From Rhizodiscina lignyota (taxonomy: Eukaryota): DNA of 64,000 nucleotides. A model generated the notes under the pieces. The model ran no database searches and had not been told where the DNA came from. It was given only the letters and a program-made list of their open reading frames with translations. The stretch lies in contig ML978125.1 of NCBI GenBank assembly GCA_010015805.1, positions 1,798,001-1,862,000 of the forward strand, written 5' to 3'. Made by a program: the position numbers and the translations under genes. Shown piece after piece: positions 1 through 64,000 of this stretch (positions are counted from its first letter, which is position 1; each line of letters begins with the position of its first letter).

Positions 1-763
1 ACGGGTCGAGCAAAGTTTCGCAACAGCACATCTTTTGGGTCGACGAGAGATGAGACACAGACATTGCCATCGATGGATGCAGTCGCTATGTATATTGAAT
101 TAGATGGTGTTGCTGGGAGCGTAGGCTGCTGTCGCGGCGTCCTTGGTGACGCATTTACATTCGATTTGTGAGGCTGAGTGGGAGTCTGGGGTCGTGCTGG
201 GGAGCTCGTTGGTTCAGGACTGGGCCGGAGTGTGGATTCGCTCTTAGCATTCGGCCATGGCGGTGGGAAGGGCGATACTGAGACAGCAGTGATAGAAGCT
301 GAATGCGCCTTGTAGGTTCGTAGTTGCTGGAAGGTAGGGATCGTGATGACATGCTACTCGAGTCAACTCTATGCTTCGCATATACCTTGAAATGTAGCTT
401 ACGATATTTCCATTGTGCGTCCCTATAATCTATAAAAGGTTTAGTAGACGTTCCAGGCACTGTGCGCTCTCTACGTTCGAATTGAAAGGTTCAAAGTACC
501 ATCTTGTCTCCCGCAACTAGGGAGCTACTTGTTGCGTCGCCATTGCGATATATCGGCCCAAGAGTCCCAGTCAACCTGTTGTACTTGAGCTTCGGCTCAG
601 TCTCTTCCTCCTCTTCTTCCTCCTCATCCCGCTCGGTCCCATTCTGGATATCTGGGTCGTCTCGGTCGTCGGAAGCCTTGGATGGAGTGGCTGGAGGTTG
701 TAATGCTGGTGCAGGCAAGGCAGCGTTTTCATTCTTTCCTTCCGCGTCGTTTTCGGTAGTCAT
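1..763 (-). CDS. VPS41: Vacuolar protein sorting 41 (HOPS subunit), 5' part; the gene runs off the window start
   Basis: Exon 1 gives an acidic N-terminus then EPKLKYNRLT...GDATSSSLVAGDKM. The next small exon reads IIGTHNGNI, matching the Vps41 N-terminal beta-propeller start. GT-AG introns. Confidence 0.88.
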
Positions 764-980
764 GCTAAGCGCATGTTGGATCCGCCGAGCGCGCTCGAGT
801 TTGGAGCTCTCTCAGTCGAGATATTTAGAATGCGCCGTAAGTCGAGCTTGAAGCGGCTCGCCAATGAGGTCAGTGACGGAGCGAGACCCCCGACGCGTTC
901 CTCCGCAGCCGACAGAAATTTGGACCGCGAAGGTCTACTGTGGAAGTGACAACGCCCTGCAAACGGACTATATTTCCAAG

Positions 981-1696
981 ATGGTCAGTTTATTCAATCG
1001 GACACGACGGTTACGAACGGTAGGCAGTCATTGAAACATCTAGAGTGTTGTCCTGCGAATGCTAACACTTATACAGAAGGTACATGCTCCCAAACGCGAA
1101 GGTTTGAATTGGCGAGAGACTAATCAATTGGACAGCTCCTGGGCGTCCGACTTGGACCGGGAGCAGCAGTATTGCCCAAGGAGATATATAGGATCAATCT
1201 GCAGTTTGCAAAGAGTGTTGATGGTGGGCATATGGGTCCAAGGTGCGAATGATGCAGAGTTGTAGCAGTACATTGCTAACTACAACGTATGGCTCACAGA
1301 AAATTCTGGCGGAACATGCTTCCCAGATTAAAATACCACAACCCTACCGTCGACATGAATGTCGATCGAACAGTAGCAAATGACGGCCCAGCGACTTTGA
1401 CCCTGTTCTTCCACTCGCAATCCTCATCAACGCCAACAACGCCAGCCGAACAGACCGATCCTAATGCCATAACAAAAACAATAAACATGAAGAACAAGAC
1501 CGACACCGGCATCTGGGAAGAGTTCGTAACTCTTACGGACGCGAAGGCGGTGCGGCCAACAGAAGAGGATACACGATTGCTGCAGGAGCTCGCTGAGCAG
1601 AACACAGACAGCGCTGAGAATAGTGCAAGGCAGAAGGAGGAGAACAAGCGGATAAAGAGAGAGAGGCAGCTATTGCAAATGGTCAAACAAGATTAG
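981..1696 (+). CDS. MRP49: Mitochondrial large-subunit ribosomal protein Mrp49-like (L51/S25/CI-B8 domain), spliced
   Basis: MVSLFNRTRRLRT-K-LLGVRLGPGAAVLPKEI...GGHMGPR, then KFWRNMLPRLKYHNPTV. Divergent from VPS41 across ~220 bp. Confidence 0.8.
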
Positions 1697-2042
1697 CCGA
1701 AGTGTTTCTTGGGATACAAGCATTCGACGGAGTTCACATCGCCGTATATTGGGAGATACCAGGGTCATTGTGCATTAAAGGTAACATTCAGTGTATGGTA
1801 TTGTACTGTATAGCTCACAACACACTACAAGAAAGATCGTCGTCGTTGAAGTCTCTCACCAAATGGTCAGGCACCCAACCTTTGTGGATCTTCAGACTGG
1901 AACTACTTAGTCAAGGAGAGGCCTAAACGGCTTACCGGTTTCGATGTTCGATCTCCCATCCTTCCATCAATCGCTCGCTGCGTTCTTTCCATCTCTTCTC
2001 TCCATGCGCCGAACTCACATCAGCTGCCTTTCGGAATTGGCA

Positions 2043-3979
2043 TTATACCTTGTCTTCCTTGCCGACCACTACTGGAATTTCAACGGTAACTTGCTTCTCT
2101 TCAATTTGTCTCTCGAGCTCGTCAAGCCTGCTACCACCAAGAGCCTTGTTCGAGCGCCAAGCAGGAATGCCGGTGTCGAAGACCTCATCCATCTCCTCAA
2201 GCGTACGGCCCTTAGTTTCTGGGGCGGTGAGGAACATGTGGATGAAAGCAGCGCCATTGAAGGCGCCGAAGATCATGTACTGGTTAAGAGAGAACATTAA
2301 CCAATAATCCGTATTATGGCTTGGATTTAACTCACCATTTTCCAATTGATCGAACTCAAAAGCGGTGGTACTGCAAATGCGAGTGCAGTGTTCCATGCCC
2401 AACAAGACGCAGTAGCCAAGGATACGGCCTTAGCTCGGATCCTACTTGGGTAGATTTCAGCAGGGTACGTCCAACTGATTGGGCCCCACGAGGTTGCGAA
2501 AGCGGCAACAAAGATATACTAGATGCTTCATCAGCACGCGCCGTGATACTCGGGATGTTCGTCACTCACCGACACCGCAATTACTGCCTTGCCCTGAGCA
2601 GGCTTGTTGATCAGTTGCCAGGTGTTAGCAGATCCAGGTGGAGCAGGCTGTCCGTATGCGCCTTGGATAGAGCCGCTAATGAAGAGACAGGTCATCATCA
2701 TGAAAGCACCTGCCAACAGCGTCGGACGTCGTCCCCAACGATCAACGAACAGGATCGCTGGCAACGTGAGGACTGTGTTGATGACATATTGGATCGAGGA
2801 AGGCAGTAGTGGGTTAGTGATGCCTGCTCCCTGCATCACATAGACAATATAATACACTGCAAATTAGGTCAGCAAGGTTTACATTTTCATACTCGCTGAA
2901 ATGTCGGACTGACTAAGCACGTTCATCCCGGAGAGTTGCGACCACATCTGAACGCTCATTCCGAGGAAGACACGCCGAGCCATCTTCGGCTCCAACAGCT
3001 GTTGGTAGCTTGTCGTAGACTGCTGGCGTTCGAACTCGATGACCTCTCGGATTTCTTGAAGTTCGGCAAGGACCTTCGGATGCGATGTATCACCCTTGCC
3101 ATGCCTACATCAATGTATCAGTATCCTACTCAATTGCTTATGCGGTAGAGTGTTTACAAGTCTGCGAGGACTCGCACAGCATCATCCCAGCGGTCCTTTG
3201 ATGCCAACCATCGCGGAGATTTCGGAAACCAGATAAGGCCAATCAGGAGAATAAATGCCGGAATCATTTGAAGGCCCCAAGGAATCCGGAACGCTGCAGT
3301 GCTTTGAGTCGGATTTTTTGGACCGCCATCGATGAATGAAGCACCGTATTGGATGAAAAACTGAATTAAGATTCCCCATGTGATAGCCCATTGCTGCATT
3401 GAGATGATTCGGCCTCGGATCTCCTTGGGAGCAATTTCGGCTTGGTAGACTGGAGTTCTTCTTAGCATTTATCCTCGACGCAGTCGTAACATTAACTCAC
3501 TCGGGACAACAGAAGATGCGATACCAATGGACAAGCCGGCAATTACTCTCCCGGCACATAGCATACCAACATTTTGAGAGGCCGTTTGCAATCTTCGGCA
3601 TGTGGGTCAGTGGATGAGATAATCTTAATCTGGTGGAACTCCTGTGTCTTACATGGCACCAATGATCCAAATAACAGATGCGATTTGGATCGTGACCTTC
3701 CGAGAGTACTTGTCCGCCAAGAAAGAGGAAGCAAGAGCTCCAGCGAACGATCCAGCTGGCATCGAGGCTGTAATTCCGCCTTGTCGGTACGACAATGGGT
3801 TATTGAAATAGCGTATATAAGCCTGGGTGCCCAGGACGCCGCTCATGGAGCTGATGTCAAGACCAAACAACCCTCCACCTGTTTTTTGTCAGCATCTAAT
3901 CGCATATGTCGAGGATTATATTAGTCATTGTACCTATGGCGGCGAAGCCGCAAATCAAGTAGACGTTTGTCACAGTCAT
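2043..3979 (-). CDS. Sugar porter family MFS transporter, high-affinity glucose transporter (HGT1-like), multi-exon
   Basis: MTVTNVYLICGFAAIG / GGLFGLDISSMS / PVYQAEIAPKEIRGR...QQWAITWGILI / PKSPRWL / DRWGRR / PETKGRTLEEMD are sugar-porter signatures. Confidence 0.92.
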
Positions 3980-4404
3980 GATGACCTTTTGGCTTGCCTC
4001 TTCTCAATGAGAGTGGAGTTGAGGAACAGGTCGCCCGCCAAACCATCGTGAATATGTACATAATCACAGCCTTATATACACCGCCAGCTACATGTTGCCA
4101 GTTCGGTAGTGTCCCGAGGCGTTAACGAGTCGTGAGCGTGGAAAATTGCTCGATCCGTACTGGCATGGGAAGCATGTAAGACGATTACCGGAATTGGCGT
4201 CGAAACGGGATCTCCCCTCTGCCGAGATCTGGGGTAAAGAAACTCTGTTCTCCACCTGCCTCTCGCTGCCATTCCACCGAGCAAGCCAGCTTTGCAACGG
4301 CGAGGTGGTATTTAGGTGTTGCCTCTCCACACTCCTTCCCGGCAGCAGATGTTGTCCCAGCCTTCCGGGGCAGATTTCCCCCGCGGTTGAACAACGTCCT
4401 CACA

Positions 4405-6623
4405 ATGACCGAGTCTCAAGTCCAAGCAACAATAGGATGGTAAGTCATTCTTCTATGCTGCTGTACGATGTGTCGGATGAGTCAATTCAGGGCTGACAGA
4501 CAGCAGCAACTTCTGTCGCGATAACCATTACAAGTGTGGGTTGACATCTGCTTGTGCGGCCGCGTCGTGTCCGCATGCTGACATATTCAACTTTGAAGGC
4601 GAGCGCGCTCGACCAGACGCAGATTGCAAGCGGTGTCTGCGTGCCAAAAGAAAATGCGTCCGCAAGGATCGTTTGCGTATACGCCTGCACTCGTTTCCGG
4701 CAGAAGAAGGCCGCAGAAGATGGCTGCCGTTGCCTCGTGTCGGTAAGAATTTTCCACCATTTGATATTGACTTCGGGCTTTATTCCGGACATCGAAGAGG
4801 ACGATGAAGCATGCTAATCACCGCTATGTGCTGAAGTGGACTTTGTCGATGAGACGGCGCAGACTATACAGGAATATAAGGAAGAGTTCTCCAGGCAGGC
4901 CAGCTTACCACAACAGACCAGTCCAGCCAAGGAGACTCATCAAGATCATAACCCGACGTCTGAGCAAGATGTTTCATTGGCGTGGCCAACTCCACCTTCC
5001 ACGGACTTGCCTGCAAAAATCAGTGATTTAAGACGTACGGCCAGTTCTCCGTATGTCGGTTTCCGTGCCTTTGATCCTGTACGAGAGCTGCAGCAGCCCA
5101 GTGAACCGCTGCCTCTAAAGTCGGCACCATCTTCTATAAACGATGGTGCTGGTATCTATTCATACAGCTCTCCAACTTCTTCAAGGGTCCAATCAAGTAC
5201 CTTTGATGTAGACGCTCCAGACTCCTCTGTCTTCAGCAGCGTGATTTGTTGGCCGCTTACCTCACCCCTCGAGGCGTCTCTAATTCGTAACTTTGTGGAC
5301 AAGGTCTCCCACTTTGTATGTCTTAATCATCTGTTAGTCATTGAAGTTCGAGGGCATCTTTCAATAACCAATTCGCAGTTTGACTTTTGCGACAAACGTC
5401 GGAGATTCGCTCTTGATGTTCCTCAACATGCTAGGACGAACTATACTCTATCAAGGGCAATGTTTGCCTTGTCGGCACGACACTTGAGTCTCATCTCCGA
5501 ATTCGACACATACATCGCCAATCAGTATCAACAACAATGCCTCGAGTCTCTGATTCCACTGTTGGACGAGCCGGACACACTGGCAGACGAAGCACTGCTG
5601 GCGGCTCTAGTAATTCTGCGACTTCTTGAAGAACTGGACGGTATGTTTGCCGCGAAAATTTGAAGGAATGACCATCTCATTGCAATTCCAGTATCAATCG
5701 CGGGATCGGACAAGCACGAGCACCTCCTCGGAACTCAGGCAATCATCGCAGCGCAGAAGCATCACATCATGTCGTCTGGACTTCGTGAAGCTGCGTTCTG
5801 GGCTGCCCTTAGGCAAGAGCTCTACGTCTCAACCACAACACACAGGCCGCCCCGTCTACGAATTGAGGCTGCGGCCCTCGACAGCACATTTGCGAATGCA
5901 GATGATTGGGACTGGTCTCGTTGGACCATCGCACATTGTTGTGAGGTGCTCGACTTTGCGTTTGGTCCACAATCAAATTCAACGGCTCGCTTTGAGGAAG
6001 TGATGGCCGATAACAAGAGATGGAATACCGCAAAGCCGTCCACTTTTGACCCCTACTACCAGAATAATGAAGTCAATCTCTTTGAGATGTTCCCGGACGT
6101 GAGATATCAATCTGCGTGGCATGGTGAGTGAAGCAAGATGACACGTTTGTTCTCAGTTGACAGACATTCTAGTTATGGGCGTCCAGTATCATCTGCTGGC
6201 CCACCTGCTACTAATAATTCACAATCCAAACATTCCGAGTGTGGGGCCAGCACGGAGGAGTGCTCTGCAGAAGGTAGATGTATGTGCTTTCGCTATCCAA
6301 TATGGGATTTGGTGATTTGCTGACTCCACTAGGCGGCTGTTCGAAGCGACATCTGTAGAATGAGTGGGATCGGGTACTCGAACTCTCATACCCCCGCAGC
6401 AATGATTGTAGCTTGCTTAGGAATTGCTCTCTGTATGCACAATACTGCCTTCCATGTGGAAAACGCCGCTAATTTCATTTCGTTAACAGGCGGCGATCGG
6501 TTCCCTAACCGCCAAGATCAGGAGAAGCTCCACGACGTTCAGATATACACGGAGAAGACCATTGGCTGGCCGACCTCGACCATTCGAGCCCAGCTAAGAG
6601 AAACTTGGGAATGGAACGCGTAA
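4405..6623 (+). CDS. Zn2Cys6-type fungal transcription factor (ArcA-like), multi-exon; start approximate
   Basis: Split Cys cluster (FCRDNHYKC...ERARPDADCKRCLRAKRKCVR). Downstream FDFCDKRRRFALDVP, AMFALSARH, LLAALVILRLLEE and GLREAAFWAALRQELY motifs. Confidence 0.8.
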
Positions 6624-6833
6624 TAATACTGTAGTGTGTTCAGCCTTTCTGGCTTTGAGTTGATGATTGAATCGCTCTGTCAGAAGATGTGGCAGAGTGA
6701 ATACGTCATACTAGGTACGTTAACTGCGGCAATCGACGTTTTCGTTGCGTTAAAACAACACCCTTCTCCAATTCCAAGGAGAGGGACTCCCAACCCGCTA
6801 TGCAAGCAAGTATGCAGGGTATCTCAAAACCCA

Positions 6834-7974
6834 TCAATATCCCTTCCCAGCAGCCTGCTGCTTGTTGATTTCCTGTCTGAAAGCATTACCAGCACGCTGT
6901 TGTCTTGTCCCATTTTCATCTTCACTAACCAGGCTTCCCAGGCTCACGTCGTCTCCCGCATGAGACTTGTCGATTCTAATCGCAGGGCTGTGCGAGAAGT
7001 TCCGCACAGGGGCCGGGGATATCTCATCCTCGTCGCGATATTCTTGCCCGGGGTACATCTCGCGCTCCTCTAAACGGATATTGCCCTTCTTCATACCCAG
7101 ACGCTGGCGTCGACTCTTCCGCGAAACATAGCCACGCCTGCGACTCATGATGTTGCCAAGTCCTATCATGCGTTGCTTGCGCATCCCTAAGCACAAGCCA
7201 AAAACCACGAGCGCACAGAAGCCAAGGCTGACTGGGAGTCCGACTAGGAGACCCAGCTTATTCGGAACCTTTGTTGGTGGAGGTGGTTGGAGATGCTCGA
7301 CTGGTTTGTTTGTCAACAATATATTTGGCCCATCAAAAAACGATGCCTTCTTGTCGGCCGCCGAATCGAATTCGCTTGCGACGAAGGTCAGGTTGTTGCT
7401 GGTGTTTATACTAGATCCCAGGAATTCTTTCTTCATCGTTATAGTTGCGTAGCCTATCTCGTTCGGGATGCGCTCCGAGGACCAAGCCTGGGTGTTCGTG
7501 TTGTTCAGATATTGGAGAATGACCGTGATGCTTGAATTCGCGGTGAAAGATGCCGGGTCCCAGGTCACATAGTAGGTATCACCAATGTACACAGTTGTAC
7601 TGTTCTCCGGAAGGCAGAAAGGGCCAGTTGTGGGCTTGTTGCACTGAGGGAAGTAGGAGCTCGCTGGGAGTGGACCGCCTGTTGAAGTAGTACTGGAGCT
7701 TGTAGTAGGAGAGGATGAATCTGTCGGTTTCCCATCTTCGGCCGTGGTTGTTGGTACAGATACGTCAACTGTGGTCGCCTTTCCACTTATTGTCGTCTGA
7801 ACCAAGGCGGCAGTGGGTTTTGAAGTTGATTCCGAGGTTGAAGGTGATGCTAAGTAGTTGTCAGCTGGCTGATCAGGATATCCAATATTGATACTCACAG
7901 TCTCTCTTTTCAACTGGATTGGCCTGTATTGCTGACGAGAGGCATGCCGCCGTGAATAGGAGCGAGACGCGCAT
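6834..7974 (-). CDS. Type I membrane glycoprotein, Psg1/YKL077W-like (signal peptide, S/T-rich region, single TM)
   Basis: Signal peptide MRVSLLFTAACLSSAIQANPVEKR, one intron, S/T-rich stretch, FCLPENSTTVYIGDTYYVTWDP, TM LLVGLPVSLGFCALVVFGLCLGM, basic tail. Confidence 0.65.
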
Positions 7975-8511
7975 CTTGGAGGGTTTGGCGTTTTGGACGC
8001 GTCGAAACTGAATATTTGTGAGATATAGTCTCGGTGCAACTCGTATAATGCTCAATTGATGATCAGTTCGTTCGCACAATGTCCAGCCAGCCGGAATGAA
8101 GTGAGTTGAAGCTGCCCCTGAAGTGGCTTCAGAGAAGTTTCAACTTTCGGTGGCCTGGTCGTTGTCCCTCGAAATTGCTCGGGCCCAAGCTCCAGGCGAC
8201 GGTAAACACATCTCCGCGCGAGTCATGATGCACCTCCCCAAGAAAGCTGCTTGCATCATCGTTTACCTGCTACCTGTTCTCAACACCACCCCTCCTTCCA
8301 TTCACCTGCGCATATCATTTGGCTTCTTCTTTTGTATTTCGATTGCGATTCGCTTCGACGATACACTGTCCTTCCTTTGCATGTGAGTATGCACGTGTGC
8401 GCAGCACCATCGGCCCTCGTGCGTGATAATTGCATCTCGCTGACAGTAGATATCCAGATACAATCAAGGTGCTAGTGGAACATTCATAGTTATCCACTTG
8501 AATCAGCCAAG

Positions 8512-9431
8512 ATGCGATTCACATCTACCCTCCTCCTGCTGCCCTCAATCGCCCTTGCGCAAGACCAGCAGCCGCTCGCCGACAAGGTAAAAGGCTGGTT
8601 CAAACAGGCGCAATCATACGTCCAATCAGTCCAATCTGCTGCTCCATCCATTCCAAAGGTCGAGGTTGAGGATCCAGTCGATGCCGCCGCTTCAGCAGCT
8701 GAGGCGAAACTTGTTCATCACTTGACCCTCGACAACTGGCAGGGCATCCTACAACCTACTGCACAGTCGAACCCAGATGAGCCTGAAGAATGGATGGTGT
8801 TCATCAACGGGGCTAATAAGACGTGTTATGGGATGTGCGAGAGAGCCGATAAGGCGTGGAAGGTTAGTAGAGGGCCTTCATCCATTGAGAGGAACACAGA
8901 GTTAATTCGGGTTATAGGAAGCCGTTCCGCTTCTCTCCGCCCAGCCCAGTGGCCCACAATTGGCCTCGATCGATTGTGATGCCGAGCAGATCCTCTGCAA
9001 CTCCTGGGCTGTCGGGCCTCCGTCTATATACGTCATGTTGCTTCCACATGTTCTGCCCGACCAGACCAAGCCGCAGACAACAATCTACGCCGTACCTTTG
9101 AATCGGACCACCGTTACGGCAATGGACATCAACAACATCCACGCAAAGGAGGAGTACAAAAAACTTACTCCTTATGAGGGCTATTTCCATCCGTTCGACG
9201 GGCTTATCGCGCAGTACGGCCTAAGCGTTCCGCTGGCGCACCTTATGTGGGGTCTTGCGAAGATGCCGAGCTGGCTGCCTATGGTGGCGATTTCTCTGGG
9301 CACAAGAACGTTCATGTAAGTCTCATTGATGAATCTTGACACCTTGACTTGTATTGACTTGATTCTTCAGGGGCAGAAGGACGGGCCGCGGAAATCAGCC
9401 AGCACCGGCACAAGGTGGCGCAGCTCAGTAG
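8512..9431 (+). CDS. Conserved secreted/ER membrane protein with a thioredoxin-like fold, 3 exons
   Basis: Signal peptide MRFTSTLLLLPSIALA; LTLDNWQ..., EEWMVFINGANKTCYGMC, IDCDAEQILCNSWAVGPPSIY, PYEGYFHPFDG; C-terminal hydrophobic segment. Confidence 0.65.
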
Positions 9432-9912
9432 AATGCGAGGAATCTGGAAGATTAAATGCTGTGTAAATGTCTGAACGCCTTCAGGACCCAGACAGACGTG
9501 CTGCAGCTTTAGATGGATAGGTATCAGGCTGGGTATCAGGCTAGGTATTGGATGACCCAGGGCGAAAAGGACGACGTGCGCCCATCCCGTCTAGTCTCGT
9601 GGCACGCAGACTAGTTCGTGTAATAGACCCTTCTATTTATGTATTCAGATATATCAAGATGTTCTCCAAAATTATGGTTTGATCCGATGAATCCTTCGAA
9701 CTGCACTATTTGCTTCTTAGGGTTAGGGTCATCCAATTCAGAAGCACGATAGCTGCTCTCCACAGATGATCACTGATCCAGATAACTGCTGACAACTTCC
9801 AGTATTCGCAAATTTCAAAGTAGTTTCTTTTCGATCTACTGAATATTTCTACGTACTGCGAAGTTTTCATTCCCTTTTCCCTTCTCTCGTACGCCCGGTA
9901 TTAGGTTCAGCA

Positions 9913-10996
9913 ATGTCTTCCAACAAAAAGCCTCGAGTCATCAGCCTCGGAATTCCCAAATTTGTCGGAGAAGAATTTCTATCGGAGTTCAAGAAAGACT
10001 TCGACTTTTTAGCACTAGATGCATACGACCGCAAGCAGACGATAGAGAATCTACCAGCGGACATTCAAAAGAATGGACCCATTGACGCGCTTATCATCCG
10101 TATGGGTACTCCGCCATATGAGCCATTCGACGAGGAAATGCTAGGCTCCTTGACACCACATTGTCGCATCATTACGTCTGCTAGTGCGGGATTCAACGAG
10201 TTTGACGTCAAGTGGATGACGAGTCAGGGCATCTGGTTCTGCAATACTGTGGATGCGGTAGCCGAAGCGACAGCAGACATGGCAATCTTCTTGACCCTCG
10301 CTGTTCTGAGGGATACGAGCAGGTTTGAACGCAATGTCAGAAGTGGGGTTTGGAGAGGTGCTGGTTTTGCTCCGCCTCCCGATCCGTCTGGACTTAGAAT
10401 GGGGATTGTTGGGATGGGCGCTATTGGGAAGGTAAGATGCCGGTTTTGACTACTTCTACAGGAGAAAGGCCTGACGTGTCTATCAAATGGTGTAGTATGT
10501 CGCGAAGAAAGCGGCCGTTTTCAATATCAAAGTCAGCTACTACAACAGGCGCCAATTACCGCCGGATCAGGAGGCGAAGTATGCTGCAACATACTGCAGC
10601 ACACTCCACGAATTACTCTCCTGTTCGGACATTATATCCATTAGCTGCCCTCTGAACGAAGAAACCACAGGATTAATCGGCCCCGAAGAGTTCGCCGCCA
10701 TGAAGGACGGCGCATTTCTCGTCAACACGGCACGAGGCGCGGTTATTCATGAAACTGCTTTGATTGAGGCCCTGAAATCTGGCAAGGTAGCACGAGCTGG
10801 ACTGGACGTCTTTTCCAATGAGCCAAATATTGATCCGTATTTCCTCACAAGCGACAAGGTCGTCATTCAGCCACACATGGGCGGTCTCACCAAGTTGGCA
10901 TTCCAGAAAGCGGAGAGAGAATGCTTTGAGAATATCAGAGCTTTGTATCAAACCGGACGACCAAATTCTCCGGTTGTTGAGATAAAGAATAAATGA
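9913..10996 (+). CDS. D-isomer-specific 2-hydroxyacid dehydrogenase (glyoxylate reductase-like), one intron
   Basis: SASAGFNEFDV, VAEATADMA, GIVGMGAIGK (NAD-binding), MKDGAFLVNTARGAVI, AGLDVF..EP, QPHMGG. Confidence 0.93.
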
Positions 10997-11642
10997 GTGT
11001 CTGGCGAGCATTACGGCATAGTCGATACTTGAGGATCTCGCAACGATCGACTTCTAAGTTCGCCGTAACATCCTCGGTCATTCCATACGAAATGGCGACT
11101 GCGATGCGAGTAGAAAGTGGAAATATAGCCAGGCTGCTATCCGTACATATGCTTGTAGTAATAAACACGCTTCAGGAGCAATTTTCGAACACATTTTATA
11201 TTGCGCGGACGCTAACCATTTTTGCACAACTGGCCCTTGTGACTGACTCACTCGTTGAGGTCGCCGACGTGTAAGCTTTCAGGACTCTCAACCTCACTCT
11301 ACTTGCCCCTCCTCTCCCGCCTGAGCTGTAACAATTTACGAAGAATCCAAATCACTCTTTATGTCAAAATACTTCTGCAGTTGGTTCTCGAGATGGCGCC
11401 TATAATTCCGTGGAACTTCTGTCCAGCTGCCGCTTTATCCGGGTAGAGGTATCCAGACCAGAGCCGCCAATCCGTGCGACCGGTCATGACGCCGCATCCA
11501 CTTGCACCAATGCCATGCAAAGTGAAGATTTTCGGCAAGTCTAATCCGTGACAATGATACTTCCGTAGGTATTTCTCTGTCTTCTATCAGCCTTCCTTCA
11601 TCTATTTAGATTTCACCGAGTCCCTCGAGCACTGCCGCAACA

Positions 11643-13305
11643 ATGTCGAGCTCCGAGTACAGCGCGGACGAAAAGCTGCCCTCAGACAAGGATCTGGAGA
11701 AGAATGTTGTGAATGTAGAAAAGAGGTCTGTGGATCTTGATAAGAGCTCCGTGGACTTGGAGAAAGGACCACCTCCAATTCTCGAGGATGTTGAGGGCAT
11801 CAGGGATGAGCCATTGGCCCGACATGAGACTGATGTCGCACATCTAATGAACCTCGGTGAGGGTATTGTGGGGTGGGACTCTCGACAGGACCCTCAAAAT
11901 CCACTGTGAGTGCAGCATAGCAGCACTGTGTGAGGTTCTGAAGCTGATGCTCTTGTTCAGCAACTGGCCAGCACCCAAGCGACGGATTGTGATGGCGCTC
12001 ATCAGCATGATCACGTTCTGCAGTCCTCTAGGCTCTTCCATTTTCGCCCCTGGAATTACATACACTATGGCTGAGCTTCACGAAACTTCACAAGCAATCG
12101 GATCCCTTATGATTACGATATATCTCCTCGGCTATGCACTTGGGCCGCTTTTCCTTTCACCGCTGAGCGAGATCTACGGCCGATATATCGTCATCGTAAT
12201 TTCTACATGGACCTTTAATGTATTCCTCTTGGGATGTGGCTTTGTGCACAGCATGCCAGGCTTGATAGTCCTGCGATTGCTAGCTGGGACTGGAGGCTCC
12301 GCTGTCATGGCAATTGCCCCGGCCATCGTGGCGGACCTGTACCATATCGAACGCCGAGGTTTTGCAATGGGCATAGTGTTCATCATACAATGCCTCAGCC
12401 CAGCTATTGGACCAATCTGTGGAGGGTTCATTGCCCAGCAACTTGGATGGCGATGGGCGTATTGGATCCTGCTGATAGCCAGTGGAGTTGTTACGACTAT
12501 CATAACATTTGTCATGCCAGAATGCTATGCTCCAACAGTTCTGGACCGAAAGACGAAGCGACTCAGAAAGGAACTTGGCCGGAACGATCTCCGCTCAGTC
12601 CTAGCCCTTCCAGTGACCAAGGGGGAGCTGATGAAACGGAGCCTCATCCGTCCGATGAAGCTTCTCACGAGGTCACCTATCGTATTCTTGTTTTCGCTCT
12701 ATGTGGCCACAATTTACGGCATGCTCTATCTGTGTTTCACAACGATACCATCGGTCTACTCTGACCAGTATGGATGGTCTATCGAGTTCACAGGCCTGGT
12801 CTACATCAGCTTTGGCATCGGCATGTTTTGTTCGCTGCTCGTCATCATGAAGACAAGTGATTCCACGATGATAAAGATGCGCAAGAAGAATGGTGGAGTC
12901 TTCGAACCCGAGATGCGCCTGCCATACACCATCTACTTCGCAGTTCTTACGGGGCCGGGACTGTTAGTCTACGGCTGGACAGCAGACAAACACGTGCACT
13001 GGATAGTTCCGATGTTGGGGCTGATACCTTTCGGTTTCGGGATGGTTGGCCTGTTCACCTCCTGCCAGACTTACATCGTCGATTCGTTCACGCGCTATGC
13101 GGCATCTGCCATAGCCGCAACGACGTGCCTGCGTTCACTCGTCGGTGCATTTCTTCCTTTTGCAGGACCTCCATTATTCGCGTCGCTGGGTCTTGGATGG
13201 GGTAATACTCTTCTGGGTGGGATTGCAATAATCATGTGTCCCTTACCAGTACTCTTCTACAAATATGGACGTATTGTACGGGAAAGATTTCCCGTAGAGC
13301 TGTAG
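11643..13305 (+). CDS. MFS drug:H+ antiporter (DHA1 family), one intron
   Basis: WDSRQDPQNPL/NWP, GPLFLSPLSEIYGR, GPICGGFI, LGWRWAYW, PEMRLP, YIVDSFTRYAASAIAA, LGLGWGNTLLG. Confidence 0.93.
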
Positions 13306-13334
13306 CGCTAGATCTTTATTAAATACTATCATTC
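13183..13334 (+). repeat. Left copy of an imperfect ~150-bp direct repeat (last ~40 codons, stop and proximal 3'UTR of the DHA1 gene)
   Basis: ctgggtcttggatgg...ttctacaaat..gg...ttgtacgg...gtagagct.tagcgctagatctt..t.aaa.act.t.attc recurs at 15250-15412. Confidence 0.9.
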
Positions 13335-13348
13335 AGGGAGATCATGAG

Positions 13349-14790
13349 ATGAACACAGGCAGCGATGATGAGGAGCTTGCAGATGTGCAGGGAGACGATG
13401 AGGTGGCTTGGACAGCGATGATGATGAGGAGCTTGTGTGGGGGGAAGAGATGCAAGAGCTTGGCCTCCCGGGTGATGAAGATGTGGGAGCATTCCCACCC
13501 CTGCCGTTGTGCCTCAGTCGAACAAGCGCCGAAGTGAAATAGATAGGTTCCTCGCACACGCCGACCCCTTTCTGGCCCTGTATCAAGAACTCGAGCACCG
13601 GATGCTCGTCCTTTTGCCGGCAGGCTCTACATCTCAACACCCGGTCCTTGGCGATGTTGTTAAGGCGCACACCCCGAAAGGCTTTGACGTTCTGCATCTA
13701 CTGCATGTGTCAGCCAAGCTACCTAGTCGCTGAGAGTGGAATAATGCCTGGCAACCTTCGATACTCGACGACCCCAGCTATACGATCAAGCAGTTGTTCC
13801 TCCGCATATTTTCGCAAATCGGCAAGGATTCTCGCCAGGCTGTTATGGACTTCATTTCAATGAAATTCTGGTATTTAACAGTGGAGGGCCGCCGGATTAA
13901 GGGCGATGCGATGTACTGGGCTTCTCCGTTCATCCAGGTGCTACAGTGGTTTCGCGAGACTTTTCTCGAGCTGGCAATTCGGCAGGGCTTGAAGACCATT
14001 ATTATCTATGGTTATTACGCTGCTGTCGGCATGCGCGAGTGGTGGCTGAGGAACCCACATCTCCACTCTCTGGTCGAGCTCCGGTTTGTTAAGCACCTCG
14101 AGTGGACTGGTCTTTGGGCGAACAAAGAACAGTTTCAGCACGAAATCAACTGAAGTCAATTGCGGCTGCCCTTGGAATCGCATGCGACACTGACTGGATG
14201 CGCCAGAGTCACAAACATGAGAAGGTCGCGCGACACGAGTTGGACATTCTTGTGAGGCGTCGAAAAAGCGCGTGGGCAAAGCAACGCGTACAGGACGAAC
14301 CAAAACGGCTACCGCGATCGGCAGAGAGCGCTGCGAAAGAACGCGTATGCGACGAACAAGGACGGATTCCGTGATCGCAAAAAGGCGTCGGAAAAGAAAG
14401 CCTATGCCAGCAACAAGAACGGACGTCGCGACAGGCAACTCGCAAAGCAGAACCATCAGTACCGCACGAACGAGGGCGGATTCCGCGACAAGGTCAATGC
14501 CGCGCGAAACCACGCCTACAAGACCAACGAGAACGGCGCGCGTGATAGGCACAAGGCTTCTTTCGAGGCGTCGTACTGGGACCTTGACACTGGCATCAGA
14601 GAGAAAAAGCTCGAACGGGGAAGAGACGACTACCATGAGAAGGCAGCAGATCAGGACTGGCTCGATGCCAAGAACGCCAAACGAGCTGCTGAGACCGCCG
14701 CCCGTGTTGCAGACAACATACCACAACAGGCTCTACGATTCTACGAACCTTGTGGGGTATGGATGTCAAGTTCCGCTCCTCAATGGCGTA
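13349..14790 (+). pseudogene. Copy 1 of the unassigned repeat/zinc-finger gene family; disabled
   Basis: DPFLALYQELEHRMLVLLP...KGFDVLHLLHVSAKLPSR*EWNNAWQPSILDDP, frameshift, then FLRIFSQIGKDSRQAVMDFISMKFWYLTVEGRRIKGDAMY, aligning with ORF 45549-46490. Six 19-aa repeats at 14283-14624, then ALRFYEPCGVW. In-frame TGA at 13731 and frameshifts. Confidence 0.85.
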
Positions 14791-15249
14791 CCCTCAGGAC
14801 AAGCCGCCGCGAGCCTCACGTCTGCTTTACCTGTTTGTTCTGTCACCTTCTGGCGTAAGCCTCGAAGTACAAGATTATACGCCAAACATCCGGGGCTATC
14901 GTTCGTCTCGTTAGTTATCGCCCCTAGTGTGTAGTGAATGTCGCTCAAGAGATTTTCGACTTCCTTGTTGCTTATTTCACTACTCTTGCAAAGCTCGAGC
15001 GCATGCAAAACGGCGCAGAGCCGTTTCTCCAGCGCCTGATAAAGGGCGAGGGAGGGGTCGGACTGAGTGAGGAGCTCGCCAACGACTGGGGATGGTGGCG
15101 GAGCTCGATCATCACAGGCTCCAAGCTGCTTCGTATCCGAATCCATACCATCAGTTCCATGCTCTTTTAACCAGACATCGTCTACCGGTTCATCGACGGG
15201 CTTATCCTCATCGTCGAAAATGGTAGTGTCGTCGACTTGGTCATCCTCA
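14766..15249 (-). pseudogene. Copy 4: truncated or chimeric family member sharing only the acidic N-terminus and first helix, convergent with copy 1
   Basis: VDDVWLKEHGTDGM...VGELLTQSDPSLALYQALEKRLCAVL versus copy 2 MEHLWLEQQDDDEM...VDEFMAQPDPFSALYEELERRMLALL. Confidence 0.65.
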
Positions 15250-15412
15250 TCACTGGGTCTTGGATGGGTTAACACTCTCCTGGGTTTCATTTGCATAATA
15301 CACATGCATATAATGTCTCCCTTACTAATTCTTTTCTACAAATTTGGAGGCGTTGTACGGCGAAATTCCCAGTAGAGCTTTAGCGCTAGATCTTCATCAA
15401 ACACTGTTATTC
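15250..15412 (+). repeat. Right copy of the direct repeat: degenerate duplicate of the DHA1 gene 3' end
   Basis: Translates as SLGLGWVNTLLGFICII..IMSPLLILFYKFGGVVR versus the intact SLGLGWGNTLLGGIAIIMCPLPVLFYKYGRIVR. It is followed by the same tagcgctagatctt. Confidence 0.9.
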
Positions 15413-15493
15413 TGAAGTAGACTACCAATCCTCATAGTCACGTTGTCTGGCTTATGCAAAGCAACGACCATATCTGTTGAAGCGGCCGAACCA

Positions 15494-17571
15494 CTATACT
15501 AGCTTATCGGGAAGCTTCTCCGGCATCCTTTCGCCACTTCCACTTGGGGATTCCGTGCCCTCGAGAACACCGGCCTCGCCATGGATCAAATGTTCGACGT
15601 TCACACGTGGTCCCTTGAACCACTTCCGCCCGGAAAAGGCGTAGTAAAGGAGGGCAAACATCATCTGGTTTCGTCAGCTATTTTGCATCTCACGAGCCAA
15701 TCGCCCAACCCCAACTACTTACCACTCCGCCATAAATGAGACAAGTGTAGTTCATTGTGAGGTCGTTTAGATCCTTGCCTTTGACTGATGGGAAAGTCAA
15801 AGCAGGGATGATAAGAAGCAGCCATCCAACAGCCACGGCGCCAATCGGCTTGGACCATCGGCCGAGGTGCCACGGTCCTGCGCGTATGTGGGTTAGCATG
15901 CGATGGTTGGGGGCACAACCCTTGAATTTTGTACTGACCTGGTCTGAACTTGTCACCGGCAAAGAAAAGCTTCAGTCCAATGGGAGTAACAAAGGCAATA
16001 TATTGACCAATGGCTCCGATACTGAAGACCGCTCCAATCGCAACCGGGGATGCGAAAAGCAAGAGGCCCAGCAAAGCGGCAATCGTGAGAACGAACCAGA
16101 CGCTGTTCACGGGCGTCTTCGTCCTGGAGTTGACTTTACTCCACCACCTGCTACCAGGGATAGCGCCATCGCGGGAGTACGCAAAAATGACGCGAGATGC
16201 CGCGATGGTACATCCTTGTCCAACGAAAAATTGGGCAATGATGTTGAGTGCGAACATGGCTAGCAGTCGTTAGCAATCTTAAATGCGGATTTCTGCTGCT
16301 GCAAGCATACCAAGACCGGACTTTTTGCCCAAGACTTGCACACACAGACTAGCCATGGGCTGTCCATATGGACCAGCAACAACATCAGCGACATCTTTGA
16401 CGGTATATGCGATCACGAGGATGATGGCGAAGCCGAGGTAAAGGCCGAGCTGTCCTGTCATAACAATGGCTCGCGGCTGTTCCTGGTCAGTCGTAATTGG
16501 AATGGAAGAATACAATATTACTTACACCGGCTATGTTTGCGTTTGAGCACTCTTCACTAAGGTGGAATGGAGTGTCATATCCTATATGTTTGTCAGAAAT
16601 GTGCGGTCTCGCTTCATGGTGATTAAGCCCTACCAGACATAGTCCAAATGACCGAGAGGAAGCCCTGCTCCTTGTAAACAATAACTCATTCTTCCCAAAT
16701 ATTTTATACTGACCATTATTACACTCCAGCCAACCGGCCACTCCGTCCCATTCTCAATATTTACCCAAACGGTATCGTTATCGTTGAATTTGGGGCGATT
16801 AATCGAAGATGCAGGTAACCAGATGCAGAATATAATTAAAACACCCATATTAACAATCGTCCCGACAATGTTTAGTTGGCCCAAAAACTTGGTGGCATTC
16901 ATCGTCAACAGCCCCTGGATTAGCAGGATAAGCAGGAACACGAGGTATAAGTGCCAATCTTTCCCCACGTAGTCGGGATTTCCAATTTCTGCTGCGGCGA
17001 TTATCATGGCGGCAAGCGCGTAGTTAACGGAGCAAGGCCCGGTAGCAAAGCCGGCGAAATTGGACCATCCAACGACCCAAGATGCGAACGGGCCCCACCC
17101 TTCGGGTGCAAGTACAGCAGTGGCGTAATAGAGTCCACCGGCAGTGGGCATACTGGAGCATAGCTCGGCCATGCCAAATACGACACTCTGAATGAGAATG
17201 CCGGCCACTATCCATCCCCATGTTGAACCAGCTTGGCCAGAGTAGGCAAGGTTGTAGGACAAAGTCGAGGCAATCGACGGCAGTAGGCCGAGCACAGAGA
17301 ATGAGACGGAAAATGATTCTATCCAAGTGAGATCACTGGGATTGATTAGTTAAGGTATCGCGCATGGTATTTAGATCAAGGCTTGCCGTTTAAACTCCTG
17401 TTTGTATCCCAATGCCACCAGAACTTCTTCGTCCGCGTCGGCAACATGGTCTATGACTGCGTGCTCGCCCCTTTTCGTGAAGATAGACGTGACATGGAGC
17501 GAGTTCTCGTTTACAGTATGACGCGTTCCCCCGGCGGAGACGACCGACGCATTCCGCTGAGTATCTCCCAT
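15494..17571 (-). CDS. APC-superfamily amino acid/GABA/polyamine permease (Uga4/Tpo5-like), multi-exon
   Basis: LGYKQEFKR, SFSVLGLLPSIASTL, MAELCSSMPTAGGLYY, GYDTPFHLSEECSNA, ASRVIFAYSRDGAIPGS, MNYTCLIYGG, RKWFKGP. Confidence 0.92.
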
Positions 17572-19358
17572 TGCTTGTGATGAATTGGGTGACAGGCTCC
17601 TCCAATTGCGTATTTTTTAATACATGGACCTTCACCTCCGCGCGGAAGAGAGAATTGGATATATAAGAAGAAAGGACGCCACGGATTTCGGGCTATTACG
17701 AAACAGTATACTTATCGCGAGCTCTTGGAAGAAATCTGGATGAGGTTTGAGGGGTCTCTTAAAGTCAAATGCGGTCGCGCACACCGAGACAACTGCCACC
17801 AGATAATCCTAGATAAGGATCGTTGTTCGAGGCGCGTATCACGTATGGGGATACAACAGACGCGGCAGGGCTCAAGCGAAATGCGCCTCCGCACCCGCCC
17901 TCGGTCGCACAGTCTCATGGGAGGTCAACGCGAAGGCGCCATGTCGGCATAGATAACGACCTTCCATTGCGAGTTAGATGATCGTGTGAGTGGTGGTATG
18001 CCCTCACTGTCAATCACTGCATTACGGCTGTTCCGATAACGAGGGGATGTCGACGAGGTTGATATGGCCCTAAGCTCGTTACAACGTTAGCTGCAGCGGC
18101 TAAGCTCCATCAAGACATGGAGACCCGTCTATCGCTTTCCGTTCCGCAATTCTAGGCTCCGGCCAAATGGCATTGTCAGATTGCTTGGTGGTGGTGGCGC
18201 AAAAAGCAATTGGTCGTCTCGTTCGTATGCTCCACCGCCAAACGACGCAACAACTGGAACAAATAGAGTGGAGTATTGCATCGTGTGATACTTGCTTCCG
18301 AGTCGAGGATAGAGTGAGTCAGAAGCTTAAAGCAACCTGGCGATTAGGATACATACACAATTACTCCGACTCTCCTTGGCCAGCACAGGCTGGTATCATA
18401 AATGATAATATCCCAAGATGGCCAACTCCACGACCAAAACCACTCTGAATGGACAAGGAGTAATGCAAATCTCACCTTTCTCGGCGCCCTCTCTGACACT
18501 GACGTTCTTCTCTATCTGATACCCAGCAGCGGCGTCATCCCCGTACTGAGCAGTATCAAATTCAAACCAAGGTCTGCGGACGCTAACCTTAAGCAGGTTT
18601 TTCGTAACCTGGAATGTGAGCCGACGAGTGGGAGAGTATAAGTGCATTTAATGCTCAAGGCCAGTACCAACGTCTATCGTTGTTGGAAAAAGTATGTCGC
18701 CCGACAGGTTTTGCTCTTCCCGACAATTGGACGATTGGCGAGCTGAATGAATGGTGATGATGCGCAACAACAAAGGAGATGTTCCAATACTACCTAATGC
18801 TCACAGACAGAACTTCGGCTCATACGCGCAAGATAATGCGTAAACGAAGGTATCTGAGATTCAGTGTTTCGAAAGGGCTTGTTCTAGTAGCTGGTTGAAA
18901 GCCCAGCCACCTCAATTTTTAACAACACCAACTGCGAAAATGCGCCCACGATATCCATACGAAGCTCAGAAATGACCAGAATTCGCCTGAAAAGTACTGG
19001 ATACTTGGTTCTATCATAGAAAATCTTGTTCTAAATGTTCAGAAGGTAAAAATGTCATTAGGGCGATATTTTCCTTGATTTCTCTTATCATGAATTTGAT
19101 TTGCCCACCAGCCTCTTTGACAGCCTCTTGATTTCAGTCCTAGCCACCAACCACTCCCAATGCTTCCCGCCTCATAAATCATTGTCCTGCCTCTCGCTAT
19201 GTTTTCATCTCAGTTGGACTGTCATCTCCCTCACTCTCATTGCCATTGTTGCTGCTCGTGGTAACTGCAAGGTTGCGTGCGCAATTGAGCTGCCGTCCGG
19301 TACCACGACAGGAGAGCGTTAAAAACTATCATTGCAGTCTTCTCAAGTTCTCTTCGCG

Positions 19359-20722
19359 ATGTCTCCTTCGAGTAAATTCATATACGCAACATTACCGGCT
19401 CTGGTCCTAGGGCAAACTTTTTCTGCTGGAGAAGTAATCCCTATTACGCTTGATGGTGGGTAAACGAACCAAAAAGTCAGAGGATAAGCAGGTACTAATA
19501 TTGTTTCAGGATACATCACTTCGATAACATTACCATACTGGAGCGGTGAGAGTGCAGCTGCGACTGCTCCGATAACTGTCACGCCCACGCCGGAAATTAT
19601 CTCTGGTGCTATCAACAGCGCTGCTTCAGCGGTATCGTCAATAGAGTCAGCGGCCAACTCTATCTTGTCAGGCTCTGCCAGCAGTAAGTTTATCTCCTCT
19701 AGAGACTCCGAATTTCTATCTGAGAATGTATAGGCCTCAGTCTCGCAACCATCGCTGTCTCAATCGTCGTCCCTGTCATACCATCAGCTACCTCTCGAGC
19801 ATCAACACTCACAACCCCATCAACAGCGCCAGTGGCAACAGCATCCACAGAACAGAGTGTGACTTCAGTGCCCAGTTCTACACCTCAATCCAATTCCGAA
19901 TCCGTGCAAAGCGCAACGGTTCCCGCTTCGACTCCGAGCAGTTCACCACAGCCTTCGACAACCAACGCACTTTCCGTTTTGATCTCAGCGTTCAGCGGTA
20001 CAACAACGGTCACATTCTCAACGACCTCTGGCGCAAGTTCTGAGACTTCCACTATCTCAACGACTGCCTCGTCTGGCGAGATCCCATCGAGCGTCGCATT
20101 CTCATATATCCCTCCACTTCCACCAGCATCATCCACAGGATCCGCATCGCCAACAGGATCTGCATCACCCTCAGAGTCCGCATCGCCCACAGGATCCACA
20201 ACACCATCAGGGTCCGCAACAACTTCAGAGTCTACATCACCCTCAGGATCCGCATCATCTTCTTCCGGGACGACTGTAATTGTGCCGGTACCAACGAGCC
20301 GGGAATCATCGATCCGCTCAAGCGCATCAAGTGTCGCATCATCCATCGCATCAGCGGTCTCATCGCACATATCGAGCCTGTCAAGCGAAATATCGAGCGC
20401 CACTGCTTCCGAAAGCAGTAGAGTATCGGGTGTTGAATCATCGGTTTCATCGAAGGTCTCTAGTATCGAATCGTCCGCAAGCAGCGTCGTCAGTGTGGCC
20501 AGCACCTTGGCAACCACGACGTCAAGCAGGGCTTCGACCTCTACAACAGCTTCTGGATCGAGTTCAAGCTCGTCCAGCTCAACCAGTACCATTGGCGCTT
20601 CTTCGGGCTCCGCGACGGCACCTGTCCCAACGGCATCGCCAGGAGCCGCAGGCCGAACTATGTCCAACGGCCTTGTCAGCGGTGGACTGATTGGGCTTGT
20701 GGTCGCCTGGCTGATTGCATAA
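19359..20722 (+). CDS. Ser/Thr-rich secreted, probably GPI-anchored cell-wall protein, with introns in the 5' part
   Basis: Signal-like MSPSSKFIYATLPALVLG, long S/T low-complexity ORF with (T/S)GSASP repeats, hydrophobic C-terminus GGLIGLVVAWLIA. Confidence 0.75.
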
Positions 20723-20926
20723 CCGAATTATTGAGTCTGTTACGAATTATGGGACGGCATGCTTCGAGCGATAATTTTATTCTTTCATGTATATCTTCAT
20801 CAGTTGTTATGTTTCTGCATAGAGGTTCTGGACGACACCGTCAGATTATGTACCCTTAATCGTTAATGGAAATGATACCCATACTAAATTTACCTTGGCT
20901 ACCACCTTTTGCACCGGCACAAGGGT

Positions 20927-21127
20927 GACAAGAAGATTTAGGGCAGCTTTCAAGATACTGAACTTCTATGATCTATAGCCTCTACGCCGGATAAAGGGCA
21001 CGAGTTTTTTAAGGTCTGTTATTGTTATATACACTCTACAGAACGTAGAACTAACCTTTTTGAGATAGTCTTGCTAGCCTGAAAATACGAGAGCTGCTCG
21101 CCCGCCATTTATCTTATCACGCTCGAG
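20927..21127 (+). repeat. Dispersed non-coding repeat, diverged copy of 39627-39853
   Basis: Shared collinear blocks atagcctctac, gataaag, ttatatacac, agaacgtagaactaa, gaga.agtct, gag.tgctc and tcacgctcgag. Confidence 0.8.
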
Positions 21128-21423
21128 TAAGACACTATTCCGTGACCGATCTCGCATTATGACGATAGTATCACTTGTTGAGACAACCCTCCCTCTTGGC
21201 AATCGTTGAGATCGTCTATTTCTGCTGTACCTTTGAGATGCTGATGGTTGGTAGCTGCTGCAGCCAAGAGACTTGGTTGATTCAGCGCCACCAAGGACGC
21301 ATGGGGAAAGACACTGCATTGGGTAATTATGCTCGACCATACTCAAAAATATTCGACTACATAAAGCGAGCATCATGAAAGGCAATTTGTCCCTCAGTCA
21401 GGTTTTGCTCTCAGTGGGACAAG

Positions 21424-22963
21424 ATGGCTTCCTTTGCAAACGTGCCACAATCCGCGAGTCCAAAACCCGCTCCTTTTCAGGTTGCCATATCCGACGAGCA
21501 GATCGCAGAATTCCAACAACTGCTACGTCTCTCAAAAGTTGGGCCAGATACATTTGAAGGAAGACAGATAGATCGGAGGTATGGCGTAACGCGGGATTGG
21601 CTGATACAAGCAAAAGCTGAATGGGAAAAGTTTAACTGGTATGTAGGTCAGAGATGATATGGCCGCATTGCTAATTAGTGGACAGGAGAGCGTGCGAGAA
21701 TAGAATCAATGCCGTACCCAACTATACCATGCCGGTCCCAGACACGGACGGCGTAACGTTCAACATACACTTCATCGGTCTCTTTTCTGCTAAAGAGGAT
21801 GCGGTCCCTGTCCTCTTCCTCCATGGATGGCCCGGTGAGCATGACCCATGCAATTTGGCCTGCCTCTGTTGACCAGTTTAGGTAATATATTGGAGTTCAT
21901 CCCGATAATATCCATTTTACAACAGAGGTACACGCCAGAAACGCTACCATACCACATAATCGTGCCATCACTACCTGGCTATGCCTTCTCCTCGCCGGCC
22001 CCCTTGTTCAAAGACTTTCAGATCCAGGATGTCGCTCGGGTGATGAACACGCTCATGGAACAGCTGGGTTTTAGCGACGGTTACATTGTTCAAGGAGGTG
22101 ATATTGGAAGCAAAATTGCGCGAATTATCGCTGTAGAACATGCTAGCTGCAAAGGTAAGTTGAGCGCCCAATTATCTGCTCTGCACGTTCAGGCCACTGC
22201 TGACGCATACCATACAGCCATTCATGGTATGTCTCTCCTCTGTTACGAAGGCTGGCTCCACCTCATGTACGCCGCCCGCAGTCAATTTTTGCATCATGCC
22301 AAAGCCCGAAGGCACCAGTGACCTCCCGGTGAACCAACTGGAGCAGCAGGGCCTCGATCGAGCATTTGAATTCAAGCGTGTTGGTTCTGGTTACGCCCTT
22401 GAGCATGCTACGAAGCCCAGCACGATTGGACTTGTGCTGGCAACAAACCCGCTCGCACTTCTGGCATGGTACGTTGCATGCTCCAATTCGATATGTATGT
22501 ACGTGAAAACGCTTTATAGCTAATAGTAGACGGCTTGTAGGATTGGCGAAAAGTTCTTGGACTGGACTGATGACGATCCCTCGATGGACGAGATCCTTTC
22601 CTCAGTGACGTTGTACTGGTTCACTGAGACGTTCCCGCGGTCTATGTATCCCTACCGACAGGTATTTAGACACTCTCAACTGTGGTCCAGAATGTTCCAC
22701 TGACACAAGTGGGACGACAGCTCTTCACTCCTGGTGTCATTGGTGCCCACGAGATGCCAAAATGGCATATCAAGAAGCCATTTGGCTTTTCGTGGTTTCC
22801 GAAAGAGCTCGCGCCAATTCCAAGGTCATGGGCCGCAACGACTGCCGACGATCTCTGCTTCTATCGCCAACACGAGAAAGGTGGGCACTTCGCTGCCCTT
22901 GAGCGGCCTGAGGTGCTTCTTCAAGATCTAGAAGACTTCATAAAGCAAGTATGGAAGAATTAG
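21424..22963 (+). CDS. Microsomal-type epoxide hydrolase (EHN + alpha/beta hydrolase), multi-exon
   Basis: PAPFQVAISDEQI, LFLHGWPG, IVPSLPGYAFSS, nucleophile motif QGGDIGS, PLALLAW/IGEKF, GGHFAALERP. Confidence 0.95.
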
Positions 22964-23131
22964 ACGTCTTTGCTTTCGCCAAAGTGCGCGGTACATGCAA
23001 GCTATATAACTGCTATCACCCATGCTGCAAGAGTCATTATAGTATCCCATTCAAAAGGCATTTATCCATTCCATGCATACTCCTAAGCTAAACATTCCAA
23101 CGCAGCACGATATTCTTGTCTAAAGCAAGAT

Positions 23132-24142
23132 CTATCCGAAAGGCGGGATCCCGACCATTGCAATACATAGAAGCGCAATAACGAGTCCGAGATGCGATGT
23201 TAGTTGTACTCCGTTCGATGTGCTTGTTGCTCCCGCTGCACTAGCAGAAGTAGTGCTAGTTCCATTCGCGGTTGTATTGGTTGGCTTCACAACTGGATCG
23301 TAAGATTTGCACGACGCGTTCGTGGCGACGGGGCAGTCGTCCTGTATTAATTAGTCCATGAGCTCCAGTCCGAAGCAGTGTGTGCTGCACAAATGAGAAG
23401 GCGCTTACCGCAATACAGATAGCTTGTAACTCTTCCTTCGCGCTTGGCAGAACAGCTGCCGCTGCAGCACATTTGTGCCCAAATACAGCATTGAGCGTGT
23501 TCCCAACGGTCGCAGCGTCTGAATCAGAGACGCCAAAGGAGGCAGCGGACATGCCGACTTGCTGGATGAAGTACCCAACTTCAAACGCGTCGAGCGCCAT
23601 GAACTTATGCACCTCATACATGGACGTGTCACCTGAGTAGGAGGAGAACCCTGATTTGCCGTATTGAGAACAGTTCAGAACGGCTCCGAAGAACTCATAC
23701 AGATGGGTTAGGAGTTTACTGACAGCAGTGAGCGTAGTACGGAGACATGAGGCAGCCATTATGCTTACTATTGATTTGAGCTCGTCCCATTTGCAGGCTT
23801 GTTCAACTGCAGAGGTGTAGCGCCGCCATCATCAAGGAAATTGACAGAGACACCGCTTTTGCTGCCATTGTTCGTCGATTCGAGGGCGCCGGAGAAATAT
23901 TGCGCAAGATTGACGTCGGTGTTGTTGTACTTTGCTGCGGCAAGAATGCCAGGGACTTTGATGCCGACATTAGGCTTTGTATAATTACCGATAACTGCTG
24001 TGTTGACAACAAGAGTGATGAGTTTCAGCTGATTCGTGGCATTGTTCTCCTTGAGCAGCGCTGTGGTGTATTTGTCGCAAATGGACTCCGCAGAAGCGAG
24101 GCCAAAAATGGCCAGAGAGAGATGTTTAATTGAGAATCGCAT
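23132..24142 (-). CDS. Secreted, probably GPI-anchored protein with a truncated (2/2) globin-like domain, 3 exons
   Basis: Signal peptide; SICDKYTTALL; YSGDTSMYEVHKFMALDAFEVGYFIQQVGMSAASFGV resembles the truncated-haemoglobin F/G helices; S/T linker and hydrophobic tail LGLVIALLCIAMVGIPPFG. Confidence 0.65.
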
Positions 24143-25016
24143 TTTTAAATTTGATATGATTGTAGAATGGGGAAACTAATGATGGACAAAGCAGTATACT
24201 TAAACTTCAGCTTGGCAGAACTCTCCTATGCAACAAAGGGGAGAGAAGAATGTGCATTCCAGTTGCCGTCACAGGCAACAATGCTGCCATTTTGTTTCAT
24301 TTTACATACCTAAACGTAGTCAGTCAATACATTCGCTCCCGCAATTGTTATGAAGTTGTCACAGGAGATTTGGTTGCTATGACAAACCATTCCGGGGTCA
24401 GGCTAAGCAAACTCACCTTCACTACACTGTAGTTAATAAGACAGATTAGATTGAAACCGTAACCTTATTATAGGTAAACCCAAAAAGACTTTGGAAATGA
24501 GAGAACGAGAACTTCTACTGTATGTCTGTAGGGATCGGGTCCAGTACGGCAAAATGGTTAGAAAGGGCTTGCTGATGCTGCTCATCGTGATTGGGCAAAC
24601 CAATAGCCGCAATGTTCCCTGTTGGCCAACTGAATGTTAGGCTTTTCTGGAGTACATAGCATGGGCATTACTAGATGAAATACACGAGGTGAATTGCAGA
24701 AAGTAACTAGCAAGTGGCAGATGTAATGCAGTTGATAAGAGGCTACGATAAAGATAGGATCGTCGGGCTTCTCCGACGGCGGATGTTAGGCTTCCATCTT
24801 CCTTTTCATCTTGTCGCCGTCAGGGCACATCTCTGTATTCATGATCCATGCCTCTAGATTACTTGTCAAGAGTGTCACTGAGGCAGTTCTAGTTTTCAAT
24901 TGCAGTTGCCGTCCAAAGCGCAAGTATACATAACGTCTCTCACTGCTCTCCTTTCTTCCAACCTACAGGGTCGCCGATGCAGGATCTGGATTGCTTCTAA
25001 CATTCAGTGTCCGAGA

Positions 25017-26171
25017 ATGACGATGGCGGCTGATATCCCATTGCTCTCATTAGCGAGCTCACCGGAGGAGTTTCTGAAAGCCATGAGCTCGACTGGCTTT
25101 CTGCATCTCTCACTCGTCGACAGTCCAGTACCTCCCTCCGCAGTACGCAAAGCCTTCTCAACTTCCTCCGTTCTCTACGATGAGATCTCACTCGAGGAAC
25201 GCTGTCGTTTCTCACGCGACGATGACAACAACTTCAACGGTCACACCGGCGTTGGTTCGACATACTTGAACAGGGAAGGTGGACAACAGAAACCTGATTG
25301 GAAGGAAGGCTTTGGATATGGGCGATTTAAGCCTGGGCAGGATTGGGATCAGAGAATGCCTCAGCGATTGGAACAGCGTAGATCAGAGATGGCAGCCTTT
25401 GCCGATGGCTGTTATGAGCTGATGCTGCTCGTTCTGGACAAGCTAAGTCTAGCTTTTAATGTGAGGCGTGCTCAACTTTTCGTATCGAACCATGACTGAT
25501 TTCTATGGCGTACAGCTCCCAGAAGACTATTTCCGCGCCTGTCACAAACACCAAGGCGCGAATAGCGTTACGTTGCTTAACTACCCGCCACCACCTACCG
25601 GCTACAAGGTCGGGGAGGAAGATATCAGAGCTGGAGCACACAAAGATTGGGGTTCTGTCACTCTACTATTTCAGGAAGATGGGGGTCAGCCCGGTCTCGA
25701 AGTCTTTCTCCCCGAATCGCGGCAGGCTCAGAACGGTGTGCGCCTACTGGCGGACGTGAATCTGAAGGAAGGTAAATGTCACTGGACTATTGCGGCTCAC
25801 TACTTATTATTCTGATTCTTGGCACAGGAAAATGGCTTGCCGCACCGGTTATTCCGGATACGGTGCTCATCAACCTCGGCTTGATGATGGAAGCATGGAC
25901 ATCAGGACAATGCGTAGCTACGCTTCACCGCGTCGTATTCCCGCCCAATCCAACTCCTAAATCGCGACGGTCTATTGCATATTTTGGCACGCCAGATCCG
26001 CAAGTAGAGCTTAGGCCGGTTGCCAAGGGAGGCATCATTGACAGCAGCAAAGCTGCTCCGAGAGTTAAAGAATTCTTCGAAGAGAGACTAAAGAGAGCCG
26101 AAGTACCAAAGGCAGAGCGGAAGGAGCTCACTCGTGAGAGTTCATTGGTCCCGATTGAAGCAAGCGGATAG
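25017..26171 (+). CDS. 2-oxoglutarate/Fe(II)-dependent oxygenase (IPNS/DIOX family), 3 exons
   Basis: GFLHL, DWKEGF, LLNYPP, RAGAHKDWGSVTLLFQ (HxD), INLGLMMEAWTSG...ATLHRVV...RRSIAYF (H, RxS). Confidence 0.93.
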
Positions 26172-26921
26172 CGCTTCAAATGTCAAAATAGCGCTACATT
26201 AGTACAGCCGACGGTTAACGCTAGCGAACCTCTGTCGATCTGAGTGAGAGATGTGAGGTGGCTCCTGTTACATTTCAACGTGCAGATACGCTACAGTTCG
26301 GGCAAAAGAAAAGCATCCTTGTACTTAGCGAAATTAAGGCATCGGTACCTTGTATCATTGTGTACGTGTCTCTACATATCAAATGCTCTCATGAAGTGTA
26401 AAGATGTGTTCAAGGCGCGAGGGCCAAGAAAACCCTAACCCTCACGTGCGCATCGGACAGATTCTCCGTCAGGGGAACTTCCTCACCACCGTCAATGCTC
26501 ATTTCGCTTGAGATCCTTCTTACGCTGTAGGATTCAGGGCAATGAAGCCTATGGTAAGATGGATTTCTAGGTATTCTTCTTCTGTCTCGCTTTCGTCTGA
26601 ATTTATTGTGCGGGCTCCAGAACAATTGTCGATCACTGCGTTGTCCTCTCTCTACCCGACCACACGGAATCATGGGGTCTCCAGAATGATTTGCATTTAG
26701 GGAAATCGCATGGGTTCACGATGCGATTGGATCTGACAGACTTCCCCGGATTATTGCAGTGTGCACTCTGCAACCTGTGCTGTCAAGCCATGTCAGCGGA
26801 GTTTCAATATCTCCCCGGATTTCCAGTGTGAGCCAAGATGAGGAGGCTCGTGGGATTTTCCTCCTATGCACTCAATATAACAAGACAACTGACCCAACGC
26901 AGTCCAAGGGGGCAGGACACC

Positions 26922-28615
26922 ATGGCTACGACCGCTCTCGAGAGGAAGCTATCATCACCCACGCTGGCAGAGCTGCAGGACGAGGGCGAGGGCAAGGGCA
27001 ATCCTTACGGCGACTTGAAGTTGGATCAACATGGCCTACCCCTTGTACCTCAACCATCTTCTCACGCGGACGACCCACTGGTGAGAGAAATCCAGTCCCA
27101 TGGAGTTGGAAAGATGCTGATATCTTGCTCAACATAGAATTGGCCAAATTGGTACAAGTACTACGTGCTGTTCCTGCTCTGTCTGCTGGCATTTGTCGTC
27201 CAATGTAAGCTCGTCCTACCCCAATCCTGAAATCAGTTTCTCCGCACCAGAGTACATAAGGTTCTGACGCTGCAATGCAGTCGGCGCTGGATTTGTCCCA
27301 GCAGCATTTGGACCCATCGCAAAGAGCTTCGGTGTTACGCATCAACAAGCAAGCTACCTGACGACCTGCTATACACTCCTTGGAGGTGTCACTCCCTTGC
27401 TTATCACCCCATATGTCAACCTCTGGGGCCGCAGACCCGCCTACATCCTCTTCACCCTCATAGCGATCGCTGCGAATATTGGCTCTGGCTATGCCAAAAC
27501 ATATGCTACCGAGATTGTATCCCGCGTCTTCGTCGGTGTCGGCGCCAGCGTGGCGCTCGCCATAGGAGGAGCAACAATATGTGATATGTTTTTCCAAGGA
27601 GAAAGAGGACGATATATGGGTTTCTATGCGCTGGCATTGACAAATGGACCTCACTTTGGCCCTATTGCCGGTGGATTTGTGGCTCTGAATCTCGGCTGGA
27701 GATGGATCTTCTTTATCAACGCGATCATGCTCAGCGCAGTTCTGGTACTGTTCATCGTATCTTTTCCGGAGACCCTCTTCTCCCGCGAAGAGTTCAGCAA
27801 TCTCGAATCCCGAGGCTACTGGTCCCGCATGGCTTTCCGGGGCAGAGTACTCAACCGGAAGCTCACCTGGCGGGACTTCATTGGAAACTTCAGGATGCTT
27901 AAATATGTCGCCATAGTCGTCCCTTGCGCTTACTACATGACGTAAGTCCCGTCAAGATGCACTGTATGCCACTCAGGAGACCTCGAGCTAACTCGCTATT
28001 AGTGCCAATACATATGGCAGCATCATCTTCGTCCTCACTGCATCGAGTATTACCGAGGACCTTTACAAGTTCAATACGGCACAGAACGGTCTCTTGCTGG
28101 GTATCCCACTTACTATTGGCTGCCTTATTGGCGAGTCCTGCACCGGATGGATCAGTGACGCACTCATCAACCGCTATGCACGCAGGCACGGTGGATACCG
28201 AAAGCCAGAAACTCGCCTTTGGCTTGCACCCATAGGACTCTTGCTCCCTGCCGGATTAATCATTCACGGCGTGTCTGTCCAAAACCGAGCGCCCTGGATT
28301 GCTCTCGCGATCGGAATGGCAGTCACAAGTATCGGCACTCAGGCAGCCACTACACTTACGTACGCATATTGCACCGATTGTTACAAGCCGCAGGCGGCTG
28401 AGGTCTCAACCCTCATTAATCTGTTCCGACAAATGTTTGCTTTCGTAATAGGTTTCTACGCACTACCCTTCGGAGAGGGTGATGGCTACGGCGTTGCTTG
28501 GGGGACATTCGCAGCCATCAATTTCCTCTTCTGGATACCCTTGATGTGGTTGATTTGGCGAGGGAAGTGGATCAGGGATATACAGGGAGAGCCGGATCTC
28601 CATAATGATCTTTAA
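26922..28615 (+). CDS. MFS transporter (DHA1/Hol1-like), multi-exon
   Basis: GLPLVPQPSSHADDPL/NWP, LWGRRPAY, DMFFQGERGRYMG, GPIAGGFV, LGWRWIF, PETLF, KPETRL, YCTDCYKP. Confidence 0.9.
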
Positions 28616-29449
28616 TGTTTTGTCTTCAATGAGTTCTAGTTCTTTTTGTGTAAATTGTTATTCTGTACATGACGACTTGGAACGAGACTGTAATTATTGC
28701 AACGCTCCATGGCTTATACTACTAAAGCATATTACTTACTCAGACATCAAATTTTAGATTCTGATAAGGAGTGATTGAGACGGTTCCACCGCTCAGCTGT
28801 CTCTGGAGTGTCCGAACTCCGACCAAGAAGTTCACAACTCCCCGAAGAATTCTGTGAATGTCTAATCCCCGGTCTCAGGCTCCTTCAAAAGTCTAAACTT
28901 CAGCTCCAGCGCGTATCTAACAGCTACTAGTCCAGTGCTCCTTCAGAGGTGGACAACCGTTATCCGGAAAAGCGGCCCTTACAGCCGAATATTCGGTATG
29001 AAGTCTTGTGATACAGTTCCTGCGCGAAGTCCTCTGAGATAAGCTACAGAGACAAGCTTCCAGAACGTCTCAGAATGGCACCGTATACTGTTTCGGGGAC
29101 TCAGAAGGAGCAATAGGCTCTTTCCTCCGCGATCAGTGGCGTCCGATGAGGTTGATCGGGGAGATAACGCAGCGTCTGATTCGCCCATTGCATCTGCAAC
29201 AATTCTGATGACAGCGGGGAGATACAGTTCCGCCCGTTGATCGTATCGGGAATTCCGCCCAACTTTAGTAGCCACAGCAGAGCAAACTATCATGGACGCT
29301 TCAGATCTCCGGTTATCGATGCTTCCCTCAATCCCTCCCGCCTCTCACAAAGCATATATACACCGACGGCCGCGTTCAGCGGTCTGTCGGCCTTCAATCG
29401 ACTCATCGTGGCGGACTCAATCAATACTCAGGAGAGACACGGGACGAAG

Positions 29450-30858
29450 ATGAGAGCACCAATCGAACCAAAGAACTTTCATGTCGCGATAATTGGTGGC
29501 GGGATTGGCGGTTTGATCACGGCCATTTCTCTGGCATACCACTGTCCCGGCATCAAGATCGACGTCTACGAGCAAGCACCGCAATACACCGAGATTGGAG
29601 CCGGCGTTGGCATTGCTGTCAATGCTGCCAAAATCTTGCACAAGTTTGGTGTGGGCGAAGCAGCAAACGCAATCTCTGGCGAGCGAAATAAGATTCACAG
29701 GGCGATGAGACGATGGGACAATGGAGGAGAGATTGTCACAATCGGAGCAGACTTCGACCAGCCCAAGATCAGACAGTTGTCAGTCCACCGTGCTGAGATT
29801 CTCGACGTCTTGCTGGACGCGATCCGAGAGCGAGGAATTGCAACTCTGCATACCAACAAGAAGTGCGTAAAGCTAACAGTAAGTCTCCGAGTGCTCTTAA
29901 AAGCCTCCGCGGCAGCTGACGAGGTCACAGGAAGTTGGCGAACAAGTTACCGTTGGGTTCGAAGACGGAACAGAGGCGACGGTCGACATGGTCGTCGGTG
30001 CCGACGGAATACACTCCATCATCAGAGCTCAGTTCAAGCCAGACCTTCCTCGATATAGCGGCCGGATATGCTACAGAGGACTCGTCCCCCTTAAGGACAT
30101 TGAGTCCTTCTGGCCTTTCGACTCGTACGCTGTTAGCTGGCTCGCCCCTAACAAGCACTTCCTCGTTTTCCCCATCAGCAAGAATAAGACACTGAACGTC
30201 GTCGCCTTCGTATCCAAGTCGCAAGCCGAGCTTGACGGACTCAAAGAGAGTTGGTCGAGTTATGCACCGCGTTCAGACATGGAGAAGGAATATGAGGGCT
30301 GGGATGAGACAGTGCTGAAAACGATCCGCTGTATGCCGGAGAACCCCGCGAAGTGGAAGCTAAACGACAGGGAGCCTCTGTCGCAGTGGACCTACTTGAA
30401 TGGAAAGGTGATACTGCTGGGTGACTCAGCTCATGCGATGCTTCCTCATCAAGGTAAGTCCCGCCTCATGAATCGAAGGGCTTCGACCAAGAGACTAACC
30501 CTGTATCCACTCAGGCTCCGGAGCTGGCCACGCTATCGAAGATGCCTACATTCTTGGTCGCGCGATGCAGGACTTCTTCAAGGCATCCACAGACCCCGCA
30601 CGAGCTCAGCTATCTCTTCCCGTTTGGACACAATTATACCAAGATGTCAGACTGCCCAGAGCGCAGAAAGCGCAGATCACATCCCGCACAGCCGGCGATG
30701 TTTACGAAATGCAAGGCCCCGACTTCAAAGGCTTGACGTACGACGAGTGCCTTCCCGTTGTTGCACAGAAGCTCACCGGACGGATGCGCTGGGTATGGGG
30801 CGGAGACATTGACTCGGAATACGACACACAGGCAAGAAAACTGGTGCTTCCGAACTGA
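29450..30858 (+). CDS. FAD-dependent monooxygenase, salicylate hydroxylase / 6-hydroxynicotinate 3-monooxygenase family, 3 exons
   Basis: VAIIGGGIGGL, YEQAPQYTEIGAGV, HRAEIL, VVGADGIHS, YRGLVP, LLGDSAHAMLPHQG/SGAGHAIEDA. Confidence 0.93.
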
Positions 30859-31291
30859 AGACTTTGAAGGTAAAGACCGTGACGCGTGGGATGATTATGC
30901 ATTAATGATGTGGTTGCATTACATTAGGTTGTCCATATTCCCTTTCCTGACGAACTGGGATGTCAAGACGGTTTTCGGTACTGTCGGCGTTCCCCGAATT
31001 GTATATGACACTCTTCTTAGATACCTGGCCCGCACTCGGTAGTTCGTATAACGGTCGTAGGTAGCTTCGAGCAGATCCTCGATCCATTTGGCATTTTGGT
31101 CAGAATGTAGAAAGTTGAATCATTATGTCCAGTTGGCCATCTTCCGTTCACGTCAACACCATGATGGCGAGCAGACCTATAAGCTAATGGTCGCTCGGGC
31201 TTTGAGTGTCCTATAGAGTCTACTCGAACGTGCATCTTAATCGAGGATATGCAAGCCGGATCCGTTTTGGTCCGTCAATTCACATCCCATT

Positions 31292-33902
31292 TCATCTTGC
31301 AGCTGCATTCTCGTTCAAGTTGTATGGCATCTCAAACCACGTAGAAGGATCAAACAGGTTTTCGATATCAAAGAAGCCAGTACCGACATCAAGAGGGAAT
31401 TGGTTTGGGGGAAAGTGATCGGCGGGAGGTTGACCACTCGTTTCCATTCCTTGGGCGTTGAGAATGTTGCTCATACTTCCAGGAGCAGCAATGTGGGTGG
31501 CGGAAGAGGTTTGCCGTCGCGTTGAGATATTCTGGAGGCGAGTCTGCCATTGCCTGACAAAGTCCAGATAACGTATCGCTAGAGGATGCAGCTCCCCGGC
31601 TCTTTCTAGGATATCCATGCCTCTTGAAATAACGCTCGAGACGTCGATGGATTCCGGGAGTCGGGCCTGAGCCCTGCTTTCGGGATCTAGCGTTTGGAAG
31701 GCGACAAGGATACATAAGGCGGTGAAAACGTCTGCGAGAAAATTAGTGACATTTTCTGTACATAGATAAATAGTAGCAAGAGCTCTAGAATGCTGCATGA
31801 CTAGAACGAGAGCAGTGCCCTGCTTTGAGAAGCGACATGAATAGAGGACAGCAGTGCGAATGGCTTACAGTGGGAGTTGTGCCAACCCGAGCGCATTAGG
31901 GCTCGCTGTTGCAGAATGGCCATTTGACAGATGGTATCGTATGAGGCAGCAACACAACGGCCAACGCAGAGATGCACTAGCTCATTTTGAAACGGATCCT
32001 CGATGCGTCGTGATATGACAATAAGCAGAATTTGTCGGTGAATCAGCTGTCGGGCCCCAAGGAATCTGATGTTGATCAGTCGAAGTGTTGCACCAGTCTC
32101 CAGGGGTCATACTTACCGCATGAGGAGCACACTCCGCTGCCTTTCGAAAAGCCAGCCACCCCCTTCGGCATCAAATTGCAAGTGGGGAGGTAGGCCCTGC
32201 TGCCATGAGACGAGATCTCCGTCGAGCTTGATTGACCGTGCAACCAAGTCGGAAACATTAAATGGTTCTCGCTCCTTGCCGGGCGGACTGGTTCCACTGT
32301 AAAGAGTATCTACAACCTGGCCGAGAAAACGGGCTTGTAAAATGGCCTGCTGATAGAACGAAAGTCTCGAGGGGGTATCCGCGGGCTGGATTGGCGGTTC
32401 GGCAGCTCCTGGCTCCGCAGAAATATAATCATCATCGACGGCGAGTGGGAGATCGCATGTTTTCGGAATAATCTCGTCAATTGTTGGACGACGTCCAACC
32501 TTGACACTGAGCAATCGATCTTGAATGTAACAGCCCCACCACGTGCGCTTCCTAACCTCTCTGTCAATAGGATCATAACTTGAAGAACCTGGGCAGATAT
32601 GAAGCCCGAGGCCTTGAGCGACGCGTATGGCCATCCCGACAATGGTCCAACAGGTGTTCAGCTCCAAACCATTGTGGTAATACTGGCCCATAAGCAGAAG
32701 CGCTTGGACTAGTTCTACTGTCCCTGAATGGAGCATACCGGAGAACAGTAACGTCTGCGCTCGCTTGAAGTATCGAACGCGGCCAACAGAAGCCGAGTTT
32801 CGGCCATCTGAATCGTGATCGTAGCCAAAGGCGAAGACCATGTTCACCAATCCGAGCCACGCAAGGGTGTTCTCCGTTGCGCTTTCACCACCAATGGCTT
32901 GACCAAGCCATACTCGCTCATACCGTTGCCTAAAGCGCGGCTCATGTAGATATGGATTAGTAGGGTGGCGATGCTTGAAGTAGGAGTCGACGAGACTATC
33001 GGCAATGGAGCGATGAGGGAGACCAAATGGGTCATCACCTGCTCCACTGAGCAGACCGTCATAAGGATTGGCAGACTTTTGAGAGGCAGCCAGCGAGGAA
33101 GATGCATAATTCATGGCTCCACCATTTGCAGCGGATCCAGATGCCCCATCTTCTTCGGCAGGAGAGCAGACCTTCTCCAAGAAATTAAATGTCGAAGATT
33201 CTCCATAGTATGCTTTTGCATTACGGGAGTTACCATTCTCAGAAGGGGTTGATGCAAGAGGAACACTGTGTGTAGACGCAGCTTCCGGTGCTACAGTTGT
33301 TGACGCCGAGGGAGAAACTAAACCTGCACCGTTAGAATGGCCGGAGGTTTGCAACGCGGAAGGTCTCCGTTCAAAAGAGACAGAGTGCCGGACAGGGCCC
33401 CGGTACCCATTCTGAGAAAACCCTGGCTGCATCGACCCTGGTTCAGTGGATCTCCAGTCCTGTGGAGGTGACATGCCATAATCGCTCCGGGCTGTAAGTC
33501 CGGCATGGGCTTGAGACGGCTCTTGATCTCCTCTGGCTGCGCCGCGCTGCAGCTGATCCTCCAAGAGGCGGTTTTGTGCCTTCAGGTTTTCAACATATCT
33601 GACGGGAAGTAAGTCGGGGGCTCCCTACTCAATGGGGAACATGACTTGTACGACATACTCTTCCGTGTACACCGGCCGGCTCTTCGTTGGGGGGTAGCGG
33701 CATGACTGGCCTCTCTCTCTGCAAGACCCGCAAACGGGCCGTTCTCCATCACAGCGATTCTTTTTGGCGCGGCAGTCTATTTTCAGACGGAAATGTCAAA
33801 AATCGGCACAGCAACCAATCGGCAACGAGCCCACTCACAGTCACACGCGTAGCCAATTCTCTTACGCTTCCGGCGTGGCTCATCGTCGCCATCAGTGGCC
33901 AT
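31292..33902 (-). CDS. Zn2Cys6 transcription factor with a Fungal_trans domain, multi-exon
   Basis: RKRKRIGYACDYCRAKKNRCDGERPVCGSCRERGQSCRY after splicing; YYGESS, VQALLLMGQY, AIRVAQGLGLH, RKRTWWGCYIQDR. Confidence 0.93.
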
Positions 33903-34418
33903 CACGCGTGGTTGGTGCGCGAGAGTTGAGAATTCGGAAAATGTCAGAAATCGGGGAGTTGAGAGGGACGGGGAGATGTGAGCACGATTAAAAGGCTTGG
34001 AGCAGACCCCACAGACTAAGCACGACGCAGGGTCGCGGCGTTGACCCCGCAGCCGGTTAAATTGCTTCATGCGCGCCGACGCACGCCAACCACCGTGTCC
34101 ATGCGGATCCGAGCTTCCGCATCACGTGCTGCACTGATTGGGAGCCCGAATCCTAGCAGTATGGGGTAGATGGCTGAAGCCACTGCGCATGTGGTCGAGT
34201 GCACAAGGCATTGATCGCCGCCATGGCGATCTCTGGGGATGACAAACAGGTTAACCGCGAGACATGGAAGAGCCGTATTGGCTCATGACACGCCAGTTTG
34301 GCTCTTCGAGTCGGGCGAGACATCAATCAAAGTATGATGCGATATCCCTCGCATCCTGTTCAGCGACATTGCTCAGCTCCGACTCCACGTTCTAGGTTGA
34401 TCTAAAGGCATGGTCATC

Positions 34419-35239
34419 CTAGCAGTTCGATGCATTTTCATACATATTCGACTTCTCGACCTCTTGGGTCCACAGCGGCCATGGCTTGACAGCGCCTCCA
34501 GAAGTCTTTTGAGCAGAGTCCACGCATTCTTTTGCGCTGAACAGCTTTACTGCGCCTCCAATACCAATCGCATTCTGCTGTATCTGGGCGTTCTGAGCCG
34601 TGTAGATGCTTCTGAAGATGACCATCTCGAGGGACTCGGCGACCACCACCATTCCGTGCCCCCTCATCAGCGCAACTGCGTGCTTGCAGTTCTGGCCGGT
34701 TTCGTCCCCTAAAGCTCTTGCTAATGATGCTCCCAGCTTGTTGTTCCGTACAAGCATGTCGTGTGAATCTTCCGCGGTATAGACCGTGTCACAGTCCCAC
34801 ACTGGCACCTTCTGTCCGAGAAACCCCGCCATGTGAAAGCAAGCTGACATCGGTGTGGAGGAGACCGAGAATGGGATTACGGAGAGCGCATGGGAGTGGA
34901 CAACGGCAGTGATTGAGGGATAGGCTTTGTACGCTTCGGAGTGGATATAACGCTCGGAGAATCCTGCCTGGTATAAGCATGAGTACTTAATCCGTCTCGC
35001 TAGAAAATCATACCTCGAGGCGCATTGGCATCCACCGGCTCTCCGTCCTCTACCTTGTATATGACGAGGTCTTCCTTGCCAGCAACGAGGGCCGGCGCCA
35101 TGTACCGCGACATCAGGAATGTAGATGGAGATAAGCGAACCGAGAGGTGACCATAGGCATCAACGAGGCCATGTTGATGGAGCATATGACATCCATCAAT
35201 GTATTTGTGAATGAGCTCCGAGGATATCTGTGAAACCAT
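34419..35239 (-). CDS. Class II aldolase/adducin-family protein (decarboxylase-type), one intron
   Basis: GCHMLHQHGLVDAYGHLSVR, SERYIHSEAYK...VVHSH (metal-binding His), FHMAGFLG, VALMRGHG. Confidence 0.9.
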
Positions 35240-36403
35240 TGTAACTTCCCTTCGAAAAGTAACAGTAATGGTTGCGTTGTGCGATGCCCTATAAGTTCGA
35301 ATTTAAGACCTAGGATCGAGAAGCGTCAGCTTGGTGTTGGATTAGCTTTTCTTTTATATCGTCAATTATGCATCTAGTAGATCTGAGGCTGAGAAATGTG
35401 GTTCTGCGCCACGAATAAGAAATTATAAGAAATTAAGCTTAAACATTATCTCCCCGGTGAGGCTGTCGGACGTCGATTCCGCCTGCTATCAGTTCGTATC
35501 CAATAGAGTCGTGGAATGAGCCGGCACAATTGCCATCAATACTTGCATAAGTATTTGAATACCATCTTCGCTGTGGCAGCAGCCTCTCTGATGGTGCAGT
35601 TCATCTGCGCCCTAACAGGTAAGGGGTTCGGTATGGAGTACTCCCAAACCCTGATTACATTCTTCTGACGAGGTTCCACAGGTGGTTAACCTGTGGAAGA
35701 ATGTGTATAAGAAACACTAATCGCAGCACAGGACTGGTATCCAGACTTTCGAAGTGTTTGAGATTATATCTAAAATGGAGAGAAGAGACGTGAATGATGA
35801 TGTTATCATCATCAAAGTACTGCGGCTCAACTTCGCCAGAGTAAACCCGAATTTCAACCTTCCCGAACGAGAAAGACGTCAATATCACACCTTCGCGAGT
35901 CCAACCAGAAGCAAGGCAATAACTTATTCCCGGCAGCATAAACCCCAATTGGATCGTGCATATCTAGGACATCGACCCACATTCTCGAAACAGCTCTCCT
36001 CGTAACGGCTGCCTACAGCCTGGCACGCCGAGCACATGTTATCTAGCTTATCAGGAGCTACATACCCAGCTCCTCTCTCAACGTCACGACTCCTGCATGC
36101 AGCTTCACCATGTCATGAGTTCACTCCGAGACTCGTCGTTGCAGAGAGGATGTGAACACCAGCCATGGGTCTCTTTGGCGCGCGTCAAATCACTCTCTTT
36201 CTGTGTCTGGGGTGCCGTATCATCTCGTAATTCAAGATCCTATCGTTGGGTAAGAGTTCGCCGATCTTTGCCCAGGCATTTGAAAATGATAAGTACCTTG
36301 ACGCGGCAGGAATTCCGCAATCCATGAATTTATATTTATCTGTCGTCTACTGTCTTCGCCGTCTCCATCTCGTTTATCGAGAGAGAAATTTCATTCTATC
36401 AAA

Positions 36404-38946
36404 ATGGCTACAGGTGACGCCGGGATACAAGTGCTTCCTCCTGGAGCTGGCTATGGCATTGTGAGTAGCTCCGTGAGCCTTCAGAGATCCCGTTAACGTC
36501 GACCAGGTTATTGGTATCGGTGGCGTTTTCGCCCTGATTATGTTAAGTGTAACATGTAAGTATTCATATGTGAATCATTGTTGGGAAATAGCGACATGAA
36601 GCTTACAGTCAAGAAAGGGATGCAGAATCGATATACAGCATTCTCTACCCATCAATCAGAAGAATTCAACACTGCCTCGAGATCGATCAAACCTGGTCTA
36701 CTGGCGTCCGCGATTTTGTCGTCTTGGACATGGAGTGCAACTGTGGGTCGAGCATTCCTGAACAAGGGAATATCCGCAGATAACCAAGTGTGCAGTTACT
36801 AACATCTTCAACCTTCGGCTACACATATGGCATTTGTGGGCCGGTACGTTGATTCTCTTATTTAACCAAATACTTCGAGGTGACCCGAGGCTAATCGCGC
36901 TGATAGATGTGGTATGGCGCTTCGGGTTCTTTTCAAATATTATTATTTTCCCTCATCGCGATTAAGATCAAATCCTCTGCTCCAGTGGGTGTTTCTTCCC
37001 TCTCTCGTATACAGGTGCTGATTCACAAAGGGAGCACATACTTTTCCAGAGATCGTATTGGTTCGGCATGGCCACGTCGCCCATATCACATATCTTTTCA
37101 TGGGCCTCGCAACAAACATGCTCGTCGGCGCATGCTTGGTTCTCGGTGGCTCCCAAGTTGTCGCAGCATTATCTGGAATGAATGTCTACGCCGCTTGCTT
37201 TTTAATCCCGCTCGTTGTCGCCGCATACGTTATTGCAGGAGGCCTCCGGAGTACCTTTATCGCAGGTTGTCTTCCGCCATGATTACTGACAAGAATTCCG
37301 TTGACTCAATGCCACTAGACTATATTCACACGGTGATTCTGTTCATAGCTATATTCACGTTCGGTTTTCTCGTATACGCTACAAGCGACACTATCGGTAG
37401 CCCCTCAAAGTTTTACGACTTGCTTCTCGAAGCCTCTGAAAAGATGCCGATCGCTCATAACTATCAAGGCTCATACCTTACTTTCAAGTCTGTGGATGGC
37501 CTTGTTTTCGCTGTTGACTTACTCGTCGCGGGATTCTCAACTGTGTGGCTTGATCAAGCGTACTGGCAGCGTGCCATTGCTTCCCGCCCGGAAACCAGTA
37601 TCAAAGGGTATCTTTTGGGCGGCATCGCTTGGGTAAGCTCTACTCGCAGCTTCTGAGCATCAATTAACTAACTACCACGAAAAGTATGGTATTCCTTTCG
37701 GATTTGCGACCGCCATGGGGCTTGGATGCGCAGCTCTGACGAACACACCATCATTCCCAACCTATCCGAATCCGCTATCCTTAGCACAGAATAACGCGGG
37801 GCTATCCTCTCCAGCTACCGCGATTGCACTCCTTGGAAAGGGTGGGGCGGTATTAATGCTTATCCTTTTATTCATGGCCGTTACTTCATCCACATCGGCG
37901 GAGCTGATTGCTGTCTCATCGCTATTGACGTTTGACGTCTACAAGACCTACATCAAACCGGACAGTTCATCACACCAGCTTGTGCAGATCTCGCATTACG
38001 GAATTGTTCTCTATGCTGTAGTTCTCGCAGCGTTCTGCAGCATCCTGAACGCGGTCGGCCTTAACTTGACGTGGCTGCTCACAGTTCTCGGGATAATTGT
38101 GGGTGGGGCTTCAGTTCCCGTCGGCCTAGTGCTCCTGTGGAAACGCATGTCAACTATAGCGGCATGCGTTGCTCCTTGGATTGGATTGAGCTGCGGTCTG
38201 ATTGCATGGTTCGTCACGACCTCGAGGCGATCTGGGGAGATCAACGTAACGACTACCGGGGACACCATCAACGCTGTTGCTGGAAATGTGACATCATGGG
38301 GATCTGGATATCTCGCAGCCATTGTCTTGAGTCTGATCTTTCCCAAGAAGTTTGTCAGCTCGGATCCGGCGCATATCGAGAGGGCAAACAAAGTCAATGG
38401 AGTCACGTCCGCGCCAGAGTCTAATGTTGTCACTCCTCCGACAGAGCCGAAAGACTTGGATAACAAGGACTTGGAGAAGGATGCTGTCCAGGCTTCACCT
38501 GTACAGAATAGAGGAGAAGGAGAAGATATGCCTTCTTCAGGGAAACCCGAGACCTATGTCCCAACTGGCAATGCTCTCGTTGACTATCTGGAAACATCAC
38601 ATATGCAACCCATGGATCCGGTATTGGTGAAGAAGGGAGAGAGGTTTGCAAAGATAGCCAATCTTGTATTCTTCCTTGTTGCTATGATATTGGTGCCGTT
38701 CACGCTCTTTGGAACGCAATACATCTGTAAGGAACAGCTCATTCGTCTTTCTTCTCACTTTCTTGCTGACAGATTACAGACAGTCGCGCGTTTTTTAGTG
38801 GGTGGGTCTGCGTGAGCTTCATTTGGGTTTGGATTTCAATGATTATTACTGTTATTTATCCAGTTGTTGAGTCGTACGACGGCTTAAGAACGGTTGGTAA
38901 AGGCCTGATGAAAGACTTCAGTGCCTTGATTGGGCGTAGCAAATAG
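36404..38946 (+). CDS. DUR3: Urea/polyamine active transporter (solute:sodium symporter family), many short exons
   Basis: LPLELAMA/GAGYG-type start, SEEFNTASRSIKPGLLASAILSSWTW, GGLRSTF, DYIHT, DQAYWQRAIAS, LFMAVTSSTSAELIAVSSLLTFDVYKTY. Confidence 0.85.
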
Positions 38947-39586
38947 ATTGCTGGAGCATTCGTTGCGTTAATGTATGCGGAGCCGCTCGTTTCAGAAGAT
39001 AGAGACTACAGTGGCACATTACGGAGATGACTGCAAGAACAAGCCCTGCCGAGTAAGAGGTTGTATTAGTCGGAATAGATTTAGACTTGCACCCCATTTA
39101 TTGACTTCATCATAGAGATCCGGCGAATGGGCAAATGCTCTGCGAGCACCTAACGCTCGGAAGAAGCACTCTTGGAGCCTTTGTAATCAAGACTTCGAAT
39201 ACCACAGGGGTCGTGGCTATATTTAAGGGATCCCCGGCATAAAGAAATGCTCCGCGAACGGATAGCCGCGCGAACTTCTTTCATTAATACTTTCACGTCT
39301 GCAATCGCTTCTTATAGACATCGTATTTTATAGGGTTCATGGAATGAAGTGGAAGCATAACTTTGATCAATACAGTGGAGGCAGAGATGCAAATATAACC
39401 ATACCTTGCCATTCCGAGGCTTGACGGCTCTAATACCCTCTCACGGAAAACTACTTATGGTGTAGGCTGCATGTTCTTTACACATTAACCTAGTTCAGAG
39501 ATCTGTAAGTTGCAGGCTCTTTACAAGTCCAACGCCTTCTCACCTACATCCACAGCTACTTATTAACTTTACGCGCCTTAGCCAAA

Positions 39587-39627
39587 TCAATGAATACCAC
39601 GGTTCCGACCAAATCCAGGTTCCACCG
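39587..39627 (+). repeat. 41-bp perfect inverted repeat, partner at 46580-46620
   Basis: tcaatgaataccacggttccgaccaaatccaggttccaccg is the exact reverse complement of 46580-46620; the match ends sharply on both sides. Confidence 0.95.
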
Positions 39628-39872
39628 TGACTGAAAAGTTGGGCGTAGTTTTCAAAATAAAGAACCGCAATAACGGATAGCCTCTACAACTGATAAAGCG
39701 AACGAAGTTTTTAAGAGTATGCTATTCTTATATACACCCTAAAGAACGTAGAACTAAGCTTGCAGAGACAGTCTCACTTCCCTTGAAGTGCAAGAGTTGC
39801 TCCCCTTAGGCGTTACAGCTTGCCCGACAGCCAACAATTTCGTCACGCTCGAGACTGGCAAGGGGACGTTTC

Positions 39873-40887
39873 TCAAACGTGTTTGGAGAAGAAAGACACC
39901 AGCAAGCTATATCCGCGATAGTACTCGACCGTTATTCTGGGGTCATTGAAGTCGGCCCTTTCGTACTCGTCAGTCCGGCTCCACAACATTGTGGAAAGAA
40001 GACTCACTTCGAAGCCATCCACCCGTGAACCTGGTCATGAAACGTCTCCAGGAAACTCCCAGCTTTTAGGTCCGCGGCAAACTTCTTCATCAACTGAATC
40101 GCATTTGCCGTCAGAAAAGGGATGATTTCATTTCTGCACGAGAGGCTTACCTCCGGATCCTCCTCACCACTAGCCAGCACGGCCATTGGAATGTTGACAT
40201 TTTTCGCATCCTCCGCAACCATCAAAGAGGGATGGCACTGTGCCGCAGCTTTGAACAGCGACGTCTCAATCGCGAGAATCGTTACGACCTGTCACGCCGT
40301 ATCGTACTCCACGGTCAGCAAATCACGAACCAGCTTCTCAAATTCCAAAAAATCAACCCACCTTCCCACCCCAACAATGCCCCATAATCCCCCAGTCCGT
40401 CAGCCCAGGATTTTTTTCCTTGAGCTCTCTCACCAGGTTCGGAATCTGGTTTATCGTCTTCTCCGGCTTTGCCGGCCCATCAAAGTATGCCATGATGTAC
40501 GCGTGCTTCTCGGGCGTATCGGGCGGATACATTGCCAGGTCGGCTGCGCCGTCGCCGAACCAGTCGGGCATGAAGACGCGGAATTCATGCTTTGGATCGG
40601 CGTACGCGAGGATGTCGGCCCCCTGGATCGTCTGCGGGTACAGCCCGAAGATGTCGTAGATGAGGAGGATGGCCTTTGTGGCGGTTGCAGGGCCTGTTTG
40701 GTCTGTATGTTCTTAGTTAGAAAAGAGGGTATTGGAAGAAATTTATGAGATCTGGTCCAAGAAGCGAGCACAAAGAACGGTACGAACAAGTTTTGAGACC
40801 GGCATATTCGACGTATGTCCCTTTTGGCTCGTAGGATTTTACCTCAACGGGACCACGAGCGCAGCAGGCTGGGCTTGGTTCTGCCAT
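39873..40887 (-). CDS. Dienelactone hydrolase family protein, multi-exon
   Basis: MAEPSPACCARGP, AILLIYDIFGLYPQTIQGADIL, MPDWF, GIMGHCWGGK (Cys nucleophile), HPS, QVHGWMA. Confidence 0.92.
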
Positions 40888-41283
40888 GCTGATTGATACT
40901 ATGGATAGTATTTAGTCAGTTCGATGTTGTTAGAAGAAATCAAGTTTGATTAGTTCGTGCCGTGAAGGAAGGGAAGAGGAAGCCGAAGGACCCTGAAAAT
41001 GAAATTCAATGGAGCTATATACTTGACCACTATTTCGCCATATGATGTATTCCGATGTTGTCGTCCCTGTTCAAGACTTCAGTAATCAATATTGCGGGTG
41101 AAGCATGGGAGCGGCCTTTGCGGGATTGCGGCCGATTTGCCGCAATGTCGATCACTTTTATTAGAGGATCCAGCCCAACCCTATGTGAATCAACCTCACC
41201 CCCTCAACTCCAAAGACAAATTTCACGTCTGCGATGTCTATTTGCCCGTTGACTACAGGATTGTGACACCCTACATACTCTCA

Positions 41284-43209
41284 ATGCCGGCAAATGAAAA
41301 ACGTTCATCGCTTGCCTGCGCCTCTTGCAACTCCAAAAAGCGGAAGTGCGACAAGAAGCTACCCCGATGCTCTCTGTGCGACAGGTCAGTTACGAGTGCC
41401 AAGTTCTGCACATTCAGAGAGATACAGAAGGCCTAATACTATAACAGAAAGAAGTGGAAATGCAACTATGTTCGGTGAATCAGCTGCCCTTTCCGTATCT
41501 ATTCAATATGTCGCGTAGAAGGCTTATCCAAGTTGGACAGCTCTATCCCCGCGAGATACAGAGAAAACCAACCGTCCGACGACATCAAGACTCCGGATCG
41601 GCATCATGTTCAATCTTCGCACTTTGAAGCCGTCTACTTTCTCGATTCAAGCGTCTATTCTCAATCAAACGTTCAGCTTCCTCCAGCCGCAGCCTCCGTC
41701 CCCGTGCCTTCAATCATCGCCAGCACTGTAGGCGATTTCGTGGACGTTCGAGCAGTTGCAGATCCATACTTCGTATCTATCCACTGCTGGCTGCCGTTTA
41801 TATCCAAGAAGCGGTTCTATGAGCATCTGAACCCTTTATCACGGCCAACGCCTGACCGTCTGTTACTCTTCTTCTCTATGAGGCTGGTGCTTGATCCTCC
41901 TCCAATGGGTGAAGATCCCAAAACGTCCTCGTATCTGGCCGCCAAGTATTTACTTGTCGATCTTGAGGCTGCTGGGATTCCAACTGTAGAGACCCTTCAG
42001 GCTCTGATGCTGATAACGCTCTACGAAATCGGCCATGCTATCTATCCGGCGGCTTACATGTCTGTGAGCTTATGCGCAAGGATGGCAATCGCGCTGGGTA
42101 TGGACAAAGTGACGTTAGCTTCGTGTACTGAAATGCATGTACTTGAGTTTGAGAAGAGGAAGCGAATGTGGTGGACTGCTCTGTTGCTCGATCGGTATGG
42201 TGACCTATTCCTTCAACTCTCGTTTCACTTATTCACCCTCCCTCACATTTGTCCAATTTACCCTTTCCACTTATTTACTCTAGTGAAAGATCGATAAAAA
42301 ATGCATCTGCTAACTACCTATGATCACTGTCTTCAGCTATGTCAGTATCGGCTGTCCCGGTCGTCAACTTGCAACCAAAGGCCCAAAGCTGGACGATCCG
42401 CTTCCGGATGATGATAACTGGGATGCTTCTGTTCGGGTGCGTTTGAACTCCTTAATATATACAGGGAATTCTGACTATATTCCAGACACCTGCCGTTCAT
42501 AACCCGATGACTTTGGCTTCCGACTTGGAAATAAAAGTGTGCCCATTTGCTCGACTAGCGCAAGCAACCAATCTACTCGAACTCGTACTGAGCCACGTGG
42601 CCAGCGGAGGTGCGGATCCAAAGTATAGCGAAGAGGAGGTCTTACAGTTATCAAAGACGCTTATCGCCTTAGCAAAGCTCGCAGAGAGCGAGATGAATAA
42701 CTCAACCTCACCAGCCAATTGTTCGACTCAATCACTTTGCCGAAGGTAATACACCTCATCAACCGCATAGTAGTGGAGAAAACTAACCTTCACAGTGCAT
42801 TGTATGTCCTTCACCAGCACTACTTATCTGAATCCGAAAAAGATGCCGCAATGTCGCCAACCTATTGCGAACACGCGGAGAGATGCCTAGTAGAGTGTTC
42901 CGAGGATACTCTATCACACCTGCGCTCCCTCTTGAAGAATGACACGAACGGCCCAAATATGGTTCCACTATTGTCATTACCTTCTTTGTATCAAGCGGCT
43001 GTCGTTCAGACTCGACTATTCAGGAAGAGTGAAGATGAAGATATTCAGAAATCAGTAGGCTTTTTGAAGGCTACCTTGAAGGCTAAGCGTCAACAATGGA
43101 GGGTTGCAGGTAATGCTGTGCGTTGCTTCGAGTGATGCATTGACTGACAAACTGTGTAGAGACGTATTTACGAATGCTCGAGGCCCGAGAAGTTATGGAA
43201 TTCTTATAA
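41284..43209 (+). CDS. Zn2Cys6 transcription factor with a Fungal_trans domain, multi-exon
   Basis: LACASCNSKKRKCDKKLPRCSLC; YFVSIHCWLPFISKKRF; LQALMLITLYEIGHAIYPAAY; KRKRMWWTALLLDR; PFARLAQA. Confidence 0.9.
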
Positions 43210-43269
43210 CATTTTCGAGACATGTACAGACGTCGACGTGGTATACCACCACTTGAGTAGGATAATGCC

Positions 43270-44180
43270 GATATTGCGATGTAAAGACGAAGGAGGCGGA
43301 GAAGCGGAGAAGCAAAGCCGAGGGAGCTGAAGTCGTTCGAGTTGAGAGGACTTCATCGAAAGGTTGCCAGAGGTCGTCGACGGTCTTTAGGCATCCCAAT
43401 CGATACCAATTTGTAACCTCTATTCGCCTGCCCCACCTTGTTCAGATTCTCCTGGCATGATTTGCTGCCCCGGTGCTCTGGAATTCGATACGGCTTTATT
43501 CTCGCCCTACACGCGGAACAAGGCGCGAACTTCGCTAGCCTCTCAGCACGAGTCTTGTGCATCTTTCAATTGATGTGGCGGCTCCACTTGTGGTTCACAC
43601 TGGGCATCCAAGTTCCACAAGGGGCGCAAAACCTCAAGATGTCTCGTGGCGTGTTTGTTGCAACGCGTTCGGCGGCGGCGTTAAAATTTCTGGCACGCCT
43701 CTCCGCGATATAGTCTTGATCATTTTTGAGCTCGTTGTGGTAGCGGTCCCGTCCTTTTTCGAGCTCCTTTTCCCTGAAGCCGTTGTCGAGGTCCCACCAC
43801 TTCTCCTTCAAGGCAACCCTCTTCTTATCTCGGTACCCATTGACGTTGTTGTCCAATCGGTGCTGTACAGCAGCTCTTGCTCGATCAGTGTGGCCATTCG
43901 TATTCTGGTACTGTTGATTTTATGCAGCTCCTACCCGATCGCGCCATCCGTTGATGTTGTTCCGGTATGCTCGGTTTGCCAATTCAGGCCGTACTTCTTC
44001 CTGGCCGCGCTCTTCTTGTGCTGACGCTTCTCTTCGCCAACTTGTGTGAATATGTGTAGGAGCAACCGCTTAATGGTATAGGCTGGATCCCTGAGGGTTG
44101 ACGGTTGCTACGCGTGATTCCACTCCTCTAGATTCAGAAATTTTCTGGAAATGTATTTAATCAGCTCGAATGCCCTCTAC
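43270..44180 (-). pseudogene. Copy 3 of the unassigned family; internally deleted, with premature stops
   Basis: KFLNLEEWNHA*QPSTLRDPAYTIKRLLLHIFTQVGEEKRQ joins directly to the repeat region (NNVNGYRDK...WWDLDNGFREK), then TPRDILRFCAPCGTW..KWSRHIN*KMH and PCSACRAR...EHRGSKSC. Confidence 0.85.
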
Positions 44181-44300
44181 TCTCCGGGCCTCTGCATCCT
44201 TCAATTCACATGCTTTACAGCTTATATCACGAACAGTTCACTGTTTTGCTTATATATACATGATACTTGTTCGATAGCAAATGCTATGGAGAGAGCAAGT

Positions 44301-44490
44301 AAAACGCTTCTAATGGCCTACCATCCATAGATAGGAAGAATAAAGATCCCATTAGCAAAATCAGGCAAGGCTCGTGCTAGAGGATAGTATCAACATAAAT
44401 AAAGCGCTTCTGATGACCCATCACCCATAGATGGTAAGAAGCATCCTATCAGCAAAATCTGGCAAGGCCCGCCACAGAGACAAAATATAC
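44301..44490. repeat. Two diverged tandem copies of a ~100-bp unit between family copies 2 and 3
   Basis: aaa.cgcttct.atg.cc...ccatagat...agcaaaatc.ggcaaggc begins at both 44301 and 44401. Confidence 0.8.
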
Positions 44491-44494
44491 CACC

Positions 44495-44670
44495 GCAGAA
44501 ACCGAAGAAGTAAAATCCGAGAGAGTAGAAGAGCCGAAGTGCTCCGAAGTAAAAAGACTGCCGAAGGGTTACGAACTGTTATCTCTAAGTATGCTGACGT
44601 TGCGACGTGAGAGGATGACGGAGGCGGAAACCGAAGAAGTAAAATCCGAGAGAGCAGAAGAGTCGAAGTG
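44495..44670. repeat. 47-bp direct repeat (44495-44541 and 44624-44670), 44/47 identical
   Basis: gc[a/g]gaaaccgaagaagtaaaatccgagagag[t/c]agaagag[c/t]cgaagtg. Confidence 0.9.
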
Positions 44671-44695
44671 TAAGATCGAGAATACGCTATTGTGT

Positions 44696-46490
44696 TCAAG
44701 CATCACAAGCATCATCGATCTTGTGGCCATTGCTTGCTTGGACCGCTTTATTCTGGATCAGCTTGCACGTCTTGGTGCCTTCATGTGCCTTCATGCCGGC
44801 CCGCGGCATCCTCGCTCCGCACGACTTGCAAGGGATGTAGTCTTGCGGCTTTTTGACACGCTCGGTATGCATCTTTGAATCCGTGTGTCTGGTCCACTTA
44901 TTCGCCGTCCTGATCGTCCAAATCCCATAGGGAGCACAGAATCTTAAGGCGTCTCGTGGTGTATTAGTTCGAAGGCGTTTGGCGACTTCTTCATCGCGTT
45001 TCTCCTTCCGCTTTGCGAGCCATTCTTCGTCGTTCTTCAAGACCTCCTCGTAGCGTTCGTGTTCGCGAGCCTTGTGCTTGTCGGGGGCACCATTCACATT
45101 GTTGTGGTAGCGGTTGCTAGCATAAGCGAATTGCTGATCCCGGAAGCCATTGACGTTGTTGTGGTAGCGGTTGAATTGATAAGACCTCGTCGTATCGCAG
45201 GCCCCATCCACATTGTCCTGGTAGCGGTCGCGTGCATAAACCAATAGCCGATCCCGAAAGCCATTGACGTTGTTCTGGTAGCGGTTCAGTTGAAAAGCTC
45301 TCTCCCTATCACGCCAGCCATTGACATTATTCTGGTACGCGTTCTTCTTCCACCGGTTTTGGTAGGCCCGTTTCTCGGCCCAGGTCTGCTTCGGGCGTCG
45401 TGGACGCTTCACTGCAATCTGTCGCTCGACCACAGGGACCTATTTCTTTTCCTTCTTCCTGCCCCCTTGAAGCAGCCAATCGGTCTCGCACGCGATCCCA
45501 AGTGAATCGGCAATTGTATTTAAAAGCTTGATATTGCGATCAAACTCTTTACTTCTCGCGTTTTACCAGGCGATGCAAATGCGAGTTCCTGAGCCACCAC
45601 TCCCGCATCCCGATGCCAGCGTGGTAGCCGTATACGATTATTACTTTCAATCCATTTCGAATAGCTAGCTCTAAGAACATTTCTCTGAACCACTGTAGGA
45701 TCGGCATAAACGGCGAGTCTCGGTACATCGCGTCACCCTTAATTCGACGGCCTTTCGCTGTCAAATACCAGAATTTCATTGAAATGAAATCCACAACAGC
45801 CTGGCGCTTGTCCTTGCCAACTTGAGTGAATATGCGTAGGAACCGCTTGATAGTATAGGCCGGATCCTCCAGGATTGATGGTTGCCACGCCCGATTCCAT
45901 TCCCCTCGGTTTGGAAATTTCCCGGAGACATGGAACATATGCAAGGCGTCGAAGCCTTTAGGAGGGGTGTAAGCCTTCACGATGTCGCCGATGGGCGAGT
46001 GTTGGGATGATGCCGCCGTCTCTGGTAAAAGCGCGAGCATGCGTCGCTCGAGTTCTTCGTACAGTGCGGAGAATGGGTCTGGCTGTGCCATGAACTCATC
46101 GACTGAAATCTGAGGCTCCATGCTTCGTGCTTCATCGGTGTTGTCCAGAGCCATCTCGTCATCATCCTGCTGTTCCAGCCACAAATGCTCCATGCTTGGC
46201 GGTTCATCGCCGAAGGGATCATCATCTTCATCAAGTGTATTTCCGCCGACTGCACCGTCTTCGAGTTCACTGGCTTCGAGTTCATCAGCTTCGAGTTCAT
46301 CAGCTTCAGGTTCATCGGCTTCAGGTTCATCGGCTTCGAGTTCATCGGCTTCGAGTTCATCGGCGTCACTGCAGACAGACTCCAGATCCTCGCACTCAGA
46401 GGCTTCTTCGGGCAAGGGCTCGGTGTGGGTGAAATCGATGGAAGCCTCCTGAGCTGTGCGAGTCGAAGACTCTGCTTCCATTGTGCTCAT
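44696..46490 (-). CDS. Copy 2 (most complete) of the unassigned family: acidic N-terminus, putative UDG-like domain, five 19-aa repeats, two zinc fingers; either spliced or frameshifted between its two ORFs
   Basis: ORFs 45549-46490 (313 aa) and 44696-45433 (245 aa) are collinear with copies 1 and 3. A GT..AG gap at 45440-45566 would join them in frame (555 aa). Confidence 0.6.
46260..46364 (-). repeat. Seven tandem 15-bp units encoding ADELE/ADEPE
   Basis: ttc[ga/ag]gttca[t/c][c/t][a/g]gc repeated 7 times within the acidic N-terminus of copy 2. Confidence 0.95.
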
Positions 46491-46543
46491 AGTAAGATAA
46501 GGTATTGAAAGATCGCGTGAATGTTGAAAAGATGGAGTGCAGT

Positions 46544-48943
46544 TCAGAGAGTACAGAGTGCAGTTGGGAGTATGGTGTGCGGTGGAACCTGGATTTGGTC
46601 GGAACCGTGGTATTCATTGAGGAGCTCCTTAACCCTGTACTCGGTGCTCCAGCCAGTATCTAATTGTATGTCCCGAAGCAGCTGGATCACCGGTTTTCGT
46701 TCCTGGCCTCCCTCTAAGCATTGTCCTGCTAGATAGAGTGGTTGGATCAAGTTAATGCGAGCTGCGGCATGAGGTCGCCCATTTGCGATTCCGCAAATTT
46801 CGCGGCAGTCGGCTTCGACGTTCTTCATAAGATCCCGATATTCGCGCAGCTGGATTATAGGATTGCCGTGTGGACGATTTGGTCGATTCAAAAGTATCAG
46901 GACATTGGCAAAGTGGTAGTGGGCCATCATGGCGGCATGGTCCGGCCGGCTGAAGATAAGCTCAGGGAAAACCGAGTCTGGTGCCATGAAGAGGGAGCTG
47001 AATTAACTTGATGTATCAAGCCTGCCATAAGGTTCAAAGGTTGACGGAAGTTGGCTCCGCCATTCTCCCAAAAGCGTTGATAGTCGAGCCCACTCCGATG
47101 ACATTGAGCCTTGCACATCTTGGTTAGGACCGGTGAATCCAGATGCCGAACTCTCTCTTCGACTAACAGCTAAAAGGCTCACAACAGATGATAAGATCCA
47201 TATGAGGCTCCTTGAAAACAGAACAGATTGCTCGAGAGCCTTCAGTCCGCGAGTTTTGCAGTTGTGCAGAGCGATTAGGCTGAATGCTCCGCTCCCATCA
47301 AATGCAAGTCCAGCCGCTTGCCATAACTGGGTATCGTCAGGAGAGATGTGAGTTGTCGTTCTGCGAATAAACGCGGTGAGGTAATCCTGGCGGGCAAAAT
47401 TCCAAAAGCATGCGTGCTGTGATTCACAGAAAGTCGGGAGCAGTACAGACGCATCGCTGTCATTCGGGTACCTTCCCTTAAGCGTCTCTCTTAGAGCTTG
47501 TAATATACCAGATATCCGTCTGGGACTTGTAAGCAAATCTCAGTCCTCGAGTCTTGGAGAGGCAATTGCGCAGGAGATATCGCGAGTCCTCGATGTCAGT
47601 GAAGAGTTAAAAGGGGAGAACATACTGGAAGTAATGCCTATCGGATGAATCGAGACTCTCATATATATGGAGGATAGACGTAGCGATAAGAACATAATCG
47701 GAAACTTCAGATGCAGATCCGGAGAATAGTTGGCCGCTTCGTACAGCCTGATCTAAACGGCTGCGTTCATCTCGTCCAAGTGTACGGTGATCGGCATGAG
47801 GCTGGAAAACCTCATATAGGGGGAGCAATTCTTTCAGGTTTTCCAAAGCTTGGTGATAATAGTTAGCCGCTTTATAAGACCAGTTTACATCCACCGAGTT
47901 GGGATAGATTTCGGATGATGCTGGAACTCTGCACAAGCCGCCTCCGCTAATTGCTCTGATTCCACCCACAAGTCCCAGCTGCTTCGCGGCAACCGCAATA
48001 GCTGCATATTTTATCGCCGCATGGTTACATGAAGCAGTCAGAACACAGGATCCGAACAAAGTCCCAGGGCTAAATAGATCAACCCTGTCCATAGTTAGCG
48101 TATTGCAGAGTACAACATTAGCTATGGAAACATACCATGGTGCAATGTTGTCGGCGAAATGGCGAAGTAGAAAGAGAATCCCTTGTTCTGATTCAAGCAT
48201 GAACTCAGAAAAGAACTCATGGAATGAGGTATCGATGTTGCTACCAATTAGACTTGTGGTGCTCACATCGCTCCCTGTTAGGCGGAACGACCTGGAAAGC
48301 GGACTTTGAGAGATTCCAGAGGAAGGAGCGCCTTGACTATCGGAGAGAGTAGAATCAAGTGCGTGATTTATGGGATCTGTCCCACTGTTTGTGTCGAATG
48401 TAGATGCGCCAGATGCCGTGGGCTCTTGCGTTGTCCCAGCATCCGGTCGAGCTGATTCAGTGGGTGAAGTATTGCTCGAAGGCAAACCCTGCGTAGGTGC
48501 AAGCGATGGGATTGAACTTTGGTCTTGGATGAGGGGTGCGCTTCCTGGCATAGGGACGCCAATTGACGGATTCGATGTAATTGCTGCTTTTGTAGCCGTT
48601 GCACGCCCGAGTTGAAAGGTTATCCGCTTCAGGCGATTAGCTCCATTCTACCACAGAACAAACCACACCAGCTCAAACTTACACCAGTAGAAAACCCACT
48701 GTTCGACCTCTTCTGGATTTTCTTTTGTAGCCGTGCTCCTTCATCGACAAATTTGAGGCCATCGGCATAGCCTGGGCACTCTAGCTTCAGGCTTGCACAT
48801 CGCCCACAACCGGGTCGACGTTCGTCACACTGCATGTTAATAACAAATTAATAACTTCATAGCGGTGCTGGATGAGGTCCACCAACCTTCAAATGACGGT
48901 TTCTACAGCGCTGGCAAGCCTGTAGAGAAGACGAGGCGGGCAT
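46544..48943 (-). CDS. Zn2Cys6 transcription factor (Fungal_trans_2/ArcA-like), multi-exon
   Basis: MPASSSLQACQRCRNRHLK/CDERRPGCGRCASLKLECPGY; LLRHFADNIAPW; FWNFARQDYLTAF; MAHYHFANVL; INLIQPLYLAGQCL; DTGWSTEYRVKEL. Confidence 0.9.
46580..46620 (-). repeat. 41-bp inverted-repeat partner lying inside the last codons of the TF gene
   Basis: Encodes (L)NEYHGSDQIQVPP on the minus strand; exact reverse complement of 39587-39627. Confidence 0.95.
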
Positions 48944-49445
48944 TGCCGAATGTGTTTGATACTCATCGTCCCTCTCCGACGAACCATTTTGTCTTCAGTA
49001 CATGCTAGCTTTCAATTTCCAATGAAGATTAACTTCCGTTCTTCGAGACCAGAGAGCATGACAGCATGACAGGAAGGCGCGATAATCTGCTTACTAACGT
49101 GGAGCGATTACCAAATCAGGCGTATTTCCCCTTCTGGAATATCTCTCCTTCCTTTTACGCCCGTTCCTTTGTTGAGTTTCTCAGGAAGAGCTGAACGATG
49201 CTCTCACAGACACAACAGACGAGTTGCGGCACGGTGCGAAGATCCTCCTTCTTGCGACATCATAGTTAAGTGTGAAGTTCGTATATGCAGTGTACTTGCA
49301 CTTACACCCTCAAGGGCTCGTGAAAAGAACTCCGAAAGATGCAGAGCGAGTTATGCGACTCGGCGTTCAGCTCAGATTTTCTGAACCCGACCTGAGGAAG
49401 AGTCCAGGGCAGGCAACATCGAGAGCCTGAGAGTCTCTGCACAGT

Positions 49446-51619
49446 ATGGCTGTCACGACTTCTGGACCTAATGCCTGCGAGACATGCCGGTCCATTCTCG
49501 CAGACAAAGACCTCCTCAAACGTGCTCGGTCCGAGGAAGGCTTGAACTTTGAAGTCAGTCGCGAATGCTTTCAGGACTCTGTACAGCGAGGCTGTGGTAT
49601 ATGCTCTACCTTCCATGAGATGGCAAACCAAGGTAGTTTGGCAGAAATCAGAGCTCAGGGCCTCTTTGACCCTGAGGAGCTCGACGGACTTGACGAGGAA
49701 GATTTTGAATCAATGGAAGCGTTTCGCGTGCTTGATGCTGCTGGCCAGCCTCTGCCTGCCAAAGCGTCTCTGCCAGGTCGACTGGTCAGAAACATCCATG
49801 CGGAAGTCATGCCTGGAAGAGCTAAGTTTGACATTACATCTTTGAGGATCGCCGCGTGGTCCGCAGAGAATCGGTACCATCTCGATGTTGAATTTGACGC
49901 CTGTGCCGTTGAAGGTATTGTTGGCTTTCACTTCCGCAGTTCAAAGTAACCAGACATGATGCTAATGGAAGACTTCTGCCAGGAGGCCTCGCTGCGAGAT
50001 ATGTCAGAACACGTCCGCTAAATCCATTTGTCTCCTCCGCGAGTAGCTTTGCCATGGTAAGAAAGTGGGTGTCAGACTGCGTTAATTCGCATGCACACTG
50101 CCCAAAGCCGAAGCAATCTCTCCCGTCTCGACTAATACTCATCGAGAGCGAAGACAGTATGGCATCTTACCGTATCGTTAGTACTGAGAAGATTGGCCAG
50201 GTATCCTACGCTGCATTGAGCTACGTTTGGGGCGGACCTCAACCCGTCATGCTCACTCAAGCCAATATCCCTGTCATGACCAGCCATATCGACAGTGCAT
50301 CGCTTCCGAAGACTGTGCTTGACGCTCTTCATACAACACGGAATCTTGGCCTGCAATATCTCTGGGTCGATGCTCTTTGCATAATTCAGGATTTAGAGGC
50401 CGATAAGAACCACGAGATTGCTCGTATGGACGAGATATACCACAGCGCGTATGTGACCATTTGCGCCGCTAGCGCTTCCAGCTGCCGAGCTGGGTTTCTG
50501 GAAGACAAGTCCCAGGAATTCCCGGGTGTCCCTGCTCGGCCTGTATCTCACATCATTTTCCCTTGTCCAGATGGAAGGTTGGGTGAGATTCAACTCACGC
50601 CGACGCGGACTTACGATCCAATTATGGAACCACTCAACAGCCGCGCATGGTGTTTCCAAGAACGCCTGCTCTCGCCAAGGGTCTTGACGTATGGATCGTG
50701 GCAGATGTACTGGCAGTGCCAGACGATGCAGGCTTGTGATGGTGGAGATGTGAGCAGATTTGAGCAGGCAGGAACGGAGAGAATGTCGATGTTCGCTTTT
50801 GATGAAGCGAATAAGGTCGAAGCAGACGCCACAGGTTCGGTGCAGGCACTTTACAGCAACTGGATTGGCCTAATTCAGGAATACAATCTTCGAAACATTA
50901 CGGATCCACAAGATCGACTGCCTGCGCTTGCTGGTATAGCGAAGAAGTACGCCCAGGCCCTTGCAGATGATGATTATTGTGCAGGACTGTGGAAGTCACA
51001 GCTTCTGCCGACGCTTGCATGGCAAAATGGAGATGCAAAGCCGTCGCGGCCGGAACAATATCGTGCACCGACCTGGTCTTGGGTGTCAGTCGACGGAGAG
51101 CTATTCTGGCCTGACGATGCGCAGGTTATGGAGTCATGGATGGCGAAAGATGTTGAGATCCTCGATTGCCACATCACGCCATTATCCGCAGATGTCCCTT
51201 TTGGCAGGGTCAAAGATGCGTCGCTGACAATTAAGGCTTGGACAAAGACCGTGATATGGGATGGACGCGTACATACTGCGCAAGGCATTGAAGGATACGA
51301 AATGGCCCTCGATATTCTTCCCCTAGAGTGGGAAGATCAAGAACCAGGTGAAGATGAGATGGATGCTATTCTTGGAAGAGACAGAACGGATCTGAAGTAT
51401 CAGATTCCGGTAACATATACCGAGTTTACTGCTGATGGGGAGCGAGTGATGCCAATCACCCTGATGAGGATTACAGATATTGCGGCGCTCATACTCGAGA
51501 AAGACGCAGAGCACACTCACAGGAGGTTGGGTCTGGCAGTATTCCAGTCGCCGGACGGTTCAGATGACGCTGATGCTTATTTCAGCGATGGACAGGTGCA
51601 AACTTTGGTCATCCTGTAG
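49446..51619 (+). CDS. HET-domain (heterokaryon incompatibility) protein, one intron
   Basis: WVSDCVNSHAHC, LPSRLI, YAALSYVWG, LPKTVLDA, YLWVDALCIIQD, EIARMDEIY, LNSRAWCFQERLLSPR, DRLPALAGIA, YCAGLW, YRAPTWSW. Confidence 0.95.
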
Positions 51620-52820
51620 CAAACATCGAGAGACGGTAAGCCCGCCGGTGGGTTCGGACTTCGCAGAGCTGCCTCTACGCCTGGATGGCCTTGCTCAAGC
51701 CTTGCCACTCCTTCCATGCAGTAATGACGATGACAATGAATGACGTGGCTGGCTGGCCATACCTTATCTCCACCAGCCGTGTGAAGCAGGCTATGGGCAT
51801 TGTTCTGCCACGCGGGTTCATGTAACGATCTAAACCGGTCTTTGTCCTTGCAGAGGTTGGCACGGCTTGGCCGTATGTCAGTGAAGTGGCATGGCGCAAC
51901 ATTGGCTCTTTCGTGCGGCATTTCCTGCCTTACGATGAGTAGCAGGAGGTGAACAGTCCTGTCGATTGAGTGGGCCTGCAATTTGCGCGCCGTGTAATTT
52001 ATGATTCCGCTTTGCGCTTTAGCAGACTCGCGGCCAATCAGCGGGCGCCGCGCGATTTCGATCTGCAGGTACAGCGGAAGGTGCGCAGGTAAGACCCCTG
52101 CTAACCCCTGCTATTCGTTTCATTATCCGCACATGGCCCTTTGTACCACCACAACACGCCCTCGATTGCCTATCGCCTTCAGCGCCGCCCTCTTTTCTAT
52201 TTTCGCTCCTTCATCCCACACTCTTTCTCCTCTCTTTTCGTTCTCTACATCGGCTCCGCCTCCCGTCAAGCTCAGAACGCGGTCGACTACTTTCTTCCCT
52301 ACATTCACTCACTCCAAGGCTCATAGCCAGCTTCACTCTTTTCACTCACGCTCGTTCCCGCGAGGCAGCGCAATTCCAGCCTTTGGCCAAGCCGCATTCC
52401 ACAAGGACAGCGTGCCCAGCTCTGCGTTTCTCCAGCCTCGAACGCTCGAGACTCTCTGTCCACATTCCTGAGATCTAAAGCAACAACAAGCGACTCTTAG
52501 CTTTTACTCTCAGAGTTACCCGCTCAGGCCTTCCTTGAGCACCTGCTCCTGTACGGACTTCACGCTCACTTCGAGTTACTTGTCAATCGCTACCAGTATC
52601 GACGCGAGAGAAACGCGCCCACATTCCCTCTGCCACGTTAGTTTAGACGACAATACGCGCTTATTATTATCATCAAACCGGTGTTACTGAATTCTAGGCA
52701 TTCTTCCTCCGCGGAGCTGGTCATCAACACAACACTGTTGCTCGATTATCGCCGCTGGCCGGTCGTTGCTTTCTATCATTCGTACATATCGCGAAGCGTA
52801 GACGCAGCACCACTCTCAAA

Positions 52821-54137
52821 ATGAAGACCGGTAGCTTCATCGTTCTCTCCCTCCTCGGACTGGCCGCAGCGCAGCCACATGGTAAGCCTCGAAACAACAT
52901 CATTATGTGTTGAGATCTGACTACTACAGGCCATCACCGTCATGCTCGCTTCCACAAGGAGAAGCGCGAGCTCATCACCGACACCGTAACGGTTGTCGCG
53001 ACGGCCCCAGCTGCTGTCGTCTACGTCGATCCTGAGGGTCACGTTCTGTACACCTCTCAGGCCGCTGGACAGGTCGCAGCAGCAGCAGCTACTTCCTCGA
53101 CTCCAACTCCATCCTCATCTCCTGAGCAGAATGCGGCCCCTGTTGCGCCGCTCTCCTACAGCATGCCGCCACCCCCACCAGCCTCGACTTCCTCGTCGAC
53201 CTCGTCTTCTACCCCACCACCTTCCACGACCGCTCAGGCAACGCCTACGACTACTGAAGCTCCAGCTCCTCCAGTCACAACCGCGACTTCCGTCGCTGGT
53301 GGCACCGGTGGCTACATCGGTTCTACTCCTTCAGCCACTCCTGCTGCTGGTGGCAAGGAGGAGTACGGCGTCTCCTTCTCGCCCTACAACGCCGACGGCA
53401 GTTGCATGGACCAAGGTCAAGTCGACTCCTGGTTCTCCAAGTTGCCCCCATTCGGTATTGTGCGCTCCTACGGTGTTGACTGCAATCAAGTCTCGACGAT
53501 GATCTCCGCGGCCAAGGCGAACAACATGAAGGTCTTCCTCGGAATCTTCGATCTCTCGCAGGCGTCAAGCGAGATCAGCACTTTGATCAGCGGCGTCAAT
53601 GGCGACTGGAGTGGCGTCTGGGCTGTCTCCATCGGCAATGAGGACGTCAACCAGGGCAAGGCCGCTCCCGCGGATGTCGTGACCGCACTCAACAATGGCC
53701 GCACCCAGCTCCGCAGTGCAGGCTACAACGGCCCCGTCGTGCACGTCGACACGTTCAACCAGATCATCGACCACCCTGAGATGTGCGAGAACTCTGACTT
53801 CGCTGCTGCCAACTGCCACGCTTTCTTCGACCCGAACACTTCTGCCCAGAACGCCGGCGACTTCGTGCTCAACCAGGCGCAGCAAGTGGCCAAGGCTTGC
53901 GGCGGCAAGAACACCTGGATCACCGAGTCGGGATGGCCGCATGCTGGCCTGACGAACGGCCAGGCAGTTCCCAGCCCGGAGAACCAGCAAGACGCGCTCA
54001 ATTCGCTCCGCAGCAAGTTCTCGAGCAACATCATCTTCTTCAGTGCGTTCAACGATCTGTGGAAGGTGAACAATGCTGGCACGTTCGACGCAGAGCAGTG
54101 CTGGGGCATGTTTGACTCCGACATCAAGGGATTCTAA
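52821..54137 (+). CDS. GH17 cell-wall beta-1,3-glucanase/transglucosylase (Scw4/Scw10/Scw11-like), one intron
   Basis: Signal peptide, HRHARFHKEKR, S/T/P linker, SPYNADGSC, VRSYGVDCNQV, VSIGNEDVN, AAANCHAFFD, WITESGWP, FSAFNDLWK. Confidence 0.93.
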
Positions 54138-55370
54138 GCGTCCTGCTAACGCTTTTCTTGCTGACTTGCTTCTACACCAGCATGGCGGACATTCTGTTTT
54201 TTGACTTCTTTCTTTTCTTTCTTCTGTGGGACGAGTCACTTCGACTCGTCATTTGATGTACGACACGGTTTCGATCCGCAGCGTGCGGGCCGTCTTCAGC
54301 ATAGGGCGGCGAAAGGCGACTGGCCTATGAAATAACATGGATAGCTACCAATGAAACCCAGTAGCTTAACAGCCTAGAGTGTTCCATTGTGCTGTACTCA
54401 TGATGTGATTGATGTGATGAGTGACTGAAGACGAGCTGTCACTCAACGTTCCCATATGACTTCCATGAGTCTCCCAGTTTGTTGCCTGTGGAATATAGTT
54501 ACGAATATCTCCCCATTTGTGACTATACATAGCTGGTTGTTGATGTATAGCTGATAATCCATAGTGATGTGTATGAATGAGTCTTTAGAGATTTCATTCA
54601 GTCAAGCGCAATATTGTCAAGTGAAGGCTTGGTCAGCAGGCGCAGATGCTATTGCTACCGTATCGCATGGAATACTTGCCACTTCTTGCTGGAGTATATC
54701 ATGCTTTAAGAGACGCTGTAGAGAATCTAATCAAGCTTCATGAATTGACGCAACAGGCGCCTAATCCATGGAGGCGTTGTAATCCTCGAAGCTTCGCTGA
54801 CATGCGAGATGAGTCTCGTCGTAATTCTACCCTGAATACTGACTACCTCTAATCGGACTGCAATGACGTTCAACGAACTTCCGAGGACAGTACAATCGAA
54901 GGTCGTAAATGCATGTGCATAAGGCGGGACGAAGGCCATCAACATAATACTCAGAGCTCCGCAAGCGCCGATCTGTGTTGCTCCTATGGTACTTCAAGGA
55001 ATACAGTGATTTCAGAGGAGCTACAGAGATTGTAGAAGGGATGCCGTGGACCGTACAATTAGCATTTGCTAACCTATGTAGCAATCGTTGAATCCGTACA
55101 ATTGCTCTTGTGGCAGAGCCTCCACAGGCATTGAAGATATGCTCTCTGGATATTGCCGCAACATACTTGGCCGTTTTAGACCTGGATGAAATCCGCTTCA
55201 AAGATCATCCTCGATATCTACACTCTTGCGCTACAGCCTAGTATTACATGCTCCTGAGCTACTCTTAGTTTTAAGGCGAGATCGTGCCTCACTCGCGATT
55301 CAATCAAAAAGCTCGTTGATATCAGGGAGAGATATTGTATTCGATGCTGCGATTTGAGAGATACCAATGG

Positions 55371-56563
55371 CTACCGTTTACCTGGAGCATTAATGACATT
55401 TCTTGAGAAGGTTGCGCTAAGACCGTTATCTAGTGTCCTTGCTCTTTCTTTGGCTGTGATGCCAGTGCGGTCCGTGACGGGAGTAGCGTTGATGATGTTG
55501 TCGAACTCGTCGTCCTCGCCGATGTCCCCGTCTGAGGCATCTGAATCATAGTCGCTGGATGGCGGAGGAGGTTTCGCTGGTGGCTGGGGTGGAACTTGTG
55601 AAGATATCGTGATGTGTCTCTTCTCGCTCTCTGATGGGTTGGCGAAAGGTTTCGATTGCAAGACTCGTCGTCTGAGCTCTGCCATCTCTTCTTCGTCATC
55701 CGATTCCGGGGGCAGTTCATATGGATCTCTTTCTTCATCTTCATCCTCTTCACTGCCGTCCTCATCATTATCTTCACCACTTTTCTTTTCTCCTTCGTCA
55801 CTCTCACCGCCCTCGTCGAGCAGACCTTCCTGCTTCGGTTTCTCCCTGCCCCTCGCCCTGTCCCATTCCCTTTCTAGCTGCTTCATATAGTTCTCCTCTG
55901 CCTTCTTGATCTCCTCATCATCCTTGCACTCCACATAGGCATTCAGAACGTCCGCGTTGATCTTGAGGAACTCTTCACCATACGAGAACGGCGCCAGAAC
56001 GTCCTCCGCCCATTCCTTTTGACCACAGATGTAAAAGCAAGCAGCAAGGGCCTCCGCACAATTGAGTCGCCATGGCCGGCCGTAGTTGATGCTGTTCGCT
56101 GCAACGAGGTAGGGCAGGAGGCGCTCGTGTTTGCCGCCGATGCGCGCAAAGGGTACTTCTTCAACGCGGTTCCAGGAGCATTCTACGACGGCGGCGCCGA
56201 ATTGTTCGAGTACTGGGGCGTCGGCTGAAGAAACGTACTTTTTGCCTTTGGGACTATAGCAGCAATTAGGGTAACAATCTTATGGCCTGTCGAATTCGGC
56301 ACTCACGATACAACGATGCCAGCAAACTTTTGGCCAACGTGCAGCTCCCGCATCAAGCCTTGCCGTATGAGCCTTTTGCCTGAGCAGCGTTTCGCGTCGC
56401 AGTGGCCGAAGTCCCAGCATGCCGCTTTGAACTGTGGTCTTCGATTTACTTGTTCGCCATCGCCTTCGCCGTCTTGTGGTGGGACATTTCTCGAACGCGG
56501 CGGGTTGGAGTACTTCTTCGAGTTTCTGGAAGATGGAAAATTGTCCTTCTTATGGCGGACCAT
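55371..56563 (-). CDS. TSR3: 18S rRNA aminocarboxypropyltransferase, one intron
   Basis: MVRHKKD, FKAACWDFGHCDAKRCSGKRL, AAVVECSW, ERLLPYLVAANSINYGRPWRLNCAEALAA, acidic C-terminal tail. Confidence 0.95.
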
Positions 56564-56828
56564 TTTGAATACTTAGAAAGGAAAAGAGCGGACCTGTTGC
56601 GCAAGATTGGCGGATGTTGTAGAAGTACAGGAACATTTAGTGACGTGCATTGCCATTTGGAAGCTGCCACACTTGCCCCACCGCACCGCATATCACTTGC
56701 TGAGCCTCCAGCCCACCATTCCTGCACTCGTATTCGCAACTGTGTCCCATTGCTGCTTCTGCGCACCCTCAAGTAGCTTTGCTCCAGCACTCTCCTCCGA
56801 ATCTGAACAGCTTCAAACCGCTCTCAAA

Positions 56829-59224
56829 CTGGAGGCAGCTACAGCGCGCAGCTTGGGCCAAGGTCGCTATGGCGGCTTCGGCGAGGCCCCTACCACGCCT
56901 TTGCAGAGATATATCTGTATGCGCTTAATAGTTCAATTTTGAAACTGTATGAATCTATGGCTAACAGATCATAGTAAACGCTTGCGACCCGCAGAACTTC
57001 GAACCAAACCTAGCTCTGAACCTCGAGATTTCAGATCTCATCAATGCGAAGAAGGGCAATGCGTACGAGCTCACATACCTGCTGCCTGTAGAAAGACTAC
57101 ACTGACCGTATGAAGGCCGCGAGAGGCAGCTGTAGCCATTGTCAACTACATAAACCACCGCAATCCCAACGTCTCATTACTCGCTCTCAGCGTAATACCA
57201 ACCTTCTACCGAGTCGTGCCAAGATCCTCCAATGAAAGGCGCTAACCATTACTCCAGCTCCTCGATATATGCGTCAAGAACTGCGGTTATCCATTCCAAC
57301 TTCAGATCAGTACGAAGGAGTTCTTAAACGAGCTTGTCCGTCGCTTCCCTGAGAGACCGCCAATACACCCGTCACGAGTGCAAAATCGAATTCTCGAGCT
57401 CATCGAAGAATGGCGGTCGACAATATGTCAAACGAGCAGGTACAAGGAAGATCTGGGGCACATTCGGGATATGCATCGGCTGCTAAGCTACAAGGGATAT
57501 ATATTTCCGGAAGTTAGGAGAGAAGATGCGGCGGTGCTGAATCCAAGCGATGTAGGTCCCCTGTGGTGTGTCTATATGTGGGATGACATGTAGCTTACCA
57601 ATACCTAGAATCTACGATCCGCGGAAGAGATGGAAGAGGAGGAGAAGGCGGCGCAGTCAGCCAAGCTACAGGAGTTGATTCGAAGAGGTGGACCGCAAGA
57701 CTTGCAAGAGGCGAACCGTTTGATGAAAGTCATGGCTGGATACGATACTCGAAACAAAACGGACTACAGAGCTAAAGCTGCAGAAGAGGTTTCCAAGGTC
57801 CAGCAGAAAGCGAAGCTCCTGGAAGACATGTTGCAAGGTCAGAAACAGGGAGAACAAGTGCAAGAAGGCGACGTCTATGAGGTTAGAAGCTCCAACATTT
57901 TGAAGTATCAGATCGCTCACTTCATTGCAGGATCTTGCAAATGCGCTGATGAGCGCACATCCAAAGATCCAGAGGATGTGCGAGGAGGAATCAGATGACC
58001 ATGAAGCTGTTGCTAAACTCTTGGAGATCAACGATTCAATACATAGGACCATCGAGCGGTACAGGCTCATCAAGAAAGGCGATGTTGATGGCGCAAACAG
58101 GATACCAAAGGGCACACTAGGAACGAGCGGAGCTGGCGTGACAAAGGGCCCAGACAACGAGCTATCGCTGATAGATTTCGGGGAACCGGAAGACCAAGCT
58201 GCTGCAGGTGCACCTCCCTCAGCTTCATCGACATCTGCTGGTGCTTCTTCAGCCGTTCAAGGAAACCCACTTGAAGACGACTTAATAGGTCTTTCAATAG
58301 GCGGAGACACGTTTGGTCAAGGGGGTGGCATTTCACTCAGCTTGTCGAATGGTCCTCCGATTCCCGCCCATGCGCAGAGTCCGATTCCTACGATCACTCA
58401 GCACTCACCACCGCCGCAGCAGCAACCTGCAGTGCCGAAACCCAACTACGATCCTTTCGGCCTCGGGGATGTCTCGTCATCGCCAGCTCCTCCTTCAAAC
58501 TCAATGGCTTCTGTGTTCGGACAACCTCCAGCTCAGCATCAGCCCGCACAACCTCGTGATCCGTTTGCTTCCCTCGCACAATCAACTACACCGCGGCAAG
58601 GCTCCCCGTTCCAATTCCAGCAGTCGGTGAACCGCACTGCGTCGCCAGCAATTGGCTCTGCTACGCTTTTCGACCTGGGAGGAAGTGCTCCAAGCTCCCA
58701 TCCCGCGTCCCCAAAGCCACCAATGAGTATGCATCAACCGAAGCCTAGCACAAGCTCGGCAGCCGCTCCAGATGACGAGTGGACGTTTTCGTCAGCTTTG
58801 CCGGACCAGTCGCACGATTTGAACGTGACGAATTCAAGCGTCAATGTAACGTGGAATGTGTCGAGACCAACAGAAGCAGAGGATATCATTCTGATCAAGT
58901 CGCGGATATCGAACAACACAGCGCAGCCTCTGTCGGACTTTACCTTCCAGGTTGCTGTGACTAAGGTAATATTTGTTTGCTCCTGAAATCGTCTGCCCAC
59001 GAGCTAACGTGGTTTCTCAGAGCTACACCCTCAAGCTAGAGCCTCAATCAGGCCGAGCATTGGGTCCAAACCAGTCCAACGGCATTACACAGACAATTAA
59101 ATTATATGGTGTAGAGAAAGGCAAAGGTGGTGCAGTGAAGATGCGATGGAAAGCTTCGTACGTGCTTGGTATGGAGGGCAGGAAAGACGAGCATGGCGAG
59201 ATCAGCAATTTGGGCATTTCATGA
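56829..59224 (+). CDS. GGA2: GGA-family clathrin adaptor (VHS-GAT-GAE), multi-exon; apparent CTG start
   Basis: TPLQRYI/LNACDPQNFEPNLALNLEISDLIN, LDICVKNCGYPFQLQISTKEFLNELVRRFPE, AQSAKLQELIRRG..DLQEANRLMK, LSLIDF, C-terminal ear domain FQVAVTK/SYTLKLEPQSGR. Confidence 0.88.
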
Positions 59225-59400
59225 TGTAGCGTCTCGACAGGAATGATTGGCGAATATCCAGGACACATCAGTTCGCACAAGAAAATGTGTGATTTAGAGA
59301 CCAATCGGTATTGCAGAATTTGAGCGGTTTCATGCTGATTTTGTTAAAGGGGATGAGTGGAGCGGGAAACCCCCATCGCCCATCCGAGCTCGACTTCACG

Positions 59401-61167
59401 TCAAACGCCTGAGTAGATCGCTGTGACCCCTCTCCCACATTCCACTCTCTGCTCCATATCCACCCACCGCCCGCCCACCTTGACCTGTTTCTTAGGCGTG
59501 ATCTGAAACCGATGTTCCTCTCGGCCCCTAACCTTCCTCTCCGCCTCCTGATCAAGTGGCTGTATGTAAACTGGATTGCTCACATTATTCCTCTTGCCAG
59601 TACCGAGCTGATAGAACTCGTTGTTCCCCCAAAACAGAATATCTGCGCCCCAGTTCGTATCATTCTCGCTGCTCCGAGACGACGCTCCGAGATGGGTCAC
59701 ATTATCCATTACTGCAGAAACGTGCGTCGCCCCCGCTGATATGCGCGCAAGCCGGATTGGGATCGTTCTGTGCGCCTTCTCGTCGTATTCGAAAAGTCCC
59801 GATAGCGCTGGAATCTTCGTCGGCAGATTCTGTACGTGCGTCCAGCGCCCGTTGCCCAGCGCGCCCCAGATACCGTGCCCACACGCCCATGTGTCGGCCG
59901 TCACAGTGCCGAGGCGGGCTCGCGTTATGGCATCATTCTCGTCGTCCGGCGATGCGACGCGCGTAGCGTCGACGGTGAAGAAGGTGTTGTTCCCACCGGC
60001 GGCGATGGTAGTGACGCGCGCGCTCTGACTGGTGCCGGAATACAGACGCTGGATGGGGACGAGTGCTGGCGCATCGACGATGCTACTGTCGGCACTGTAG
60101 TCGAAGCCCAACTGGCCGTAGGAGTTGTCGCCAAAGGCGAAGAGGCGGCCGGCACGGTCGAGAGCAAGGGAATGGTAGTCGCCCGCTGCAACGGACGTGA
60201 TGTCGAAGCCATGGAGGGTGCTAATCTCATGGGGTTGGTCGTATGATCCTGGGGGTCGTGTCGACCACGTAAGGCCAGGAATGCCCAGTTGGCCTTTGGT
60301 TGGGAAGTCTTGCGAGCCGGAGGCTGCTGCGAACACACGGCCTTTGTTGGTGAGTAGTAAGACATGTTCGAGACCGCCAGCGACGGAGGAGACTTTTTCA
60401 CCATAGGGGAGCGTAGTTGGCTGGAGATAGCGTAGGCTTATGCTGGAACTTGACTTCCAAAAGGGGATCCAGGAGCTTTGTGACTGCTTCGCGCCGTCTT
60501 GTTGCTCTTCTTTTGAGACAGGAATTGAATAGACAGTTCCGTCTGATCCTAGACCGACTATTCGATCTCGAGACATGGTTATTGAAATGAGATCTTTTCC
60601 TTTCAGCGTCACAGCGGGATTCGCATGATCGTCTGCATAGCCAATGCCCCACTGCAACAGGTCTCCACGCTCATTAATTGCAGCACCTGAATCCCTATCA
60701 AGCTTCATATCCCGAAGAAATATACCATCAAAGAACGGTAACCTCCTTGGCGTCTTGATAAACTTCTCATCCGAGTCAGGAACCACTACTCTTCCGGAAT
60801 TCGAGCCCCAAGCATACACCCCTGGATTCTCCCAGCTCTTCTTGACTTGTAGATGCTGGGAACTAATGATGTCTCTGTTTTCTTCTTTTGACGACGGTTT
60901 CCGTCTTGGCCTCTCAAATTCAAGCTCAGATTCTGGAGGAGGCTCTTCCGCATGCGCCGATGTAAACACTGGAAATCCATTTCGATACTGATACACGCCA
61001 ATCACAACGCCTCCAAAAGCTGCCCATGCGACAATATCAGGCCAAGTTTTAAGTTCATGATGCCGAAGAGGCCGCTCAGCATTACTACTTTGAAAGCGTC
61101 GAGAAGTTCGAATGAACGTCTTTGCTAGTCTGGTCGCGTGTCTCGGTCTGCAGGCTGCGCAGATCAT
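59401..61167 (-). CDS. FMP25: Mitochondrial RCC1-like repeat protein Fmp25/Bca1
   Basis: Basic presequence, TM AWAAFGGVVIGVY, SQHLQVKKSWENPGVYAWGSN, RCC1 repeats (GGLEHVLLL, AGDYHSLAL, FGDNSYGQLG), WGNNEFYQLGTGKRNN. Confidence 0.88.
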   Translation of the reverse strand: MICAACRPRHATRLAKTFIRTSRRFQSSNAERPLRHHELKTWPDIVAWAAFGGVVIGVYQYRNGFPVFTSAHAEEPPPESELEFERPRRKPSSKEENRDIISSQHLQVKKSWENPGVYAWGSNSGRVVVPDSDEKFIKTPRRLPFFDGIFLRDMKLDRDSGAAINERGDLLQWGIGYADDHANPAVTLKGKDLISITMSRDRIVGLGSDGTVYSIPVSKEEQQDGAKQSQSSWIPFWKSSSSISLRYLQPTTLPYGEKVSSVAGGLEHVLLLTNKGRVFAAASGSQDFPTKGQLGIPGLTWSTRPPGSYDQPHEISTLHGFDITSVAAGDYHSLALDRAGRLFAFGDNSYGQLGFDYSADSSIVDAPALVPIQRLYSGTSQSARVTTIAAGGNNTFFTVDATRVASPDDENDAITRARLGTVTADTWACGHGIWGALGNGRWTHVQNLPTKIPALSGLFEYDEKAHRTIPIRLARISAGATHVSAVMDNVTHLGASSRSSENDTNWGADILFWGNNEFYQLGTGKRNNVSNPVYIQPLDQEAERKVRGREEHRFQITPKKQVKVGGRWVDMEQRVECGRGVTAIYSGV

Positions 61168-61443
61168 TGTCAGAAATGAGATTGTATTTGAAATGCCAGG
61201 TACAAGACAACTGGAGACTGGAGACTGCTCAGAAGAGAACTTCAATCATTAATTACACAAAGGAGAAGAGAATAAACAATATCTGACCATCCATTGTACT
61301 TCATCTCCTAAACGTCATTGACTTTATATCGGCGGCTTGTTTCGCCGAGCTCCGCCGGAATTCTGCCGCGCGCCTGCTCCATAAACAGCAGCTCGACCTT
61401 CGAATAGTGGAGGGATAATTGCGATGCATTTGAGCGACAGAAA

Positions 61444-64000
61444 ATGTACGAAGATGCGTGGTACAGCTCACTTGTACCGCGCGCCGCCAGTGGTGCGAAG
61501 AAAGTGCAGCACAAGCGGCGCGAGTCCCTGTTGAAGCAACCGGAAGTAAGCCAGCTGTACTTACCCATTAATTGTACTGAAGTTGATTGTTCTGCAGGAG
61601 GGGAGTCAAGCTGACATTCCGGCTGTAGAGGACATAGCTGAGGATGTTGACGACCCGGGTATATCGAAAGGGCCGCCCAAAGCCACGGTAGCCAGACGAG
61701 CGAAATCATACAGCGATTTCTATGAAGTCGTTCGAGCTCATATCAAGAAGGAGCGTCAGCAATATCTGGAAAAAGAGAAGAAGAGAAAGACTCGGGAACA
61801 ACTTCAGACCGAGGCAGACTTTGAGAGATGGTACTCTGGCATCAGCCAGGATTTGCTGGACGCAGGGCACGAAGAATATCGGTTGGTTACGAATAATTCC
61901 CAGGCATGGATGTATGCTGATTCTTAAATTCAGTGTCTACCGAGACCAGCTTCGGTTGACAGAGAATCATCTCGACACCCTGCAGGATAATACGATCTCC
62001 ACTCTCGAACTCTTATCCTCCCTATCGGATGCGTTCAAAGCGGTCGAGGCACAGACATCCACGTTCCGGGCACAGTGCGAAGGTCTCCTGCAGGACCAGA
62101 AGCGAATCACAACATTGGCAGACGAGATTGGCGAAAATCTGCAATATTATGCGTACCTCGACCCCATCACAAGGAGGCTGAATGCTCCTGGAGCAGGCAA
62201 TTTCGTGAGAGGGAGGGAATTCTCAGAGATGCTGTCGAACCTGGACGCCTGTATCGAATACATGCAGTCGCATGTGAGTACATGACATTTCTTGCAGTAT
62301 CTGTTCTAACTGGTTATCAGCCCAATCAACGAGAGGCCGCAAACTACCGCTCCCGCTACCGACTGCTTCTAACCCGTGCTTTAACTCTCATACGAGTACA
62401 TTTCACCAATTCCCTTCGAGAAATCGCGGCAGATGTCTCCAGACGCATTGCAGATCGCCAGCTGAACGATACCACAATGTCTGCCCTGCTCTATGCCAAG
62501 TTCAGAGTGCCTGCTGCCGAGCTGAAGCAGACGGGCCTGGAAATCGCGAAGCGAGCCGTCCCACCTCCGGGTGCAGAGGCTGGAGCGGAAGCTGAATATC
62601 AAAGTCTGATGAATGAACTCTACCAGAGTTACTCGACGACCCGTGGACGTTTGATCCTGCCACTGATCACGAAAAAGATGACCGAAATTTCGATGGCACC
62701 TAGCTCGTCTAAGGATCTCGTATCATTTGCTCGTACAGCAATAAGTTACGTTCGTGGGATATGCTTTGACGAGTATGACCTGTGGCGTGAGTGGTTCGAT
62801 GATGAAGGTGGACTCTACGACTTTCTTGAAGCAATGTGTGAACCTCTTTATGACCACCTCAGACCAAGGACGATTCATGAAACACAGCTACTCAAGTTGT
62901 GCGAGCTATGCACGTTGATTCAAACTCGCTATATGGAAGACGAGGACGAAGATGAAGAGGATTTGGATATTTCTAGGCTCGACTTCGCTGCACTCATTCA
63001 TCCTGCCTTGGAAGACGCACAGGCTCGTCTGATTTTCCTTTCTCTGGCTGTTCTACGTAACGACATTGAGAACTACAAGCCGAAACCAGAGGACCTAAAC
63101 TACCCAGCTCGTACTCGCCGATCATCTGTCGCGACCTCGAAGGGCAACCAGCCAGTTCTCTCCGGACGAAAAGGGAGCAACGTACCGCGAACGCCAGTGC
63201 CGAATACTCCACAGGTCGTCGAAGAAGATGGCGTAGATTCCGCATTCACATTTCACCCCAAAAATCAAGACTGGTATCCTCCACTGCGCAAAGCAGTATG
63301 GTTGCTTAGCCGCATATATCGCCTAGTCAACTCAGTTATCTTCGATGACTTGGCCCATCAGATTGTGCATCAGACGACGCTCTCCATTGTCACCGCTTCA
63401 AACCTCATTTCCAAATCAGCATCGCCGACGGACGGGAATCTCTTCCTTCTTAAGCATTTGCTACTGCTCAAGCAGCAGATTGTTGCCTTCGATATTGAAT
63501 TCGTATCAGCGGATGTCAACATTGATTTCAATTCTTTCACTGCTACATTCTTCGAGCTCCGCGAGCGAGGCGGGCTATTCGATCCGCGGAATTGGGGGAG
63601 ATGGCTCGTTCCGAGGGTGGTTCGAGATATGCGAGACGCGAAGGGCGAGCTTGACGGCAGGCTGAGGAACGTCATTAACGAATTCACGCAAAGCGTTGCG
63701 GACAGGATGACTGCGAGTCTGCCGAAATCCGACCCCGCCAATCCGCCTGCGGGCCAGAAGAAAGGCAAGCAGATCGATCCAAGAGCCGCGACAGAAGAAG
63801 TGCGAAAGCAGATAGAAAAAGACGTGCCATTCCTTCGGAAGAAGCTAGAGGAGTACATTGAGGATATGAGGACGAGAGAGACTTTGGTGGCTGCCGTTAT
63901 GGACGTCACGGTACAGGCGTACGAGGACTGGTACCAGCGGCACCACGCAGGCGCGAAGAAGGGCAAGGGCAAAGGAAGAGAGGATGAAGTCTGGGACCCG
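61444..64000 (+). CDS. COG3: Conserved oligomeric Golgi complex subunit 3 (Sec34); runs off the window end
   Basis: MYEDAWY, HKRRESLLKQP, RRAKSYSDFY, LQYYAYLDPITRRLNAPGAG, YRSRYRLLLTRALTLIR, WYPPLRKAVWLLSRIYRLVNS, LFLLKHLLLLKQQIVAFDIE. Confidence 0.93.

Follow-up and report, generated by a model that had tools for sequence, protein, structure and literature searches.

The window analyzed in this study, a stretch of 64,000 nucleotides from the fungus Rhizodiscina lignyota, contains an array of 19-aa repeats in which a scaffold of six residues is kept while all other positions vary. A sequence-only reading of this DNA had proposed a modular, basic repeat that reads nucleic acids in the manner of TALE or PPR proteins, with the variable residues setting the target. 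The question raised by the locus is what such an array does in the gene that carries it. The reading preferred here, at about even odds (roughly 0.5), is that the window holds decayed copies of a modular, probably selfish gene acting on nucleic acids, in which the repeats would serve as a sequence-tolerant helical tether.

Gene architecture and broken copies

Rhizodiscina lignyota is a dothideomycete that lives as a wood saprobe. Fungal domains (MFS, HET, fungal transcription-factor, and RCC1) were found by a Pfam scan of 32 of the 171 long frames in the window, and the repeat frame of copy 2 was 100% identical to part of P0001, a public 555-aa model from this species. The repeats are a single module of one larger, rare fungal gene, which runs from an acidic tail through an alpha/beta domain of approximately 200 aa, the 19-aa repeats, and a long helix to two zinc-finger motifs. 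Three paralogous copies of the gene and one fragment (fragment 4) were identified in the window, every one of them broken:

13349 to 13553, plus strand: acidic low-complexity N-terminal region of copy 1, with frame breaks
13554 to 14224, plus strand: predicted UDG/SMUG-like domain of copy 1, interrupted by a TGA in frame (13731-13733) and by a frame break near 14150
14283 to 14624, plus strand: repeats of copy 1, six 19-aa (57-bp) units, net charge +17
14625 to 14858, plus strand: degenerate capping unit, long helix, and eroded, truncated zinc-finger region of copy 1
15003 to 15248, minus strand: fragment 4, acidic tail and first helix of the predicted UDG-like domain, converging with copy 1
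43410 to 43748, minus strand: helix and fingers of copy 3
43749 to 43973, minus strand: repeats of copy 3, four damaged units, one with a stop and one of 18 aa
44021 to 44161, minus strand: remnant of the predicted UDG-like domain of copy 3, followed by a large internal deletion
44696 to 45058, minus strand: long helix and fingers 1 and 2 of copy 2
45059 to 45343, minus strand: repeats of copy 2, five 19-aa units and a truncated leading stub
45449 to 46088, minus strand: predicted UDG/SMUG-like domain of copy 2, with a stop at 45551-45549 and the last helix in another frame
46089 to 46490, minus strand: acidic N-terminal region of copy 2, with a 15-bp tandem repeat

Damage had earlier been ascribed to copy 3 alone, yet copy 1 is broken too: a frame break lies directly ahead of its unit 1, its array is contained in the stop-to-stop frame 14256-14858 (+), and no complete zinc-finger motif was found in it. 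In copy 2, an in-frame TAG (45442-45440) lies upstream of the repeats, finger 1 (44938-44867) has a Tyr as its second ligand in place of the lost cysteine, and finger 2 (C-x2-C-x12-H-x5-C) ends at 44765. The finger motifs are common to copies 2 and 3; those of copy 3 comprise a C2H2-type finger 1 (43628-43557, C-x2-C-x14-H-x5-H) that holds a stop and a C2HC finger 2 (43520-43455). Fragment 4 was identified by tblastn (E 2e-4) and by blastn (71% over 69 nt). A further partial copy occurs on another contig in the gene model P0003, downstream of a Med20 sequence; this model, which joins Med20, an acidic stretch, and a partial UDG-like domain, probably merges two neighboring genes.

The breaks in copies 2 and 3 were reproduced in a contig from run X1 (39598-46609), with 0 differences and 0 gaps over 7012 nt. 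The comparison covers these two copies, and X1 is a separate assembly, yet may be the window's own source. The identity of this contig indicates that more than one assembly carries these breaks.

The array had also been described as hidden, which does not hold, as the public gene models P0002 and P0001 already splice into the repeat arrays. In P0001, a continuous 555-aa product is obtained via a 127-nt GT..AG intron (45566-45440). The introns that bypass the breaks have different boundaries in the two paralogues, and the skipped sequence, read in a different frame, encodes a segment whose conservation extends to copy 1 (pN 0.26, pS 0.77, 25 codons). Because this stretch is conserved as protein in another frame, the annotated introns are read as artefacts.

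These gene models bear on the possibility of an ordinary, lineage-specific host gene family, such as a DNA-repair or chromatin reader evolving by birth and death, in which copy 2 may be expressed via the 127-nt intron. The continuous product of P0001 is consistent with such a family, as are the lack of a RIP signature (by dinucleotide indices, none of the three copies departs from the window average) and the finding of neither a transposase nor element termini. The explanation is nevertheless rather doubtful, given the skipped stretch that is conserved in another frame and the unequal intron boundaries of the two paralogues. Just three distant relatives, of the domain, were found among 1.84 billion representatives, and the gaps ahead of copies 1 and 2 (43 and 53 bp) are too small for a separate upstream promoter.

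The 19-aa repeat array

The exact 57-bp (19-aa) units, six of them at 14283-14624, were borne out by translation and by pattern counts against shuffled sequences. A two-unit DNA pattern gave five matches in the window and none in 100 shuffles, and a one-unit protein motif gave 11 matches, none of them outside the three copies, where 50 shuffles averaged 0.08. The earlier counts of five units in copy 2 (to which a truncated stub is added here) and four damaged units in copy 3 also stood, as did the conserved scaffold: among 14 full-length units, G9 was kept in all 14, Y3, N6, R11, and D12 in 12 each, and N8 in 10. At scaffold codons, pN was 0.17 and pS 0.85 (546 codon pairs), and the array is therefore taken as a once-selected protein repeat. 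Judged by these codons, the scaffold evolved under purifying selection in the past.

All 13 non-scaffold positions are variable (entropy 1.5-2.9 bits), and none of the position pairs is conspicuous as a specificity di-residue. Their pN was 0.40 between position-matched units, 0.58 over all unit pairs (pS 0.63), and 0.32 against a pS of 0.21 in a recent duplication within copy 2, the last of these over 26 codons only. The claim that the variable positions outpace the upstream domain holds, but the non-repeat C-terminal region of helix and fingers is equally divergent (pN 0.37-0.40; identity 34-41%). By these substitution rates, it appears that the whole C-terminal half simply evolves faster, and that variation at the repeat positions is not special.

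The first units of the different copies share six of six scaffold residues and four to five of the 13 variable ones. In copies 1 and 3, the last units, marked by W-D-L-D, cluster together with a support of 100. Units 2 and 4 of copy 2 are 86% identical in DNA, the product of a recent 114-bp duplication, which also accounts for a 114-bp period seen in copy 2 alone. Unit number thus shifts by in-register duplication and loss. Copy 2 has also been hit in its scaffold, with R11 changed to C and to P.

The description of the repeat as basic applies to copy 1, with a net charge of +17 over 114 aa, but copy 2 is weakly basic (+5 over 95 aa). Neither a known repeat family nor a plain coiled coil was recognized. 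No Pfam family matched the repeat-bearing frames, P0001, or P0002, and PHROG and NCBIfam likewise gave no useful match. A heptad coiled coil was rejected for lack of a 3.5-residue hydrophobic periodicity: the power at 3.5 was 16 in copy 1 (maximum 101) and 29 in copy 2 (maximum 71). The residues I, L, M, V, and F make up 8% of the repeats in copy 1 and 15% in copy 2.

The structure of the C-terminal half was predicted without DNA by AF2 from a shallow alignment of four rows (mean pLDDT 58, pTM 0.25). In this model the array is helical, with one helix per unit (residues 25-41, 44-60, 66-79, and 86-99) broken around the N-x-N-G stretch, but the helices do not pack against each other or form a solenoid. 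The units continue straight into a 40-residue helix (model residues 104-144). Fold searches with the model returned generic long helices and non-significant zinc-finger rows; no solenoid was among the matches listed, an absence that does not exclude solenoids of the TALE/PPR type.

The base-reading hypothesis holds that each 19-aa unit, or each 38-aa pair, reads one or a few bases. The window gene shares with TALE, PPR, PUF, OPR, and mTERF proteins a series of tandem helical repeats with a conserved scaffold, variable positions, and a variable number of units. Units of the TALE/PPR type measure about 30-38 aa, whereas those of the window are 19 aa long, form one predicted helix each, number four to six, and have no solenoid match. 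PUF-, TALE-, and PPR-type proteins are described, in the available part of the source, as solenoids of antiparallel helices (PMC8998825). The exact unit length with its strongly conserved scaffold, the different unit numbers of the paralogues, and the adjacency to a nucleic-acid-enzyme-like fold and to zinc fingers would all suit base reading. The same applies to the excess of pN over pS at variable positions of the recent copy-2 duplication (26 codons only), and a shallow-alignment AF2 model can miss packing that depends on nucleic acid. The hypothesis is improbable even so: the single helix in each unit, the lack of any hairpin or solenoid in the model or among the fold matches listed, the variation of all 13 non-scaffold positions with no prominent di-residue, and a divergence in matched units equal to that of the non-repeat C-terminus depart from a TALE/PPR-like code. 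Four to six units would also imply a short target, and the mutated R11 residues of copy 2 fit decay.

Another explanation is that the repeats are a mere helical spacer, or a protein-interaction or localization segment, that sets how far the fingers stand from the domain and does not itself touch nucleic acid. The direct passage of the units into the 40-residue helix, the nearly neutral charge of copy 2, the almost unconstrained variable positions (pN 0.58 and pS 0.63 over all unit pairs), and the recovery of generic long helices only among the fold-search matches listed are in line with this explanation. A spacer would have no need of a near-invariant Y, N, G, R, and D in each unit, and neither the absence of a heptad signal nor the net +17 of copy 1 favors it. 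It is considered possible, at odds well below even.

Head domain, known systems, and relatives

The head domain was modeled by AF2 on copy 2 without its last helix, using six alignment rows (pLDDT 61, pTM 0.66). When 48,161 solved chains were searched independently of Foldseek, UDG-family titles accounted for 13 of the 50 matches listed, including ranks 2-6, with a best Z of 5.4; ranks 1 and 11 are presumably UDG-fold structures too. In a second structural comparison, ranks 1-43 of the 50 rows listed belonged to the UDG superfamily, many of them near-duplicate entries. The best match was SMUG1 (Z 6.7, rmsd 4.7, 143 aligned), and the best non-UDG fold had a Z of 4.3. Structures of the superfamily were aligned over 113-150 residues of the predicted domain, and all UDG matches lay below a Z of 8, a range in which, according to the structure-comparison tool, a match may mean merely a common arrangement.

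Foldseek alone returned no match at E < 0.001. Sequence comparisons gave no corresponding signal, and Pfam returned no UDG match for the head domain. Against 26 bacterial UDG sequences drawn from 31 loci, the hhalign probability was at most 1.3% (1.8% for a reversed control), and hmmsearch did not rise above shuffled controls. The one exception in these profile and HMM tests was a global-mode score against family 4 (12.6, with a shuffle maximum of 9.9), aligned in a register inconsistent with the fold. Motif A/B sequences of UDGs include GQDPY/HPSPLS, GINPG, GMNPG, GE(A/G)PG, and GLAPA in the accessible portion of PMC5449639; of the motifs listed there for families 1-5 and BdiUng, none was present in copies 1 and 2 or in the distant relatives P0004-P0006. 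By eye, the domain elements follow the UDG order, with D-P-[SA], a second strand, and a hydrophobic strand ending in G. The three distant relatives have a W-S-P strand end, and copy 1 and P0006 have a His after the last strand.

On the structural ranking, the head domain likely has a UDG-like fold, with catalysis putative. The superfamily spans a range of substrates, as far as the excerpt of PMC8307549 goes. The window gene resembles its members (SMUG1, family 4/UdgX, family 5, and BdiUng) in the predicted alpha/beta domain, which ranked them above other folds, and differs in its fusion to repeats and zinc fingers and in having no motif A/B, Pfam, or profile signal. Between copies 1 and 2, the domain shows an identity of 64-79%, a pN of 0.15, and a pS of 0.74 (171 codons), with synonymous sites near saturation; the copies are therefore taken as old paralogues that were once functional.

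The homing endonucleases I-TevI, I-BmoI, and I-HmuI share the arrangement in which a domain of catalytic type precedes short helical repeats and small DNA-binding modules. For example, I-BmoI carries three predicted NUMOD3 minor-groove repeats as anchor and tether, according to the part of PMC3664794 consulted. The window gene differs in its UDG-like head and its location outside introns, and no copy had a Pfam match to NUMOD3, GIY-YIG, or HNH. Similarly, the spacings C-x2-C-x14-H-x5-H (copy 3) and C-x2-C-x12-H-x5-C resemble those of Matrin/U1/JAZ- and UBZ-type fingers. Foldseek rows for the C-terminal model were mostly zinc fingers (JAZ, UBZ, U11-48K, and Stc1), none of them significant (E at least 1.8), and a zf-met cluster was a weak structural match of the C-terminal half; no significant Pfam or Foldseek match to the window fingers was obtained. 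They differ from known zinc fingers in the missing cysteine of finger 1 in copy 2, the stop in copy 3, and the incomplete copy 1. By analogy with these systems, a modular nucleic-acid enzyme with a helical arm and fingers would be a known kind of design.

A phmmer search of 1.84 billion representatives returned seven matches (P0001-P0007). Three of these (P0001, P0002, and P0003) are from the same species, and P0004-P0006 are distant, domain-only relatives (identity 27-30%, E 8e-9 to 7e-7). P0007 was rejected as a relative, as its match was to the acidic tail only and compositional. In length-limited, word-indexed protein searches, P0001 was the sole match to each of the copy-2 repeat frame, the P0001 N domain, and profile A2. 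No locus related to profile A2 was found in viral contigs, none related to P0005 in metagenomes, and none matching the domain profile A5 in 301 bacterial genomes, a search run without a positive control. Phages and plasmids gave no match, PHROGs, NCBIfam, PADLOC, and PDB sequences gave no useful match, and nothing in a viral fold library was significant. The ESM Atlas yielded no usable match for the head domain and, for the C-terminal half, small unnamed clusters at 0.90-0.91 that are leads only.

Pattern searches for the repeat itself returned candidates that were set aside. The two-unit DNA pattern matched no viral, four metagenome, and six genome loci, all ten of which were RGG-type, Gly/Arg-rich tails of bacterial proteins. 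A looser three-unit pattern matched four viral loci (L042-L045), of which three were scored on the unit profile, the protein of L042 being identical to that of L044. L044, which has a weak HNH match, was rejected because 20 of 300 shuffles scored as high; L045 (DUF7487) had no score; and L043 scored 7.5 bits, a circular result for a pattern-selected sequence. Basic YxxN-type repeats were observed ahead of DUF7487 in L045 (1459-2142, with a 19-aa period) and ahead of the weak HNH match in L044 (1213-2043). Because the viral YxxN repeats beside nucleases fail the unit profile, the homing-endonuclease parallel is treated as an analogy only.

Across the protein, phage, viral, metagenome, and genome searches, no relative of the repeat was found outside the Rhizodiscina lignyota genome, and neither the repeat nor the domain architecture came up in any library or search tried. 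A literature search, which left subscription papers mostly outside its reach, found no description of the 19-aa repeat, of its gene architecture, or of a UDG-like selfish gene in fungi. The repeat is apparently undescribed.

Genomic setting and proposed mechanism

A same-strand MFS transporter gene reaches its stop codon 43 bp before the first ATG of copy 1, and the ATG of copy 2 lies 53 bp past the stop of an unnamed upstream frame, also on the same strand. Both settings include duplicated host sequence:

13176 to 13334, plus strand: MFS gene, 3' end, left-hand member of a diverged pair of direct duplicates
15243 to 15412, plus strand: right-hand member of the MFS 3'-end pair, matching at 76% over 164 nt
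39587 to 39627, plus strand: perfect 41-bp inverted copy of upstream-gene coding sequence, left bracket of a 7-kb block
46580 to 46620, minus strand: matching 41 bp, here within the final frame of the gene that precedes copy 2 and 90 bp ahead of the ATG of copy 2

The MFS 3'-end duplicates enclose copy 1 and fragment 4, and the 7-kb block between the 41-bp inverted pair holds copies 2 and 3. Contigs of X1 break at this pair, and the orientation of the block rests on the window assembly. The pair is host coding sequence and not a clear TIR, and it looks like an inversion breakpoint with templated duplication. The copies, which are old, showed neither terminal repeats nor a short target duplication, and neither a transposase nor poly(A) was observed at them (32 of the 171 long frames were scanned). 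The duplications are rearrangement scars that fit a break-repair insertion and also chance in a rearranged region.

Several other features were observed in the surroundings. The left-arm 41 bp run directly into a TGA, and either end could be the original terminus of the upstream gene. A dispersed repeat of approximately 220 bp (39628-39853 and 20933-21127, two copies that are 75% identical) starts right at the left 41-bp arm, and up to 15 other X1 contigs share a variant on it. A pyrimidine-rich stretch of approximately 80 bp lies 3' of the stops in copies 2 (~44670-44590) and 3 (~43345-43265) on the minus strand; it is partly duplicated again at 44495-44541 and could be the 3' end of an element. 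Between copies 2 and 3 lies a diverged pair of 78-bp direct repeats (44297-44471). Additionally, an 18-bp coding tandem repeat of about seven copies (20109-20257) occurs in a 332-aa frame without a Pfam match, a HET-domain gene (49913-51619) is located approximately 3.4 kb from the copy-2 start, and no tRNA or Rfam match was obtained within the window.

Since the repeats lie between the UDG-like fold and the two finger motifs, nucleic-acid binding by the repeats is plausible. Under the preferred reading of a helical tether, each unit would be one short helix, interrupted at the conserved N-x-N-G and prolonged by R-D, and the array would be a jointed, mostly basic arm; both features come from the low-confidence model. 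Arm and fingers together may keep the UDG-like head anchored to DNA or to a DNA/RNA duplex, mainly through backbone or groove contacts with limited sequence preference, much as NUMOD3 helices hold the domains of homing endonucleases, a likeness of design and not of descent. Unit number would drift through in-register slippage, as shown for copy 2. The gene probably spread as a selfish or mobile passenger, as suggested by its several copies, patchy occurrence, and uniform decay, and by the start of two copies about 50 bp past a host stop beside duplicated host 3' ends.

A bolder reading is very improbable. It describes a fungal selfish element in which a base-excision domain of the UDG/SMUG fold replaces the nuclease and is aimed by the 19-aa single-helix array and the zinc fingers. 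Abasic sites or breaks would be made near host stop codons, repair would then place a copy of the gene directly downstream of host genes, insertion would leave duplicated host 3' ends, and the repeats would act as a compact targeting module open to re-programming.

The evidence base, one genome holding three copies, all broken, plus two fragments, together with three distant, domain-only relatives, makes the finding a lead and not a discovery. If true, the UDG superfamily would gain a new layout, in which a UDG-like fold is tethered to zinc fingers and to an arm of helical repeats. If the gene spread via base excision, it would represent a new kind of selfish gene, and if the repeats read bases, they would constitute a very small programmable binder.
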